Source: Trypanosoma brucei
Taxonomy: Eukaryota
NCBI GenBank assembly: GCA_000002445.1
Contig: CH464491.1
Span: 3,392,001 to 3,456,000, forward strand
DNA length: 64,000 bases
Direction of reading: 5' to 3'
In this document: piece by piece, positions 1 to 64,000 of the stretch
How positions within the stretch are numbered: position 1 is the first letter of the stretch
Layout of the letters: each line of letters starts with the position of its first letter
Notes under the pieces: generated by a model
Database searches by the model: none
Told to the model about the DNA's origin: nothing
The model's input: only the letters and a program-made list of their open reading frames with translations
Translations under genes and position numbers: made by a program

Positions 1-420
1 CCTTGGTGTCATTCACATCAGCAAGTTGTTTCCTTAGTTCCTTCAGTTCTTTTTCAATTAAAGCCTTGGAGTCATTTACATCACTTAGTTGCCTCCTCAG
101 TTCCTTCAGTTCCTTCTCCAGTGATGATTTGGAATCAGTCACATCACTCAGTTGCTTCCTCAGCTCCTTCAGTTCATTTTCCATTAACGCCTTAGAATCA
201 TTCACCCCACCGAGTTGCTTCTTTATACTGTCACTGCTTTCACCCTTTAGTTGACACTCAGGGCCACTTGATTTCTTTGTTTTTGTCTCAACTATCAGTT
301 CATCCAGCTCCTTCTCGAGTGACGCTTTAGAATCAGTTACTTCCAGTAGTTGCTGTTTCAACTCCTTAAGTTCTTTTTCCATTAACGCCTTCGATTCGCT
401 GAGGTTCCTTAATTGTTCTT
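1..420. repeat. Diverged copies of the 63-bp coding tandem repeat (same family as 2810..5230)
   Basis: Reading 1-420 shows a recurring ttccttcagttccttctc...gatgatttggaatcagtcacatcactcagttgc unit with many substitutions relative to the downstream array. Confidence 0.6.
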
Positions 421-949
421 CAATGTTGGAAAGGGAAGATGATTTCTGCTGATCTCCCTCTGTGTTGTGGCATCGTTCCTTTAAACTGTCCACTTTTCTG
501 TGCATATCAAATTCCACTGCAGAAGTATCAGTAGCTTCGCTTCTACGGGCGCTTCCTTTCGAGTTCTCTCTTGTGCCGAACCTCTCATCCACTTGAGAGT
601 TTGCATCAAGAGCACCGCATTCAATTGTCTGTCTGCCGCTTGAAAATGCACCCGCAGTAGTGAAGCGGGACATACTATGCGATGAAGAGCGTGCTGAAAA
701 TATTGTTGCGCCCCTTCGGAAATCCCTTCCAGTAGAGTGCCGTGCTAAATACTCCTCATTTTCAATCACCGCTCTACTGATAGTTTCAGTCTTCACAAAA
801 AGATCCTCCCAGGATGTGGAAACAGAATCATTTTCATCCGAACCCCTCGTTTTCCTCTTTTGCTCCACAAGACTCGCACCGTCACTTGCAGCAAGGCCGT
901 GGTCCGACCCATCTACCTCTTGGCTGCCGAACCACGTTTTACTCTCCAT
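1..949 (-). CDS. Partial CDS (N-terminal ~316 aa; the 3' end runs off the window at position 1): paralogue of the 21-aa-repeat coiled-coil protein, with a unique N-terminal region followed by diverged SKxxLEKELKELRKQL repeats
   Basis: Manual minus-strand translation from the ATG at 949..947 (an in-frame stop lies at 965..967) gives MVEGSK...MSRFTTAGAF...SESKALMEKELKELKQQLLEVTDSKASLEKELDEL...SDVTDSKSSLEKELKELRRQLSDVNDSKALIEKELKELRKQLADVNDTK. The frame stays open to position 1. The ORF track does not list it because it has no stop inside the window. Confidence 0.5.
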   Translation of the reverse strand, partial: MESKTWFGSQEVDGSDHGLAASDGASLVEQKRKTRGSDENDSVSTSWEDLFVKTETISRAVIENEEYLARHSTGRDFRRGATIFSARSSSHSMSRFTTAGAFSSGRQTIECGALDANSQVDERFGTRENSKGSARRSEATDTSAVEFDMHRKVDSLKERCHNTEGDQQKSSSLSNIEEQLRNLSESKALMEKELKELKQQLLEVTDSKASLEKELDELIVETKTKKSSGPECQLKGESSDSIKKQLGGVNDSKALMENELKELRKQLSDVTDSKSSLEKELKELRRQLSDVNDSKALIEKELKELRKQLADVNDTK

Positions 950-1628
950 CACCTCACCGGAAATTCAACCACTGATGTTGATATTGACTCGGAGAGGTCA
1001 GCACACAGCTATTACCGGTGCCTTCTTATCCTTTCCTATCCAGAACCCAAAACGCCCCCACCTCTTTTTCACTAATCCTTGCTCGTTACTATGACTACGC
1101 TGCACAAAGAAATACCGTTTGCAAGCCTGACAAATGGGGAAAAGGGCTACAGAGTGGAGCACTACAGTGGAAAATACGTGTGCGGTATAAGCACACAGCG
1201 ACAGGAAGACACAACAGCCTCGGTCAGTTCGTTACAAACCCCAGAAGCTCAGAGATGCGGTACCTTCATACCCAACAGGTATGCACAAGGCAGCAACATA
1301 CAGAAACGAGTTGAAGAAGAAAGGAAAAAAGGAAAAAAGGAAAAAAGTAAGCAAACAATTACATACTCGGGAAGTGCTATACCTCTTCAAAATACAGAAA
1401 CGTGGTCGGCGCACCACCAATATCATATTAGACAAGAATGCCGTGCAGCGCCGGCCGCAACGCTCCAAATCACTTTAACGTCCACACAACGAAATACCGG
1501 AATGACGCTGAAAATGGTAGTAGCGCTTGGAGCGAAGCGCCCACCTACGCTATTTCCCGAAAACAAGCACAAATACAGGCAGTAATCTGCAATAGCTCAA
1601 TGAAGGCGGTAAAGCACATGAGATACAG

Positions 1629-3107
1629 CTAACGGAGTTCGTAACGTTTATATACAGTAGATCCAACAGCAAGGACGAGCATCCCCACCGCAGAGGCTGA
1701 GAACGCAGCAGCCTCCTTCCACTCGGATATACCTCCCTCCTGCACGTACGCTGCAGCAACAGCGGGAGAGCAGCGCTGCAGCGCAGCAAGCATTGCCTCA
1801 TGCCGATTCTGGCGCTGCTTGTGCATGTCGTCCAAAAGTTTCCGCACGTTGAATAACATTAAACGCACCCTGTCTTGCATCTGTTGAAGAAGGTCATTCG
1901 GGGCGGAAACTCCACTCGACAGGACCCGTGACTCACCCGAACCTTCGCAGTGCTCGTGGCGCGGTGACACCATCAAACAATCCAGCTCCTCCCCGACCGC
2001 GTCGATTCGGGCTTGCAGTAAACGAAGATTCTCATCTTGCCGTTTCCATGTCCCCTCAGCCCTCATTACACGGCGCTTATAATCACTTGCAGCAGCCTGC
2101 AGCTCTGTGCGCGCCCCATAGTTATCCCCTGAGTCGCTGTGCCTCTCAGCTAGTTGCATCACACGCTTGAAATGCCGAGCCTCCTTTATGCACGGAGCGA
2201 TCTGTGAAACAACCTTGCCACAGCGCTGAATATCCCTTTCGATTGCCTTAATCTTCCTCAGTAGCAGCACGATTGGAGCACCCAGCGATTGCAGAGCAGA
2301 GATGTTATAGCTTTCCGCATTCTCCCCGGCACCCTCATCCGAGTTCGTTGTATGACAAAATTCACCATCCACCGCACGTTTGCTCCGTCTCCTCCGCTGG
2401 GAGGGTCGGTCATGAAGAACAGTGCCAAGTTCAGAATGTCCGTGAACAGCACAGTCAAACTCAAAATAATCTTCCGCCAGTCCGCTCTCAGCACCCACGA
2501 CAGATGTATCATAGGAACTATCAAGGGAATCCTCCAAACTACATGACCCCTCACCTTCTGAAAAATTAGCAAGCTTTGCCTGCGCAAAATCAACGTCAGC
2601 AGAACAAGATTTTTCGTTCGGGGAACATGTGAGCTTTACCACATTTTTCGAAATGTCCCTCCCTGCATTTATTTCATTCAACTGCTTCATTAGTACAGCG
2701 TTTTCTTCATTGAGTTTTCCAAGTTCAGTATGAAAAGGGTCACTAAACTTGGCACCACCCTCCATTTCATTAAGGTTTTCAGGCGCCTCTTTCGAATAAT
2801 GCTCCTCGGCAAGTTGCTTTTTCAGTTCCTTCTCCAGTGCTGCCTTAGAACCATTAACATCACTCAGTTGCTTCCTCAGTTCCTTCAGTTCCTTCTCGAG
2901 TGATGATTTGGAACCAGCCACATCACTCGGTTGCTTCCTCAGTTCCTTAAGTTCCTTCTCGAGTGATGATTTGGAACCAGTCACATCACTCAGTTGCTTC
3001 TTCAGTTCCTTCAGTTCCTTCTCGAGTGATGATTTGGAACCAGTCACATCACTCAGTTGCTTCCTCAGCTCCTTCTCCTTCTCGAGTGATGATTTGGAAC
3101 CAGTCAC
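1629..3107 (-). CDS. C-terminal part of the repeat protein: the last repeats, then a non-repetitive domain ending in a hydrophobic tail (AAFSASAVGMLVLAVGSTVY-KRYELR). It is probably the frameshifted continuation of 3125..7024.
   Basis: The ORF track shows repeats at the N-terminus in a different frame from the upstream ORF. The nucleotide repeat array runs continuously across 3107-3125. The C-terminal 20 residues form a hydrophobic segment followed by basic residues, which is tail-anchor-like. Confidence 0.5.
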   Translation of the reverse strand: MTGSKSSLEKEKELRKQLSDVTGSKSSLEKELKELKKQLSDVTGSKSSLEKELKELRKQPSDVAGSKSSLEKELKELRKQLSDVNGSKAALEKELKKQLAEEHYSKEAPENLNEMEGGAKFSDPFHTELGKLNEENAVLMKQLNEINAGRDISKNVVKLTCSPNEKSCSADVDFAQAKLANFSEGEGSCSLEDSLDSSYDTSVVGAESGLAEDYFEFDCAVHGHSELGTVLHDRPSQRRRRSKRAVDGEFCHTTNSDEGAGENAESYNISALQSLGAPIVLLLRKIKAIERDIQRCGKVVSQIAPCIKEARHFKRVMQLAERHSDSGDNYGARTELQAAASDYKRRVMRAEGTWKRQDENLRLLQARIDAVGEELDCLMVSPRHEHCEGSGESRVLSSGVSAPNDLLQQMQDRVRLMLFNVRKLLDDMHKQRQNRHEAMLAALQRCSPAVAAAYVQEGGISEWKEAAAFSASAVGMLVLAVGSTVYKRYELR

Positions 3108-5230
3108 ATCACTCAGTTGCTTCTTCAGTTCCTTCTCTCGAGTGATGATTTGGAACCAGCCACATCACTCAGTTGCTTCCTCAGTTCCTTCAGTTCCTTC
3201 TCGAGTGATGATTTGGAATCAGCCACATCACTCAGTTGCTTCCCCAGTTCCTTCTCGAGTGATGATTTGGAACCAGCCACATCACTCAGTTGCTTCCTCA
3301 GTTCCTTCAGTTCCTTCTCGAGTGATGATTTGGAACCAGTCACATCACTCAGTTGCTTCCTCAGTTCCTTCAGTTCCTTCTCGAGTGATGATTTGGAACC
3401 AGTCACATCACTCAGTTGCTTCTTCAGTTCCTTCAGTTCCTTCTCGAGTGATGATTTGGAACCAGCCACATCACTCAGTTGCTTCCTCAGTTCCTTCAGT
3501 TCCTTCTCAAGTGATGATTTGGAACCAGTCACATCACTCAGTTGCTTCTTCAGTTCCTTCAGTTCCTTCTCGAGTGATGATTTGGAACCAGCCACATCAC
3601 TCAGTTGCTTCTTCAGTTCCTTCAGTTCCTTCTCGAGTGATGATTTGGAACCAGCCACATCACTCGGTTGCTTCCCCAGTTCCTTCTCGAGTGATGATTT
3701 GGAACCAGCCACATCACTCAGTTGCTTCCTCAGTTCCTTCAGTTCCTTCTCGAGTGATGATTTGGAACCAGTCACATCACTCAGTTGCTTCCTCAGTTCC
3801 TTCTCGAGTGATGATTTGGAATCAGCCACATCACTCGGTTGCTTCCTCAGTTCCTTCAGTTCCTTCTCGAGTGATGATTTGGAACCAGCCACATCACTCA
3901 GTTGCTTCCTCAGTTCATCCGGCTCCTTCTCGAGTGATGATTTGGAATCAGCCACATCACTCAATTGCTTCCTCAGTTCCTTCAGTTCCTTCTCGAGTGA
4001 TGATTTGGAACCAGCCACATCACTCAGTTGCTTCCTCAGTTCCTTCAGTTCCTTCTCGAGTGATGATTTGGAATCAGCCACATCACTCAGTTGCTTCCTC
4101 AGTTCCTTCAGTTCCTTCTCGAGTGATGATTTGGAACCAGCCACATCACTCAGTTGCTTCCTCAGTTCCTTCAGTTCCTTCTCGAGTGACGATTTGGAAT
4201 CAGCCACATCACTCAGTTGCTTCCTCAGTTCCTTCAGTTCCTTCTCGAGTGATGATTTGGAACCAGCCACATCACTCAGTTGCTTCCTCAGTTCCTTCTC
4301 GAGTGATGATTTGGAATCAGCCACATCACTCAGTTGCTTCCTCAGTTCCTTCAGTTCCTTCTCGAGTGATGATTTGGAACCAGCCACATCACTCAGTTGC
4401 TTCCTCAGTTCCTTCTCGAGTGACGATTTGGAACCAGCCACATCACTCAGTTGCTTCCTCAGTTCCTTCAGTTCCTTCTCGAGTGATGATTTGGAACCAG
4501 CCACATCACTCAGTTGCTTCCTCAGTTCCTTCTCGAGTGACGATTTGGAACCAGCCACATCACTCAGTTGCTTCTTCAGTTCATCCGGCTCCTTCTCGAG
4601 TGATGATTTGGAACCAGCCACATCACTCAGTTGCTTCCTCAGTTCCTTCTCGAGTGACGATTTGGAATCAGCCACATCACTCAGTTGCTTCCTCAGTTCC
4701 TTCAGTTCCTTCTCGAGTGATGATTTGGAACCAGTCACATCACTCGGTTGCTTCCTCAGTTCCTTCAGTTCCTTCTCGAGTGATGATTTGGAATCAGCCA
4801 CATCACTCGGTTGCTTCCTCAGTTCCTTCAGTTCCTTCTCGAGTGATGATTTGGAACCAGCCACATCACTCAGTTGCTTCCTCAGTTCCTTCTCGAGTGA
4901 TGATTTGGAATCAGCCACATCACTCAGTTGCTTCCTCAGTTCCTTCAGTTCCTTCTCGAGTGATGATTTGGAACCAGCCACATCACTCGGTTGCTTCCTC
5001 AGTTCCTTCAGTTCCTTCTCGAGTGATGATTTGGAATCAGTCACATCACTCAGTTGCTTCCTCAGTTCCTTCAGTTCTTTTTCCATCAATGCCCTCGACT
5101 CTGTCACCTTGTTCAGCTGCTTTTTTAGCTCCTTTTCTAGAAGCGTCATTGATCCAGTCATCTCGCTGAGTTGCTCGTTTAGTCCCCTCATTTCTCCTTT
5201 CAATGACGCCTCTAATTTTTCTCTGTTCAT
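2810..5230. repeat. Tandem array of a 63-bp coding repeat (with 54-bp variants lacking one KEL), about 38 units, highly homogenised
   Basis: There is a direct visible periodicity: ttcctcagttccttcagttccttctcgagtgatgatttggaaccagccacatcactcagttgc. Point variants give A/T/D and R/K substitutions. The plus-strand ORFs of 753 and 714 aa over this region are antisense artefacts of a repeat that contains no stop codons. Confidence 0.9.
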
Positions 5231-7024
5231 TTCTTGCTTTTCATTTTTCTTTTTGTCTTGAAGGTGGTTTTGTGACATCTGTTCATCGCATTGCGCCGTA
5301 TGGAAAATTGCCGTTGAAGTATTGCCAGACTGCCTTATTTTTTCCTCACAGTTTTTTGTGATGCTGTGCAGCTGTCGACTGCTATCTCTCGTTTGGTTAA
5401 CATCTTTGTGTGACTGAGCAATTGGTTGCATCCGCTGCCGTTTCGAATCTGCATCGGCGCACGATGATTGCTGTGGAGAGTCTTCATTTCTAAGGCGGTG
5501 GTGGCGCACCTGCAGTGGACTTTTGTCGAGGTGGCCCCACTGTGATCGGGTAATTTTACCCTCGTCGCGCTTTGCACTGTCGTGCACCGGGGAACTACTT
5601 TCACCTTGATGGATATAACGTGCACGATAGGGCGTACTGGTTCTGATTGTTGACCTCGCTGAAGGGCTAGATCGCGGAGATGGGCGGTGGAGCCCAGAAC
5701 CTGGGGATCCGTTTCTGCACAAAACGGTAGTGAACAGATTACATAGCCTTGCGTACTGGTCGCTGGTCAGGTCAACAGTGTCCTGAGAACGTTGTGACCG
5801 ACCGATGGTACAGAGCACACTTGAGTGTAAGATACGTTGGTGCTGCCGAGTTAACGATCGGACCCATGTCTTGGCAGCAAATCTTTCCACCGACACAAAT
5901 TCATCGTAGGCCCGCGGCGGAGTACATGCACGCTCGCTTGGATGAACATGATCCATTCTCGGTGCTCGAGCCCCATAGCGGCTTGGGCTCTTCCATCGGG
6001 AACAAGCTACCCCACGGTGATCAGTGTTTTCAAGGCGTTCGTAGTTATTCCATAATGAACGTATTTCTCGTGTAATGACATCCAACCGCTTGCGCACTTG
6101 TTCTACACGGTGTTGAAGATGAGTCGCGTCCTCGCCGGACTGTTGCACATCGCGTAAGTGGTGCTCGTGCCAATTCACGCAAATCATCCTCATATTAGCC
6201 ACGACCCACTGTTGCACGGAGCCAAGTGCATGACTCCCTTTGAGGGCTTCCTCGTACGTAAAGTTCAGAGAGTTAGTGTACTGTGAAACGAGTTCGTCGT
6301 GGCACTCCTTGCTGATGGTCAGCGGGTCAAACTGCATCAGCACCTGCAGTATCCCAGCACGGTGCAGAAAAGGCTGCATCTCACTCCATGTGCGCCTCCT
6401 CTCACCAAGCAGTACCATTACTAATCCCATGACACGCACGACAATATCCGGGGGTGTTCGGTACGACACAAGCTCTCTCCAATGCCGAGCATCGACCTGG
6501 CGCACCACGTGGCAGGCGTGCCTAAGCTGCATCTCAGCCTCTCGCTTCTTCGTGGCAACATCCAGATTTTTCATAGAAAGCTCACGATATAATTTTGCGC
6601 GCTCTTGCGAAAGCCGAACCGCTTCGTCTCTGTGCTGAATCAGCTGGGACTGTAGAGGAGGAATCCGTAGCAGAAGTTCGCGTCCCTCCTCCGTCGTTAC
6701 GGCAGCCAGGGCTTTTGTCAGCGGGCAGGCACCTCCCTCCTGATCACTTGGTACCAGAGGTTCTATGTACAAAGAGCGGCAAACAACATCGCTGCACACA
6801 ATTCCTAGGCTGCAACGCCACATGCCAGAAGATCGCTCAATGTATTCATACGCCACAATGTCGTCAGGGGCGACCTGAGGAAAGGAGTCCTGCCGCCACT
6901 GGAACTCCTCCAACCCCGATAAAAATTCACCATCGTCGCCCACGGCAAATAGTGGTGCTATAGTAAGGATTGAAGGTTGGTCACTGCCTGCCATTGTGCC
7001 TTCTTCTGGTATATTTACCTCCAT
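3125..7024 (-). CDS. Large coiled-coil protein: N-terminal ~560-aa domain containing a dynein-stalk/microtubule-binding-domain-like segment, then about 38 tandem 21-aa repeats (KSSLEKELKELRKQLSDVAGS, with 18-aa variants). A +2 frameshift truncates it at 3125.
   Basis: This is a 1323-codon ORF. The ORF-track start at 7096 is a TTG; the first in-frame ATG is at 7024 (MEVNIPEEG...). The stop at 3125 coincides with an extra CT in one repeat unit (ttccttctctcgagtg instead of ttccttctcgagtg). Confidence 0.65.
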   Translation of the reverse strand: MEVNIPEEGTMAGSDQPSILTIAPLFAVGDDGEFLSGLEEFQWRQDSFPQVAPDDIVAYEYIERSSGMWRCSLGIVCSDVVCRSLYIEPLVPSDQEGGACPLTKALAAVTTEEGRELLLRIPPLQSQLIQHRDEAVRLSQERAKLYRELSMKNLDVATKKREAEMQLRHACHVVRQVDARHWRELVSYRTPPDIVVRVMGLVMVLLGERRRTWSEMQPFLHRAGILQVLMQFDPLTISKECHDELVSQYTNSLNFTYEEALKGSHALGSVQQWVVANMRMICVNWHEHHLRDVQQSGEDATHLQHRVEQVRKRLDVITREIRSLWNNYERLENTDHRGVACSRWKSPSRYGARAPRMDHVHPSERACTPPRAYDEFVSVERFAAKTWVRSLTRQHQRILHSSVLCTIGRSQRSQDTVDLTSDQYARLCNLFTTVLCRNGSPGSGLHRPSPRSSPSARSTIRTSTPYRARYIHQGESSSPVHDSAKRDEGKITRSQWGHLDKSPLQVRHHRLRNEDSPQQSSCADADSKRQRMQPIAQSHKDVNQTRDSSRQLHSITKNCEEKIRQSGNTSTAIFHTAQCDEQMSQNHLQDKKKNEKQEMNREKLEASLKGEMRGLNEQLSEMTGSMTLLEKELKKQLNKVTESRALMEKELKELRKQLSDVTDSKSSLEKELKELRKQPSDVAGSKSSLEKELKELRKQLSDVADSKSSLEKELRKQLSDVAGSKSSLEKELKELRKQPSDVADSKSSLEKELKELRKQPSDVTGSKSSLEKELKELRKQLSDVADSKSSLEKELRKQLSDVAGSKSSLEKEPDELKKQLSDVAGSKSSLEKELRKQLSDVAGSKSSLEKELKELRKQLSDVAGSKSSLEKELRKQLSDVAGSKSSLEKELKELRKQLSDVADSKSSLEKELRKQLSDVAGSKSSLEKELKELRKQLSDVADSKSSLEKELKELRKQLSDVAGSKSSLEKELKELRKQLSDVADSKSSLEKELKELRKQLSDVAGSKSSLEKELKELRKQLSDVADSKSSLEKEPDELRKQLSDVAGSKSSLEKELKELRKQPSDVADSKSSLEKELRKQLSDVTGSKSSLEKELKELRKQLSDVAGSKSSLEKELGKQPSDVAGSKSSLEKELKELKKQLSDVAGSKSSLEKELKELKKQLSDVTGSKSSLEKELKELRKQLSDVAGSKSSLEKELKELKKQLSDVTGSKSSLEKELKELRKQLSDVTGSKSSLEKELKELRKQLSDVAGSKSSLEKELGKQLSDVADSKSSLEKELKELRKQLSDVAGSKSSLERRN

Positions 7025-7348
7025 TACGTAGCCTCCCCCTCTCTGTACTTCTAGCTGTTTAGGTTGTTTTCCCCTTTCACACACTCGATCACACAACCCA
7101 CACCCTTGACTATCCTCGCCGGTCGGTTGTACGACTTTCAGAATCCTTCTTCCCCAGCTTCACCACAAATGATAGACTTCACCAACTGTGTCTGACGGCC
7201 GTGTTCACCCACACGCTTAACTCTTCACAGGTAAAAAAACACTACCAACACCTTCGATACTGTTTTTACTACCCACTCTTTCCTTTACCCTCCCCTCGTT
7301 CACTTTACAAAGTCGCTCAACTTCGCGCACAAGCAAATAAAATACAAA

Positions 7349-7392
7349 TGTATGTATATATTTATATTTATGTATGCGTATATATGTATATC
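7349..7392. repeat. Imperfect (TA/TG)n microsatellite in the intergenic region
   Basis: atgtatgtatatatttatatttatgtatgcgtatatatgtatat. Confidence 0.6.
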
Positions 7393-8343
7393 CTCTGCTC
7401 TCTTTCGTTAACCCACTCTTCCCTCACTCACTTTCCCGATACGTGCTGTACTTTTTGTTTTGTTTAGTGGAGCGGCACAGGTCACCTCCTCAGAAATAAA
7501 AAATAAAATAATGACACTAATAATAACGACCGTCTGTGATGTTCAGACGATTTTCTTTCACTTGATTTAGCTATGTAAGTGTTCGATAACAACTAAAACC
7601 TTTCTTTGTCCACTCGCTTTTTTCTTGTCAACGGTACAACGGAATATGAGAAAATAAAAAAAAATAACACGGTACACACTTTCGCTCCTTACTTTCTTTT
7701 GTTGATGTTGGTGTTGGCACTGGTTACTTCCACCTGTCTTGTTTCGTTTAGCTGTTCTGGGATCGAGTCCTTTTAAAATGGAAGAGAGAATAACACTCCT
7801 TTGCCTTTAAGTTGTTGTTTTTTTTTTTTCGTCGATCCTTATCTTTCCTTTTCTCGCTTCCACAGCTTCCCTTTGTCACTAATAACGACTGACAACGCAG
7901 TGAAGTCACAGGCTACCTTTATCGGCTCCCTCAGCGGGTGAGAAATCAAGAGATGTGAGAGAGAATGGGGATGTTGGTGCATTGCTTCACGGCATACAAA
8001 AAATAAAAATCGTAGGGGAGATAAGCAAAGGGGAAAACAGGCGCGTCATGAGCGAAATGAGCCTGTGATTTAAAATTTAAAAAAACGGCCAACGAAGACA
8101 GCACCCTCCGCACTGCTACATGTGTCCATTTCAAACAGAAACAGGCTAACAAAGGATAAAACGATGAGACACCGGCAGGGTTAATCCTGCACACGCCCTT
8201 GTGCCGCTCCATACCACCAACTCCGCTATCTGCCACCTTCATTGTAGTACACGTTACGCACCCACCAACAGCAGTGTCAGAAGAGGAAGAAAAGATAGGA
8301 GAAGAAATGTAATGGTAAATTCTCTCAGCACAAATTCATTACA

Positions 8344-8985
8344 CTAGCCCTTCCACGTTGCTTTCCGCCCAGTAGTGCGGTCATAGAGGCGGGTAATAGC
8401 TTCCATTACGAGACGCATGCGGTACTTAATACGCAACGCCTCCTTACTAAGCCGCGCCGCCCTCTCACGCAACAATCTCTCGCGCCTCTGCAAAAAGACG
8501 AGTGCCTCATCACGGAACATAGGTAGCACAACCCCGCAACCAAGGTTCACCCACATCCGGCTGGCATCTGTCACCGTGCACTGCACGAAAAAGTGATTAC
8601 CCAAGTCAACCATTATGTGATTACGTTGTTGTACACTGACATCTCCAGAGGTGCTTCCTGCACCCCTCACTACAGTTGCATTACCTACAGATTGTTTGCC
8701 TTCCCCCGCCGCCACTGCTGCCGACACTGTCAGGGCTGTAGACGACCCCTCGTCACGCCTAATAAATGAGTGTGTAGAGGAAAGAGACTGCATCTCATCG
8801 AAAAGACTGCGCAACTGACAACAATTGGAGGCCATGTTGTACACTTCGTCCCTCTGTGCCAGGACCCGCGCTAACGATTGTCGTAATACGGCATCCAAAA
8901 AGTGCTCCAGCCGTAGCATACTCCCCATAGCCGCATCCGCTGGCGCATGAGAGGGGTCACTTTCCCCCCTTGACACACCAGACAT
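8344..8985 (-). CDS. Prefoldin alpha-type subunit-like protein (coiled coil, beta hairpin, coiled coil)
   Basis: The segment NHIMVDLGNHFFVQCTVTDASRMWVNLGCGVVLPMFRDEALVFL resembles the two beta-hairpins of prefoldin-alpha/UXT-type proteins, and it is flanked by helical coiled-coil stretches. The ORF-track start at 9000 is a TTG; the first ATG is at 8985. Confidence 0.45.
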   Translation of the reverse strand: MSGVSRGESDPSHAPADAAMGSMLRLEHFLDAVLRQSLARVLAQRDEVYNMASNCCQLRSLFDEMQSLSSTHSFIRRDEGSSTALTVSAAVAAGEGKQSVGNATVVRGAGSTSGDVSVQQRNHIMVDLGNHFFVQCTVTDASRMWVNLGCGVVLPMFRDEALVFLQRRERLLRERAARLSKEALRIKYRMRLVMEAITRLYDRTTGRKATWKG

Positions 8986-9870
8986 TACAACTAGCGGCAA
9001 TTATGCGGCAACAAACAAAACACAGCTCACCCTCCGTGTCACCAGCACGCTGTCCCCGCAGGCTTTCTTCAAACGGGAAAAATAGCGGAATGTCAAAAGG
9101 GGCAGACACTGCAGCAGTGCGTTACAACTAGGCGCTGGCTGTTGCTAACTCGGAACTCAGTAACCAAGGGAACCCTACGCAGTGCTAAGCAATCAGTAAA
9201 GCGCAATTACTAGAAAAACTGAGCAAATAACCGCAAAAGACGTAAGGTAAGATAAAAATGGGGAAACCTAGTATTTCTGTCTGTGCATTTACCAGTTTCG
9301 TTATCGAACTGACCGGGCACGTAGAGCCTGGCTTGGAGATGGGGTAATAAAAGGAAAACATCTCACTCATAATATAGAGATTGTTTCACTGTTCTCACCC
9401 CCAATCCTCCATGCCCGTCCGCAAGATGAAGGAATCCAGAAAGAAAAAAAAAAACATATACAAAAGGGGTGTTGGAAACCAGAGTGACAACCCTCATTGC
9501 TCCGGAAAACACCGATGCACAATTAATCGGCAACCAAATGGCGATATCACCGTTCACACACACGCATACACACAAACATAACCCGCTCCCATCACGTTGG
9601 ACACCAGCACCACCGCTTACGTGCGATAGACAGCTAATGCACAGAAGCTCCTCCGAGGGCGCCAACCCAACTTGACGCAGCCCACGAGCTCCCAACCAAC
9701 ACCGTCAGTGATAATTCACACGTGTCGCTCGAACGCCACCATCAAATTTCGGTGCTGATGCAGAACAAAAGAATGGGATCCTTACCGCAACAGATTGAAC
9801 GCTAGCAAAAAGTCCTCCGCGCGCGGACCCCGCCTCTTTGTCTTACCGCTCGTCTCATAACTAAAAGCAA

Positions 9871-11163
9871 CTACAAGTCGTTCATGCTATGCGGGTCCGC
9901 ACCAGCATCAAGCACAATCTCGCCCACCTTTTCATCAAGGTGGAAGCGCGCCCACACCCTCCGATCATGGCCGTGCTCGTCAAAATACTTCAATAACAGT
10001 GACAGCAAGCTGTCCTCCACAGCTCGACGCAGTGCGTGACCATTTTCACGTCCCTCCCATACCTCGCGATACCTTTCTACAAGGAATGATACAGCAACAT
10101 CATCAATGCTACTCGCAACGACGCCTCCGCCGTATGCATTTGGGCCCGCGAATCCATAGCGATACGCGGTGCACGGAAGAGTTATCACAGTAGTCCGCAC
10201 CATTTCCTCTGCTGAGCGCTTCGAAAACGCCGCAAACGCCAGTGTCCGCACGAATGCAGGCACAAAGGAGCCATACAGAGAATTGAACTCCATCCGCACC
10301 ATCTTCTCAACCTCCACCACGCTTTTCCCAAATGTGCGACCTTGCTTCCCAAAGTCTGTTGTGACTATCACAGTGAGTTCTTTAAGTGATGGTAAGTCGG
10401 CGGCCTGCCCCTCGAAGCGGTCCGCACGACCAAACAGCGGCGCGAGCAGCGCAACAAGCGAAGGGTGCATGGCGTTAAGGTCGTCCAGCAGCACGATACC
10501 GTGAGGGTACTTGCGCTGGTGCTCAGTGATTTTCCTTACCAAGAGGTTCAAACCATCCCTTCCCTCCAGGCCACCAAAGCCAGTACCGGATATGACGAGC
10601 ATATTGTCACCAGAGTCACACTGCCGCCCACGCGAGTTCGCACAGCGCAGCGATGTGGCCAATGACAGTAACCGAGCAGTATGGGTCTTACCGACGCCGT
10701 TATCGCCAGCAAAGTGGAGAACGAGAGGCTCATGTGGGTACGAAAGCTTCTTGCGCATTAGGGAAGCAATAGCTTCGGTTAGATGCCCCTGGCCCACTAG
10801 GCGGGTGCGCAGAAGCTCTTCCACGTTGCTTATCGCAAGACGGCGCGCCTTGTCATCAGTTGCGAAGGGCAACTCCCGTGACACCAATCTGGAAGGAAGC
10901 TTGGACATCCAACAATAAAGTTGGCTGCTGCTCAACCACTTGTACCTCGAGCAGACGGGAGCCGGGGGACAGGTCGGCTCACTGGTGTCCGCTACAACCT
11001 CATCCACCGTACTTCGTACGTCAGCCCCTGCTACGGAGGGTTCTACCGCGGTTAGAAGCACGCATAGGAACAGAATCACAAAGAGGGAAACGGAAGAGTG
11101 TCTATCATCCCCCTCAACACCAACGACAGAAGAAGAGCCAAACGGGTATCCCGAATGGGGCAT
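9871..11163 (-). CDS. Torsin-like / ClpB-D2-like single-domain AAA+ ATPase with an N-terminal hydrophobic signal anchor
   Basis: Walker A is PLVLHFAGDNGVGKTHTARLL. Walker B with the ClpB/torsin-type motif is GIVLLDDLNAMHPSLVALLAPLF. The upstream LVGQGHLTEAIASLMRKK resembles the torsin LFGQHLA region. The hydrophobic stretch VSLFVILFLCVLLTAV lies near the N-terminus. The ORF-track start at 11187 is a GTG; the first ATG is at 11163. Confidence 0.5.
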   Translation of the reverse strand: MPHSGYPFGSSSVVGVEGDDRHSSVSLFVILFLCVLLTAVEPSVAGADVRSTVDEVVADTSEPTCPPAPVCSRYKWLSSSQLYCWMSKLPSRLVSRELPFATDDKARRLAISNVEELLRTRLVGQGHLTEAIASLMRKKLSYPHEPLVLHFAGDNGVGKTHTARLLSLATSLRCANSRGRQCDSGDNMLVISGTGFGGLEGRDGLNLLVRKITEHQRKYPHGIVLLDDLNAMHPSLVALLAPLFGRADRFEGQAADLPSLKELTVIVTTDFGKQGRTFGKSVVEVEKMVRMEFNSLYGSFVPAFVRTLAFAAFSKRSAEEMVRTTVITLPCTAYRYGFAGPNAYGGGVVASSIDDVAVSFLVERYREVWEGRENGHALRRAVEDSLLSLLLKYFDEHGHDRRVWARFHLDEKVGEIVLDAGADPHSMNDL

Positions 11164-11680
11164 CGAATAGTGGATAACACTGCACACCTTGAAGCTGATT
11201 TATGTGTGACTATGCGGGGAGGAGGGGTGAATTCTTCTCCACGCTCGCTTGACAGACACCCTCCTGATTTCAGTTGCTGATATCCCACGCCCAGCAGTAG
11301 TGGACTAATATCCACCCCTCTCCCTGCACCCTTAAGCAGCTCCACGGGCGCTTGGGGAACCGACCAATATTCTCTCTGTGAGTTAAATATATGTATCTAA
11401 ATTCTATTTGAACACACACGCAGCTTGTGTTCCACCTATTCCAGACACAGACGCGTGGCGCAAGTCGATAGGGCAAGCGGAGAAAATGTTACGAACGTCA
11501 TCAAAAGAAGCAACAGTGCACCACGTCCTGCGCCAACCAGACCCGCATGACACACAAAAAAACAACACCAGGACGAAGTAACGCACAATCACGCCGTGTA
11601 TTTGCGCGAAAAAAAATACGTAAGACCACGCCCGCCCGCCTTCCTGCACAGTATGGCCTTTTCTTTCCATCCGATCACTT

Positions 11681-13942
11681 TTATTTAGGTGGCCCTCGAG
11701 GTGGCCCAAAATCATCACCACCCGGGTGTGGATTTTGCTCCATGTTAGCCACCACCCTCGACGTGATGCCACCCACGTCGTTCCACACACCGCTCTCCGC
11801 CGCTCGAGTACCAAACTTCGCGCGCCCACCTTTCCTCCGTGCAAGAAGACCTCGCCGGAACCACACAGCTTTCCATGTGATAGCGTCCATTACACGCTGC
11901 TGCTGCCGTGGTGGGACACCGCCGTGCACACCAGTGGTCTGTGGATGGAAAAGAGGCCTCCAAGTGGCGTTATGTCGTAGATATGTTCGTTCCAAGTGCG
12001 CAGGAATCGTCTTCTGGGTTATAAGCGATACGTAGGACCGTGCAATAGCGTTCAGCTTGTGCGTGCGCCACTCAGCGTAGCGTGGCTCCATCATGTGTCG
12101 CTTCCAGTTACTAATGCCCTCTAATGGGAGCTGCTTTTGAAGAAAAGCGCGCACGGCAGACACAATGACTCCTTGTCGTTTGGTGTAAAGACTGTATACC
12201 TGGCCCAGACGACCTTGCCGTGCGGTGCGGCCCGCACGGCTGAGGTAAGTGAGTGCGTTCGTGGGCATGTCGAAGTTTACAACGAAGTCCACATGCAGAT
12301 CAAGGCCTCGCGCAGCAACATCGGTGGAGCACAAGATGTTGGTGCGTCCGGAAGCAAAGTCGGCGAACATGCGTCGCCGCACAGCTGCCGGCAGGGCGGC
12401 GTGTAGCAATGAGCATGTGTAACCGCAGCCGCGCAGCCGGTGATACACTGCAGTTGCACAATCAATACCACGTGTAAAAATAATACAGCGTTTGCCGTCG
12501 GCAAATACGGTGCGCGGCACGTGACACGTGAACGGGGCCGCAACAGTTGTGAGGTGCTCCCAGTGCACTGGGCGTACCCCTTCCAGGGCGTGGCGGACCC
12601 TCTCCTTCATTTCATCTGCATTATCACCTTTCGCACCGAAGCCGGATCGGTTTTCCTCTACTTTGTAGTTGCTGACATCACCAGAAGTGGAAGAAAGGGT
12701 GGCAATTGGTGTCTCACCTTCGTGATCATGCCTCTCCATCCGAGGCCGCCTCCGCAAATGAAGACCCCGTAGCTCCACGAGCTCCTCGAATGACCCCGAC
12801 AAATAGTGCAGCTTCGAGTAAGCCTGCTCTTCCTCAATATCTGTAAGTATTTCCCGAGGTCGGTTGCCGTGTTTTTTGAGTAGGTGCTGCAACGTGTCCA
12901 TCTTCTCTTGTTCACGTTCCACCGGCAGAAAACGGTGGCGCAGGGTGCCCGGTGGTCTGTGCATGCGTTGGCGACGTATGCACGTGACTGCATCAGGGTA
13001 CTTCTTCCCAACAACAAACTCCAGCTTCCTAGTTATGAAAGCGGTCGCGAATACCGTTTGGGTCTGTACCGGCCACAAGTGTTTAAACATTACACGCTTC
13101 TGCACCTTCATCAGAAGATGCACGGCATCATGATCGTGCTGCGAGGATAGCATGCCGTCTGCCTCGTCCACCGCAACATAACGCAGATCATCCAGAAAGA
13201 CACGTCTCGCCCGGATGAGACGGAGAACTATCTTTGGGTCCATAATCATAACATCCACAAGCTGTTGCTTGAGCAACCGACTTAAACGGTGATTGGCACG
13301 CTTGCGGGAGGTGAAGGAAATCGCGTGAAGTCCTGTGGCTTCCCCCAGCACGGAGCACACGTGGTGTAGCTGCGCAATAAGTTCGCGGGTTGGTGCTAAT
13401 AGAATCATGCGAGGTCGGCGCTCACGCAGTGGTATCTTGTACACATCCCTGTCCTTTATCATGTTCTGATAAAGAGGGAGGAGATACGCCAGAGTTTTCC
13501 CCTCGCCGTGCGGGGCGGCAACAACAGTATCTTTGCGCTGCATTATCACCTCGACAGCAGACTGCTGAATGGGCGAAGGTGTTGTAATGCGCAGTTGCCG
13601 GAGGGCGCTGCGCAGTTCAGGGTAGAGTGACATGTCCTCAAAGCTCGTGACAGTTTTTGTCTTGATATTCTTGCTCAACAGTGGCGAATTATGCGTGCTG
13701 GAGGGTGAAAGGCTCTGCAGCACAACATCACTGACGAGGTGATTTGAGCGCTCACCAACGGAACGACTGAACGTCCCTCCGTACGCCTTCAGCTGCTGAG
13801 GAACGATAATACCGCGGGATGTAGTAAGGAGCACACCACTGCAGTTCAACAACGTTGTCAGTGCGACGGAGCGCACAAAACTGCGCCGCGCCCGCGTCCA
13901 GTGAGCGGTAGGGTGCAGTAAAACTATGTTGCGTCGTCCCAT
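11681..13942 (-). CDS. DEAD-box ATP-dependent RNA helicase with a long, presequence-like N-terminal extension (possibly mitochondrial)
   Basis: Motifs present: Q-motif/GEGKT (AAPHGEGKTLAYLLP), PTRELIAQL, VAVDEADGML (DEAD box), STDVAARGLD, and YLSRAGRTARQGRLG. The start codon at 13942 is an ATG. Confidence 0.8.
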   Translation of the reverse strand: MGRRNIVLLHPTAHWTRARRSFVRSVALTTLLNCSGVLLTTSRGIIVPQQLKAYGGTFSRSVGERSNHLVSDVVLQSLSPSSTHNSPLLSKNIKTKTVTSFEDMSLYPELRSALRQLRITTPSPIQQSAVEVIMQRKDTVVAAPHGEGKTLAYLLPLYQNMIKDRDVYKIPLRERRPRMILLAPTRELIAQLHHVCSVLGEATGLHAISFTSRKRANHRLSRLLKQQLVDVMIMDPKIVLRLIRARRVFLDDLRYVAVDEADGMLSSQHDHDAVHLLMKVQKRVMFKHLWPVQTQTVFATAFITRKLEFVVGKKYPDAVTCIRRQRMHRPPGTLRHRFLPVEREQEKMDTLQHLLKKHGNRPREILTDIEEEQAYSKLHYLSGSFEELVELRGLHLRRRPRMERHDHEGETPIATLSSTSGDVSNYKVEENRSGFGAKGDNADEMKERVRHALEGVRPVHWEHLTTVAAPFTCHVPRTVFADGKRCIIFTRGIDCATAVYHRLRGCGYTCSLLHAALPAAVRRRMFADFASGRTNILCSTDVAARGLDLHVDFVVNFDMPTNALTYLSRAGRTARQGRLGQVYSLYTKRQGVIVSAVRAFLQKQLPLEGISNWKRHMMEPRYAEWRTHKLNAIARSYVSLITQKTIPAHLERTYLRHNATWRPLFHPQTTGVHGGVPPRQQQRVMDAITWKAVWFRRGLLARRKGGRAKFGTRAAESGVWNDVGGITSRVVANMEQNPHPGGDDFGPPRGPPK

Positions 13943-14475
13943 TTCCTCGAGCTAACTAGTCACCGCAACGGTACCTGATCTTCCTGTTCGCCCCTCTCCG
14001 TTGCACCCCCGAGCACCGGCAACAGAAAAATAAACAGCAGAACGATAAAAAAAAAAAAGAAAACAATGATCATCATTATTAGTCATCAAGGCAAACCGGC
14101 GCAGATGTTACACTGATTCACAAAGTGAGGGCTCGCTGAGGGGGTCGTGTTGGTTTTCGGCGCCGCTGGCAACGGTTATTTACCTTATAATACTTAGGTG
14201 AGGGAGTGGTAAGCGAAAGCATGACACAAATGTGCATAAATTTTCCTCTGTCTTTTTTGTTTTGTCCAATCAAATAAGCTGTTATTTATCCTTTCTCCAT
14301 CGGGATACAAACTTCGCGTCCATCCGAAAAGTTTGTAGCGACATCACTACATAAGACCCCACCCGCCCTCTTTAATCGATAGCAGTCGGAAAATTTTTTA
14401 TCGGTAACGAAGGGCTAAACGACTGAAGGGCGGGTAAACGATTTCCACCCACGGGGTCAAGAAGCGTGAACCGCG

Positions 14476-15660
14476 TCACACAGCCACGAGTGCCTTTGTG
14501 GCCATCTGCAACGCTCCTTCATAGGTTTTGTTTCCACCGATAAACCCAGACACATGGACAAAAACGCATCCCTCCACACCACTAGCCTCGCTCAGATCGG
14601 CATCCCGAATTCCTTTCCAAGGCAACGGCTTGCGACTTTCAAAACTCACAGCGTCCTTCGGTACCGCCTGCACGCGCCAGCCACTTTTATCAGAAAATAG
14701 AACGTAGAGCACGTGACCAACCTTCCCGTGCTCGGCTTCGATCTCCAAGAGGTGGTCCTTCCACGGGCAGAAGCGCTCCTTCAGGACTATAATGCGGCCA
14801 CTCGGGTGCACGCTCTCAGCGGCGTGGAAAGCGTCCTCAACAAGGCCACGGGCAGGCATCCATGAGAACGTAAAGAAATGAACAGCGGCCACAAACTCGG
14901 AGAGAGCCAACTCCACCGCTTGCAAGAAAGCGGTGTTCTCGCTCTCGGGATTGCCGTCACCACCTTCATTCCACCAAGGCATTAGCCGCCCAATTCGATC
15001 TGATAGAGTCGTCGTGACAGCGTAATTACGAACGCACGAAGCAGACTGGGCATCAGCAGAGCATCCACTTGCGGTAACTGTCTCTGTCGCGGGTCCGAAG
15101 GAGTTAACACCGTTATCTATTCCGTCGATGTGTTCCACAAAGTTTTTATATACAATGTCAAAAACAGTGTCGAGTTCAGCCTCACTCAAGTTTTTCCTAC
15201 TCTCAGACCAGCTTCCCATCTTCAGGAGTTCTGCACGGTACGAAGAAGAAAGCGCCGCCTCAACATAGCGCTGGATTATCTCGCGTCCGAAGTGCTTATA
15301 GACAAGGCCAGCAGAGGACAAACGCGTTCGGTACATGGATTTCGGGGTTTTCATCGTGTCATGGAAGGTCGGCTGATGGTGGTCAAAGCGTAGCGCATCC
15401 GCGTCATACACACCTCCGACATCCACCACAATACTGCACCGGTCCAAAGTCTTAGCATCACGCGTACGTAAAACATTTGCCGCACGGAACTGTCCACTAC
15501 AACGTAGCATCCCACAAGCTAGGGCTTCATCACAGTGGAAAGAACCGTTATGCGTGCCGATCACAGGAAAGGAGCTCGTGTCTACATCCGCCAAAGACGG
15601 AAGTACACGAAGCCCGGAGAGTTGCCTCACAACAAACTCAGCCATATGCCCCCGAGACAT
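14476..15660 (-). CDS. MYG1: MYG1 / UPF0160 family metal-dependent hydrolase
   Basis: IGTHNGSFHCDEALACGMLR...LRTRD...IVVDVGGVYD...RFDHHQ is the signature N-terminal block of the UPF0160/MYG1 family. The start at 15660 is an ATG. Confidence 0.7.
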   Translation of the reverse strand: MSRGHMAEFVVRQLSGLRVLPSLADVDTSSFPVIGTHNGSFHCDEALACGMLRCSGQFRAANVLRTRDAKTLDRCSIVVDVGGVYDADALRFDHHQPTFHDTMKTPKSMYRTRLSSAGLVYKHFGREIIQRYVEAALSSSYRAELLKMGSWSESRKNLSEAELDTVFDIVYKNFVEHIDGIDNGVNSFGPATETVTASGCSADAQSASCVRNYAVTTTLSDRIGRLMPWWNEGGDGNPESENTAFLQAVELALSEFVAAVHFFTFSWMPARGLVEDAFHAAESVHPSGRIIVLKERFCPWKDHLLEIEAEHGKVGHVLYVLFSDKSGWRVQAVPKDAVSFESRKPLPWKGIRDADLSEASGVEGCVFVHVSGFIGGNKTYEGALQMATKALVAV

Positions 15661-16047
15661 CCTTTCCTCCGCGTCCCTACTTTTGGTTATCGTATTCCCC
15701 TTCTCTCGGAAACCTTCGCGAAAGAACTTAAACTCCCTGTGTGGGATATGCAGCTGCTATCGGTGGGACGGCGCTACGTCATGGACAATATAACAACAGT
15801 CGAAGGGAGAGAAATGAAAAGAACAAGAAGTAACCATACAATGCAACTGGTCAACTTCGACAAAAAAGAAAGGCTTAGGTTGGGCTAAAGGTATGCCCAG
15901 TAAACTGAGTTGCACGCTCCCAACTTACGACAACCAAGTAGATTGACCACGCCAAGCACAACCTGTCACTCGCCAGACCAAACGCGAGGGCTTGAACACA
16001 TTTCCATGTGTACGGCAACCGACACGCACGCGAATTCCGATCCCCTT

Positions 16048-16698
16048 TTAAAAGAAAGCTGCCACCACATCCTTGAAGAGTGTCTCGAGTGCCTCCTCCA
16101 CTCCGGCACCCGTGCAGGCACTCGTCTCGAAGTACTTGTAATCATGCTCCTTCGCCCACTGCCGCCCAGTCTCACTACTCACAGCCCGTTTCTTTCTACC
16201 GCCTCCTTCCGACACCTCGTCTATTTTATTTGCGCATACCACAACCTTGCAGGGTACGGACGCATCCACCCGGGCGACGTACGTGTCATTTCCCTTTGTG
16301 TTCACGTGAGCTTCCATCTCCTTCACCCACTGGTTGAGTGCGAAAAAACTTTCGGCGTCGGTTACGTCGTAAACCAACAGCACGCCCTCTGTTGCCCTAT
16401 AGAATTCGTTGCGAATCTCCAGGTACTCCTCGCATCCTGACATGTCCCAGAAGTTCACGCGAGTAGAAATTTTTCCCGATGGTGCTAAATGCGCTGGCAC
16501 CCTTACATCAACGCGCTTTACACCATAGTCGATTCCAATGGTAGGTATGTACTTTGACACAAACCGACCCTCACAGTACTGCTTGATGAGGCAGCTTTTC
16601 CCGACACCAACAGATCCAAGAGAAACAATCTTAATCCGGGGGCCAGACTTATCACCTCCGGTAGTTGGCGAGCCATCGGAAGTGGTATGAGATGGCAT
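16048..16698 (-). CDS. Ras-superfamily small GTPase, Rab-like with an atypical G3 motif
   Basis: G1 is GSVGVGKS. G3 is WDMSGCEEY, where DxxG is present but the canonical Q is replaced. G4 is CANKID and G5 is ETSACTG. The start at 16698 is an ATG. Confidence 0.7.
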   Translation of the reverse strand: MPSHTTSDGSPTTGGDKSGPRIKIVSLGSVGVGKSCLIKQYCEGRFVSKYIPTIGIDYGVKRVDVRVPAHLAPSGKISTRVNFWDMSGCEEYLEIRNEFYRATEGVLLVYDVTDAESFFALNQWVKEMEAHVNTKGNDTYVARVDASVPCKVVVCANKIDEVSEGGGRKKRAVSSETGRQWAKEHDYKYFETSACTGAGVEEALETLFKDVVAAFF

Positions 16699-17407
16699 AA
16701 CGCACGTGAATTGGTAAGCAAAACTAAGTCACACTGCAATGGAAAAAATGTGTCGTTCTCCCGCGGTGTTGTGCCCTCCTCCTCCACCCCCCCCCCACTG
16801 GCGTATGACCTGTGATAGATTGTTATCTCACCTTCCTGTGGTCGGTGTTCGTTGGTGAAAATGGAGTGAGAAAAGAAGTGGTGGACGCCACAACGGAGGC
16901 CTTCCCGCTGGGCTTCCCAACCTTTTCTTTTAGTGCGTTTCCCTTTTTCGCGTTCCCCCGCCGTCCGCAGTATCTTAAAAGTGCTATGCAGAGTTTGAAA
17001 ACAGGGAGGTACAGCAAAATAGTTTCTGAAACAGGGCAGACAGACACCCCTCAGAGCAGTCCAACAAAAGAGAGGAAAAGAGAAGAGGTAGAAACACGGA
17101 GAGGTACGGCGAAATAGCGGTTGGGGTTGGAGTAAGCGTTTCTTTTTCTTTAAAGGTTTATAATGTCTTTCGGTGGACGCTTGCGACGGACTACATACAA
17201 CTTCCAAAACACGGATACTTCCCCTCTGACAGCAATACCCGGAAGAGAAGGGTAATTATCTTTAAAGGGTGTATTATTTCATAAGCTCATCCCCTCTCCC
17301 CGTTCCTCCAAATGATGTGTGCTCCGGCTCCTCAATGACAAGACAGACCAGGTGAAAAAAGAAAAAGAAAACAAACAAACGAACAAACAACACCACCGGC
17401 CTCCCCG

Positions 17408-17686
17408 TTAGGTTCTCGTTTGCCCAATGTATTTGTCAGCAAACCCATCATCCGTGGGTTCCTCCAGGCCCAACTCAAGGGCACGCCATCGCTCCCGCTC
17501 GATATCCTTTGCAATTGATGCGTGCCGCCTACTGCGTTCCGCCTCCTCGCTGTAGTACACACCGGCGTACACAGCAGCTGCGACTAATATGCTCCCAAAG
17601 AAAAGTTGTTTGTCCACACGGCGCCTCCAACCAACCCATTTCAAGGCGGTTTGGTCTCCACTAAAGAGCCGCGAGTAGGAATTCAT
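17408..17686 (-). CDS. Small hypothetical single-pass membrane protein (92 aa)
   Basis: The start is an ATG and it lies on the same strand as the transcription unit. There is one clear transmembrane helix, LFFGSILVAAAVYAGVYY, and a charged C-terminal tail. I have no homology evidence. Confidence 0.35.
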   Translation of the reverse strand: MNSYSRLFSGDQTALKWVGWRRRVDKQLFFGSILVAAAVYAGVYYSEEAERSRRHASIAKDIERERWRALELGLEEPTDDGFADKYIGQTRT

Positions 17687-18375
17687 AGACTCTCAATCAC
17701 TGCCACAAAAAATGTTTAAGCGTAGTGTAGCGTAACCGTTTGAGGATGACAGCTTAGCCTATAATCACCCCCGCACTTACATTTAACAGGTAACTTCGAC
17801 CTTACCAATGGAAGAAAGTGAAGGGGGAAAGCAAGGTGTATCACAGACAGCTGCATTTGGCGTGAGCAAGTGGTGCGAGAAGACACGAAAAGAGAGTAAA
17901 AAACAAACTTTTGGTTCAACTTGCTGACTGTAACCCCGATGATAGAATCTGGTCAACTAAGGCAAGCAACGAGAGATAATTGGAAAGTTTACATACACGG
18001 TTTCAGCAAAGGGAATGAGGATGGAAAGGGTTTTTGTCGCTATGAAAAGCAAACCCTTGACAACACATAGGTACATATTACAGCAAACGAGCTACAGACT
18101 GCAATCACACTTGTCACAGCATCACTACGTACAGGGGTATGCGCGTCAGTCACCCTGCCGGAACCGTTCTCTGCCACTCCTTTCCGGCTACGTTGTCCGT
18201 GCGTGCCCTTTGGGAACACTACCTGCAACCGACAGCTTTGACAACGCTACGTAGCATTCACATAGCTCAATTTGCGTGAAGCCATGCGCGAGGGCAAGCA
18301 CATCAAACGAACGCGTGGGCTCCTCACCAGTGTACGGCAGCTATGTGCAACAGACGCCAGTGGGTCACGATGCCT

Positions 18376-19713
18376 TCATTTGTTTGTCACCGCAGCCCGC
18401 TGACCTGCACAACCGGGGACATACGGCAGATGGGCAAACGTTATACGAGACATCTGGCGGTAATATGCAGCATCTCTGTGCCGGGGTAGGCTTTCCTTCA
18501 TGGACCCATCCGCTGCTGCATTCCAACCAAGAGCCGTTTCCGTGAAACGGTCCCACTTGCTGACGGGCAAGTCGCGAAAACGTGACTGTGTTGAGCGTTG
18601 CCGTCGGCTCATCCACTGCAAGAGCTGATCATTTTCGTCAGTGGCGGTTCCAAGGAGAGGCATCACTTCGTTGGATCGACTGTTCCTCGTCACCACGTGC
18701 CCCGGTCCGGCATCCATCCCGCATCTGCGGGCAACCGTCGACAAAGTCTTTAACATGTCGAGTTTATTCGCTGTTCCATCCAGCCCCCCAGGGAGCATTC
18801 GATTAAGGGGAGGTCGAAGTCTCGTGGGGCTGGGTGAACGCGACACCCTGAATCTCGGAGGGTGACTCCCTTGGGTTTGCTGGTAAGGTTCCACTGCTAC
18901 CTCCGATGGTGACATGCATCGTGTCAGAGTGTAGACCGAGTCTTCAGCCTGCGAAGGAGCGGATAACGCGCCTGTCATCGACTCCCGCTGAAGCTTACGA
19001 TAGTCCAACGCTAACTGCTGATAGTGCTTCACCGTTTCGCTTGCCTCTAAGCGATGGGCCTCGACTACCGTCATGGGGCGCGGCGGTTCAGGGTACCGTA
19101 TCGTACATAGTTTTTGTTGCAGAAACGGGTCGTAGCTAACCGGGTCAATAACGTCGAGAAATACACCACCTAACGCCGTTTTCTCCAGCCGATTGCACTC
19201 CGCAACATAACTTTCCATCATCGCTTTTCTCACTTCCGACCGCATCTGAGCACTCTCATCATCGTATAACTGTTCTTCAATGAATTCTTGTATAGGCCGC
19301 AGCAATTCTTCCTCTCGCTGCCGACTAAGCCGCAACAACGCGCGGTGAGTGCGAAAGACTTCCCGCCGCTGGGCAGCACTACACATAGAAACCAGTTCCG
19401 CATGTCGTCGCCCAACCGCGCTCATGCGTTCTCTAAACTCCTTCATTTGCTGTTTCTGTTGTTCTTCAGCTAACTGTCGTTCACGCCGGGTCGCCATCGT
19501 CTGCTCCAAGCGGCGCCTCACTTCATCTAGTTTCATTTGCTCGCGTTGGCGGGCGAGTGCAGCTTCCGCCTCACGTCTCGCCAAGCTCTCCTGCATTTGC
19601 CTCCCCTCATTCTCGATTACGTGGCTCCAATCAGCCGCATTCATTAGCTGCGTGTAAAGCACCGGGTCGTGCACACGGATGCGGTGGCCGGAGCCCTGCT
19701 CTCCGTCCCCCAT
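18376..19713 (-). CDS. Hypothetical coiled-coil protein (charged RE/QK-rich helical region)
   Basis: It is a long ORF. The ORF-track start at 19788 is a TTG; the first ATG is at 19713 (MGDGEQ...). The composition is coiled-coil and coding-like. No confident family assignment. Confidence 0.5.
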   Translation of the reverse strand: MGDGEQGSGHRIRVHDPVLYTQLMNAADWSHVIENEGRQMQESLARREAEAALARQREQMKLDEVRRRLEQTMATRRERQLAEEQQKQQMKEFRERMSAVGRRHAELVSMCSAAQRREVFRTHRALLRLSRQREEELLRPIQEFIEEQLYDDESAQMRSEVRKAMMESYVAECNRLEKTALGGVFLDVIDPVSYDPFLQQKLCTIRYPEPPRPMTVVEAHRLEASETVKHYQQLALDYRKLQRESMTGALSAPSQAEDSVYTLTRCMSPSEVAVEPYQQTQGSHPPRFRVSRSPSPTRLRPPLNRMLPGGLDGTANKLDMLKTLSTVARRCGMDAGPGHVVTRNSRSNEVMPLLGTATDENDQLLQWMSRRQRSTQSRFRDLPVSKWDRFTETALGWNAAADGSMKESLPRHRDAAYYRQMSRITFAHLPYVPGCAGQRAAVTNK

Positions 19714-20255
19714 AGGAGCTGAAATAAGTGACCACAGGAAATGTCTACGAAAGAAAAAAACTTTGGATAATTCTTGTAATCTTTGCAACCTTTACTTACC
19801 TCCTTTCGTTCACCTCTGTATGATACAAGACGCAGAAGTAGATGGAAAACGAGGTATTACTGGGGAAAAAAGTTCATAACATAGCAACCAATGTGAGCGT
19901 TTGGTTACGCAAGAAATGGCAGCAATGTTTTTAACCCAAGAAAAGGGTGCAACCGGTAATAGATCCATGCAACAAACTGTAGCATTAACTCACATTAGTG
20001 GAGAGCCGCAGCGCTGCATGCACTGGGGAGAAGGCAAACTAGTGTAGCTGCCCCAACATCTACTGAATATGTATTACTGTTTGCTTTACCACTGTGAAGT
20101 CTGACCATCTCCCAGCAGATATCAGTAGAACGTAATGCCATGAAGACATCGACTAGCACACGTTTCGTTGGAACCTCATCAGCGCGACACTCATGGAGGA
20201 GGAACAAGCCAACTCGCGCAAACTCAAAGAATAGGGACCTGTGAAGAGTTGGCAC

Positions 20256-20282
<27 letters not shown>
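20256..20282. repeat. (AC)13 microsatellite
   Basis: A perfect cacacaca run seen directly. Confidence 0.9.
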
Positions 20283-20286
<4 letters not shown>

Positions 20287-21060
20287 CTGAAATCGTAGAA
20301 GGATTATGTGGCTGACCCGCCCTTACAGCAGCCTAAGTAATAAAAAGTAGTGGCTAACGCTTCATGATGTAACTGGAAAGTGTGCGGGCAACAAACCCTG
20401 AAGGAGGAAAAAGTGGGACAAGCAATAACACCAATTGGACATGAGGAAGCAAGGTGAGCTGAAGCTCGCTACACAGCGACATAAGTGAATGTAGCCGCAC
20501 GCAAGGATGTACGTGCGCAAGCAGGCACAGAGGCCGATGCCCAACCACAGAAAAGTAAGGGAAACGAAAAAAAAGACGAATGTTTGGAGTCAGAACGTAC
20601 AAAGTGAAGAAGTAAAAAAACAAAACCGTGAAACGTTGCGACCACGCGTGTCCGCAAGTACAAAAGCACACACAAGTATATTGGAACTGATGAGCGTGGA
20701 CACCCAGCACACGTCAAAGCAAGAAGAACAAAAAAAACTGATGAAACAGATGTTATTAAGGTCACTGAATGCCGGAGTACAAATATACAGTGAAGTAGTG
20801 TTGCACCAAGCAACACTTCTCCTCCATTATGGTTTTTTTCTGTGTACAAAAGCCCTCCCCCATAAAGGGGCTGTCTCCCGGCCCTAAAATTACAAAAATC
20901 AGATATACAGAGGTTGCCCTTCTCTTCGCACTTTCACCTCACTCTCATATATATGTGCGTGCTTGGGTGAATTCGGAGCCGCTCTAACGGTACGGGCTCC
21001 CAACATGACTGACTTCACAAACACTCTAGAACTTCACAAATACAAAGATACAAGAATTGG

Positions 21061-22395
21061 TTACTTCTTACCTGCTCTCTTCCGCGTCGCAGCAGTCTGC
21101 CGCCCGGAAGCTGTTGAGCCTCTAGGGTGAGTAATACTTTTACTGTCTCCACCGACTGTGCCTCTTCGACCCCTTTCTCCCCTAACACCGCTGCCCCGGC
21201 CTCTGCTATTCGCACCAACCTTCGACTGCCGTTGTTGCTGTTGCTTCAGGGGCCTCTGAGCCTGGACAGCCTTCCTGGTTTGAGATGCCCTTCCGACTTG
21301 AGGAGCCTTTTTGGTCTGTGACACCTTTCTGCTGGCTGGACTCTTCCCGCTCCCTGATGCGGCCCGCGCAAACGACGCTGTTCGCATAGCGTTGTCCTTC
21401 CGTTCACCTCGGGCAGAGGCACCTCGAGCCCTTGAACCCGCATGCTTTTTGGTTTCTTTATTCGAGGCGGCCTTCAAAGACGGTGGCCTTCCTCTGCGCT
21501 TAGCGACGGTTCCCTCACTAGAGGTTGCTCTTTTTTGTCCTCTTCCGGGGCTCGGGACGTCGGCATACACTTCGGAAGAACTAATATCGTCATCCTCGGT
21601 GCTTGCATCATCTTCTTCAGGATCTTGCAGCTTTACAAACGTATCATCGGGTAATCGTGGCGTCTGCGTCCCGTTGTCTGCAATCTCACCGTCGTCACCG
21701 CAGCGGTGGCCAACATTGTCACCGTCATCCACAATATCACCCGCAACACCCTTACCCACCTCGCCCCAATCGTCGGTCGCTGTTGCATAAGACACTACAG
21801 CGGCCGGTTGTACTGAGTGAGTGTGGACGCCGCTCTCCCTGGCGGCGCGGCGGACCATACGACTCACTTTCTCTTCACGAGCCTTCAGTCCCTCATGCAA
21901 AGCGGACATCTCATCCCCAAAACGGCGCTTCATTTCCGCAAGTTTGCGCTCTGCGTTCAACCGTTCCACGGAGGTGTGAAGTAACTCTTCTTCACACCGC
22001 AGCATGTGAACAAGGGGATCCTCAACCGGTTGCGGTACACCACCGTCTATCGCAGTAGCATCGCTGCACTTGTTAGCGCCGGTGCTGAAATAACTACGGT
22101 TGGCGTCGACAATGTATCCCCTTTCCCTTGCAATGTTGGAAACAATGGGCACGGAATTACCGTCCGCGGCAGTTGCTGTTAATGGCCGCAGCGGTTCCTG
22201 CAACGAGAGTTTCGATTGAGGCGACTGCTGTAGAGCACCCAAAGCGGCGTCCTCTCCTGAGCAAGATGGGTGTCTGTTGTCCCCTTGGGTAATGCCACCG
22301 GGCGCCTGTTGCAGTGTAGTCGTCTTCAGTGCCGCGAACAGCGGTACCAGTGCAACACGGGAGGGAGCCACACGACGGATGAGCGAGGGGAGCAT
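21061..22395 (-). CDS. Hypothetical low-complexity basic protein with an AT-hook-like KRRGRPP motif
   Basis: A 444-codon ORF starting with an ATG at 22395. It has an acidic middle (DDDISSSE) and a basic C-terminal third (KRRGRPPSLK..., GRGSGVRGERGRRG). Confidence 0.45.
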   Translation of the reverse strand: MLPSLIRRVAPSRVALVPLFAALKTTTLQQAPGGITQGDNRHPSCSGEDAALGALQQSPQSKLSLQEPLRPLTATAADGNSVPIVSNIARERGYIVDANRSYFSTGANKCSDATAIDGGVPQPVEDPLVHMLRCEEELLHTSVERLNAERKLAEMKRRFGDEMSALHEGLKAREEKVSRMVRRAARESGVHTHSVQPAAVVSYATATDDWGEVGKGVAGDIVDDGDNVGHRCGDDGEIADNGTQTPRLPDDTFVKLQDPEEDDASTEDDDISSSEVYADVPSPGRGQKRATSSEGTVAKRRGRPPSLKAASNKETKKHAGSRARGASARGERKDNAMRTASFARAASGSGKSPASRKVSQTKKAPQVGRASQTRKAVQAQRPLKQQQQRQSKVGANSRGRGSGVRGERGRRGTVGGDSKSITHPRGSTASGRQTAATRKRAGKK

Positions 22396-24093
22396 TGCTC
22401 AACCGAAAGAAGGGAAGAGGGTAACAGAGAATAACGACGAGTACGCAAAAAAAAAAAAACAATTAGCTATAAAATTTAAATAGATTACAAAGCGAATGGG
22501 GACCGTCTACTACTCACCCACTTTAGAAGTTTGAGTCCGTGCACCAGCTCAAGTAACCGGCACGCGTTCCCTCAAATGCCCTTCTTCTCCCCACTTGCCA
22601 AAAGATGAACCCTTTTCCAATTAACTACCTTTTCCTTTATGTCAATGATTGACAAAGAATTGCAAGTTTGCTTCCCAAGTTAGCCTCGTACGTCAAACTC
22701 TCCTTAGTCCCGCTGGCCCAGTCAAAATAGCTCGTGTGAACCTTGCAAACACCTTAACAACCGAAGAGCGAGTGATTGAGTCGATGTGGGTTTGGGCGAA
22801 AGCGAATGTCACGTGCCAGCACAGCCCACTATTTGTCGCTACAGGAAAATGAACGATAAAAACAAAAACATAAGATTCAAGAGGAAATGAAGCTAATATT
22901 CGTGGAGAATCGTTGCATAACAAATCGGCGGAACACAAAACGATTTGCGGGTACAAAAAAGGAGGAAAATCAGAGCACTCGAACACGCGAATGCAGAAAG
23001 GAGGGAGCACGATAGCGACCAAAAATAAGAGCAATAAGAAAAGAATATGCATACGTATCCCATCCTCTTCTCGCGCGCTGGAGTGGTATGTACGCGAAGG
23101 GGTTGAGATACGTATGCGCATCATCAGTGGGGCACGGTGACTCCTCAACAGGAAACCGGTGAGGTGCACGCAAATGTCAATGCCAGAAGCGATTAGTGGA
23201 ATGAAGAAGAGAATTGTTAGAATAGAAAAGGCAAGTACACTTGCATACTTTTCTCTCTTTCACGTGATCCTTCCCATCACTCCACAGTAACACTACCCTT
23301 ACCAAACCATTCACCGTCGCGACATGTTACCCGACACAAATACGAACCGATCCCTCCACGGAGCAAAATAACTCGAAAGAAAAAGTATCATTACCGTAGT
23401 GACAACGCACTATCAAATTCTGGAAAGCAACGATTGACATGTTGACCAACAGAAACGAAGATCAATGTCAACAAATAATTAAAAAATCTGTTTACTCACT
23501 CATTTCAACCTATCCCAACGCTCGCCTTTATTCCCCTTCTCATATTTTTCCTTTCATCTTCAATCCAAGCGCACTGGCGCGCAATGATGTTTTTACAGTG
23601 AAATCACCCCTCCTCCTCCTCCCCGCGCGCCCCTCATGTTCTCATAGTGTGACCGAAGGGAAAAGAAAAGACACGTAACTGCATCACGTATGAGAAATCC
23701 CATCCTTATGGACGGATACACATGCCGCTCACTTTTTCGCAGGTACTACAAAATGCTACCACGGCAAAGTGTACCCACACAACAGTTTTTATTTTATGAA
23801 ACTGTTTATCCCCTTACTTCTGTACCGTAACGAGAGAAGAACAAAACCCCCACCTCAAAACCGTTATCATTCCTACACAGAGGCGCAGGTGGGTGAATAG
23901 AAAACAGCTTCCCTCTTCAAAAGCAATACCACATATCATTACTAATGACGGTAAAGGCACAGGTGGGCAAAGGCAGCAGAGCTGACGCCAGGCCTGCCGC
24001 CCGTGAAATAGGCAGCCCCCAATTCTGTGTTGATGTTGGTGGTTCTCTGAGGTTCCGCGCTGGCATAACAGTGATACATTCACTACCATATCA

Positions 24094-27000
24094 TTACCTT
24101 GTCCGCGAGCGCTCCCGCAACAGTTTAACCTTTGCAAGGTGTTCTCCCTTGTATGGCGACTCCCACGCTGCTCTCATAGCCCGCTCCCCGTTAAGCCATG
24201 GCTTAAACAGCTCGATATATGCGTTGCTTCCCATAATGTACATGATGTATATCCCGAAGCAGAGAAGCAACATGAGCCACAACTTAATGTTTCCCACTAG
24301 CTCTATCGCCACGTAAACGCACCTGTTCGAGCCAAATACGTTTGGTAGAGCCGAGTAGAAAAGCGTCAAAAACGGAATAGCAATAAAACACAGCGCAAGA
24401 ACCGCAACAGTGATAAGGTTATAGCACACAATAGCGGACGCTGCGCGCAGATTAACCAAAAAAAGCAACAAAATGAAATATAGAGTACCGTAATCCTCCA
24501 CTGAGCCGCTCCGATACGGATGAAGCGCATCATCATCACCCAAAACGTAGTAGGTAAGTACAAATAATAAGACTCCGAGTAGCACGCCATCAACAAACCA
24601 CTTGGTAAAATAACCCCACCTAAAGAACATGTTCTCCCTGGACAAAGGAGGGTACAGCGACGGCAGAGACTCTGCCAACTCATCCTCCACATCTTTGTCG
24701 TACACCCCCATCAAAACTGGCTGAAGTGAACAATACACAAGATTGAAAAAAGTAATAAGCCACGAATCGATTAATACCATACCGGAGAAACCACTAGAAA
24801 TAGTGTAGACAACGATAGCGGACGTGAGAAAGGCATTCTTATGCAAACTGTACACGAGACAATGAGCATCGCGGTAAAGTGAAAAGCGACCGTGAACCAT
24901 GAGTAGCCGCTTCAGGAATCTGAATTTGGGAATCGCATAGTCACTCGCCAACTCGGCCTGCGAGCCCTCGAGCCCCATGATACCAATACCAACACTGCTC
25001 TCTTGTATCATAGAAACGTCATTAGCACCGTCACCAATCGCCAACGCAACGCCCCCAGTATTCTCCTGGAAAAGCTTCACTATCTTTGCCTTCTGAAGCG
25101 GCGTCATACGGCAGCACACAGCGCTACGACACCGCATACCAATAGAGAAAAATTCGCTTGTGAGGTCTGCATCACAGAAAATGGCGTCTAACGTCAGCCC
25201 GTCTACCACTAGCACCATCTTGTGAGTATCTTTACCGTACTGTTCCTCTGCGCTATCACACTTATTTGAGGCAGCAGAAAGTTGTGATCGAAGCACTTCT
25301 CGTATACGCTCACTCTTCAACTCCGTTTGCAGATCTGTGGTACCAGATAATTGGCTGCAAACATCGAGATGATGCACCATATCCTCACAGCCCGATTCGA
25401 TGATGCCGCTAGTGCATGCGATCGTCACAGCAGTCTCCCGCTTGTCTCCCGTAAGCATCCACACCACGATATCGGCTTGCATAAGAAACTTTACCGTCTC
25501 CGGAACATCCTCCTGCAGCTCATCGGATACAGCCGTAGTTCCAATCAGGTCAACATCCTTCTCTAGCAGCGCGTAGACTTCATGCAATGCCTCGTCGCGA
25601 TCGTTCAAGCGACACTGCGCCTCATTAAATTTGACCAGCCAATCCCGTGCCTCCTCCTCCGATACCCACCGCTGACCAAGGACAAGTGTTCGTAGGCCCT
25701 TCTTGGCAACCGAATCTATTTCCACTTCAAAAAGATCCTTCAAATCAATGTTCCGTGGGTTTTGTTTGTTCATGATAGACATCATGCTGCTATCCGCACC
25801 CTTCACGAGCAACAGAAAGGGAAGCTTCTTCCCTCTAGCATTGGAATCCACGGGACGGTCTTTTCTATCCTCTTCCACCGTCACTGGATGCGTTGGATCA
25901 CCTTTTTGATCCCCTAGAACCTTCATTGTCTTGTGTTGGCCCGATGACCTCGTTGGGGTCTCCCACGCCCGAGCAAAGCTTGGAGACGTCTGTGTTTCCT
26001 GAACCTTTCGGTGGTAACTTATTCGCACATTGTCCTGAGTACCTGTAGAGGCATTATCCATATCCGGACAACGACTTAAAAGCACGCTCATCAATTTTCT
26101 TTGAGATGTGAACTGAAGCTCTGCAACAACCTCGTAGCACATCACCTTCTGCACAACTTTCACAAAAACATGTTTGGAAGTTCTTCCCTGCAGCGCGAAA
26201 AGGTTGTCGCGAGCCGCACACACCAACGCAACTTCATCCAGTGACTGCCCTTCGTATATCTTTGACTCGTCCCTAAACTCTCTCACCTTTCTAGACATTG
26301 TGAGAGAGCGCTCATGCATAAGCGCATCATTGTGGCACGTCATGCGCCATGACGCACTGCCAGTGTGACCATGCAAGAAACGCCCAACACCAGTCGATGG
26401 GGAGGCGCCGAAGACAGAACCGCTTCCGGGGGTTATGCTTGACACCCGACGGTGACACACCATCTCAACCGCGTCAGTTGTGCCACTGCACCCCATTATT
26501 CGATTATTATTCGGTAATGTGGCATCTGCCGCAGATGGGCGACGCGTGAAGGCGTGCTGGGAGCCTGGGGGAAGTGAGCCACCAAGGACCGAATGACCGC
26601 TCGCCGCCGCTGCTTCCACGGCTGCGGCAACCGCTGATTCCACCTCAGGTCTGTCAAAACAGACAACGCTGTGGCAAAGCGACAAGTTGCGTAGGTACCG
26701 GAAAAGTGGTTCCTTTTCCATCGCCTCCTCATCGAAGTCGAATCGCCCCTGTTGGGGAACCTGACGGCGTTCCAAGGCATCAGTAGTCATAATTGGCTCC
26801 CCAACGGCTGGAGGTACACTGAGGCGTCGGGCCTCAACGAGCCGAAGGAATGCTTCGCCAAGTGCCCCTGGTCTTTCCTTCTCGTCATGCCGTTCGGTCG
26901 CTGTACAACCACCAACATAAGTCATAACGTTCTCCGTTAGGGTTCCAGTCTTATCTGTGAAAACGTATCTGACGTACGCTAGCTGCGAGTTCAGGCAAGA

Positions 27001-28803
27001 TGTCTTTGGCCTAGAGTAGCGCAGTACGCCCTTGAACTCATCGTAGCTCGCCATGCGTCTGTCATTTGCGATGAGATACAGTTGAAGCACTTTGTTGAGT
27101 TCCATCGTAACATACAACGAAATTGGAATGAGGAATGAAAGAAGAATGAAATTTGTCAGGTACATGAGGGCAAAGTATTTTGACGCTCCATACCTACTCA
27201 GGGCCCATTGGATGTACCACGTGGTATGGCCGCTTCCCGCTCCCTCAAGTCCGTTGAGTCTTTCAGCGCGCCAATGCACCGACATTGTGCATAGAGTTAT
27301 CAAAGCTGTTTGATGCACGAACAGAAGGATGATGTTGATAAGGTTGATTCGGCGGGAAGTTAAGGATGATTTTTCCCCCTTGCTTTTGAGATTGAGCAGC
27401 ATCTTGGTATTTTTCCCCGTGTAGACAACGGCGCAAAGAACCCACTCAGTGTTTCGAATAATGCAACCACGGGGTAGAAACTGATCAATGGAAAGAGACA
27501 CGACGCTCCCACATCGTAGGCGCAGCTGCCCAATCCATGAGTGTAAGTCTGGGCATGGCGTCGCCCCGCGTAACAAAACGCCCTTAAAATCCCCATCTCC
27601 CCGTGCGTCGTTCAATACGCCGTTTCCATCATTTGCCAACGCGACAGCAGAGCCAGGAGCACCCGCCCTTGGGTAAATATTGGAAGCAGTACCAGCGGCG
27701 AAGGGGTTTGAGCTTGAGCATAATCCAGAAGGCCCCCCCCGCACCCGGTCGCGTATATCCGACGTTTCAACAGTGCTTGACGGCACACGATCATCACATT
27801 CAGTGATGGTGCGCTCCTTACTTGAAAGTTCCAGCGTGTTGCACACACTTCCCCGCGTCTCCAACGGTGTGGGCGTAGCGGTACTGGTGCGCCCGTGCCC
27901 TCCTTCCGTTCCCTTCTTTGAAGTTTGCTCCGCAAAGGATTGAGTTACGTTCGTCGGTGGCGGAAGCTCCACACTCTGCGGCGTACCATCTTCCACCTCG
28001 GTCACCTCGACATCACGAAAGGCCGACGAAGCGCGAGCCCGCTGACCCGACGTACCCCCTGAGGTCCTCCCATTCTCTGTAAGAACATTCTGAGAAATGG
28101 CTCCTTTGCCGTTATCACCACCGCGGCTATCACATCGCTTCCACCCAACCAAGCTGCCGTTGTTCAAGAAGTGGGCACACGTGGCAGCATCTGGCAAACA
28201 ACCCTCAATAATATCCTCAACTGTCCCAAGTGCCTTTATCGTTTCTGGTTTTGCACGCCGTGTTTTAGCATTTGTCTCGCCATCAAGATTGGACGTTTCA
28301 ATATATGTCACACCATCCACCAGTGAGGTGTTCAACACAACTGCATCAGCCGGCACCACATCCCCAAGTCCGCAAAGTATCACATCGCCAGCGCGCACAT
28401 CACGGGATGGAACAGAAACAAAGTCGGAGCCACGGAGCACCTGCACGCCCACTGAGTTCACGAGTTTGTCAGACTTCCGACGCTTGCCATCCTCCCAAAG
28501 GTCCTTCCACATCCCAACCCCAACCACGATACACAGAGGCAACAGGGTACTGAGTGGGTTTACCGGACTCACAACGGGAATCATGGTGATGATGGTAACA
28601 AAAAGGAAGTATATATTCGATACGCATCGAAACTGGTTAAGCAAACTCTTCGGTATGCATGTAGCCAGAGTATATTTTGATGTGCGCACGTAGTTGGAGG
28701 GAAACCTACGCGCCGCGTTGAGGTCACCCCTCAAAATATTAACTTCCACAAATGACCGTGCATGATCGGTATTTTCCACTCCAACGTTACTATTATCCGC
28801 CAT
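24094..28803 (-). CDS. P4-type ATPase (phospholipid-translocating flippase) with large low-complexity insertions
   Basis: P-type ATPase motifs are present: DKTGTLTEN, MLTGDKRETAVTIA, and AIGDGANDVSMIQESSVGIGI. P4-specific N-terminal blocks are also present (RTSKYTLATCIPKSLLNQFRCVSNIYFL, ETSNLDGETN). The ORF-track start at 28812 is a TTG; the first ATG is at 28803 (MADNSN...). Confidence 0.9.
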   Translation of the reverse strand: MADNSNVGVENTDHARSFVEVNILRGDLNAARRFPSNYVRTSKYTLATCIPKSLLNQFRCVSNIYFLFVTIITMIPVVSPVNPLSTLLPLCIVVGVGMWKDLWEDGKRRKSDKLVNSVGVQVLRGSDFVSVPSRDVRAGDVILCGLGDVVPADAVVLNTSLVDGVTYIETSNLDGETNAKTRRAKPETIKALGTVEDIIEGCLPDAATCAHFLNNGSLVGWKRCDSRGGDNGKGAISQNVLTENGRTSGGTSGQRARASSAFRDVEVTEVEDGTPQSVELPPPTNVTQSFAEQTSKKGTEGGHGRTSTATPTPLETRGSVCNTLELSSKERTITECDDRVPSSTVETSDIRDRVRGGPSGLCSSSNPFAAGTASNIYPRAGAPGSAVALANDGNGVLNDARGDGDFKGVLLRGATPCPDLHSWIGQLRLRCGSVVSLSIDQFLPRGCIIRNTEWVLCAVVYTGKNTKMLLNLKSKGEKSSLTSRRINLINIILLFVHQTALITLCTMSVHWRAERLNGLEGAGSGHTTWYIQWALSRYGASKYFALMYLTNFILLSFLIPISLYVTMELNKVLQLYLIANDRRMASYDEFKGVLRYSRPKTSCLNSQLAYVRYVFTDKTGTLTENVMTYVGGCTATERHDEKERPGALGEAFLRLVEARRLSVPPAVGEPIMTTDALERRQVPQQGRFDFDEEAMEKEPLFRYLRNLSLCHSVVCFDRPEVESAVAAAVEAAAASGHSVLGGSLPPGSQHAFTRRPSAADATLPNNNRIMGCSGTTDAVEMVCHRRVSSITPGSGSVFGASPSTGVGRFLHGHTGSASWRMTCHNDALMHERSLTMSRKVREFRDESKIYEGQSLDEVALVCAARDNLFALQGRTSKHVFVKVVQKVMCYEVVAELQFTSQRKLMSVLLSRCPDMDNASTGTQDNVRISYHRKVQETQTSPSFARAWETPTRSSGQHKTMKVLGDQKGDPTHPVTVEEDRKDRPVDSNARGKKLPFLLLVKGADSSMMSIMNKQNPRNIDLKDLFEVEIDSVAKKGLRTLVLGQRWVSEEEARDWLVKFNEAQCRLNDRDEALHEVYALLEKDVDLIGTTAVSDELQEDVPETVKFLMQADIVVWMLTGDKRETAVTIACTSGIIESGCEDMVHHLDVCSQLSGTTDLQTELKSERIREVLRSQLSAASNKCDSAEEQYGKDTHKMVLVVDGLTLDAIFCDADLTSEFFSIGMRCRSAVCCRMTPLQKAKIVKLFQENTGGVALAIGDGANDVSMIQESSVGIGIMGLEGSQAELASDYAIPKFRFLKRLLMVHGRFSLYRDAHCLVYSLHKNAFLTSAIVVYTISSGFSGMVLIDSWLITFFNLVYCSLQPVLMGVYDKDVEDELAESLPSLYPPLSRENMFFRWGYFTKWFVDGVLLGVLLFVLTYYVLGDDDALHPYRSGSVEDYGTLYFILLLFLVNLRAASAIVCYNLITVAVLALCFIAIPFLTLFYSALPNVFGSNRCVYVAIELVGNIKLWLMLLLCFGIYIMYIMGSNAYIELFKPWLNGERAMRAAWESPYKGEHLAKVKLLRERSRTR

Positions 28804-29698
28804 AGCTGTCAAAAAATGTTGGTAACACTGCTCTCAATCACTTTAACCGAGCAAAAATTAAATAAAGCTATCCCACAAGGACAAATTTCCTTCCTGAGTC
28901 CAGCTTCTTCCTGCGTCCCTCCACGAACAGACAACGAGTGAGTTCCTCTCGGCCACAGCACGCACACAAACTACAACAATATATATAGAGTTAACCACTT
29001 ACGCTTATTAGAACGTAACTCTCCTCACACCCAAACAAACAAAACACGATACCGCGTTACCTGCGATATCACGGAGAGTTGGCTGCTAAGTCACCTTCTC
29101 ACTCGACTTACTCTCGCTCCTCTAATATTCCTGTGATCGAAAATATTCTCCACCAACTTTATGATTGCTCACTGAGTGCAGTGAAACGCCTACAGCTTTT
29201 ACTGCACCTTAGATGTGGAGTGAATATCTTGCAGCGGCTCCCTTAACCTTCTTGTGCTCCTGGGACGAACAATAAGCCGTGAGAAACTTTGTGCGTTCAC
29301 TTAAGAGTTGGAGGCTGACGGAGTAACACAACGTCGAATAGAGAGAGAGCTTCGCAAAGCCGTGAGTGCAGAGAAGGTAAATACCGCAAAGTATCTGATC
29401 CTATAATTAACAATACCTCTAAGTGATGACTGTGGTACTCCCCTAAAAAGGTACAGATGGTTTCACAGACCACGGTGAAACAACTAGATACCTGAAACAA
29501 CAGGAACGAAGGCAGAATTTGGAAGAATTTTTTGTAAGCCGAAGCGAATGATAAGGCAATGGTAACCAACAGAAATACAAAACATCAACATGTCAGGTCA
29601 ATAAAAACATAAAGACCACTGTCAGTGAACGAAATAAATAAATAAAACTTTAACAAGATAATCCGCAGATAACCGCTAAGCATGAAGTGATAGGTACA

Positions 29699-30151
<453 letters not shown>

Positions 30152-30389
30152 CTACGGGAATGCAAGAAGTGCCACAGATTAGGAACACGAGAAGGGTAAT
30201 ACAGCAAAGTAATAACCAGGCCAGCCACGGGTGTCCTGGATGACGAAAGAACCCGTAGACCATTCACTATGACCCTTACCTTTACCGAACGAAAAGCAAG
30301 GAACACGAACAGGGGGAAAAAAAAAAAGAAATGAGGCATGTTTCACAGATAACCCGCAGATAACCGCTAAGCATGAAGTGATAGGTACA

Positions 30390-30839
<450 letters not shown>

Positions 30840-31387
30840 CTAGCGTCCCTAGATCGCCAGCGGCGCAGTCGTGCGAATAACGTAGCAGAAACTACTTACA
30901 CGTGCATAAAGAACGAGGGAGACCAAACTGAAGCTGACCAGTAGGTGGGATTAATAAAAACGAAACGCCAAAGGGAAAAAACCACACAAGCAAACACAGA
31001 ACGCGCAGAAAGGTGAAGTGACGAAGCGATGCCGCGGAAGGCTACCTGCATTTGGCTCGCAGTAGACTAGCTCAAGGAACGAGTAACACCAAGCGAAGAA
31101 ACAGCTCAAGGGTGGAAAGGTTGAATAACCCACAGAAAAAGCAAACCTCAAACAACATCGGTGCTGTCAGTGGAAAGATTACTCGCCGGAGCATCACCCT
31201 TTACCGCTAACTTCTTGTTTTTTTGTCGTCCTCCTCCCACATGCGTCGGAAGAAAGTTGAAGCAGCATTCCCACCCCCTCTACTGAAGCCGTCCCTTTAT
31301 CCCAGTGTACCATCCCTCTGTACGAATAACCACAGTTACCGCCTGCATCCCCGCCGTCATAGTAAGAATGGGACGTACCCTTTATGT

Positions 31388-31978
31388 CTACATGAAGTTC
31401 AGGCGATGAACCAATTCGTTGATAAACCTATTGTAGTCAATCTTGTCATCGGTTTCGTCTTGCTCCGCAATTGTCAGAAGTTCCTCTACTTCCTCAGGGG
31501 TTGAGCATTCACCACCTGTGGCGAAAAGCTCTGTAAACTGTTTCTTTGTCACAAATCCGGTCTTTTGCTTGTCGTAATGTAGAAAAGCGCTACGCATCTC
31601 CTCCAACATCGTATCGTCTACCTCGCACATCATTAACGAGAGAAAGTCCTTGAAGCTAAGCTCTTCCGTGTTCGTCTGTTCCCCCTGGCCAAAAACACGC
31701 ATCACCTCATGGAACTCTTCGTCTGACAAGTGTAGCCCCACGCTTGCCATAAGCGCAGAGACCTCCTTCATTGGAATTGATATTGTTTTTTGACCGTTAC
31801 TCAGTACACGAAAACCTTCCGCTAGCTCCGCGATGGTGTTGTGCGACACCGGCTTGCGGTAGAAGGGACGAGATGTGCCACGAACATCAGAAATGGGCTT
31901 GCCTCCCACGGCACCGCCCCTACTGAAATGATCCTGTTGACTAGATACAGGAGCCTTATCCTTCATACCTTTATCCAT
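31388..31978 (-). CDS. EFH5: EF-hand calcium-binding protein, an EFH5-like gene lying between the ubi-EP52 and calmodulin arrays
   Basis: The C-terminal half has EF-hand-like helix-loop-helix segments (DKQKTGFVTKKQF, DETDDKIDYNRF). Its position between ubi-EP52 and calmodulin matches my recollection of the T. brucei locus; that locus identity is established knowledge I recall, not something I verified here. The ORF-track start at 32008 is a GTG; the first ATG is at 31978. Confidence 0.7.
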   Translation of the reverse strand: MDKGMKDKAPVSSQQDHFSRGGAVGGKPISDVRGTSRPFYRKPVSHNTIAELAEGFRVLSNGQKTISIPMKEVSALMASVGLHLSDEEFHEVMRVFGQGEQTNTEELSFKDFLSLMMCEVDDTMLEEMRSAFLHYDKQKTGFVTKKQFTELFATGGECSTPEEVEELLTIAEQDETDDKIDYNRFINELVHRLNFM

Positions 31979-32659
31979 GTATTTCACACAAAATCTGGAC
32001 ACCAACACACCTACGGCAGTCTGTCGGACCTAAACCTGGGTTGTGGTTACTTCTTTCCTGTTTGGGGAGAACAATCAGAATAAAGACGGAAGCGTTAAAG
32101 CCATGCAAGCAAATGTTTGCAGAGAAAATGAAGTCTGTGTACCCAATGAGCTTCAGCGTTTACGTAGAACCTGCGAAGCACCGAGACATGAAACCGTTTA
32201 ACACAAACAGGTCCCTTTCACTGATGACAGCCGGAAAGGTCATATACATAACAAAAATGTAAATAAAGGATGAAATGGTTCCGAAGGAGTGAGGTTACAG
32301 ATCCGGGTAACGCGGTAACATCAGAATGTTAAAAAGGTCAAAGGGATTCAAAAATTCTCAGAGCAATCTCAGTACTCCTCGACAGTACGAAACTGATATG
32401 ATGCCATGTATCAAATCCTTCTGAGAATCTTAAGTGCCCCATATCATGTACACCTTATGCCACTTTTGCTTTTATTTCACGCACCTCCTCAACAGTTTCC
32501 TCCCCCTTTATCGGGAAGCACCAACACCCTTATCTATTTTCTATCACAAAAAGAGTTTTATACCAGTATTTTATCTCTTCCCAAACGAATACACAAACTT
32601 AACATGACGGAAAGGTAGAGAAGGAAGCCAGGCTCACCTCAACCATCTGCAAACACGAA

Positions 32660-33109
32660 CTATTTGCTCATCATCATTTTCACGAACTCCTCGTAGTTGA
32701 TTTGGCCGTCGCCATCAACGTCAGCCTCGCGGATCATCTCGTCCACCTCCTCATCTGTTAGTTTTTCACCGAGGTTCGTCATGATGTGACGGAGTTCAGC
32801 AGCGGAAATGAAACCATTGCCATCCTTATCAAAGACACGAAACGCTTCCTTGATTTCTTCCTCGGAATCAGAATCCTGCATCTTGCGCGCCATAAGCGTC
32901 AAGAACTCTGGAAAGTCAATAGTTCCGCTTCCATCCTGATCAACTTCGTTGATCATGTCCTGGAGTTCCGCCTCGGTGGGGTTCTGGCCCAGTGACCGCA
33001 TCACAGTGCCGAGTTCTTTCGTCGTAATGGTACCATCACCATCCTTGTCAAATAGCGAGAACGCCTCCTTGAATTCGGAGATCTGCTCGTTGGAGAGTTG
33101 ATCGGCCAT
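32660..33109 (-). CDS. CAM: Calmodulin, tandem copy 1
   Basis: [69 protein letters not shown]... gives four EF hands in 149 aa. Confidence 0.97.
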
Positions 33110-33498
33110 CGTAAATCAAGTGGATGTTACTTATCAATGTTGCTTTCTTCCTTAGTTGTAACAAAAATAGCTCACTTGGAAAGCAATACGAAGAGAGAGA
33201 TCTCCATCCATCAGACGCTAATGGCCAAGACAGTGGAAAATGGTGCATAGCAAATCCCACTGACAACACAGTGTACTGCAAACTTGCTGTAGATACCTGA
33301 TTTTCTCTTAGACATAAGGCTCCCACATCTTGTTTCCACCCTCTCATCTAATCCAATGCTTCCTTTCCTCACCTCGGTACACAACAAACCATCAAACAAG
33401 AAGCAGAGCAAGACACGAAGGTGCAGGCCACACACACATCTCGAAAAATACATAAACGAAGGGAAGCTTATCTACATGTATATTTTAGGAGGCACGGA

Positions 33499-33948
33499 CT
33501 ATTTGCTCATCATCATTTTCACGAACTCCTCGTAGTTGATTTGGCCGTCGCCATCAACGTCAGCCTCGCGGATCATCTCGTCCACCTCCTCATCTGTTAG
33601 TTTTTCACCGAGGTTCGTCATGATGTGACGGAGTTCAGCAGCGGAAATGAAACCATTGCCATCCTTATCAAAGACACGAAACGCTTCCTTGATTTCTTCC
33701 TCGGAATCAGAATCCTGCATCTTGCGCGCCATAAGCGTCAAGAACTCTGGAAAGTCAATAGTTCCGCTTCCATCCTGATCAACTTCGTTGATCATGTCCT
33801 GGAGTTCCGCCTCGGTGGGGTTCTGGCCCAGTGACCGCATCACAGTGCCGAGTTCTTTCGTCGTAATGGTACCATCACCATCCTTGTCAAATAGCGAGAA
33901 CGCCTCCTTGAATTCGGAGATCTGCTCGTTGGAGAGTTGATCGGCCAT
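33499..33948 (-). CDS. CAM: Calmodulin, tandem copy 2
   Basis: Identical to copy 1; array period 839 bp. Confidence 0.97.
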
Positions 33949-34337
33949 CGTAAATCAAGTGGATGTTACTTATCAATGTTGCTTTCTTCCTTAGTTGTAA
34001 CAAAAATAGCTCACTTGGAAAGCAATACGAAGAGAGAGATCTCCATCCATCAGACGCTAATGGCCAAGACAGTGGAAAATGGTGCATAGCAAATCCCACT
34101 GACAACACAGTGTACTGCAAACTTGCTGTAGATACCTGATTTTCTCTTAGACATAAGGCTCCCACATCTTGTTTCCACCCTCTCATCTAATCCAATGCTT
34201 CCTTTCCTCACCTCGGTACACAACAAACCATCAAACAAGAAGCAGAGCAAGACACGAAGGTGCAGGCCACACACACATCTCGAAAAATACATAAACGAAG
34301 GGAAGCTTATCTACATGTATATTTTAGGAGGCACAGA

Positions 34338-34787
34338 CTATTTGCTCATCATCATTTTCACGAACTCCTCGTAGTTGATTTGGCCGTCGCCATCAACGTC
34401 AGCCTCGCGGATCATCTCGTCCACCTCCTCATCTGTTAGTTTTTCACCGAGGTTCGTCATGATGTGACGGAGTTCAGCAGCGGAAATGAAACCATTGCCA
34501 TCCTTATCAAAGACACGAAACGCTTCCTTGATTTCTTCCTCGGAATCAGAATCCTGCATCTTGCGCGCCATAAGCGTCAAGAACTCTGGAAAGTCAATAG
34601 TTCCGCTTCCATCCTGATCAACTTCGTTGATCATGTCCTGGAGTTCCGCCTCGGTGGGGTTCTGGCCCAGTGACCGCATCACAGTGCCGAGTTCTTTCGT
34701 CGTAATGGTACCATCACCATCCTTGTCAAATAGCGAGAACGCCTCCTTGAATTCGGAGATCTGCTCGTTGGAGAGTTGATCGGCCAT
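34338..34787 (-). CDS. CAM: Calmodulin, tandem copy 3
   Basis: Identical to copy 1; array period 839 bp. Confidence 0.97.
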
Positions 34788-35176
34788 CGTAAATCAAGTG
34801 GATGTTACTTATCAATGTTGCTTTCTTCCTTAGTTGTAACAAAAATAGCTCACTTGGAAAGCAATACGAAGAGAGAGATCTCCATCCATCAGACGCTAAT
34901 GGCCAAGACAGTGGAAAATGGTGCATAGCAAATCCCACTGACAACACAGTGTACTGCAAACTTGCTGTAGATACCTGATTTTCTCTTAGACATAAGGCTT
35001 CCATATCTTGTTTCCACCCTCTCATCTAATCCAATGCTTCCTTTCCTCACCTCGGTACACAACAAACCATCAAACAAGAAGCAGAGCAAGACACGAAGGT
35101 GCAGGCCACACACACATCTCGAAAAATACATAAACGAAGGGAAGCTTATCTACATGTATATTTTAGGAGGCACGGA

Positions 35177-35626
35177 CTATTTGCTCATCATCATTTTCAC
35201 GAACTCCTCGTAGTTGATTTGGCCGTCGCCATCAACGTCAGCCTCGCGGATCATCTCGTCCACCTCCTCATCTGTTAGTTTTTCACCGAGGTTCGTCATG
35301 ATGTGACGGAGTTCAGCAGCGGAGATGAAACCATTGCCATCCTTATCAAAGACACGAAACGCTTCCTTGATTTCTTCCTCGGAATCAGAATCCTGCATCT
35401 TGCGCGCCATAAGCGTCAAGAACTCTGGAAAGTCAATAGTTCCGCTTCCATCCTGATCAACTTCGTTGATCATGTCCTGGAGTTCCGCCTCGGTGGGGTT
35501 CTGGCCCAGTGACCGCATCACAGTGCCGAGTTCTTTCGTCGTAATGGTACCATCACCATCCTTGTCAAATAGCGAGAACGCCTCCTTGAATTCGGAGATC
35601 TGCTCGTTGGAGAGTTGATCGGCCAT
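35177..35626 (-). CDS. CAM: Calmodulin, tandem copy 4 (first in the transcription direction), with one synonymous difference
   Basis: The protein is identical. There is one silent change (atc versus att in the I-S codon pair), and the upstream flank is unique. Confidence 0.97.
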
Positions 35627-35978
35627 CGTAAATCAAGTGGATGTTACTTATCAATGTTATTTACCTTCCTTTTTCCTTCACACATGGGAAAAATAAACAG
35701 TGGGAAGTGTGGTATAGAGTCCCACATGCCCTCACAAAGTAGTATAATTCATTCGCATTGCGCTGGGATTGCGTTAAAGGGGTATTGACAATCGTTCATC
35801 CGCGAAAAGTTACGCTTAGTACGAAACGCTGCGGGGCCCGCTAGAAAAACGGGGTTTGCTGCCCCAAGGCGGATGGCGTTTGACAGAGCAGTGCGTACGG
35901 AGTAGAATGCACAGGGACGCGGAGCTTATCGAACGTAAAGGACGCTTGAACACGTATATGCCAACCAGTACGCACGGG

Positions 35979-38900
35979 CTATTTGCGAAGGCCAGTGCTG
36001 ATCCGCTTCAAATTACCTCGGAGTTGCCCTATGACATCATTCATTTCCAGTGACCGTAGGGCGTGTACCTCTGAGGCGTTATCGACATTCAGAGCCATCG
36101 CAGTGAAGTGTTCAATCAAACTAAGAGCCACCTGGCCCTTCTTAGCATTCCCACATGAGAGCTCAGCCCGGTACTTGTACGAGATGACGGAACCCATCGG
36201 CGCACAAACGGCAACCGCATACTCCACACAGTCTCCAGGCTGGGGCTTCGCCGTAAAATGAATCCATTCACGATTAAACTCCGCATCGTTCGCTGCACGC
36301 GTGGCTTCCAAACTCGCAGCCGTTGAATCAATAGCACGAGACCGTGGCTGGGGTTCGCCGGTGCTCGGCTCATTATCTTCACGCGGTGTACGCTCATTGT
36401 CAGCTGGACCGTCACTTCCGCATGAAGGAGACGCGGCAAGCAAATGTCCGGCATCTCCACCTTTAGCAGGAGCCCGCCCCCGCACCTCCCCCACACACTC
36501 CTCGCCCCAAGCTTCACCGCCACAGCGTTCTCCTGCCTCACCAGCAGCGGAAGAGCTCCCTGCTGGTGATGTTCTTACAATTTCATTAGTCTGCTTGGCC
36601 CTCTCACTTGCGAGCAGCTCCAACTGCACCTTTGAAAGTTGGTTACCGTTTAGGAGTGCACCGGTTAAACGATCCTCATCATCCTGATCCTTGTACTTCT
36701 GCTGGATCTTTTTTAACTTCTTCCGCTGGTGCTTCGTCAGCTGCTGCGCCTTTGTTTGAACAGCGGCGGCCCCCTTCACACCACAAACTCCCGTTCCGCG
36801 AGCAGGAGCTGCAGCCACTGAAGGGCTTGCAGCATTTTCAGCGAGCGGCTGCGAGCCCTTCGTCACAACGCTACATGCCGTGCTGTGCTGCTGCTGATGT
36901 GTGTTTTGCCGATGCCGTCGATTTGCCTGAAGTTGAGGAAGTGGCCGCAGAGCCGTAGCGGCGTCGCGTTCAAGGAAGCAGTTATCATCACGCCCTAAGG
37001 CCATGTTCTTGTCACCCTCGCTTGAATGGTGGCTGACACCATGTGGTTGACGAGGGCCATCTGGGACGTAATTCGGCAGCTCTTCACGCTCGCGGGGATC
37101 AATAGCGCGCGAAGAAATGCGGAAGAGCAGCCCGCACCCTAACATCAAGGGCCGAGGCCTCAAATAATTCTTCTCTCCGCTGAGCAAGTAACACCCCGCG
37201 GCGGTACCTCCAACAATTTGTGAAGCATGCACCCACCACGCGCCGACACTGAACTTACTCTCCCACGCTGAGCTTCGGCAAACGCACCATGCAGCAGCCT
37301 CATCGAGGCTTATCATATGGATCAGCCACCCTTTGGTGGACTCACCTACCTGAATGCTGTTTTCCTCAGATTCACCTTCCCCGAAAGCGGTGGAGGCATC
37401 CCACGCTGAACCCGCGGCTCTCAGGATGCACGGCAACCCTCCCTCCACATCGCTATGCACAAAGACGTCACCAAGGCGCATGATACGACGTACCAACAAC
37501 TCAGTCGACTGTGTATCGTGCCCTTGTAGCACCAAATCCCCACACGATGTACGGAACCAATTAAATTTTTCCCACCAACAACGGTGTCGCTCTGTTGCGA
37601 TAGCTTTCTTCGTCTGTTTCTTCGCAGCCAATCTCTCGCCCTTTTTTTCTGCTCCTGCCGCCGCTTTGGCGGTAGCGGCAATAGTTTTTTCGAGCTTGGC
37701 GCGATTAGCTTTTTTCTGCGTAAAGTAGGAGGCGGCATTTGCATAGGCGGTTTTGCTCAAATCAACCTCAATCACAGATGGGGTCCGACTGCAGCCCTCT
37801 ACCCTGTCCTTTTTTTCACCGCTGTTTCCACCATACCGGTGATTCTCGCCCTTTCCCCCCACTTTCACTTTACTTTCTTCGTCCTCATAACATTCGACAT
37901 CCTCATCATTTTCTTCCACAAGCACAGATATGCTGTTGCGGTCAAGGAAGAGTTCGTGCACCATGTAGGCCACTGGATGGCCCTCGGCGTGTCGCTGCTT
38001 CAGTAAACGCCGCAGCGCCTCCCACTGAATTCCAGCAGCTAGTGCGCCATTAATTAGACCAATTGCCTCGTCAATCTTTTCAGCGTTCTGGATGATGAGT
38101 TCGCCCTTACGGGTGTTCTCCTCCTCGGAGCGCTCGAGGGCGGCGATGCGACGGTTGTGGTCGCGCTCGAATTTCTCCTTCTTGGAAAGTACGCAGGTTG
38201 TCGCTCTGTCATTATGCTGTTCAATCTTCTCCTTCTCGGTGTATAGGAAGAAAGCATCACATACACTGCCAAAGCTTGGGAGGTAGGACGCCGAAACGGC
38301 ATCCCCACGATACTGCGCGAGCAAAACAGGACTGAAGTCCTCGTACTGCACTCCCTGAAGGTGCGGCCGAGGCTGCTTCTCCACCCCACTACCCGCCTCT
38401 CCGCCGTCAGCCGTTGTACCGACACCCGCATCTACATGCGGTGGCGCCTTCCCCCGCTCTTGAGTCCCTCGACCCTTGGTGGCCGCGGTTTTGCTGATCA
38501 GGTAGCCACCTGTGGGCAAAGGAGAGAAGGCGAAGCGCCAGGCTTCTAACATTCCAGGAAGCAGCTTTTCGAACATTTCGTCCCCGCTGCACGTCATGTT
38601 AGCTTTCTTCACGCTCTTCACGCCAGTAACTGTCAAAATATGATCGGCGAGTGACGGACCAAAGTGATGTGTGGCAGAGAGTGTTGATCGCGTTGTCTCG
38701 TATTCCGCATGCCGAGTAAACACTGCGCCCCATTCTCGTCGCAGTGCTTCAACACGTTGCGCCCCTTCAGTGAGCTGCTGGCACTCTTCCTCCTGTTGCT
38801 GTTCAAATGACTTTGTCACAGGGTATAATTCACGCACAAACATGTTGACCCCGTCGTCCTTATGTGCACGAAGTAAGAGCATTATGCGGTACTCGTGGTC

Positions 38901-39281
38901 TGTTAGTACAATGTTACCCTTTGAAAAGAGCTCCACAATTATGTGATACGACGCACCCTCCGCTACACCGAAGCGAAAGTCCACCGTTCTGTCGTGTTGA
39001 AGTTGCGTCACAGAATCAAGCCGCCATGCACGTACATGCTTTCGCAACCTTAGTGTGAACTGCGTGGGCACTTTTGGCTTCTCGCGCACCAACTGAGTTA
39101 AGTGCAGCCGCACACCGTTCTCCAGAAGTAAAGTCCTTTTCTTCTCGCTATTTCCAAATTTAAACAGAAAGGTCCTTGGGGGAATGTCATATACGTTCGT
39201 CAACCGGAGACCCTGAAGCTCAGTCCGCATTTCCTCCACAGAAGCGCGAACATCAAGCGCCGTCATGCGCTGTTTCACCAT
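35979..39281 (-). CDS. NEMF: NEMF / Rqc2 / Tae2 homologue (ribosome quality control complex; NFACT domain)
   Basis: The N-terminus MVKQRMTALDVRASVEEMRTELQGLRLTNVYDIPPRTFLFKF...LLLENGVRLHLT...RLRKHVRAWRLDSVTQLQHDRTVDFRFG...YHIIVELFSKGNIVLTD aligns by eye with human NEMF (MKSRFSTIDLRAVLAEL...VNNVYD...LLLESGIRIHTT...IVDFQFG...YHLIIELYDRGNIVLTD). The ORF-track start at 39299 is a TTG; the ATG is at 39281. Confidence 0.85.
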   Translation of the reverse strand: MVKQRMTALDVRASVEEMRTELQGLRLTNVYDIPPRTFLFKFGNSEKKRTLLLENGVRLHLTQLVREKPKVPTQFTLRLRKHVRAWRLDSVTQLQHDRTVDFRFGVAEGASYHIIVELFSKGNIVLTDHEYRIMLLLRAHKDDGVNMFVRELYPVTKSFEQQQEEECQQLTEGAQRVEALRREWGAVFTRHAEYETTRSTLSATHHFGPSLADHILTVTGVKSVKKANMTCSGDEMFEKLLPGMLEAWRFAFSPLPTGGYLISKTAATKGRGTQERGKAPPHVDAGVGTTADGGEAGSGVEKQPRPHLQGVQYEDFSPVLLAQYRGDAVSASYLPSFGSVCDAFFLYTEKEKIEQHNDRATTCVLSKKEKFERDHNRRIAALERSEEENTRKGELIIQNAEKIDEAIGLINGALAAGIQWEALRRLLKQRHAEGHPVAYMVHELFLDRNSISVLVEENDEDVECYEDEESKVKVGGKGENHRYGGNSGEKKDRVEGCSRTPSVIEVDLSKTAYANAASYFTQKKANRAKLEKTIAATAKAAAGAEKKGERLAAKKQTKKAIATERHRCWWEKFNWFRTSCGDLVLQGHDTQSTELLVRRIMRLGDVFVHSDVEGGLPCILRAAGSAWDASTAFGEGESEENSIQVGESTKGWLIHMISLDEAAAWCVCRSSAWESKFSVGAWWVHASQIVGGTAAGCYLLSGEKNYLRPRPLMLGCGLLFRISSRAIDPREREELPNYVPDGPRQPHGVSHHSSEGDKNMALGRDDNCFLERDAATALRPLPQLQANRRHRQNTHQQQHSTACSVVTKGSQPLAENAASPSVAAAPARGTGVCGVKGAAAVQTKAQQLTKHQRKKLKKIQQKYKDQDDEDRLTGALLNGNQLSKVQLELLASERAKQTNEIVRTSPAGSSSAAGEAGERCGGEAWGEECVGEVRGRAPAKGGDAGHLLAASPSCGSDGPADNERTPREDNEPSTGEPQPRSRAIDSTAASLEATRAANDAEFNREWIHFTAKPQPGDCVEYAVAVCAPMGSVISYKYRAELSCGNAKKGQVALSLIEHFTAMALNVDNASEVHALRSLEMNDVIGQLRGNLKRISTGLRK

Positions 39282-39769
39282 GTCCGCTTGTGAGGCCAAA
39301 GGTCACTTCCCCCGCCAGCCGTCTTGCCCCGAGATCCTCCTCCCTTCAATCAGATGAGGGCGTGAGCCACAACCCCCAGAGTGTTTGTTCTTCCTACTGT
39401 GATAACGAGAAAGGTGGTGCGAGGACGAGGAAGAAGTAAACCCTAGTACTTATAATTAGATACAAGAACGGCTATTACGATGCTAACGAAATAGTGCATT
39501 TCCAATACTCTTTTCACAACGCGTGCCTCGCGGTAACCTCCCCTCAATTACGAGATGCTTTCCTCTCTGACTACGCCTATAGAAACTTCCACTTGAGTGC
39601 AAACACGATTACAACGGGTGGTGACCTGGCACCTCCTCCACCACCCTCTGCCAGATCGGTTTCTTCACGTAGCAACATGGCAAACTATAAATTCATCCAA
39701 TGGGATCCTTTGTGCGCCCCCCCCCCTCACAGCAGATGCTGCCTGAACCCGGATATCACAAGAGCCATC

Positions 39770-41407
39770 TCATACCCCCTCGACCGGCCAAACCTCTCCT
39801 AACCGCTTCATCAAGCCGTCCACGTCTTCTGCGGTCATACCAACACCACAGGCCAACACAAGCAACGGGCAAGAGGGTGTCTCATCCGTATGCATACCGT
39901 AATTTCTGAACGAATGACCACAGAGCCGAGTCACGTTGTCACTAGGAAGTACAACTCGCGGCCCTGTCACCCCTTTCCGAAACAAACGTGCACCAACTGC
40001 AGCAGCAGTTGAAGGGCTCCCAACAGTGCGCATAGTTATGGCAAAGCTGATGTCGTTACGTTGTGGCCTCTCCACCCCATCGCACCCAGCTTCGCCACTT
40101 GGGGGCACTGCCGCGACAAAATCACCACTAGCACCGTCAACATCACATTGCGCATCGAACTCATCCAAAAGCAATTCTCCCCGTGCCCCCGCAAACCCTT
40201 TCAGTTGGTTCTGGAGAGACCTCCTCAGTAGGTACCGCGTGTCCCATAACTTTTTGAACCCGCTTCGGCCTAGACTCAGCGCAGTGATGAAAAGGTCAAT
40301 CACTGGAGACGCGCTTGCTCGGCCCGCGTATAAAGAAGTGGCACGTGCCACGGCGGTCTTGCCACCACTTAGTACAGCCCCACCTACAGGGACGAGAAAA
40401 TTTTTGTCCCCAGATTGCACGATGAGATCCACACGACCCAGTCGAATGGCGGCATCTAACTTATGCATGATGGTGCGGCTTTGCACACCATAAGCGTTGT
40501 TCACAACATATGGAATATCAAGTGCTTTGCATAGCTTTGCGATGGCAACAACATCATCGGGCAGCCGCGGCGCAAAGCAGCTCGTCGTGGACAAGACGCA
40601 CAGCACGTGCTTAGGGCCCCCAACGCGTTCAATTGCAGCAGCGACATCGTCTACATGGGCCTCCAAAAAGTAAGAATGAAGTAGGGTCTCTGCTGTCCCC
40701 AGTCCCTCCTTGCTTTGCATCCGTCGCAGCACAGGGGCACGCCGCAGTGGCACGACCATGGGCACAAAGCCAGATAGCTCGATGCACTTTAGGGCTGTCT
40801 TCTGGTCAATGCGAGTCCAAATGACATAGCGAGGAACAGCCGAATCATCACCTCTGGTACGAAGGCCAGCATGCAACTTTTCCTGTTCCTCTTCAGTGTG
40901 ACCCTTGCTGTCGAATCGCAGCTCCTCTACCCGATGATGAAAGATACTGCGAAGCGCCAACGCAATGGTCATACCGGTTGCCATGGGAATCACAGCAGCG
41001 CTTGCAAGTGACGGGGTCCCCGCCTGTCGCAGCAAGTCGAGCATCATGTGATTCACCAACTTGTACATCACACTTGACCCGGCTGCCTTCGGTTGATCGC
41101 TGCAGATGTCACCGGAACGCCCGATGCCGTGGGTGAGGCTGTAGTGGCGCCTCGCAACCAATACCGAAGCAACGCGTCCCTCTCGCTCTCCAGCACCAAC
41201 ATGTATACTAAAGTTGTTCGTATCCATCACGGCAAGTTGCTGCATTATCAATTCAATTGCACAGTCGTGCAGGCCTTCTTCCGGGCAGCGGCGCTGGGCA
41301 ATAATTGCACGCACCGTGCGTTCAACCGAGTGCAGTGACTCTACGCCGGTTTGTACATACCGCGGCGTAACGAAAGACTCCGCCAACTCAAATGACCGCT
41401 CATCCAT
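39770..41407 (-). CDS. SEPSECS: O-phosphoseryl-tRNA(Sec) selenium transferase (SepSecS, SLA/LP)
   Basis: It is near-collinear with human SepSecS by eye: ERSFELAESFVTPRYVQ, MDTNNF, GVGEREGRVAS-LVARRHY, HGIGRSGD, QPKAAGSS, PMATGM, TTSCFAPR, NNAYGVQS, DKNF-VPVGGA, YPGRASASP. The start at 41407 is an ATG. Confidence 0.9.
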   Translation of the reverse strand: MDERSFELAESFVTPRYVQTGVESLHSVERTVRAIIAQRRCPEEGLHDCAIELIMQQLAVMDTNNFSIHVGAGEREGRVASVLVARRHYSLTHGIGRSGDICSDQPKAAGSSVMYKLVNHMMLDLLRQAGTPSLASAAVIPMATGMTIALALRSIFHHRVEELRFDSKGHTEEEQEKLHAGLRTRGDDSAVPRYVIWTRIDQKTALKCIELSGFVPMVVPLRRAPVLRRMQSKEGLGTAETLLHSYFLEAHVDDVAAAIERVGGPKHVLCVLSTTSCFAPRLPDDVVAIAKLCKALDIPYVVNNAYGVQSRTIMHKLDAAIRLGRVDLIVQSGDKNFLVPVGGAVLSGGKTAVARATSLYAGRASASPVIDLFITALSLGRSGFKKLWDTRYLLRRSLQNQLKGFAGARGELLLDEFDAQCDVDGASGDFVAAVPPSGEAGCDGVERPQRNDISFAITMRTVGSPSTAAAVGARLFRKGVTGPRVVLPSDNVTRLCGHSFRNYGMHTDETPSCPLLVLACGVGMTAEDVDGLMKRLGEVWPVEGV

Positions 41408-42054
41408 GAGGCAGACACCAAAGCGCGGCTACGTCACTTTGAAGATCGTGTACTGTGAAAGAGATAAAGAGGAGAAAAGAATGGCACCTTTTGTTCTACC
41501 TTTTCCTCCCCCACTCTGTCACACATGGGTATGAACGGAGGCCCAAACGGGGCACCTTTCCACATCCAATGGCTTTGGTTAATCTCTAAACACTTACCTC
41601 GCCCTTCAACACCACCCCAACAATATCCACGTTATTAATGCAACGGGGAAGTGACAACGCAGCGACGAGGACAGCGAACAAAAACACAGGTGTGCCCCCC
41701 CCAAACAAAAAAAAGGTAAACAACATTTTACGTGTTTGAAACACGCCGGGCACGTGAAGCCGCATGCACCACTGACCTCCTGAATCCTTTTGGGCAGCTT
41801 TCCCTCTGCCCTTCACCGCCCCTCATCTATGGGGACGACGAACAGCCTCAAATGCGCAACAGACGCAGCCGCCCTCTTCCCCTAACTTGCCTCCAGAGAC
41901 ATTAGAAACTCCCATCCTTTATCGAATCGGCGCCCCGGCCGAGCCACTTTGTTCTTTAGGGGGGGGGAGCCCAAGAAAGGAGAAACCCACATGCCACGTT
42001 TATAAACGGGGGCACCTCCTTGCTTTCCCGCGACTGTCTCCCGTAGCGCAGCAC

Positions 42055-43635
42055 TCAGAACAGTAGGGCGGCTAGTGACGCACCGAACCCAATAACACCA
42101 ACGTTTCTTCCGTCAATTCGCGTGCCCGTGCATGCCACACCACAAACAACAGAGCCGCAGGTGTGTACCTGCCGCAGCGCAACGTACGCCCCACCACCAC
42201 CACCGCTACTGCCGTCGACGACTGCGGTTGTTGCATCTGCCATGGTGCAAACATAGAGCTCATTGCCACACGCGAAAAGCACTCTCCCACCTTCCAGCAC
42301 TGTTATACATGCCAGCCCACGCCGGTCCCGAGGCAGAGCGCCAGAACATGGCACATCGAACCCCCACGCAGCCAACTGACGCTGGTCCAACGTGCCTCGT
42401 GCCAACACGGCGGCGCCTGTAATAGCCCACCACCCGGTGGTCCCACGCAGTTGATGTCCATAGCACTCTGCAAGCTGCGTCCCGGCACCAACTACAATGA
42501 TCCGCATCGTTTGCGACATATCATCGAAGAACAATGCAGCGTTATTCACAACTTTGTAGGTTGCCGCACTTACGCCGACTGCCGCCGTACACACGTTGTG
42601 TACCACCGAAGAGAGGCTGTACGCATACAAAACGTGTGGCAGGGCTAGCGAACCATGAGAGCCATCAATTGGTCCTTCACTGTTGTGTTGAAGCATGCCA
42701 AGACCCACAGTGCTGTGCCGGAGCTGCCGCTGCCGGTGGTGCTCGGTTAAGAGTTGAAGGGATCCCCCAACAACACGACGTGCAACGTAGCGTAACTCCC
42801 CGTTGTCAAACACAATTAACAAAGCTATATCCACGGCAAAGGAAGCACGATACCGCTGGGGCACTAGCAAACGCACTACCTCAGAAGCAGTGAACGATGC
42901 GTAGAACGTTTCGTTCACTGGCTTTTCAGTGGGACACGGAGTCCGCTGCCATGAACCTACCGTCTCACGCAGCACGGCTTCTGTTGCATTCGCTCTCAGT
43001 GACTCATTAAAACATTGTGTGTCAATTACAACCACAACTGTAGCAGTGGCAACAGCGACGAACTCAGGCCGACCAGCGGGGTCCAGTCCAACGCACACAT
43101 CCAACACAATGTCGTCGGCAGAGATCAAACCATCCGTGTACTCACAAAGTGAAGCCTCACAAACCTTGCATAGCGCAAGTGCATTGCCACCTGTCCTGCT
43201 CTCAACAACAAAGAGGCATAGCGAGCCCGCACTGGTGCCAACAGCGCACATGGCGGCCGTACCACCGGGAAGTAGTGCAGTGCCTATACACGAGACTAAA
43301 CCGCTAGAAATGGTCAACGTCACTTTCTCACCCGGGACGGTACTGTGTACCGCGACTCCACCCAGGAGTGGGTCGTTGCAAGCCTCACACTCCCCCTCTT
43401 TTGAACACGACTGCAATAAAGACGACAGGGGCTCAACCGAAATAACACTACCTCCCCCTGCTATAACAACAGACCCACTGGGCAACTCAACTGTGGTTAT
43501 GGCAGCCGCTGGATGTGGCAGGGGGCGCGAGCTGGCTTTTCCCAGTGCCGCTGCAGAGAGGTGTGGAAGCTGTGGAACCCCTCCTTTCGCCTCGGACGCA
43601 GCATCCGCTGCAGCAGTGTAGCAAAAACCTTCCAT
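42055..43635 (-). CDS. Hypothetical protein (526 aa; Ala/Gly/Val-rich, possibly a beta-propeller)
   Basis: A long minus-strand ORF with an ATG start at 43635. The composition is coding-like. No family recognised. Confidence 0.4.
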   Translation of the reverse strand: MEGFCYTAAADAASEAKGGVPQLPHLSAAALGKASSRPLPHPAAAITTVELPSGSVVIAGGGSVISVEPLSSLLQSCSKEGECEACNDPLLGGVAVHSTVPGEKVTLTISSGLVSCIGTALLPGGTAAMCAVGTSAGSLCLFVVESRTGGNALALCKVCEASLCEYTDGLISADDIVLDVCVGLDPAGRPEFVAVATATVVVVIDTQCFNESLRANATEAVLRETVGSWQRTPCPTEKPVNETFYASFTASEVVRLLVPQRYRASFAVDIALLIVFDNGELRYVARRVVGGSLQLLTEHHRQRQLRHSTVGLGMLQHNSEGPIDGSHGSLALPHVLYAYSLSSVVHNVCTAAVGVSAATYKVVNNAALFFDDMSQTMRIIVVGAGTQLAECYGHQLRGTTGWWAITGAAVLARGTLDQRQLAAWGFDVPCSGALPRDRRGLACITVLEGGRVLFACGNELYVCTMADATTAVVDGSSGGGGGAYVALRQVHTCGSVVCGVACTGTRIDGRNVGVIGFGASLAALLF

Positions 43636-44367
43636 GAGTTCCTTCTATCAACCCTCACTCACGATAACAATGTATGCTTGCTGAGTGGTGTAAACACAGA
43701 CGCCTCGAGAAGCACAAACTACTCTCCCTAAAGGCATGAAAGGAAACAAGAACAACGTAGGGGGCAGGGTAGCAAGAAAAAAAATAGTTGAGGTACCATT
43801 GTCCTGGACCCATTTACTCTCCTTCAGTAGAATCCCGATTACCGTCACCTATTGCCCCTCGCTCTCCGTATAACCTGCTGCTCGATATATCACCAAAACC
43901 ACCATAACAAACGGTGAACTACCGGCGCATCCAAACTCCACTCGTGTGACATTCGGCACGATATTCTTCCCACGTAACCACTAACGTCGTTAGCGGAAAA
44001 GGACGCACACCACTAGAACGGATAACAAAAAAATTACACAGCAGTATGTAGTGCAACACAAAAGCAAGAAGAAGGGAAAACACTTCCAACAGCATCTTAC
44101 AGCTATCCAAAGTGCCAACATAACAGGAGAAAAATGGGCACGTCGGTTACGAGTTAGTGGATTACCGAAAGTATTAGTATAAATTCTCTTATCACAAAAG
44201 CATAAAGAGGACCTCATTATTTCACCTACGCACTCCGTGGAAAGTAAATTATTACCTCTTACAGTTCTTCGGGCCATTGTATCCTCTGTTCGACGGTGTA
44301 ACATTACTGTGGAGATTCTCCGTTCCCGGTCAACTCGCCTTCGCACCGCATACAACTGGACACCAGA

Positions 44368-45582
44368 CTATTTAAAGACGCGGCCCTCAAGAACGGGTTT
44401 CGGAATGGTCGGACCCTCCCAGCACAGGTAGTCCGTAATTCGTTCCCTTTGGGCGCTCACGTCGGGGATCTCTTCCCAGTCAAACAACTCCGTGTCTTCC
44501 ACATCTTTCACGATCTCCGGCATACCCTTACCCCGGAACACCCACAACGCAACGATGTCGTGCTTCTTCTCTTCCCCGATGATTAGGGCAACCCCAAACG
44601 CGTACTTGCGTGTGTGCTCCATGCGCTGAAACCACCCACGGACGAGGTTCGCTGTCATGAATTGCATCTTGTTATCTTCGTTGTACTTGTAGCGACACCA
44701 GAACGATGTGTACCCAGCCGCGTCGTAGTTTTGGAAGAAGTATGGTGCCGCCACCGTGCGTGTGTCGTTGTTGCTGTACTCGCGCTTGAATGCATCCAGA
44801 ACAAATGGGCTCGGTGGGAGCTCGTCCAGCGGGTTCGGCTTCTTCTTTTCCTTCGGGACATCATCATCATCATCATCCTTCGGAGCGGGCTTGGGAGCCT
44901 TCTCCGCCTTAGGTGCTTGCTGCTCTGCCTTTTTAGCCTTCACTGGCCCGAAAGTTGCACCCTGGGATTTTAGTACTTCCACTGTCTTGGGTTGTTGCAT
45001 CACCGTGTTGTACAATCGGTAGACATTCCTGTACTTCTTTGTCAGGGCTTCACCCTCCGCAGCATTCGCACGGTAGTGAAATTGAAGGGCAAACGCGACG
45101 CAGATGTCTGCGACGGTCAGACGCTCACCAACCAGGAATGTGCGCGTCTCCAGCCATGTCTCAAGGCCACCAAACACCTCGTGCACGGAATCCATCGCAT
45201 CGACTGGGATGGGCACACCGCGGTATATGTTTAAACCAAATGGCTTTGCGGCAGTATCGAGTTCCGTTGCGGCGAAATCCAACCACATGTCCACCTGGCT
45301 GCCCTCAAAGGGTGTGCGGCCGTACAGAAAACTGCCGCTTTTGTCAAGTCGTGCGATGTGTCGGACGATCGCGTTTGACTCGAAGATACATCCGTCCTCC
45401 GTCTGGAGCACAGGGTAGCGGCAGCACGGACTGCAGTTGCGGCGATACTCCTCCGTCTCGTTCTCTCGCCCATATTCACACGCCTTCACCGTCACAGGAA
45501 CGTTTGCAAAGGCAGCAACCACCAGTAGCTTGAGGTTGCGGGCGTTTTCGTGGTGTGGCTGAAACCAGAGTGTGAGAGACAT
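44368..45582 (-). CDS. EF1G: Translation elongation factor 1-gamma (GST-like N-terminus plus EF1G C-terminal domain)
   Basis: The N-terminal GST fold is NLKLLVVAAFANVPV...FESNAIVRHIA. The C-terminal EF1G domain is FVLDAFKREYSNND...FWCRYKYNEDNKMQFMTANLVRGWFQRMEHTRKYAFGV...WVFRG. The ATG at 45582 gives 404 aa; the ORF track extends upstream without an ATG. Confidence 0.9.
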   Translation of the reverse strand: MSLTLWFQPHHENARNLKLLVVAAFANVPVTVKACEYGRENETEEYRRNCSPCCRYPVLQTEDGCIFESNAIVRHIARLDKSGSFLYGRTPFEGSQVDMWLDFAATELDTAAKPFGLNIYRGVPIPVDAMDSVHEVFGGLETWLETRTFLVGERLTVADICVAFALQFHYRANAAEGEALTKKYRNVYRLYNTVMQQPKTVEVLKSQGATFGPVKAKKAEQQAPKAEKAPKPAPKDDDDDDVPKEKKKPNPLDELPPSPFVLDAFKREYSNNDTRTVAAPYFFQNYDAAGYTSFWCRYKYNEDNKMQFMTANLVRGWFQRMEHTRKYAFGVALIIGEEKKHDIVALWVFRGKGMPEIVKDVEDTELFDWEEIPDVSAQRERITDYLCWEGPTIPKPVLEGRVFK

Positions 45583-46188
45583 TGCTTTACTGTTGAGAGT
45601 AGTGTCAGAACTTATATCTACGAAACGCAGGTGTAAATCAAAGAGGGTGTAAAGGGGGGGGTGGAATGGAAGGACAGAAACCAGAAGATGGGGCCTGGAA
45701 CGTGAGCAAATTAACTGCCGCCTCTTCAGCAACGGTTGTTTCCAACTTGGTGTCACCACGAAAGAAAGGTCAACGCCCATCGGCGAGGTTTTTCGCGCAA
45801 ATACATCTCAACGGGTCAACAAGTGGAGTATAATAAAAACGAGGGGTAAAAAAGGTCTGTAGCGGCAATGCACACCCACGGTTCGCTCCCAGAGAAAACG
45901 ACGCTAGGTAACTTATAGTGAAAAGGAAAAACAAGGTAGTATCGCGCAGTGGTGGCTGCCTCAACCATGATATCTATGAAAGGGAAGGGGCCACATCTAC
46001 CGCTGCCGTATGGGCCCAGATTAGTGCGCCGAACAAAGGCGAAACAATTTTATCATCATCTAGTCAGGGTTGACGCGATTTGGCAAGTACAAATGGTGAA
46101 AAACAAATACTCGGACGCTTAAATAACCCAACGATGCATTTTACCTATCTTGTTCAAAATTAATCGTCGCCGTGAGTCACTTTGGTGT

Positions 46189-47274
46189 TCATGTTGCCGT
46201 TGAAACAGATTGCTGAGCATCGCGGTGGGCCCGCTTTTCCGCGTAGGTTCGATTGGTCCTCCGCCTGTGCGGCTTCCTCGTGGCCGGCACAACCGCTTTA
46301 TCCGACGCACTTTCCCCCTCTCGTCTGGAAGCAGATGGGGTTGCAAATTCGTCGGGGCCTACGGAGCTCTGCACGCCACTGGAACTGTTGTTAGCATCGG
46401 TGTTTGCCTCCTTTTTGCTAACCATCTGAGTGCCAGACAACGAACCGAGGCCGCTGTGGGTGGTAAGATATTCCCACAACCCTAACGTGCGTGTGAATTG
46501 GAAGTATCGACTTCCGCCAGAAGACTTAAATAAAGAAACGTTAGCCATGGGCACGGCTGCTTCGGCTTCAGGTATTGGTAGAGAAGCACCACATCTGTCT
46601 TTCTTGTCTGCTGAAGCGGGGGGAGTGGCACTGCTGCCGTGGTTGCGAAAGGAACACTTCGGTTGCAAGCTAGAACACACCCTAACTTTTACGCTGTCAG
46701 TGCCTATTTTGGACCCCAATGCCTGCGACCAGCAACTTCGGTTTGGTGGCTCCCGTTGCCCCTGCTTCCGCCGCTCCTGTAGCTCACGCAACCGAGCAAC
46801 CATCCCCCTCTCGGTATCAAAACTTGCCCGTGATTCCAAATCAGATCCGCCCACATTCGACGGCTTCCCCCTCACAGGTCCATCGATGGTGACAATAGGC
46901 ACGTGCAGCCTCGGTGGAACTACGGCTCTCCTTGACTGGCTACTGGCATCGGCACATCCATCAAACGAACTAACACCACTCCCCACGACTACACACTCCC
47001 CAAAACCGTCTCTTTGTACCACAGGAGCACCCGACTCGCACACAGTGCCTAGACAGCTATCGGAGCCACTAACAACTGAAACCAACTTCGTCCCAAGCAC
47101 CTGCGGCGACCAATCGACCTTTTGCCGCTTTGTCACCCTGGTTTCGTGAAGCTCTAGCTCGCAGTCTGTGAGCATTGGACAGTCAACCTTTATCGGATTC
47201 GGAAAAGTATCTAGGCGGAGCGTGCTCCGGAGTGCTAGTAGCTCCTCCCTTGTGTAGCACTTCTTCTGCTGCAT
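46189..47274 (-). CDS. Hypothetical Ser-rich protein with an N-terminal YxxxxL-phi (eIF4E-binding-type) motif
   Basis: The ATG start is at 47274. Residues 7-15 are YTREELLAL. The rest is a low-complexity S/G/P-rich region with basic patches. Confidence 0.5.
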   Translation of the reverse strand: MQQKKCYTREELLALRSTLRLDTFPNPIKVDCPMLTDCELELHETRVTKRQKVDWSPQVLGTKLVSVVSGSDSCLGTVCESGAPVVQRDGFGECVVVGSGVSSFDGCADASSQSRRAVVPPRLHVPIVTIDGPVRGKPSNVGGSDLESRASFDTERGMVARLRELQERRKQGQREPPNRSCWSQALGSKIGTDSVKVRVCSSLQPKCSFRNHGSSATPPASADKKDRCGASLPIPEAEAAVPMANVSLFKSSGGSRYFQFTRTLGLWEYLTTHSGLGSLSGTQMVSKKEANTDANNSSSGVQSSVGPDEFATPSASRREGESASDKAVVPATRKPHRRRTNRTYAEKRAHRDAQQSVSTAT

Positions 47275-48793
47275 TGTCTAAAACCCACTCCAGAATGCAA
47301 AGCACAGATCCGAAGTGATGGAGAGGGAAATGTTGTTCTGAGATGATCTTCTCCCGCACGTACCCTTCCTCTTCCCCGCCCCACTTTCCCCCTTCTGCGC
47401 AACCCTCGCTGCTGCACCTCCTACCTCCGTCCGTTTCCCAATGAAATCGTAGCCACGGACCACTTCCCGGAGAGCGCAAAGAGAGGGAGGAAATGGCTGA
47501 AAGCTGCAAATTCTAGAAAATGGTAAGAACGTGCGCCAATATCCTCCTCAATAGGCGGCACCACCACCGAAAAAAAAACAGGTGAAAAATACGGAATGTG
47601 GAGCTGCTACGAGGACTTCCTCTAACAGGCGTCCTCTCCACAGCTCCTCCGCAGCGCTAGTTACTTCAGCTAAGATCCACAGGAGGTAAATGCACCCACA
47701 ATGGGAAGAAACTCATCATAAAGCGTAGAAATTAAGGCAAGATGAACAAAAAATGGGCGAGAGACAATGTGAACGAACTGAAGAGCGGCACCGTAAGAGA
47801 TAGGAAAGCACACGCACAGATTCATAAGTTAAAGAGAGAAGAGTAAACGCCCACAAACAGTGCCATACCGCGCTGCGTCAGCGTTTAGCGTGATTTAGTG
47901 ATGCATCTAGGTGGCACATGTTGTCTAAAACACACGTGCGTATCGTCCTCCACTCACAGGGACAAGCGGGGTGTCTTTAAGGGGGGAAATGCACGGAAGA
48001 AGTGTATGCTTTCCACCGAAGGTGTGCTGGCGGCAGGCGGTCAAACAAAAGTGACTACAAGATGGATGAAACCGCCGTTGTGATCCCGCTACCCGATAAT
48101 ACACAAAAAAAAACGTTAATTGCCTTCAAGTGTCCCCGCGTACGAATCCCATCCCATTTTCCCGTTACGCGTAGCACCTCTCCCGTTTCCACAACCTGCG
48201 TGGGGTCCCATGATCTTGATAGCATCAAGGGCAACCATCCCGTCTACCTGTCCCATCGTGAGTTGCGTAGGAAGGAATGAAGGGGAGACAAACCGACGGG
48301 ACAAAGTAAAAGATAATAGAAGAGTTGCGTAGTCCGAAAGAAAGGGAAAAAAGTAAGAGAAACAAGGAAAAGTATCAAAGAAAGGTGGAACGGGAATCAG
48401 GAGGATCTTTCATCAGAGAGCCCTTGCACTGAAGAATCCATTTATGTCAGCCGGATAACAATGAAAGATTGAGGAATAGGATGGTTACAGTGTCCCTCTC
48501 CCTTCCAGAAGCGGGGCAGTCACGGCAACGATCCAACAAAACAAAACACGAAAGGGTTTAAACAAGTGGACCACAAGTGTAGTACGTACGTTCTGACAAC
48601 TGCGCGCCTTTGGTGGTCGCAGCCTTTCTGGCACCACCCTCCTTTCCCCTACTTCACCAAACCCTTCTGCGATGCCTAAACCATTTCAGAGTAGCGACAA
48701 TGTCTTACCTGCTACACTTCTTCCTTCCCTTGTCTTTCCTTATTTACCTACTGGCTTCCGTCCCCATCACATCCTCTTCCCGTTCCTCACACT

Positions 48794-48816
48794 CCCTCCC
48801 TCCCTCCCTCCCTCCC
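48794..48816. repeat. (CCCT)n microsatellite
   Basis: ccctccctccctccctccctccc. Confidence 0.8.
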
Positions 48817-49787
48817 ACACGCCCGCACGCAACGTCGAAGCCCCTTCTCGCTTGATTGCCCCCATGGTCCCAAACACTTATCCGTCTCGCTCGATACTCG
48901 CATCGGCGACAGTTCAAAGGACCACAAGGCAGTATGGCCCGTCTTGGCACATGCATTGTGGCGCTGTGCAAGTACTCAATTGGCCATAATCAGGGAATGA
49001 AGGAATTACCCAAACGACTTGGGTCACATCACCAAGACCTGAGGCACAACGAGTCGTAAGAGCAGAGATAAGAAATGAAGAAACGGAAGTGGCACAAAAA
49101 AAAATTAAGTGAGGGAGTCAAAAAAAAAAAGGTGCCACAGGCAGTGATAATATTTAAAAAAAAGTGAGAAGAGATAGGGGGTGCAACGAAAAAAAAAAAA
49201 CACAGCATCAGTGCGGACGGCGCACGAGCTGGTGCAACTTCGAACACTTTCGCCTATGCATGCACGCATGCGAGCGTCTGTTTGATCTCAAACCCGCATC
49301 CGCCAAGTGACATGACGGCCTTTATATAATGTTGAGGTGCACGAAAGTGACCGCGGTAAAGGAAAACCAGTGAAAGTGAAGAAATCTTTAATCTCTAACT
49401 GTAAATGATCTATCTACGAAGTGTGCTTCAAAAAAAAAGGTCAACCTCGGTCTGCTCTCATGCATACAAATACGCACGCGGGTGTGAACACAGGTGGCCG
49501 GACGACCAAAAACAGCCCACCCACGAAGCGGAAGGATTACTACGAGGTAAAATAGCCTGTACCACCTTGTCAGTACTCCTCAAGATCTGTATAATAAGGA
49601 GTTATTATTGTTGCTGCGTTACTTCCTTCGGGCCATTAAAGGCACCAGGCTACCGACGACCCGCACGTAAATTGCCCTCCAAGAAAGGTTTTTGCCATCT
49701 TATCACACATCCTCCCGCCCGTCTAAGGGGGTGCCGCTCCATTCAACCGTTTACCAGCGGCGCCGGAACGTGCCAAAAGCGAAATAA

Positions 49788-51581
49788 TCATATGAAGTAC
49801 GCGGCAGACACACTCAAATCTTGGGGTGTGAAGGATGATCTGTGATGCCTCACACAATCTGATAACTTGGGGGTCGCATTCACCTCCTCGCTGCCTACTG
49901 GTGTGACGCCTGTTGGTGAAAGCGAAGCGTGAGTCGAAAGGCCACTACCCGCAGGTGTCAAAGGGAGATGCAAATACCCCACCGCCTGTCCTTTTTGAAG
50001 CGTAACTTGCACTGGGGATAATGTAGCACAAAAGTTAGATGCAGAAAGGCCAGCTGCAACACCACTACCGGCAGTTTCGCAAAAGCGGGCGGACGGCACA
50101 CATGTTGGTGTTGCTTCGTCTGATGGCCCCATTTTAGATCCGTCATCGACAGGTGTCCACTGGTATAATAATTCCTCTGCAGTCTCGCCCTCCGTCCCCA
50201 AAAATATCGTCGACAAATGCGCGTCCCGCAACAACCCGTCAGGGCCACGTCCTCCACGTGGGCTGTTCGTCATCGAAGCGATGGCCTTCGCCGTTACACC
50301 GCACACAGTCGAGCCGGGTGCTCCCTTGTCATCCATTGCCTCAGAAAAATCAGTGTGATACGAAAAGAGCGTACGGTTAGGAGGGTACCAAAAGCTATCC
50401 TCCTCTTCTTCCCCCACATCCTGCGATCCATCCTGAGTTCTCGCACCCCACGGCCCATTGCCCCCCACAAGGGCGCACCAGGTCCCCGGCGGGGACACAC
50501 CGGGGGATTTGCAGTGGGGTGAGCTCGTTTGACGCACGTGTGCGAGGAAAGCCTGTTGAAGCGACCGGAGTTTCTCGCGCTCAGAATGACTTATTGTAAC
50601 TGATGGCACGGGAGTCGATGTGGCATTCGAAATGCTACTGTTATTGGGTTCTTGGGCACCATATGCTGCACCGGCGAACGGAAACGGGAGATTGCCATCC
50701 CCGTCGAAGCCCCCAAGGCGCAGCTCCCGCGGTGTTAGTCCGATCTGCGCAGCCTCACGAACATCGTGCAACATGCCCGTGACATCATCCCCGTCATCGC
50801 TGGTATCCACGTCGTTTTTGAGCCCCCATACAGCATCCTGTCCAACAACACCGTACATGGGCACAAACGCATCGTAACACGCGAAAGCATCGCCTTCTAA
50901 ATCATACATCCATGGCGCTTGCTCCTGTTGGTCCCCAAATATAAACGGATCCGGGCCGCTTCCTGTTGGATAGACCCCATCTGTACCGGGTATGGCACAC
51001 AGATTGAAGCCATCCAGATTTGAATGCTCCTGTCCCATGTGGGTTTGGTAGCCTCCGTAGGTTGAGAACATCCCCGCGGGCCCCCCGAATAACGGCGGCT
51101 GAGGATATCCAAAGAATGCAGTTCCCATGGAGCACAACTCCTGCGATAGCTGATCGCGATTCTTCCGCTGTGCCACATTCGCTCTTTGTACAGACGGGGT
51201 ATTGACCGAGAACGGCTTTTCCTGTCTTGCAGGACGGCAAATATCCAACTTTCCTCCCCGAGGGGGGTGGCGAAGCATCACCTTAAGTACTTCAAGACTG
51301 TCACCCGGGAGTCTCCCCGACTGGACCAAAGATATCACGTGTGAGCGGAGATCAGAGATGGTGTCGAAAGATTTTGTCGGCCCATGTGGTTGGGCTCGCT
51401 TTTGCTCCCCACCAGCGAGACCCACGGTAACCTTAGGGACGGGCACCTCCGTCATATCCACGTTTTTGGTTTCCTCTCCAAAAGTTATTGACCCATTAAT
51501 TATATTCTGAGCGGATGGATGCTTTCTGTTGTGGTTATTTTTACCGCCCTGTTGGTGCCGCTGTTGCCACGACGAGTACAT
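49788..51581 (-). CDS. Hypothetical low-complexity protein (Gly/Pro/Ser-rich)
   Basis: The minus-strand ORF stays open up to 51815, but that ORF-track start is a GTG and the first in-frame ATG is at 51581. The true start is uncertain. Confidence 0.45.
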   Translation of the reverse strand: MYSSWQQRHQQGGKNNHNRKHPSAQNIINGSITFGEETKNVDMTEVPVPKVTVGLAGGEQKRAQPHGPTKSFDTISDLRSHVISLVQSGRLPGDSLEVLKVMLRHPPRGGKLDICRPARQEKPFSVNTPSVQRANVAQRKNRDQLSQELCSMGTAFFGYPQPPLFGGPAGMFSTYGGYQTHMGQEHSNLDGFNLCAIPGTDGVYPTGSGPDPFIFGDQQEQAPWMYDLEGDAFACYDAFVPMYGVVGQDAVWGLKNDVDTSDDGDDVTGMLHDVREAAQIGLTPRELRLGGFDGDGNLPFPFAGAAYGAQEPNNSSISNATSTPVPSVTISHSEREKLRSLQQAFLAHVRQTSSPHCKSPGVSPPGTWCALVGGNGPWGARTQDGSQDVGEEEEDSFWYPPNRTLFSYHTDFSEAMDDKGAPGSTVCGVTAKAIASMTNSPRGGRGPDGLLRDAHLSTIFLGTEGETAEELLYQWTPVDDGSKMGPSDEATPTCVPSARFCETAGSGVAAGLSASNFCATLSPVQVTLQKGQAVGYLHLPLTPAGSGLSTHASLSPTGVTPVGSEEVNATPKLSDCVRHHRSSFTPQDLSVSAAYFI

Positions 51582-54500
51582 TAACAGCAAGCGACTAACC
51601 TCCTCAATTGTTTTTTCCCCATCAGCCGCACTGTCGAAACCGGTACCATTTCGCTTCGCGCGAAGGTCTTCCAGAGAAACATCCGTTACCACTTTTGTAA
51701 TAGAACCAACTGGTTTCGCCCGCCGGCGCACATGCGTGGTGTTCACAGGTTTTTCCCTCAGGCCGCTCGCAAACGCATCACCAGCTGAAACAGTGGCACC
51801 CCCATTGTGCTCCACAAGCTGAGTTGCTGCGTTACGTCCATCACAATCAACACCAGCACGGCGCTGCCCACGCCGACCCCTCCGGCATCTCGCGGAGGCA
51901 CTGCTTCACATACTACAGCGGTGACCCGTTCACCGTTCGCGTTTTCAACAGTGTCTTTCACTGGAGACCCCATACAACAACTTTGTTTCCTTGTAACACG
52001 TGATATGTAACGTTGTGCTAGGTGAGCTTCGCCAGTGATGTTATCCCCACGAGCAAATGAAAGGTACAAAGAAGCAATTAATAGTCAGAAGAAATAAGCA
52101 CAAAAATCAGCATCACAAACATAAACTCGCGGAAGAAAATTCATGTGCCCACATGAATCTCAGTAAACTCTGCAGCACGTAGAGTATGCTGTAACTGCAC
52201 TTCACAAGGAATAGCAGAATACAAAAAAAAAAAGACTTCACCTAAGCCGTTAATTTATGCAGTACTCACTGAAGCAGACAATGGTGGAAAAGAATCTGCT
52301 GTAACCCAATGGGAGGACGCTCAGAAGGAAAAAACAAATAACGGCTTAAATGAGCAAACCACTAAAACGGAACCCCATGTTCTGTAGACGTAACCTGTGG
52401 AAACGCCAGAGATTAGTGGACTCGAGTCATCAGCATTGCTACTGTCCAGAACATCTGTTACGACATGCCGTTCGGCACACACTATTTTTTTAGAAAAAGA
52501 TGCGAAGCAGTAACTTTTAACCACAAATGAGTGGCTCCGCGTCGAGAACCGTTTCCTGACAAATGACGAGCCGTAACGAGGATAAAATGCAGCACATGAA
52601 CGATTCCCCTCATTTAAAAGAACATTATGAGTGAGGTACCAGTGGTGCCACATCTACATCTAAGAGATGGTTTATGCACCCCAACGTAATTTGCAAATAT
52701 CAACGATATATGATCGTTTTTTGTTGTTGTTGTTTTTCTGTGAAGGGAGAGGGGGAAAGCAACATACGCGGTACATGTATATATGCTTTAATATTGATAA
52801 ACGGTGAGTCGCGTGCGCGACTTCAGAAGAAGGACGACGTCACCGCACGGCGTCCCCAACTCCTGCGAACGCGTTTGTTGCTCTCACTCGGAAAGAGCTG
52901 TCATTCATCCGGAAACCCTAGCGGAAAATCACCACGGAAAGGTGGCGTCGGCACGACAAACAATCCACAAGGTTAGAGAGAGGTGAGAGTGTCACACGCC
53001 TCAATAGTTACAGTGAAACCACCTAGAAACACCTCAAAACTATATGGCAACGGATATGCATCCGCAAGGTTATGATATGGTTCTGAACGGTAAGTATAAA
53101 AATGCAAAACACGCACGCAGCCAATATGCACAAAAAAGTCTTAGTAATTACCGCACTCACCCGAAACCAAAATCTCGAAGTCGTTTGTACACCTCGTCCC
53201 GAAGCTGATAAATACCCAGGCTCTCCAAATTCATCACATGAGTTATTGCATACCATAACTAACCACACATATGCGTACATTATTACTGCGCCAAGCCTCG
53301 TGTCACGATTACCAAAGTTTCATTAATATTGAGCATAGAAACGGTGAGAATCGATCGTACATCAATTTTAAATAGTGCGATCACACGCTGTGTGTCGAGT
53401 TAACGATCAGAAGCTGACTACTGTCCCCGTGAAAGGGAAACTTGCACGCGAAACTGCACCTTGACCTCCACCACCGAAACGGAACGTGAGCATCCATGAG
53501 TGACCAAATGAAGCCACGGTACCTCTGCATGTATGAATCACATGTCACAGAAGGTGAGACGTACATAAATAAGAAAACGAGGACTCCTCGTATAGAAAGG
53601 ATTATTAGTACATTACTTGCATTTCCCCCGTTGTAGCCAGTTTTGTTGTTGTTTAGTCAAAGTCTCTAGACAGCAGACCACCCCGTAGAGTGGCATAAGG
53701 AACCATGAGAAAAGAGCAGCATGCAAGCAACGGAGCCAACAAGTACTTGAATACCAGTAGCTCCCCCAGCCGCCATGACAACCCGACAGATGCCACACCC
53801 TTCTGTGGACCATATTAAAGACCTCATTTAAGATTTGACACGTTAACGCCGTATGTTATGCTTCAGCCAATCGAATTTGCGGAATGTCTGCAAAATTATC
53901 CCCATATTTCCTCAAAACACGATGCTGTTGTTTCCGAGTCAGTAGGGATCGCACCTCTACACCATAGGCAGCAGATGATTTCCATATCTTATGGGGAACA
54001 CGACAACCTCAACATAAACACGATTCATCTTATCCAGTCACGGCGCCTACCTTTGATACTATAAAGAGATAATATGGATAATAATCGGGGGTCGTACACG
54101 GAAACCCCTGTAAGATATCATTGGAGTGCATATCACTGTTTATTCACACTTTACCGAAACCGGGTGCTGCGCCATAACGGCACAAGAGGGAGTATTATCT
54201 GGTATACCAAAACTAAATGCGTAAGGACTACTACTCAAATTTCTTTGAAGCCCTTATCCACTTCTGCCACCAACACCGGCGTTCACATACAGCTCGTAAC
54301 CTCTCCCCATGGCACAGTAAGCAGGAACACTAACACATAAACAAACAATATAATTTTTTCCATGCAGGTAATCCGACAATACAACAACCCACTGGAATGA
54401 TTTTCTTCATGCTAACTTTATCCCACGTTGAAAGGGGGCCGTGTCACACCAACAAGGCTGTATATAGATAACATGTATGCAAAGTGGCTCTAACTCCAGT

Positions 54501-56301
54501 TTATCCTTAATACCCATCATTTCGGAGAGGCAGCAGACTAGTGTTTTACAAACTTAAAAACCGCGACTGACTTGTGTCCCCATGCACACACATTTAAGCC
54601 ATTTAAGCTGGGGAAACTGCAAACCACAGCGTAACATGTAGAGACTGTGAAGGGGTAGAAAAAACGAACCGGAAATAATCCGGGAGATGTTTCCAATAAG
54701 CGTCAAAAGAGGATAACCCGGAGGTATTATCCAAAACACTGGTCAGTGATAAAAGATTTCGTCAAGTGTAAAAATAATATCATCAGATGCTACTCCTAAT
54801 TCTTTTAATGTTGACACAATCCGACCCATGTAAGCCTTAAATATTACAGCACAGCAAAGGCATACAGTAGTCACACAAAAATAAAATACAACCCCAACCC
54901 ACGTCGAATTTCCTCAAATGTTAAACAAATTATCGCGTTCATTGTAGCGTGGCAACCTCCATAACCAAGTTTTTTTCCGGGTATGCAGAAGGTTGTGGAT
55001 AGACGAACTGAACGGAATTCCACGCAAGCAAATCCTACAGAAGTTCTGGAGTACTTTTAACACCTCAGGGTCCGTAATATTCGGCGTATTTTCAAAGTTT
55101 CAATAAAACCGAGATACGTCACCGGCTATTTCCGATATAAGAGCGTTCTTCACAAAATTAACAGGAAAGGTGTTTCAGCAAATGCCGAATATCAGTAGGC
55201 ACAAAAATGAGCATGTAAATCATTTTCTTTTCCCCGTTGTAAGGAACAGGTACCAGCGGGGATTGTTGTAACCGACTCATACTTTGTTTCGTACATCGAT
55301 AGCCTGTGTTGTGATGGAGAATGCGGTTTCACAATTCTTTTGACATGCTCTGTACACCCTTTCACCAAGCATGCGTGTTACAATTCCTCCTCATTTTTAA
55401 CATATCATTTAGGCCTAGCAAATTCTAAAGCCTGTATTGCGCCAAAACCTACGATGCAGTCCCTTGGACTAAAGTAATCATGTGCATGGAGGTGGTCCTG
55501 TTCCTGCCTAACACCGCGAGAGCGGTACTACAAAAAAATGAAGATAAATGAAGGAACCATAAAAAAAAACGTTTGGTGAAAGGTTGCATAACTGGAAATG
55601 CCCTTCCCCAAATCGGATCCCACCAAGTAATGCTCATTGCCACGTTGTGCCAAAAAGGGGGGCAGTCGGTTATTTCCCGAATCAAGCCACCCCAATGTCT
55701 ACGTTGAGTTTAACCTCTGTCGGGTCGGTAAACGAGCAGAGTAGTAGAGACATTAATTTCAATGTCAATCAACTGTGAATTTTCTCGCCCAATACCCGAA
55801 AGATGCAAATACGGAAATTTTACAACTGAGTTCCCCGCTCCTTGTATGGCACAGATCAACGTCTTAGGAAGTCTAGACCCAACTCCTCCATACCCGAATG
55901 TCTATGACTGAGAAACACAACCAAGTAAAATTAATGTGACTCTTTTCTACGTGTCAGAGTGCACGCCGATGAACAGAGGTGGACTACACACACCACCAAT
56001 TGTTAATGTCTACAAAAGGTGTCGTCAGGTGAGAAAAACAAAACACTTAATCTCAGATAATTTGCCTCAGCTGTGAGTTCTACCAATGTGCAAGAATTTC
56101 AATTACGTTTGCCTGCACCACCGACTTGCAATACACGTCCCCGATTCTCTCTTTTTTATACGAACCCTTAAATGGATAAATCAACGACAATAAGGAAGAG
56201 CGGAAATGCTGCAAGAGGTAGTTGATCAATTGTTAATATAAAGTGAAGCTCGAATGTGGGGAAAAAAAATTGCCGTGAAAACAGCAAAGGAAACAGAGTA
56301 G

Positions 56302-57240
56302 TCACAAAAACAGTTGTGAAAACGAGACATCGCAATAGACACATGCCTTTGAAGGTTGATTGGGGTGCTCTAAGTAGTCTAACCTTCCATTTTTCTCATT
56401 TGTCCGCTTAGCGGAGAAGTGGATGGTTTTCCTGAAGTTTGTAGTCCCTGGTAGCGAGTTATACTGGTATCCGTGTTCCACACCAAGGTGTGCAACCGAG
56501 GAACCATCTTCGTTAAGGTGAGCAACATAAGAATATAACATATTTTTCCCCGTAAAAAGATGCCAATGTGCTTCAAGGTAGTTCACCGGACACCCTTCCT
56601 TGCATACATATACCCTTCCACGAGTCATCCGACGAAGTGAAAAGTGGCGACAGCCAAAAAATGCGTTACGTATCCTCCCAGTGTTTAAAAGTGTTCGTTT
56701 CGCAATGTCCTTTAGATTTTCCACTGAGGCAAAATCGTCGGTACAAAACACATCTTGAGATTCAACGGGTGCTCCTGCGCCTGACTCACTCCCCCGCTCT
56801 GCTATGTTTCGCCTAATTTCCCTGATAAGAAGGTCCTTTCGCTCGTTTCGTTCCAAACCGGTGCGGGAGGAGATGGGAGGATGTCGAAATTGCGAAGAAC
56901 TCAATTTCGCCTCATCCAAGCTCTTCTCTATATATGAAAGCAAACGATCAGAATCACCTAGTCCCTGTGGGTCACCACCAAAGACGTACTGCGGCTCCGA
57001 ACCGGAACGGTGTTCAAGTTTGAATCCAATGATGCTAAACAATGCTTCTACAACCGAATCGGGTATACCCCGTACTGCGCTCTGAACAGCCGCATTATTC
57101 ATGCGAACGGCACGAAAAGTAGGATTGTCGGGGTTTAGAAGAATATTTGCTAAAAGACGTCGAAACAGCTTACTTACCGCTTTGCTAAGGGCATCCGGAG
57201 CGCACTGTGCGATTATTCCATCCACCTCTTCCAAACGCAT
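56302..57240 (-). CDS. PUB (PNGase/UBA-or-UBX) domain protein, likely a p97/VCP-binding adaptor, with a Cys/His-rich C-terminal region
   Basis: A PUB-domain signature is present: NILLNPDNPTFRAVRMNNAAVQSAVRGIPDSVVEALFSIIGF. The ORF-track start at 57267 is a TTG; the first ATG is at 57240. Confidence 0.55.
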   Translation of the reverse strand: MRLEEVDGIIAQCAPDALSKAVSKLFRRLLANILLNPDNPTFRAVRMNNAAVQSAVRGIPDSVVEALFSIIGFKLEHRSGSEPQYVFGGDPQGLGDSDRLLSYIEKSLDEAKLSSSQFRHPPISSRTGLERNERKDLLIREIRRNIAERGSESGAGAPVESQDVFCTDDFASVENLKDIAKRTLLNTGRIRNAFFGCRHFSLRRMTRGRVYVCKEGCPVNYLEAHWHLFTGKNMLYSYVAHLNEDGSSVAHLGVEHGYQYNSLPGTTNFRKTIHFSAKRTNEKNGRLDYLEHPNQPSKACVYCDVSFSQLFL

Positions 57241-58839
57241 AACACCTTTATACAAGAAGCAGTGCAAAGAGAGCAGAGGAAAATGTCTGAAACAAGGAAA
57301 GCCTCTTCACAGAGTCACCTTCTTCCTTAACACGTGAATTCGACAAGAGGCGTTTTGAATATTCATCACAACGCGTGGATGTAACCCCGTCGCCGTACGG
57401 AACCGTTGGGACTGGCCAGGACCATTCCCATGACAGAAGGGAAGCAGTCATTCAGAGCCAAAATGTAACCACGCTCAGGCCTCGTTTGGGGGAACGTCGT
57501 CCTCCCTTCGAAACCCGGTGTCACCTGCTTGGTTTGTGAAAAAGAATGTGCTCACCAGAAGTGCTGTTTTCGACAAACAACCTTCCTACAGCCGCTGTGC
57601 GGGTCGGATCAGCATACCACTCTCCACCAGAGAGGTCGGCAACACAGAGCAGCACCGAAACAGTCGTCGACGAGCAAAGCCGCCCACACAACACTCTTCC
57701 CTCACCCCATACAGCTCGCGAAGGTAATTTTAAAAGAATAAACGGCAATCACAGGGCCGGCCGACAGGCGCACGGCCCACCATGAAACCACGAACAGTCA
57801 TGCACACGCCGCGCAGCAGCCAACAGGGCGGCACACGGCCCCGCCCATCCCTCCGGCTAACCCGGTCCCTAGATGCCTCTGAAACATGGCCAAGAAAAAC
57901 AGCGGTGTCTCGCACCGACCGTCATTCCACATGAATTTTTAAAGAAACACACTGGGACAGAAAAATAAGCCCAGTCAAGCTGGCGAGCCGGCTATCCCAC
58001 AAAAAAAGGAGGAAGCCCGTCGCGCCGCACAGGGCAACACAAAACGGCCGCGGGCCGGCGCAAGCACCACCCCCCTCGCCCTCGCCGAGTTTGGGGTGTC
58101 CGCGGGGGACGAGGTCCCCACCAGCTTTAAATTCATAGCAGCGAGCGCACCCGCCGCACTTACTTAGCACGTCGCGGGCTCCGCTTCCCACATCTCCTAG
58201 GACCACTGGCGGCTGACTTTGGCGCGCCGACCACCCGCACAAGCACACCTCGCTTTGCAACATCTCGAGCGCAACGCCACTCGACGCTCCCACTAACGCG
58301 GACACAGAGGCTGGACGCATTTCTGGATGTGGCATAGTCCTATGTTCAACAATGGTATCCCCCTTTGGTGAGATGTCGGCCCACACTTTGGCAAGGTGGC
58401 GAAAGAGTAAGGTCTGGAAAATACCAGCTTAGGGACTTTTTTTCGGAGAAATACAGAGTTCTTTTTTAAAAAAATTTATCAGCCCTCACACTGCGACAGC
58501 GATCATCCGAATACCCCCACGGGCCGCCTATACAAATCGGGGAGCGAAATCTACCACGGACGCAGTCCCCGCTCCATTTCAACGGTGCCGTGCTGTATCC
58601 TTAACCTTCGTGAGTAACTGAGCCGCATGTGCTCGGTGAGGACGTACCGTTAAACACATTCTGCGCGGCATGGAAACAGTTAGACGCACTTCCGGCCTTT
58701 CAACCCGAGCACAAGGTTGGCACCCTCTCCGATTTTTTAAATATCTTTCCAGGAGCCCTTTCTTTGGTCCAGCTCCCTCCCCTACTCATGTAGCGCCCTT
58801 GCTCGCCACAAAAAAATAAGAGATGTGTATGTCAAAACT

Positions 58840-58888
58840 TTCTCTTCCTTACCTTTTCCTCTTGCCAAAACGCTCTTGCATGTGCCAG
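58840..58888 (+). promoter_or_regulatory. Polypyrimidine tract followed by the first AG: a candidate spliced-leader trans-splice acceptor on the plus strand
   Basis: ctttctcttccttaccttttcctcttgcc (58840-58868) is followed by the AG at 58887-58888. The telomere-repeat-complementary motif begins 10 nt downstream. Confidence 0.35.
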
Positions 58889-59790
58889 CTATATCGTCCC
58901 TAACCCTAACCCCCCCCCACACACACACACACGACGCAATCACACACTCCGTGTTGCCGATCTTTCTGTGCACTCTTCTGGCAACTGCCGCATAAAACAG
59001 CGCAAACTGACACCATCGCTCCCTTCCGTGCTGTCACACCCTCCTGGAAGGCGTTTTGCCTTCACCAGATTATGGACTGGTGGGCAGTTTATCGAGCCCA
59101 CCATTTCGAACAGTACGAGTTTACGGCCCCTTCTCAGGAAACATCATATCCGCTGCTGCCAGATACTGGAATTTTCCCGCCCGTAAGATTCGGACAATCT
59201 ACTCGTATATTGGGTTCCTAACGGTGGTCCGTTACCGAAAGCGAGTGTCGATATACGTGGGGATGCGGCGAAAAATACCGCTTTGACCAAAACTCGGTCG
59301 GCCCTCGCCTTCACACGCAGCCTCATAGCCCTTCCAGTGGAAAACTAGAGCCATTTCGATTTGATATCCAGCTTGATTTCCACATGGAAGCGCTTCGGTT
59401 TACGAAGCAATACTTTCTTTTTGTTCCTACCTCAAGAACAAGTGCACCGAACTGTCCCCTCATCGTTGAGAATCACTTCTTCAGCCACGAGTTGCAGCAG
59501 AGGAAACAGGGTAATTTACCCCATCTTAACTCTTCACACGAATATAGAATCGATTTTGATACCTTTAAGAGCATGTGTGCTTCCATGGCGAAAAGTAGAG
59601 GAATAGTAACACTCCCCTTTCCAAGCTCAAAGCATTTTTTTTCAGCCCGTACACCACCTTCCAGAAACTTCCCAGATTGGACGGAAACTAAACTATAAAC
59701 TGTGCTTTTCCTAGGCTATCTATTCCAGGAGTAAAATAAAAGGAAGAAGTGACACCTCTACGATGTGGAAACGCAAACGTTGCCGACACA
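58889..59790 (+). ncRNA. Candidate telomerase RNA (template-containing ncRNA). The 3' end is undetermined; the span shown assumes about 0.9 kb.
   Basis: 5'-CUAUAUCGUCCCUAACCCUAACCC-3' sits immediately after a trans-splice-like acceptor. CCCTAACCCTAACCC (58898-58912) is 2.5 C-strand telomeric repeats, that is, a template for TTAGGG. The surrounding interval is ORF-poor and lies next to a tRNA cluster. Confidence 0.3.
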
Positions 59791-60093
59791 GCCGGGTCGG
59801 TGGAGCTTTGTTTTCCGAGGCGCCCTATCTCCGTGTACCCGACTTGGGGGCTACACGAATGTTTTAATGGGTAGAAAAGAACGTGAGTTACCCGTAACCA
59901 CCGTTTGGAAAATTTTCTTTAAAGGAATCTACGGTTCTTGCACAAATGGATCCACCGGATCCACCTATGGACTGGCCGACCGTTTATCGCCGCGGCAACC
60001 GACTTCTTAGCAAAATACCGCATTACCGGACTCGCTTCAAAAACCTCTACAGCTACATCTCATAAAACGCTTGAAGGACCGCGCGGTCACGGC

Positions 60094-60164
60094 GGGAAGA
60101 TAGTTCAGTGGCAGAACATCAGATTGTGGCTCTGAATACCCGGGTTCGATTCCCGGTCTTCCCT
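60094..60164 (+). tRNA. tRNA-His(GUG): tRNA-His (anticodon GUG)
   Basis: A manual cloverleaf fits. Acceptor GGGAAGA/TCTTCCC, D-arm GTTC/GAAC, anticodon stem TCAGA/TCTGA with loop TTGTGGC, T-arm CCGGG-TTCGATT-CCCGG. It is 71 nt with a 4-nt variable loop. Confidence 0.85.
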
Positions 60165-60168
60165 CACG

Positions 60169-60172
60169 TTTT
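60169..60172 (+). terminator. RNA polymerase III terminator T-run after tRNA-His
   Basis: tttt starts 5 nt after the tRNA 3' end. Confidence 0.5.
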
Positions 60173-60225
60173 CTTATGATTTCGGACATAAACCCAGCTG
60201 ATTATACGAAAAAACGGTGTATCAG

Positions 60226-60297
60226 TCCGGTATAGTATAACGGTTAGAACATCTGGCTTTCACCCAGAAGATCCGGGTTCGATTCCCGGTACCGGAA
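60226..60297 (+). tRNA. tRNA-Glu(UUC): tRNA-Glu (anticodon UUC)
   Basis: Acceptor TCCGGTA/TACCGGA, anticodon stem TCTGG/CCAGA with loop CTTTCAC, T-arm CCGGG-TTCGATT-CCCGG, 72 nt. It closely resembles eukaryotic tRNA-Glu. Confidence 0.85.
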
Positions 60298-60298
60298 G

Positions 60299-60303
60299 TT
60301 TTT
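60299..60303 (+). terminator. RNA polymerase III terminator T-run after tRNA-Glu
   Basis: ttttt lies immediately downstream. Confidence 0.55.
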
Positions 60304-60356
60304 CGCAGTTCAATGCGAATATCCATCCCGAGGCCAAATCAACGAGGTGACCCGAA

Positions 60357-60418
<62 letters not shown>

Positions 60419-60429
60419 GGGTCGCGGCA
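60357..60429 (+). tRNA. tRNA-Phe(GAA): tRNA-Phe (anticodon GAA)
   Basis: GCCGCGATAGCTCAGTTGGGAGAGCGTCAGACTGAAGATCTGAAGGTCCCTGGTTCGATCCCGGGTCGCGGCA is a canonical 73-nt tRNA-Phe with A- and B-boxes. Confidence 0.9.
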
Positions 60430-60432
60430 AAG

Positions 60433-60437
60433 TTTTT
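60433..60437 (+). terminator. RNA polymerase III terminator T-run after tRNA-Phe
   Basis: ttttt starts 3 nt after the tRNA 3' end. Confidence 0.55.
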
Positions 60438-62619
60438 GCACCTCCTCCCACGTCACCTCTGAGCCTAACGTGGCTGCGGCTCCGTCACCACCGAATCACG
60501 GGGCCCAGCTGCCACAAGTGAAGGGAGGCAGAGAGTGCAGCCGCAGACCCTCACTAGTATCCAAGCGACTAGCACCGAGCGCGCTTGCGAGGGATGCTTC
60601 CTTTTTTTTAAATCTTGGAGTTATTCGTGTATGGAAAGGTGAAGGTCGGCTCCTCTCAAACATTTGAGGCTGAGAGGCGATTGGAAAAAGGTCTATTCTT
60701 TCTTTTTGGGAAACTACCTACAATGGTTGCAGTGCGGTCCGTGGGCGAAATATTCTTCACCCGCCTCCGCGAAGGTGCGTTCGGTGTTGGCATTATTTTT
60801 ACCCACCGTGAGTTTACTTGGCTTCAGGAAGTTGCATGCCCGCCCTTAGGCAAACAAAATACACTTACGCCACTAGGCGGGAGACCAGGGGGAGAGATGG
60901 ATTCGGTCACGGCCCTCTACTTCCGCTTTCTTCTTACCCTTGGGAGGGGGGATTTTTCAAGAAATTGGGCCATGCTTTCGCAGGAATTACGCCCCGCTGG
61001 TGCGGACAAAAGCCACCATCGTTGAGCAAAGCCGGTGCTGTCGGCAGAATTTTCGCGGCACGTAGGTGGCCACGGGACCACCTATGACACGTGCTCGTCA
61101 CCCCGGGCCAGCGGGGAAAACCCCAGTTTCACGGATCCGCTTTCCACTTCGCAACGCCTTCCAGGGGAGTAACAACGCGTGTGGCTGTAGGCTTCCCTTG
61201 AAGTATTGGGGCTGGGCGCCGGCGCCCCATTGAGGTATTTCCCACGGCACTCGGCTGCCGCATAGAATCCGGCCACCGCACTAGCTGTCTCTTGACCGCG
61301 GCCGTTAGCAGACCCCCGGTGCCACTCCGGCGCGCACGCCTTTATTGGGATGGATGCATCCTCGAATCGAGCATCCACGTTGTACTTCCCCACGGAAGCA
61401 GCAAGAGCTGAAGGTAGCTTCCCTCGCCCCGGGGTGATAGGTCGCCATCGTCCCATCAGCACAAGAGAGCACCCTCACTGAGGGTTAGCACGCTGCGCCC
61501 AGGGGGGGGGGACCCGGCTACACACTCCTCTAAGCGGATATTTTCTTCCACGCAGAAACTTGGCCACAACGACCAGGCCAATTATTCGTTACCCAACGCA
61601 AAATACCCTTTTCGGAGAGCAGCAACACCCATCCCCAGAACGGCACCGCCCCCCCCCCCGCTAGAAACATTATCCACCGACATGCATCCCAACTCGCAGA
61701 GATTGGGAGCGCGCATCCAAACATTCAGCAACAATACGTGGTTAACTCCCGTACTCCCTACATCACTGAATCATTTCACTCTAGCCAAAACAAATTTAGC
61801 GTACATATTCAGTCAAACTCCAACACAGGTGTCCTCCCCGGACGTCCCCACATTTACAACTTCACTGGACATTAACCGCGTTAACATACGTATTCAAAAA
61901 TCATACCCCAACCCCAACCCACCAAAGGCGCCGTTTTGTGGAATAAAATCGAACAGTCGCCACATGGGTCAAAATATTCGCTCGCCTGCGAAATGCATTC
62001 TCCTGTTGAACAGGAGCTGAGACCCCCGACAATGCAGTTAAGAAATAGAGTGAGGTCCACACATAATCAAAGACAGTCCGCTCCCGATCTGTGCATGCGT
62101 GAAGCAGCAATCGGGTAGCCGCATCCGCTACTGGTATTGCATTAGTGAGGTTACACCGCCTCCACACCACACCTCTAAACTCCAGTGGAGCACATGAGTG
62201 CCATCCTAGTGCAGCACTACTCGGTGTTCTATCCCTTCTTCCTTCACTGCTGTGTCCGGAAAGCAACACGGGGTCTAGAAAAGAGCAAGAGGAAGCGACA
62301 AAAGGTGAGTCTCCGCTTCACGTAGAGTGCCATCAACAGGGAAGAAGTCAGCGAAGTGGAAACACCACACACGCACACGTGCGGAGCTGGAAACTGTTCG
62401 AAAACAAGTAACTAATAAAAGGCGTTCGCTCAAAATATTAATAACAATAACAAACTACTAGTACCCATGGTTCCCATTCTTTTGTTTCAAAAGCTAACTA
62501 ACATATTCACTACCTACGTTAACACTAAGTGGGGTCACATTAAGCTCCACACAGCACCAGAGCCTGCGATGAGGCAGAAAAGTGGTTGTTGGACTCCAAC
62601 CCATCCGTTGCCGCTGGGG

Positions 62620-62970
62620 CTACCAGCCGCGATGGTAGAGGTGCTCGGGCGAACCAGTTAGTGTACACGTTAGGTGCCGGAAGAAATCCTGCCGATCACT
62701 GCCCCAGAACAGGTTGCGCCGCTCATCTGGTGACATATTTCGAAAGTCACCCACAGTCGGATTGTTGTTGATCCGCACGAACGCTAACTCCCGCATGTAA
62801 CCCATATCATCAAAGCGCCACTTTCGGGCCTCCGTGCGGACGGCAAACTCCAGCGGGTCGTTGTCCAGGTACTCAATTTCAATTGGCGGCGGCGTTATAG
62901 GAAAATGGAGAGAGCGCGCTTGTGGAACCGAGCAAGCACACGCAACGCGAGAGCCAGCGCGACGCAGCAT
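62620..62970 (-). CDS. Small hypothetical protein (116 aa) with an N-terminal mitochondrial-presequence-like segment (MLRRAGSRVACA...)
   Basis: The ORF-track start at 63084 is a TTG; the first ATG is at 62970. The sequence is coding-like (ARKWRFDDMGYMRELAFVRINNNPTVGDFRNMSPDERRNLFWG). No family recognised. Confidence 0.4.
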   Translation of the reverse strand: MLRRAGSRVACACSVPQARSLHFPITPPPIEIEYLDNDPLEFAVRTEARKWRFDDMGYMRELAFVRINNNPTVGDFRNMSPDERRNLFWGSDRQDFFRHLTCTLTGSPEHLYHRGW

Positions 62971-63342
62971 ACTTTTACCTTTCTTTATTAATGTCAATAA
63001 CTTCGCTAGATAAAGGAAGGGGAAAGCATGACGAGCAAAGAGGGACGACGGTGGTACTTGTGAACTCACTCGGTTACAAACCAATGTATGACACGACTCG
63101 ATGCATCGTAGACTAGAAGTTTAATCACCAAATACACGTTGTCAGGACCGATCGACGAGGTTTCAGTGCGCACTCCCAGACCCATCCGAGGGAAAGAGTG
63201 CGAAAGAAATTTTGTTTTCTTCACGTGCACATGCTTTAGGGATGCACAGTTGCAACCACAGCACAACGCTACGGGCAAATAAGTACCCCTTGCTGCGAAC
63301 AGAATCGGTCACTTCACGCCATACCATCCAAAACTAGATCTT

Positions 63343-63344
<2 letters not shown>

Positions 63345-63411
<67 letters not shown>

Positions 63412-63427
63412 ACACACACACACACAC
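63345..63427. repeat. Long (CA)n microsatellite (about 41 units, one G interruption)
   Basis: A run of cacacaca spans 63345-63427, with one gaca interruption in its last quarter. Confidence 0.9.
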
Positions 63428-64000
63428 TGATGCAGCTACGGTTGATTAAGCTTTTCGTGGCTGCGACCTCCCCGCCGACCCTCCAAGCAGCCACTGCAAC
63501 CGAACACGTCGAAGAGAATGGTAACATCAGCACACTAGCTTGGGCCAGACTGCGCCCGCACATCCCACCGACGATGCCTGGACAGATGGGTGCTGACTGC
63601 GCCAAGCGTCGCAAGTGTGCCACTCTCCGTGACTAACACAGATACGTTTCGGAACTTCACCGATCACTACGTAGTTGCTGGACGCGAGCGGATCCACTTA
63701 AGGCCGGGCGACGGGTTCAGCTGCCAACACAGCACCCTTGACTGTTATTTCTGAAATAGATTGGGGTCAAACGCCAAAAAAAACTGCACTTGCCTACAAC
63801 TTCCATACCCACCACCTACGGCACGCCGCCATCGCATTCCATCCATCACACCGAACCGTGTGTTTAAAAAATCATCTTAAGCTCAGCTGGCAATCGCCTT
63901 CTGTATCAATCCCAGAGGGTTGAGCACGCGTGGGTGAACCGCAAAACGTTTGGACGTAGGGTCCTACGGTCGTTTCCTGGAAGAGCAGGATTATCAAAGA

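What the first reader, a model, noticed from the sequence alone, without database searches (positions are those of the whole stretch)
1629..1700. C-terminal tail-anchor-like hydrophobic segment on the repeat protein
The last 26 residues, AAAFSASAVGMLVLAVGSTVYKRYELR, form a single hydrophobic helix followed by a short basic tail. That is the hallmark of tail-anchored (GET/TRC40-inserted) membrane proteins such as golgins and KASH-like tethers. Combined with the N-terminal MTBD-like domain and a rod predicted to be hundreds of angstroms long, the protein looks like a membrane-to-microtubule tether.
Basis: inference. Interest (0 to 1): 0.5.

Follow-up and report, generated by a model that had tools for sequence, protein, structure and literature searches.

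The report
Tail anchor on trypanosome microtubule-binding protein
A roughly 200 kDa Trypanosoma brucei repeat protein with a motor-less dynein microtubule-binding head really does end in a conserved single membrane-anchor helix, but that helix looks like a mitochondrial outer-membrane anchor, not a GET-inserted Golgi or nuclear-envelope one, so the protein may tie the mitochondrion to microtubules.

Summary
On the minus strand the ORF ends AAAFSASAVGMLVLAVGSTVYKRYELR* at window 1629-1712, slightly longer than the 1629-1700 reported. It is the only TM-grade hydrophobic stretch in about 1,800 residues. It is non-amphipathic and lies 6 residues from the C-terminus. It is also the best-conserved part of the C-terminal domain in T. 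congolense, T. vivax, T. theileri and T. conorhini (...YK[RQ]Y[ES]L-x).

The window is T. brucei-group chromosome 11, next to Tb927.11.12910. The frameshift worry is largely resolved. It is one extra dinucleotide in 1 of 35 repeat units. T. b. equiperdum has an uninterrupted 1,360-aa ORF, and T. congolense a 1,076-aa protein, each joining the dynein stalk/MTBD head to this tail.

Tail anchor: yes. GET/TRC40: no, because T. brucei lacks that pathway. Golgin or KASH: no.

Moderate hydrophobicity plus a short basic tail fits a mitochondrial outer-membrane signal. By position and orthogroup, Tb927.11.12880 (POMP17, outer-membrane proteome; "microtubule structures 2" in hyperLOPIT) is this gene or its tandem paralogue. 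That assignment is inferred, not proven.

Best model: a static mitochondrion-to-microtubule tether, analogous to syntaphilin. Membrane insertion and localisation of this exact protein remain untested.

The parts
1629..7024 (-). Gene A: whole coding region (ATG at 7024-7022, stop at 1631-1629). It is split in this window by one 2-nt frameshift; once corrected it encodes 1,797 aa, about 202 kDa, pI 8.7.
   Evidence: The intact orthologous ORF in T. b. equiperdum (1,360 aa, fewer repeats) is shown.
1650..1712 (-). Predicted tail-anchor transmembrane helix, AAAFSASAVGMLVLAVGSTVY (21 uncharged residues).
   Evidence: KD19 1.80, Eisenberg <H> 0.60 and muH 0.12. Conserved in five other Trypanosoma sequences. 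AF2 predicts a helix (197-228) after a low-confidence hinge, with pLDDT 47-59 against 85-94 for the preceding bundle, suggesting it is not packed against it; no PAE or contact data were available.
1632..1649 (-). Short basic post-TMD tail, KRYELR (net +2). It is part of the conserved YK[RQ]Y[ES]L-x terminus.
   Evidence: (Y223, K224, Y226 and L228 are invariant in 6 sequences).
1629..1631 (-). Stop codon (TAG).
1713..2813 (-). Non-repeat C-terminal domain: an acidic, low-complexity stretch followed by a helical bundle that precedes the tail anchor.
   Evidence: AF2 gives bundle pLDDT of 85-94. Foldseek against the PDB finds no informative match.
2821..5122 (-). Array of about 37 units of 63 or 54 nt, encoding 21- or 18-residue repeats (LEKELKELRKQLSDVAGSKSS). 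This is the coiled-coil-like rod.
   Evidence: The T. b. equiperdum allele has only about 17 units.
3135..3138 (-). Frameshift site. The unit starting at 3155 is 56 nt instead of 54 because of an extra GA in CTCGAGAGAAGG (TC/CT on the plus strand). The upstream frame stops at 3125-3127.
   Evidence: All 34 other anchored units have lengths that are multiples of three.
5230..6000 (-). Basic linker rich in Ser, Arg, Pro and Thr (pI about 10) between the MTBD head and the repeats.
6035..6592 (-). Dynein-type coiled-coil stalk plus microtubule-binding domain (residues 145-330). No AAA+ motor modules are present.
   Evidence: Pfam PF12777 at 27.3 bits, above the cut-off of 24. PDB 5AYH/3WUQ at E=5.5e-11. 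58% identical over 320 aa, without gaps, to T. congolense P0004.
1..949 (-). 5' part of tandem paralogue gene B (MESKTWFGSQ...). It runs into the same kind of 21-aa repeats and continues beyond the window edge.
   Evidence: Gene B-type proteins end in the same tail-anchor domain in T. b. gambiense (P0011...AVGSIMFGRYELR) and in T. vivax.

Best explanation
The segment is the transmembrane tail anchor of a Trypanosoma-specific cytosolic protein of about 200 kDa.

The protein has four parts:
- a motor-less dynein stalk/MTBD head at the N-terminus;
- a basic linker;
- a strain-variable rod of 21/18-residue repeats;
- a small helical bundle followed by one moderately hydrophobic C-terminal helix and a 6-7 residue basic, conserved tail (YKRYEL-x).

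Proposed mechanism (inferred): the protein is made in the cytosol and inserted post-translationally. GET cannot be the route, because T. brucei lacks it. The bulk of the protein faces the cytosol. The signal type favours the mitochondrial outer membrane: a moderately hydrophobic TMD rich in Gly, Ala and Ser plus a short positive tail, as in Fis1 or Bcl-XL. The published proteomic placement of the family agrees. The MTBD head would then bind (probably subpellicular) microtubules, making the protein a static mitochondrion-to-microtubule tether.

What is shown here: the sequence features, their conservation, and the single-polypeptide architecture in close relatives.

What is inferred: membrane insertion, the identity of the membrane, microtubule binding and the tether function.

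In the window itself the gene carries a 2-nt frameshift in one repeat. This is most likely an assembly or sequencing slip, or a very recent lesion.
For: Tail-anchor features and chance test.

Conservation: the tail is the best-kept block across T. congolense, T. vivax, T. theileri and T. conorhini.

Structure: AF2 gives a terminal helix (pLDDT 47-59) after a low-confidence hinge, following a confident bundle (pLDDT 85-94); no PAE or contact data were available.

Same polypeptide as the MTBD:
- intact 1,360-aa ORF in T. b. equiperdum;
- the 1,076-aa T. congolense protein;
- in T. theileri and T. conorhini the MT-domain and tail-anchor pieces lie in the same locus, separated only by N gaps;
- the frameshift is one dinucleotide in 1 of 35 units.

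MTBD homology.

No GET pathway in T. brucei: PMC12956874.

Locus identity:
- SepSecS is Tb927.11.13070.
- Oligopeptidase B is Tb927.11.12850.
- The prefoldin gene immediately upstream of this gene is Tb927.11.12910.
- The orthogroup containing Tb927.11.12880/12870 has two to three members in T. congolense and T. vivax.

Proteomics:
- Tb927.11.12880 is POMP17 of the mitochondrial outer-membrane proteome (PMC6686227; POMP definition).
- hyperLOPIT classes Tb927.11.12880 as 'microtubule structures 2' (p 0.999 and 0.995).
- hyperLOPIT classes its unplaced copies Tb11.v5.0365/0366 as 'mitochondrion - OM' by TAGM-MCMC (0.70 and 0.97) (PMC10361982 supplements).
Against: - No TM predictor (TMHMM, DeepTMHMM, Phobius) could be run. 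The simple Hessa sum is +2.3 kcal/mol.
- TriTrypDB lists 0 TM domains for the paralogue copies Tb11.v5.0365/0366. It is unknown whether those gene models include the tail.
- The link between this gene and Tb927.11.12880 rests on gene order, ID numbering and orthogroup membership, not on a sequence match. POMP17 may be the tandem paralogue (gene B) rather than this MTBD-bearing gene. The multi-TM gene downstream is a remote alternative.
- hyperLOPIT calls for the family are inconsistent between data sets: ER 0.77, mitochondrial IM 0.40, and several 'unknown'.
- The window's copy has a frameshift. If it is real, the tail is not translated from this gene in this strain.
- No MT domain was found in the T. 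vivax locus.
Confidence: 0.55

Rival explanations
1. It is a tail anchor, but for the ER, nuclear envelope or Golgi, as the first reader proposed (golgin- or KASH-like). The protein would then link an endomembrane to microtubules.
For: A long coiled coil plus a tail anchor is the architecture of tail-anchored golgins. One hyperLOPIT replicate gave 'endoplasmic reticulum' 0.77 for Tb11.v5.0366, and DeepLoc guessed Golgi for it. In trypanosomes the ER also lies along subpellicular microtubules (general knowledge).
Against: TMD hydrophobicity is at the low end (KD19 1.63-2.01 across the family) and the tail is basic. That is the mitochondrial rather than the ER pattern (established tail-anchor sorting rules). 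The GET pathway is absent from T. brucei. There is no KASH peptide. POMP17 and the TAGM-MCMC 'mitochondrion - OM' allocations point elsewhere.
Confidence: 0.15
2. The hydrophobic C-terminal helix is not membrane-spanning. It would be a protein-protein interface, for example the dimerisation end of the coiled coil or a docking helix for a membrane receptor. Membrane or cytoskeleton association would then be peripheral.
For: Hydrophobicity is moderate (Hessa sum +2.3). The segment is rich in Ala, Ser and Gly, with Gly residues 7 apart (G212/G219). Sequence conservation goes beyond mere hydrophobicity. TriTrypDB gives a TM count of 0 for the v5 paralogues.
Against: The run is 20-22 uncharged residues in all seven sequences, with a very low hydrophobic moment of 0.03-0.12, so it is not amphipathic. 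AF2 gives no sign that it packs on the bundle: the helix has pLDDT 47-59 after a hinge below 50, though no PAE or contact data were available. Small-residue motifs are also typical of interacting TM helices. The family is recovered in an outer-membrane proteome.
Confidence: 0.15
3. In the strain sequenced here the gene is a pseudogene. The 2-nt insertion is real, so a 1,300-aa MTBD-repeat protein without the tail is made, and the tail-anchor domain is only expressed from the paralogue, gene B.
For: The frameshift is present in the window. The homologue search with the N-terminal 590 residues returned no T. brucei-group protein model at all, only the T. conorhini protein P0003. No gene is called over this region in the T. 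b. equiperdum record, even though the ORF there is intact.
Against: Both flanking frames are fully open (1,323 and 492 codons) and the downstream frame is conserved to its last residue. A dinucleotide slip inside a 2.3-kb array of near-identical repeats is a typical assembly or sequencing error. The T. b. equiperdum allele, 98-99% identical, is intact.
Confidence: 0.2
4. It is a tail anchor for glycosomes (a PEX19-dependent peroxisomal tail-anchored protein), or is dually targeted to glycosomes and mitochondria.
For: Moderately hydrophobic TMDs with basic tails also specify peroxisomal tail-anchored proteins. Trypanosome Msp1 is dually localised. PEX19/PEX38 handle membrane proteins in the absence of GET.
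Against: Tail charge is only 0 to +2. Peroxisomal tail-anchored tails are usually more basic (established knowledge). No glycosomal classification appears in any hyperLOPIT output seen.
Confidence: 0.05

Closest known systems
Syntaphilin (SNPH), the mammalian static anchor of axonal mitochondria
   Same: A C-terminal membrane anchor in the mitochondrial outer membrane plus a direct, motor-independent microtubule-binding region. It works as a dock rather than a transporter (established knowledge).
   Different: No sequence relationship. Syntaphilin's microtubule-binding region is not a dynein MTBD, and it has no long repeat rod. Function is untested here.
Fis1 / Bcl-XL type mitochondrial outer-membrane tail anchors
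   Same: A moderately hydrophobic TMD of about 20 residues rich in Gly and Ala, followed by a short positively charged tail.
   Different: The cytosolic domains are unrelated. The conserved YK[RQ]Y[ES]L terminus is specific to this family.
Tail-anchored golgins (giantin, golgin-84, CASP) and KASH-domain nesprins
   Same: A very long coiled-coil rod projecting into the cytosol from a single C-terminal TMD, with a tethering logic.
   Different: No homology. No KASH luminal peptide (the tail is only 6-7 residues). The GET route used by such proteins is missing in T. brucei. Proteomics of the family does not place it in Golgi or nuclear envelope.
Dynein heavy chain stalk and microtubule-binding domain (Pfam PF12777)
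   Same: Residues 145-330 match the CC1-MTBD-CC2 region (27.3 bits; E=5.5e-11 to mouse cytoplasmic dynein 5AYH/3WUQ). In the printed HMMER alignment the query TPP aligns with the dynein NPP, and the query QW with the dynein KW before CC2.
   Different: No AAA+ ring, linker or tail, so it is not a motor. Some relatives are mis-annotated as 'dynein heavy chain, cytosolic, partial' (T. conorhini).
S. pombe Mmb1 and ER-microtubule linkers such as CLIMP-63
   Same: Organelle-bound proteins that bind microtubules directly in order to position an organelle (established knowledge).
   Different: Different folds and membrane topologies, and no homology.
POMP17 (Tb927.11.12880), T. brucei mitochondrial outer-membrane proteome
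   Same: Same chromosomal neighbourhood and same orthogroup as the tandem pair. It is probably this gene or its paralogue, which shares the repeats and the tail-anchor domain.
   Different: Identity was not proven by sequence. No paper in the searchable library describes its domain architecture or function.

Membership tests
Tail-anchored (TA) membrane proteins | A single TMD whose end lies within about 30 residues of the C-terminus. | tested here: met
   A 21-residue uncharged run ends 6 residues before the stop. KD19 is 1.80, <H> 0.60 and muH 0.12. No other segment in about 1,800 aa exceeds KD19 1.36.
Tail-anchored (TA) membrane proteins | No N-terminal signal peptide or other TMD; the bulk of the protein is cytosolic. 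| tested here: met
   The N-terminus is acidic (MEVNIPEEGTMAGSDQPS...) and the strongest N-terminal window scores only KD19 1.36. TriTrypDB lists 'No signal peptide' for the paralogue copies. No dedicated signal-peptide predictor was run.
Tail-anchored (TA) membrane proteins | Actual post-translational membrane integration (carbonate-resistant, C-terminus translocated). | not testable with these tools
   Needs fractionation and protease protection. The only indirect support is recovery of Tb927.11.12880 in an outer-membrane proteome.
GET/TRC40 client proteins | The organism has the GET3/TRC40 targeting machinery. | tested here: not met
   [quoted passage not shown] This comes from the literature, not from my own search.
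GET/TRC40 client proteins | A highly hydrophobic TMD. | tested here: not met
KASH-domain proteins | A TMD followed by a luminal KASH peptide of about 30 residues ending in a PPPX-like motif that binds SUN. | tested here: not met
   The post-TMD tail is 6-7 residues (KRYELR) in all family members.
Mitochondrial outer-membrane TA signal | A short to moderate TMD of moderate hydrophobicity, flanked C-terminally by a few basic residues. | tested here: met
   Tail net charge is +2 in T. brucei gene A, T. vivax and T. conorhini, +1 in T. congolense and the gambiense B-like copy, and 0 in T. theileri.
Mitochondrial outer-membrane TA signal | Experimental localisation to the outer membrane. | tested here: inconclusive
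   Tb927.11.12880 is POMP17, and Tb11.v5.0365/0366 are classed 'mitochondrion - OM' at 0.70 and 0.97. However, the mapping of those IDs to this exact gene is positional, and other hyperLOPIT calls differ.
Dynein heavy chain | A stalk coiled coil with an MTBD. | tested here: met
   PF12777 at 27.3 bits, above the cut-off of 24. 5AYH/3WUQ at E=5.5e-11.
Dynein heavy chain | Six AAA+ modules, a linker and a tail. | tested here: not met
   The Pfam scan of both non-repeat halves (the N-terminal 671 aa and the C-terminal 394 aa) found no family above its cut-off other than MT, and the stretch between them is the 21/18-residue repeat array. The corrected 1,797-aa sequence is head, linker, repeats and tail-anchor domain.

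The most novel reading that the evidence does not exclude
Trypanosomes have taken the microtubule-binding tip of dynein, without its motor, and fused it to a strain-variable repeat rod and a mitochondrial outer-membrane tail anchor. The rod would be roughly 50-110 nm long if fully helical. The result would be a dedicated static tether holding the single mitochondrion against the subpellicular microtubule corset. A tandem paralogue (gene B) shares the rod and the anchor but carries a different head.
Probability: 0.35. Interest if true: 0.7.

Novelty: new variant of a known kind. Interest (0 to 1): 0.45.

Why it matters
How the single, cell-long trypanosome mitochondrion is held in register with the subpellicular microtubule array is not understood. 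I found no paper in the searchable library describing a direct outer-membrane-to-microtubule linker in kinetoplastids.

This gene offers a concrete, testable candidate with separable modules: an MTBD head, a rod of variable length and a tail anchor. It also shows that a dynein MTBD can exist outside a motor.

Practical points:
- The result corrects mis-annotations such as 'dynein heavy chain, cytosolic, partial'.
- It flags a probable frameshift error in a repeat.
- Because T. brucei lacks GET, the tail is a useful substrate for asking how tail-anchored proteins are sorted there (pATOM36, PEX19/PEX38, or unassisted insertion).

Tried and rejected
1. GET/TRC40 insertion. Rejected because the pathway is absent in T. 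brucei.

2. GPI-anchor signal. Rejected because there is no N-terminal signal peptide, the hydrophobic run is followed by a charged tail, and the paralogue copies are scored 'Not GPI-Anchored'.

3. The divergent T. equiperdum OVI tail (...AVGSFTAFIELLQITACICACFREIA). I first read this as a 30-nt deletion. It is an artefact of a 15-N assembly gap at L002 1279-1293.

4. Fold search of the AF2 model of the C-terminal domain against the PDB. Only generic helical bundles came back, best E=4.9e-3, with syntaxin-like hits not significant. The afdb50 library was unavailable.

5. Homologue searches.
- The word-indexed searches returned very few trypanosome proteins and no T. brucei model for the N-terminal head.
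- The exhaustive profile search found the family only in Trypanosoma.

6. Searches for the gene in the literature.
- Repeat peptide: nothing.
- TEOVI ID: nothing.
- Neighbouring Tb927 IDs: only Tb927.11.12880 appears.
- POMP17: one paper.
- TrypTag supplements as held: no hit.
- The Niemann 2013 outer-membrane proteome paper and the Pyrih 2023 paper are not held.

7. Exact-product look-up of a possible C-terminal fragment model: not on record.

Gene B's own C-terminus is therefore inferred from T. b. gambiense and T. vivax only.
Full report
**What is in the window**

The window is nuclear DNA of the Trypanosoma brucei group. The C-terminal domain is about 100% identical to T. equiperdum TEOVI_000455800. 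Neighbouring ORFs are identical to T. b. brucei TREU927 and T. equiperdum proteins.

All genes read on the minus strand. Neighbours include a DEAD-box helicase (mt-LAF2), MYG1, a P4-ATPase, NFACT, SepSecS and EF1-gamma.

The locus can be placed on chromosome 11 from three published IDs:
- SepSecS is Tb927.11.13070.
- Oligopeptidase B, which lies just downstream of the locus in relatives, is Tb927.11.12850.
- The prefoldin-like gene at 8344-9000, immediately upstream of the gene of interest, is Tb927.11.12910.

**The observation**

The minus-strand ORF 1629-3107 ends ...EWKEAAAFSASAVGMLVLAVGSTVYKRYELR*. The exact span of the 27 residues plus stop is 1629-1712, so the finding's end coordinate (1700) and residue count (26) are slightly short.

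Properties of the hydrophobic run:
- It is 21 uncharged residues long.
- Its best 19-residue Kyte-Doolittle mean is 1.80, against 1.36 or less everywhere else in the protein.
- Its Eisenberg mean hydrophobicity is 0.60.
- Its helical moment is only 0.12.

Only 0.17% of shuffles of the C-terminal domain place such a window in the last 30 residues. Hydrophobicity is moderate, not high; an unweighted Hessa sum is +2.3 kcal/mol.

**Conservation**

A profile search of 1.84 billion representative proteins, plus locus retrieval, found the same C-terminal domain only in Trypanosoma:
- T. congolense (two proteins)
- T. vivax
- T. theileri
- T. conorhini
- T. b. gambiense

.

Overall identity falls to 25-53%. 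Even so, every sequence keeps a 20-22 residue uncharged run followed by YK[RQ]Y[ES]L-x. S207, L214, G219, Y223, K224, Y226 and L228 are invariant in the six-sequence alignment.

AlphaFold2 on this alignment gives a confident helical bundle (pLDDT 85-94), a low-confidence hinge, and then a terminal helix at pLDDT 47-59. That pattern is what a membrane helix modelled out of its membrane tends to look like, but no PAE or contact data were available to confirm that it is unpacked.

**Is the tail attached to the MTBD?**

The upstream ORF (ATG at 7024) carries a genuine dynein stalk/MTBD:
- Pfam PF12777 scores 27.3 bits against a cut-off of 24.
- Mouse cytoplasmic dynein stalk/MTBD structures match at E=5.5e-11.

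The two ORFs are separated by a frameshift inside the repeat array. I dissected the array on a fixed anchor. Of 35 units, 25 are 63 nt, 8 are 54 nt and 1 is 60 nt. Only one is out of frame, at 56 nt, because of an extra GA in CTCGAGAGAAGG at 3135-3138. Deleting two bases gives one ORF of 1,797 aa, about 202 kDa.

Relatives show the joined architecture:
- The gap-free T. b. equiperdum chromosome carries the same gene (98-99% identical) as a single uninterrupted 1,360-aa ORF. It runs from MEVNIPEEG... through the MT domain and about 17 repeats to ...STVYKRYELR*.
- T. congolense TCIL3000_11_13290 (1,076 aa) also joins the MT domain, which is 58% identical over 320 aa, to the tail.
- In T. theileri and T. 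conorhini the two halves lie in the same locus, separated only by runs of N.

Whether the dinucleotide is real in the sequenced strain remains open.

**Which membrane?**

A 2026 study reports no clear homologues of canonical GET/TRC components in T. brucei (PMC12956874).

The signal itself is the classical mitochondrial outer-membrane type:
- The TMD is moderately hydrophobic and rich in Gly, Ala and Ser (KD19 1.63-2.01).
- It is followed by a 6-7 residue tail of net charge 0 to +2.

Published proteomics points the same way:
- Tb927.11.12880 is POMP17 of the outer-membrane proteome (POMP definition).
- hyperLOPIT classes Tb927.11.12880 as 'microtubule structures 2' (p 0.999 in one replicate, 0.995 in the 33-plex PCF map).
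- hyperLOPIT allocates the unplaced copies Tb11.v5.0365/0366 to 'mitochondrion - OM' by TAGM-MCMC (0.70 and 0.97).

An outer-membrane signal combined with a microtubule signal is what a mitochondrion-to-microtubule tether would give.

**How firm is the ID link?**

It is positional, not sequence-based.

In relatives the gene order is: prefoldin, gene A (MT head + repeats + tail anchor), a multi-TM gene, DUF4464, oligopeptidase B.

In the brucei group a second gene, B, sits between gene A and the multi-TM gene:
- It starts MESKTWFGSQ at window 949.
- Its N-terminus is shared with the multi-TM gene.
- B-type genes end in the same tail-anchor domain in T. b. gambiense (...AVGSIMFGRYELR) and in T. 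vivax.

Tb927.11.12880 and Tb927.11.12870 share an orthogroup. POMP17 is therefore gene A or gene B. Both carry the rod and the tail-anchor domain, so shared peptides would blur the distinction in proteomics.

There is one discordant item. TriTrypDB lists 0 predicted TM domains and no Pfam domain for Tb11.v5.0365/0366. Either those models lack the tail or TMHMM misses it.

**Mechanism proposed (inferred)**

- The tail anchor inserts post-translationally into the mitochondrial outer membrane.
- The conserved YKRYEL-x peptide faces the intermembrane space.
- The helical bundle, the repeat rod and the basic linker project into the cytosol. The rod is about 37 units here and about 17 in T. b. equiperdum.
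- The dynein-type MTBD at the tip binds microtubules.

The closest functional analogues are syntaphilin and S. pombe Mmb1. The architecture resembles tail-anchored golgins. Neither similarity reflects homology.

**Rivals**

- An ER or Golgi tail anchor.
- A non-membrane interaction helix.
- Pseudogenisation in this strain.
- Glycosomal targeting.

**Novelty**

The protein is catalogued only as a conserved hypothetical protein (POMP17 or its paralogue). No paper in the searchable library describes its architecture or a kinetoplastid outer-membrane-to-microtubule tether.

I rate it a new variant of a known kind: a tail-anchored organelle tether that uses an orphan dynein MTBD. Interest is moderate.

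Noticed in passing
window 1-949 (minus strand), continuing beyond the window edge: A second gene (B) lies directly downstream. It starts MESKTWFGSQ and runs into the same 21-aa repeats. About its first 105 residues are shared with the N-terminus of the multi-TM gene further downstream (T. b. gambiense P0032; also homologous to the T. conorhini 809-aa gene). B-type genes end in the same tail-anchor domain in T. b. gambiense and T. vivax. It looks like a head-swapped tandem paralogue created by segmental duplication.
   Followed up: partly
window 2821-5122 versus L007 18716-19815: Repeat copy number differs about two-fold between near-identical strains: about 37 units here against about 17 in T. 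b. equiperdum. The predicted rod length is therefore polymorphic.
   Followed up: partly
L002 1279-1293 (T. equiperdum OVI): The deposited protein TEOVI_000455800 has an aberrant C-terminus (...AVGSFTAFIELLQITACICACFREIA) because the gene model reads across a 15-N assembly gap. The conserved STVYKRYELR end is lost in the model only.
   Followed up: yes
L005 7119-7322 and 7820-10795 (T. vivax): T. vivax has a B-type gene whose repeats are broken by frameshifts. It also has a stray 68-residue copy of the tail-anchor end upstream (56% identical), and no detectable MT domain between the prefoldin gene and that copy. Gene A may be degenerate or mis-assembled in that species.
   Followed up: partly
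L004 (T. b. gambiense chromosome 11, 4.345-4.367 Mb): The gambiense copy of the tail-anchor domain gene (P0011) and the MESK/multi-TM 'fragment' gene sit between N gaps, far from the syntenic DEAD-box and MYG1 genes by accession order. This is probably a misplaced contig of this repeat-rich locus.
   Followed up: no
window 1650-1712 (protein positions G212 and G219 of the 229-aa domain alignment): G219 is invariant and G212 is conserved in most sequences; they are seven residues apart. Together with S207, this suggests a helix-helix packing face inside the TMD, possibly TMD dimerisation matching a dimeric coiled coil.
   Followed up: no
window 1316-1347: A (GAAAAAAG)4 microsatellite lies in the intergenic region between gene A's stop and gene B's start.
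   Followed up: no
window 9871-11187 (minus strand): A 430-438 aa protein with no Pfam match. By position it is Tb927.11.12920, which hyperLOPIT classes as endoplasmic reticulum. I did not look further.
   Followed up: no
L001 1344-3266 (T. conorhini): The orthologue is annotated 'dynein heavy chain, cytosolic, partial'. This is misleading, because it only has the stalk/MTBD and belongs to this tail-anchored family.
   Followed up: yes
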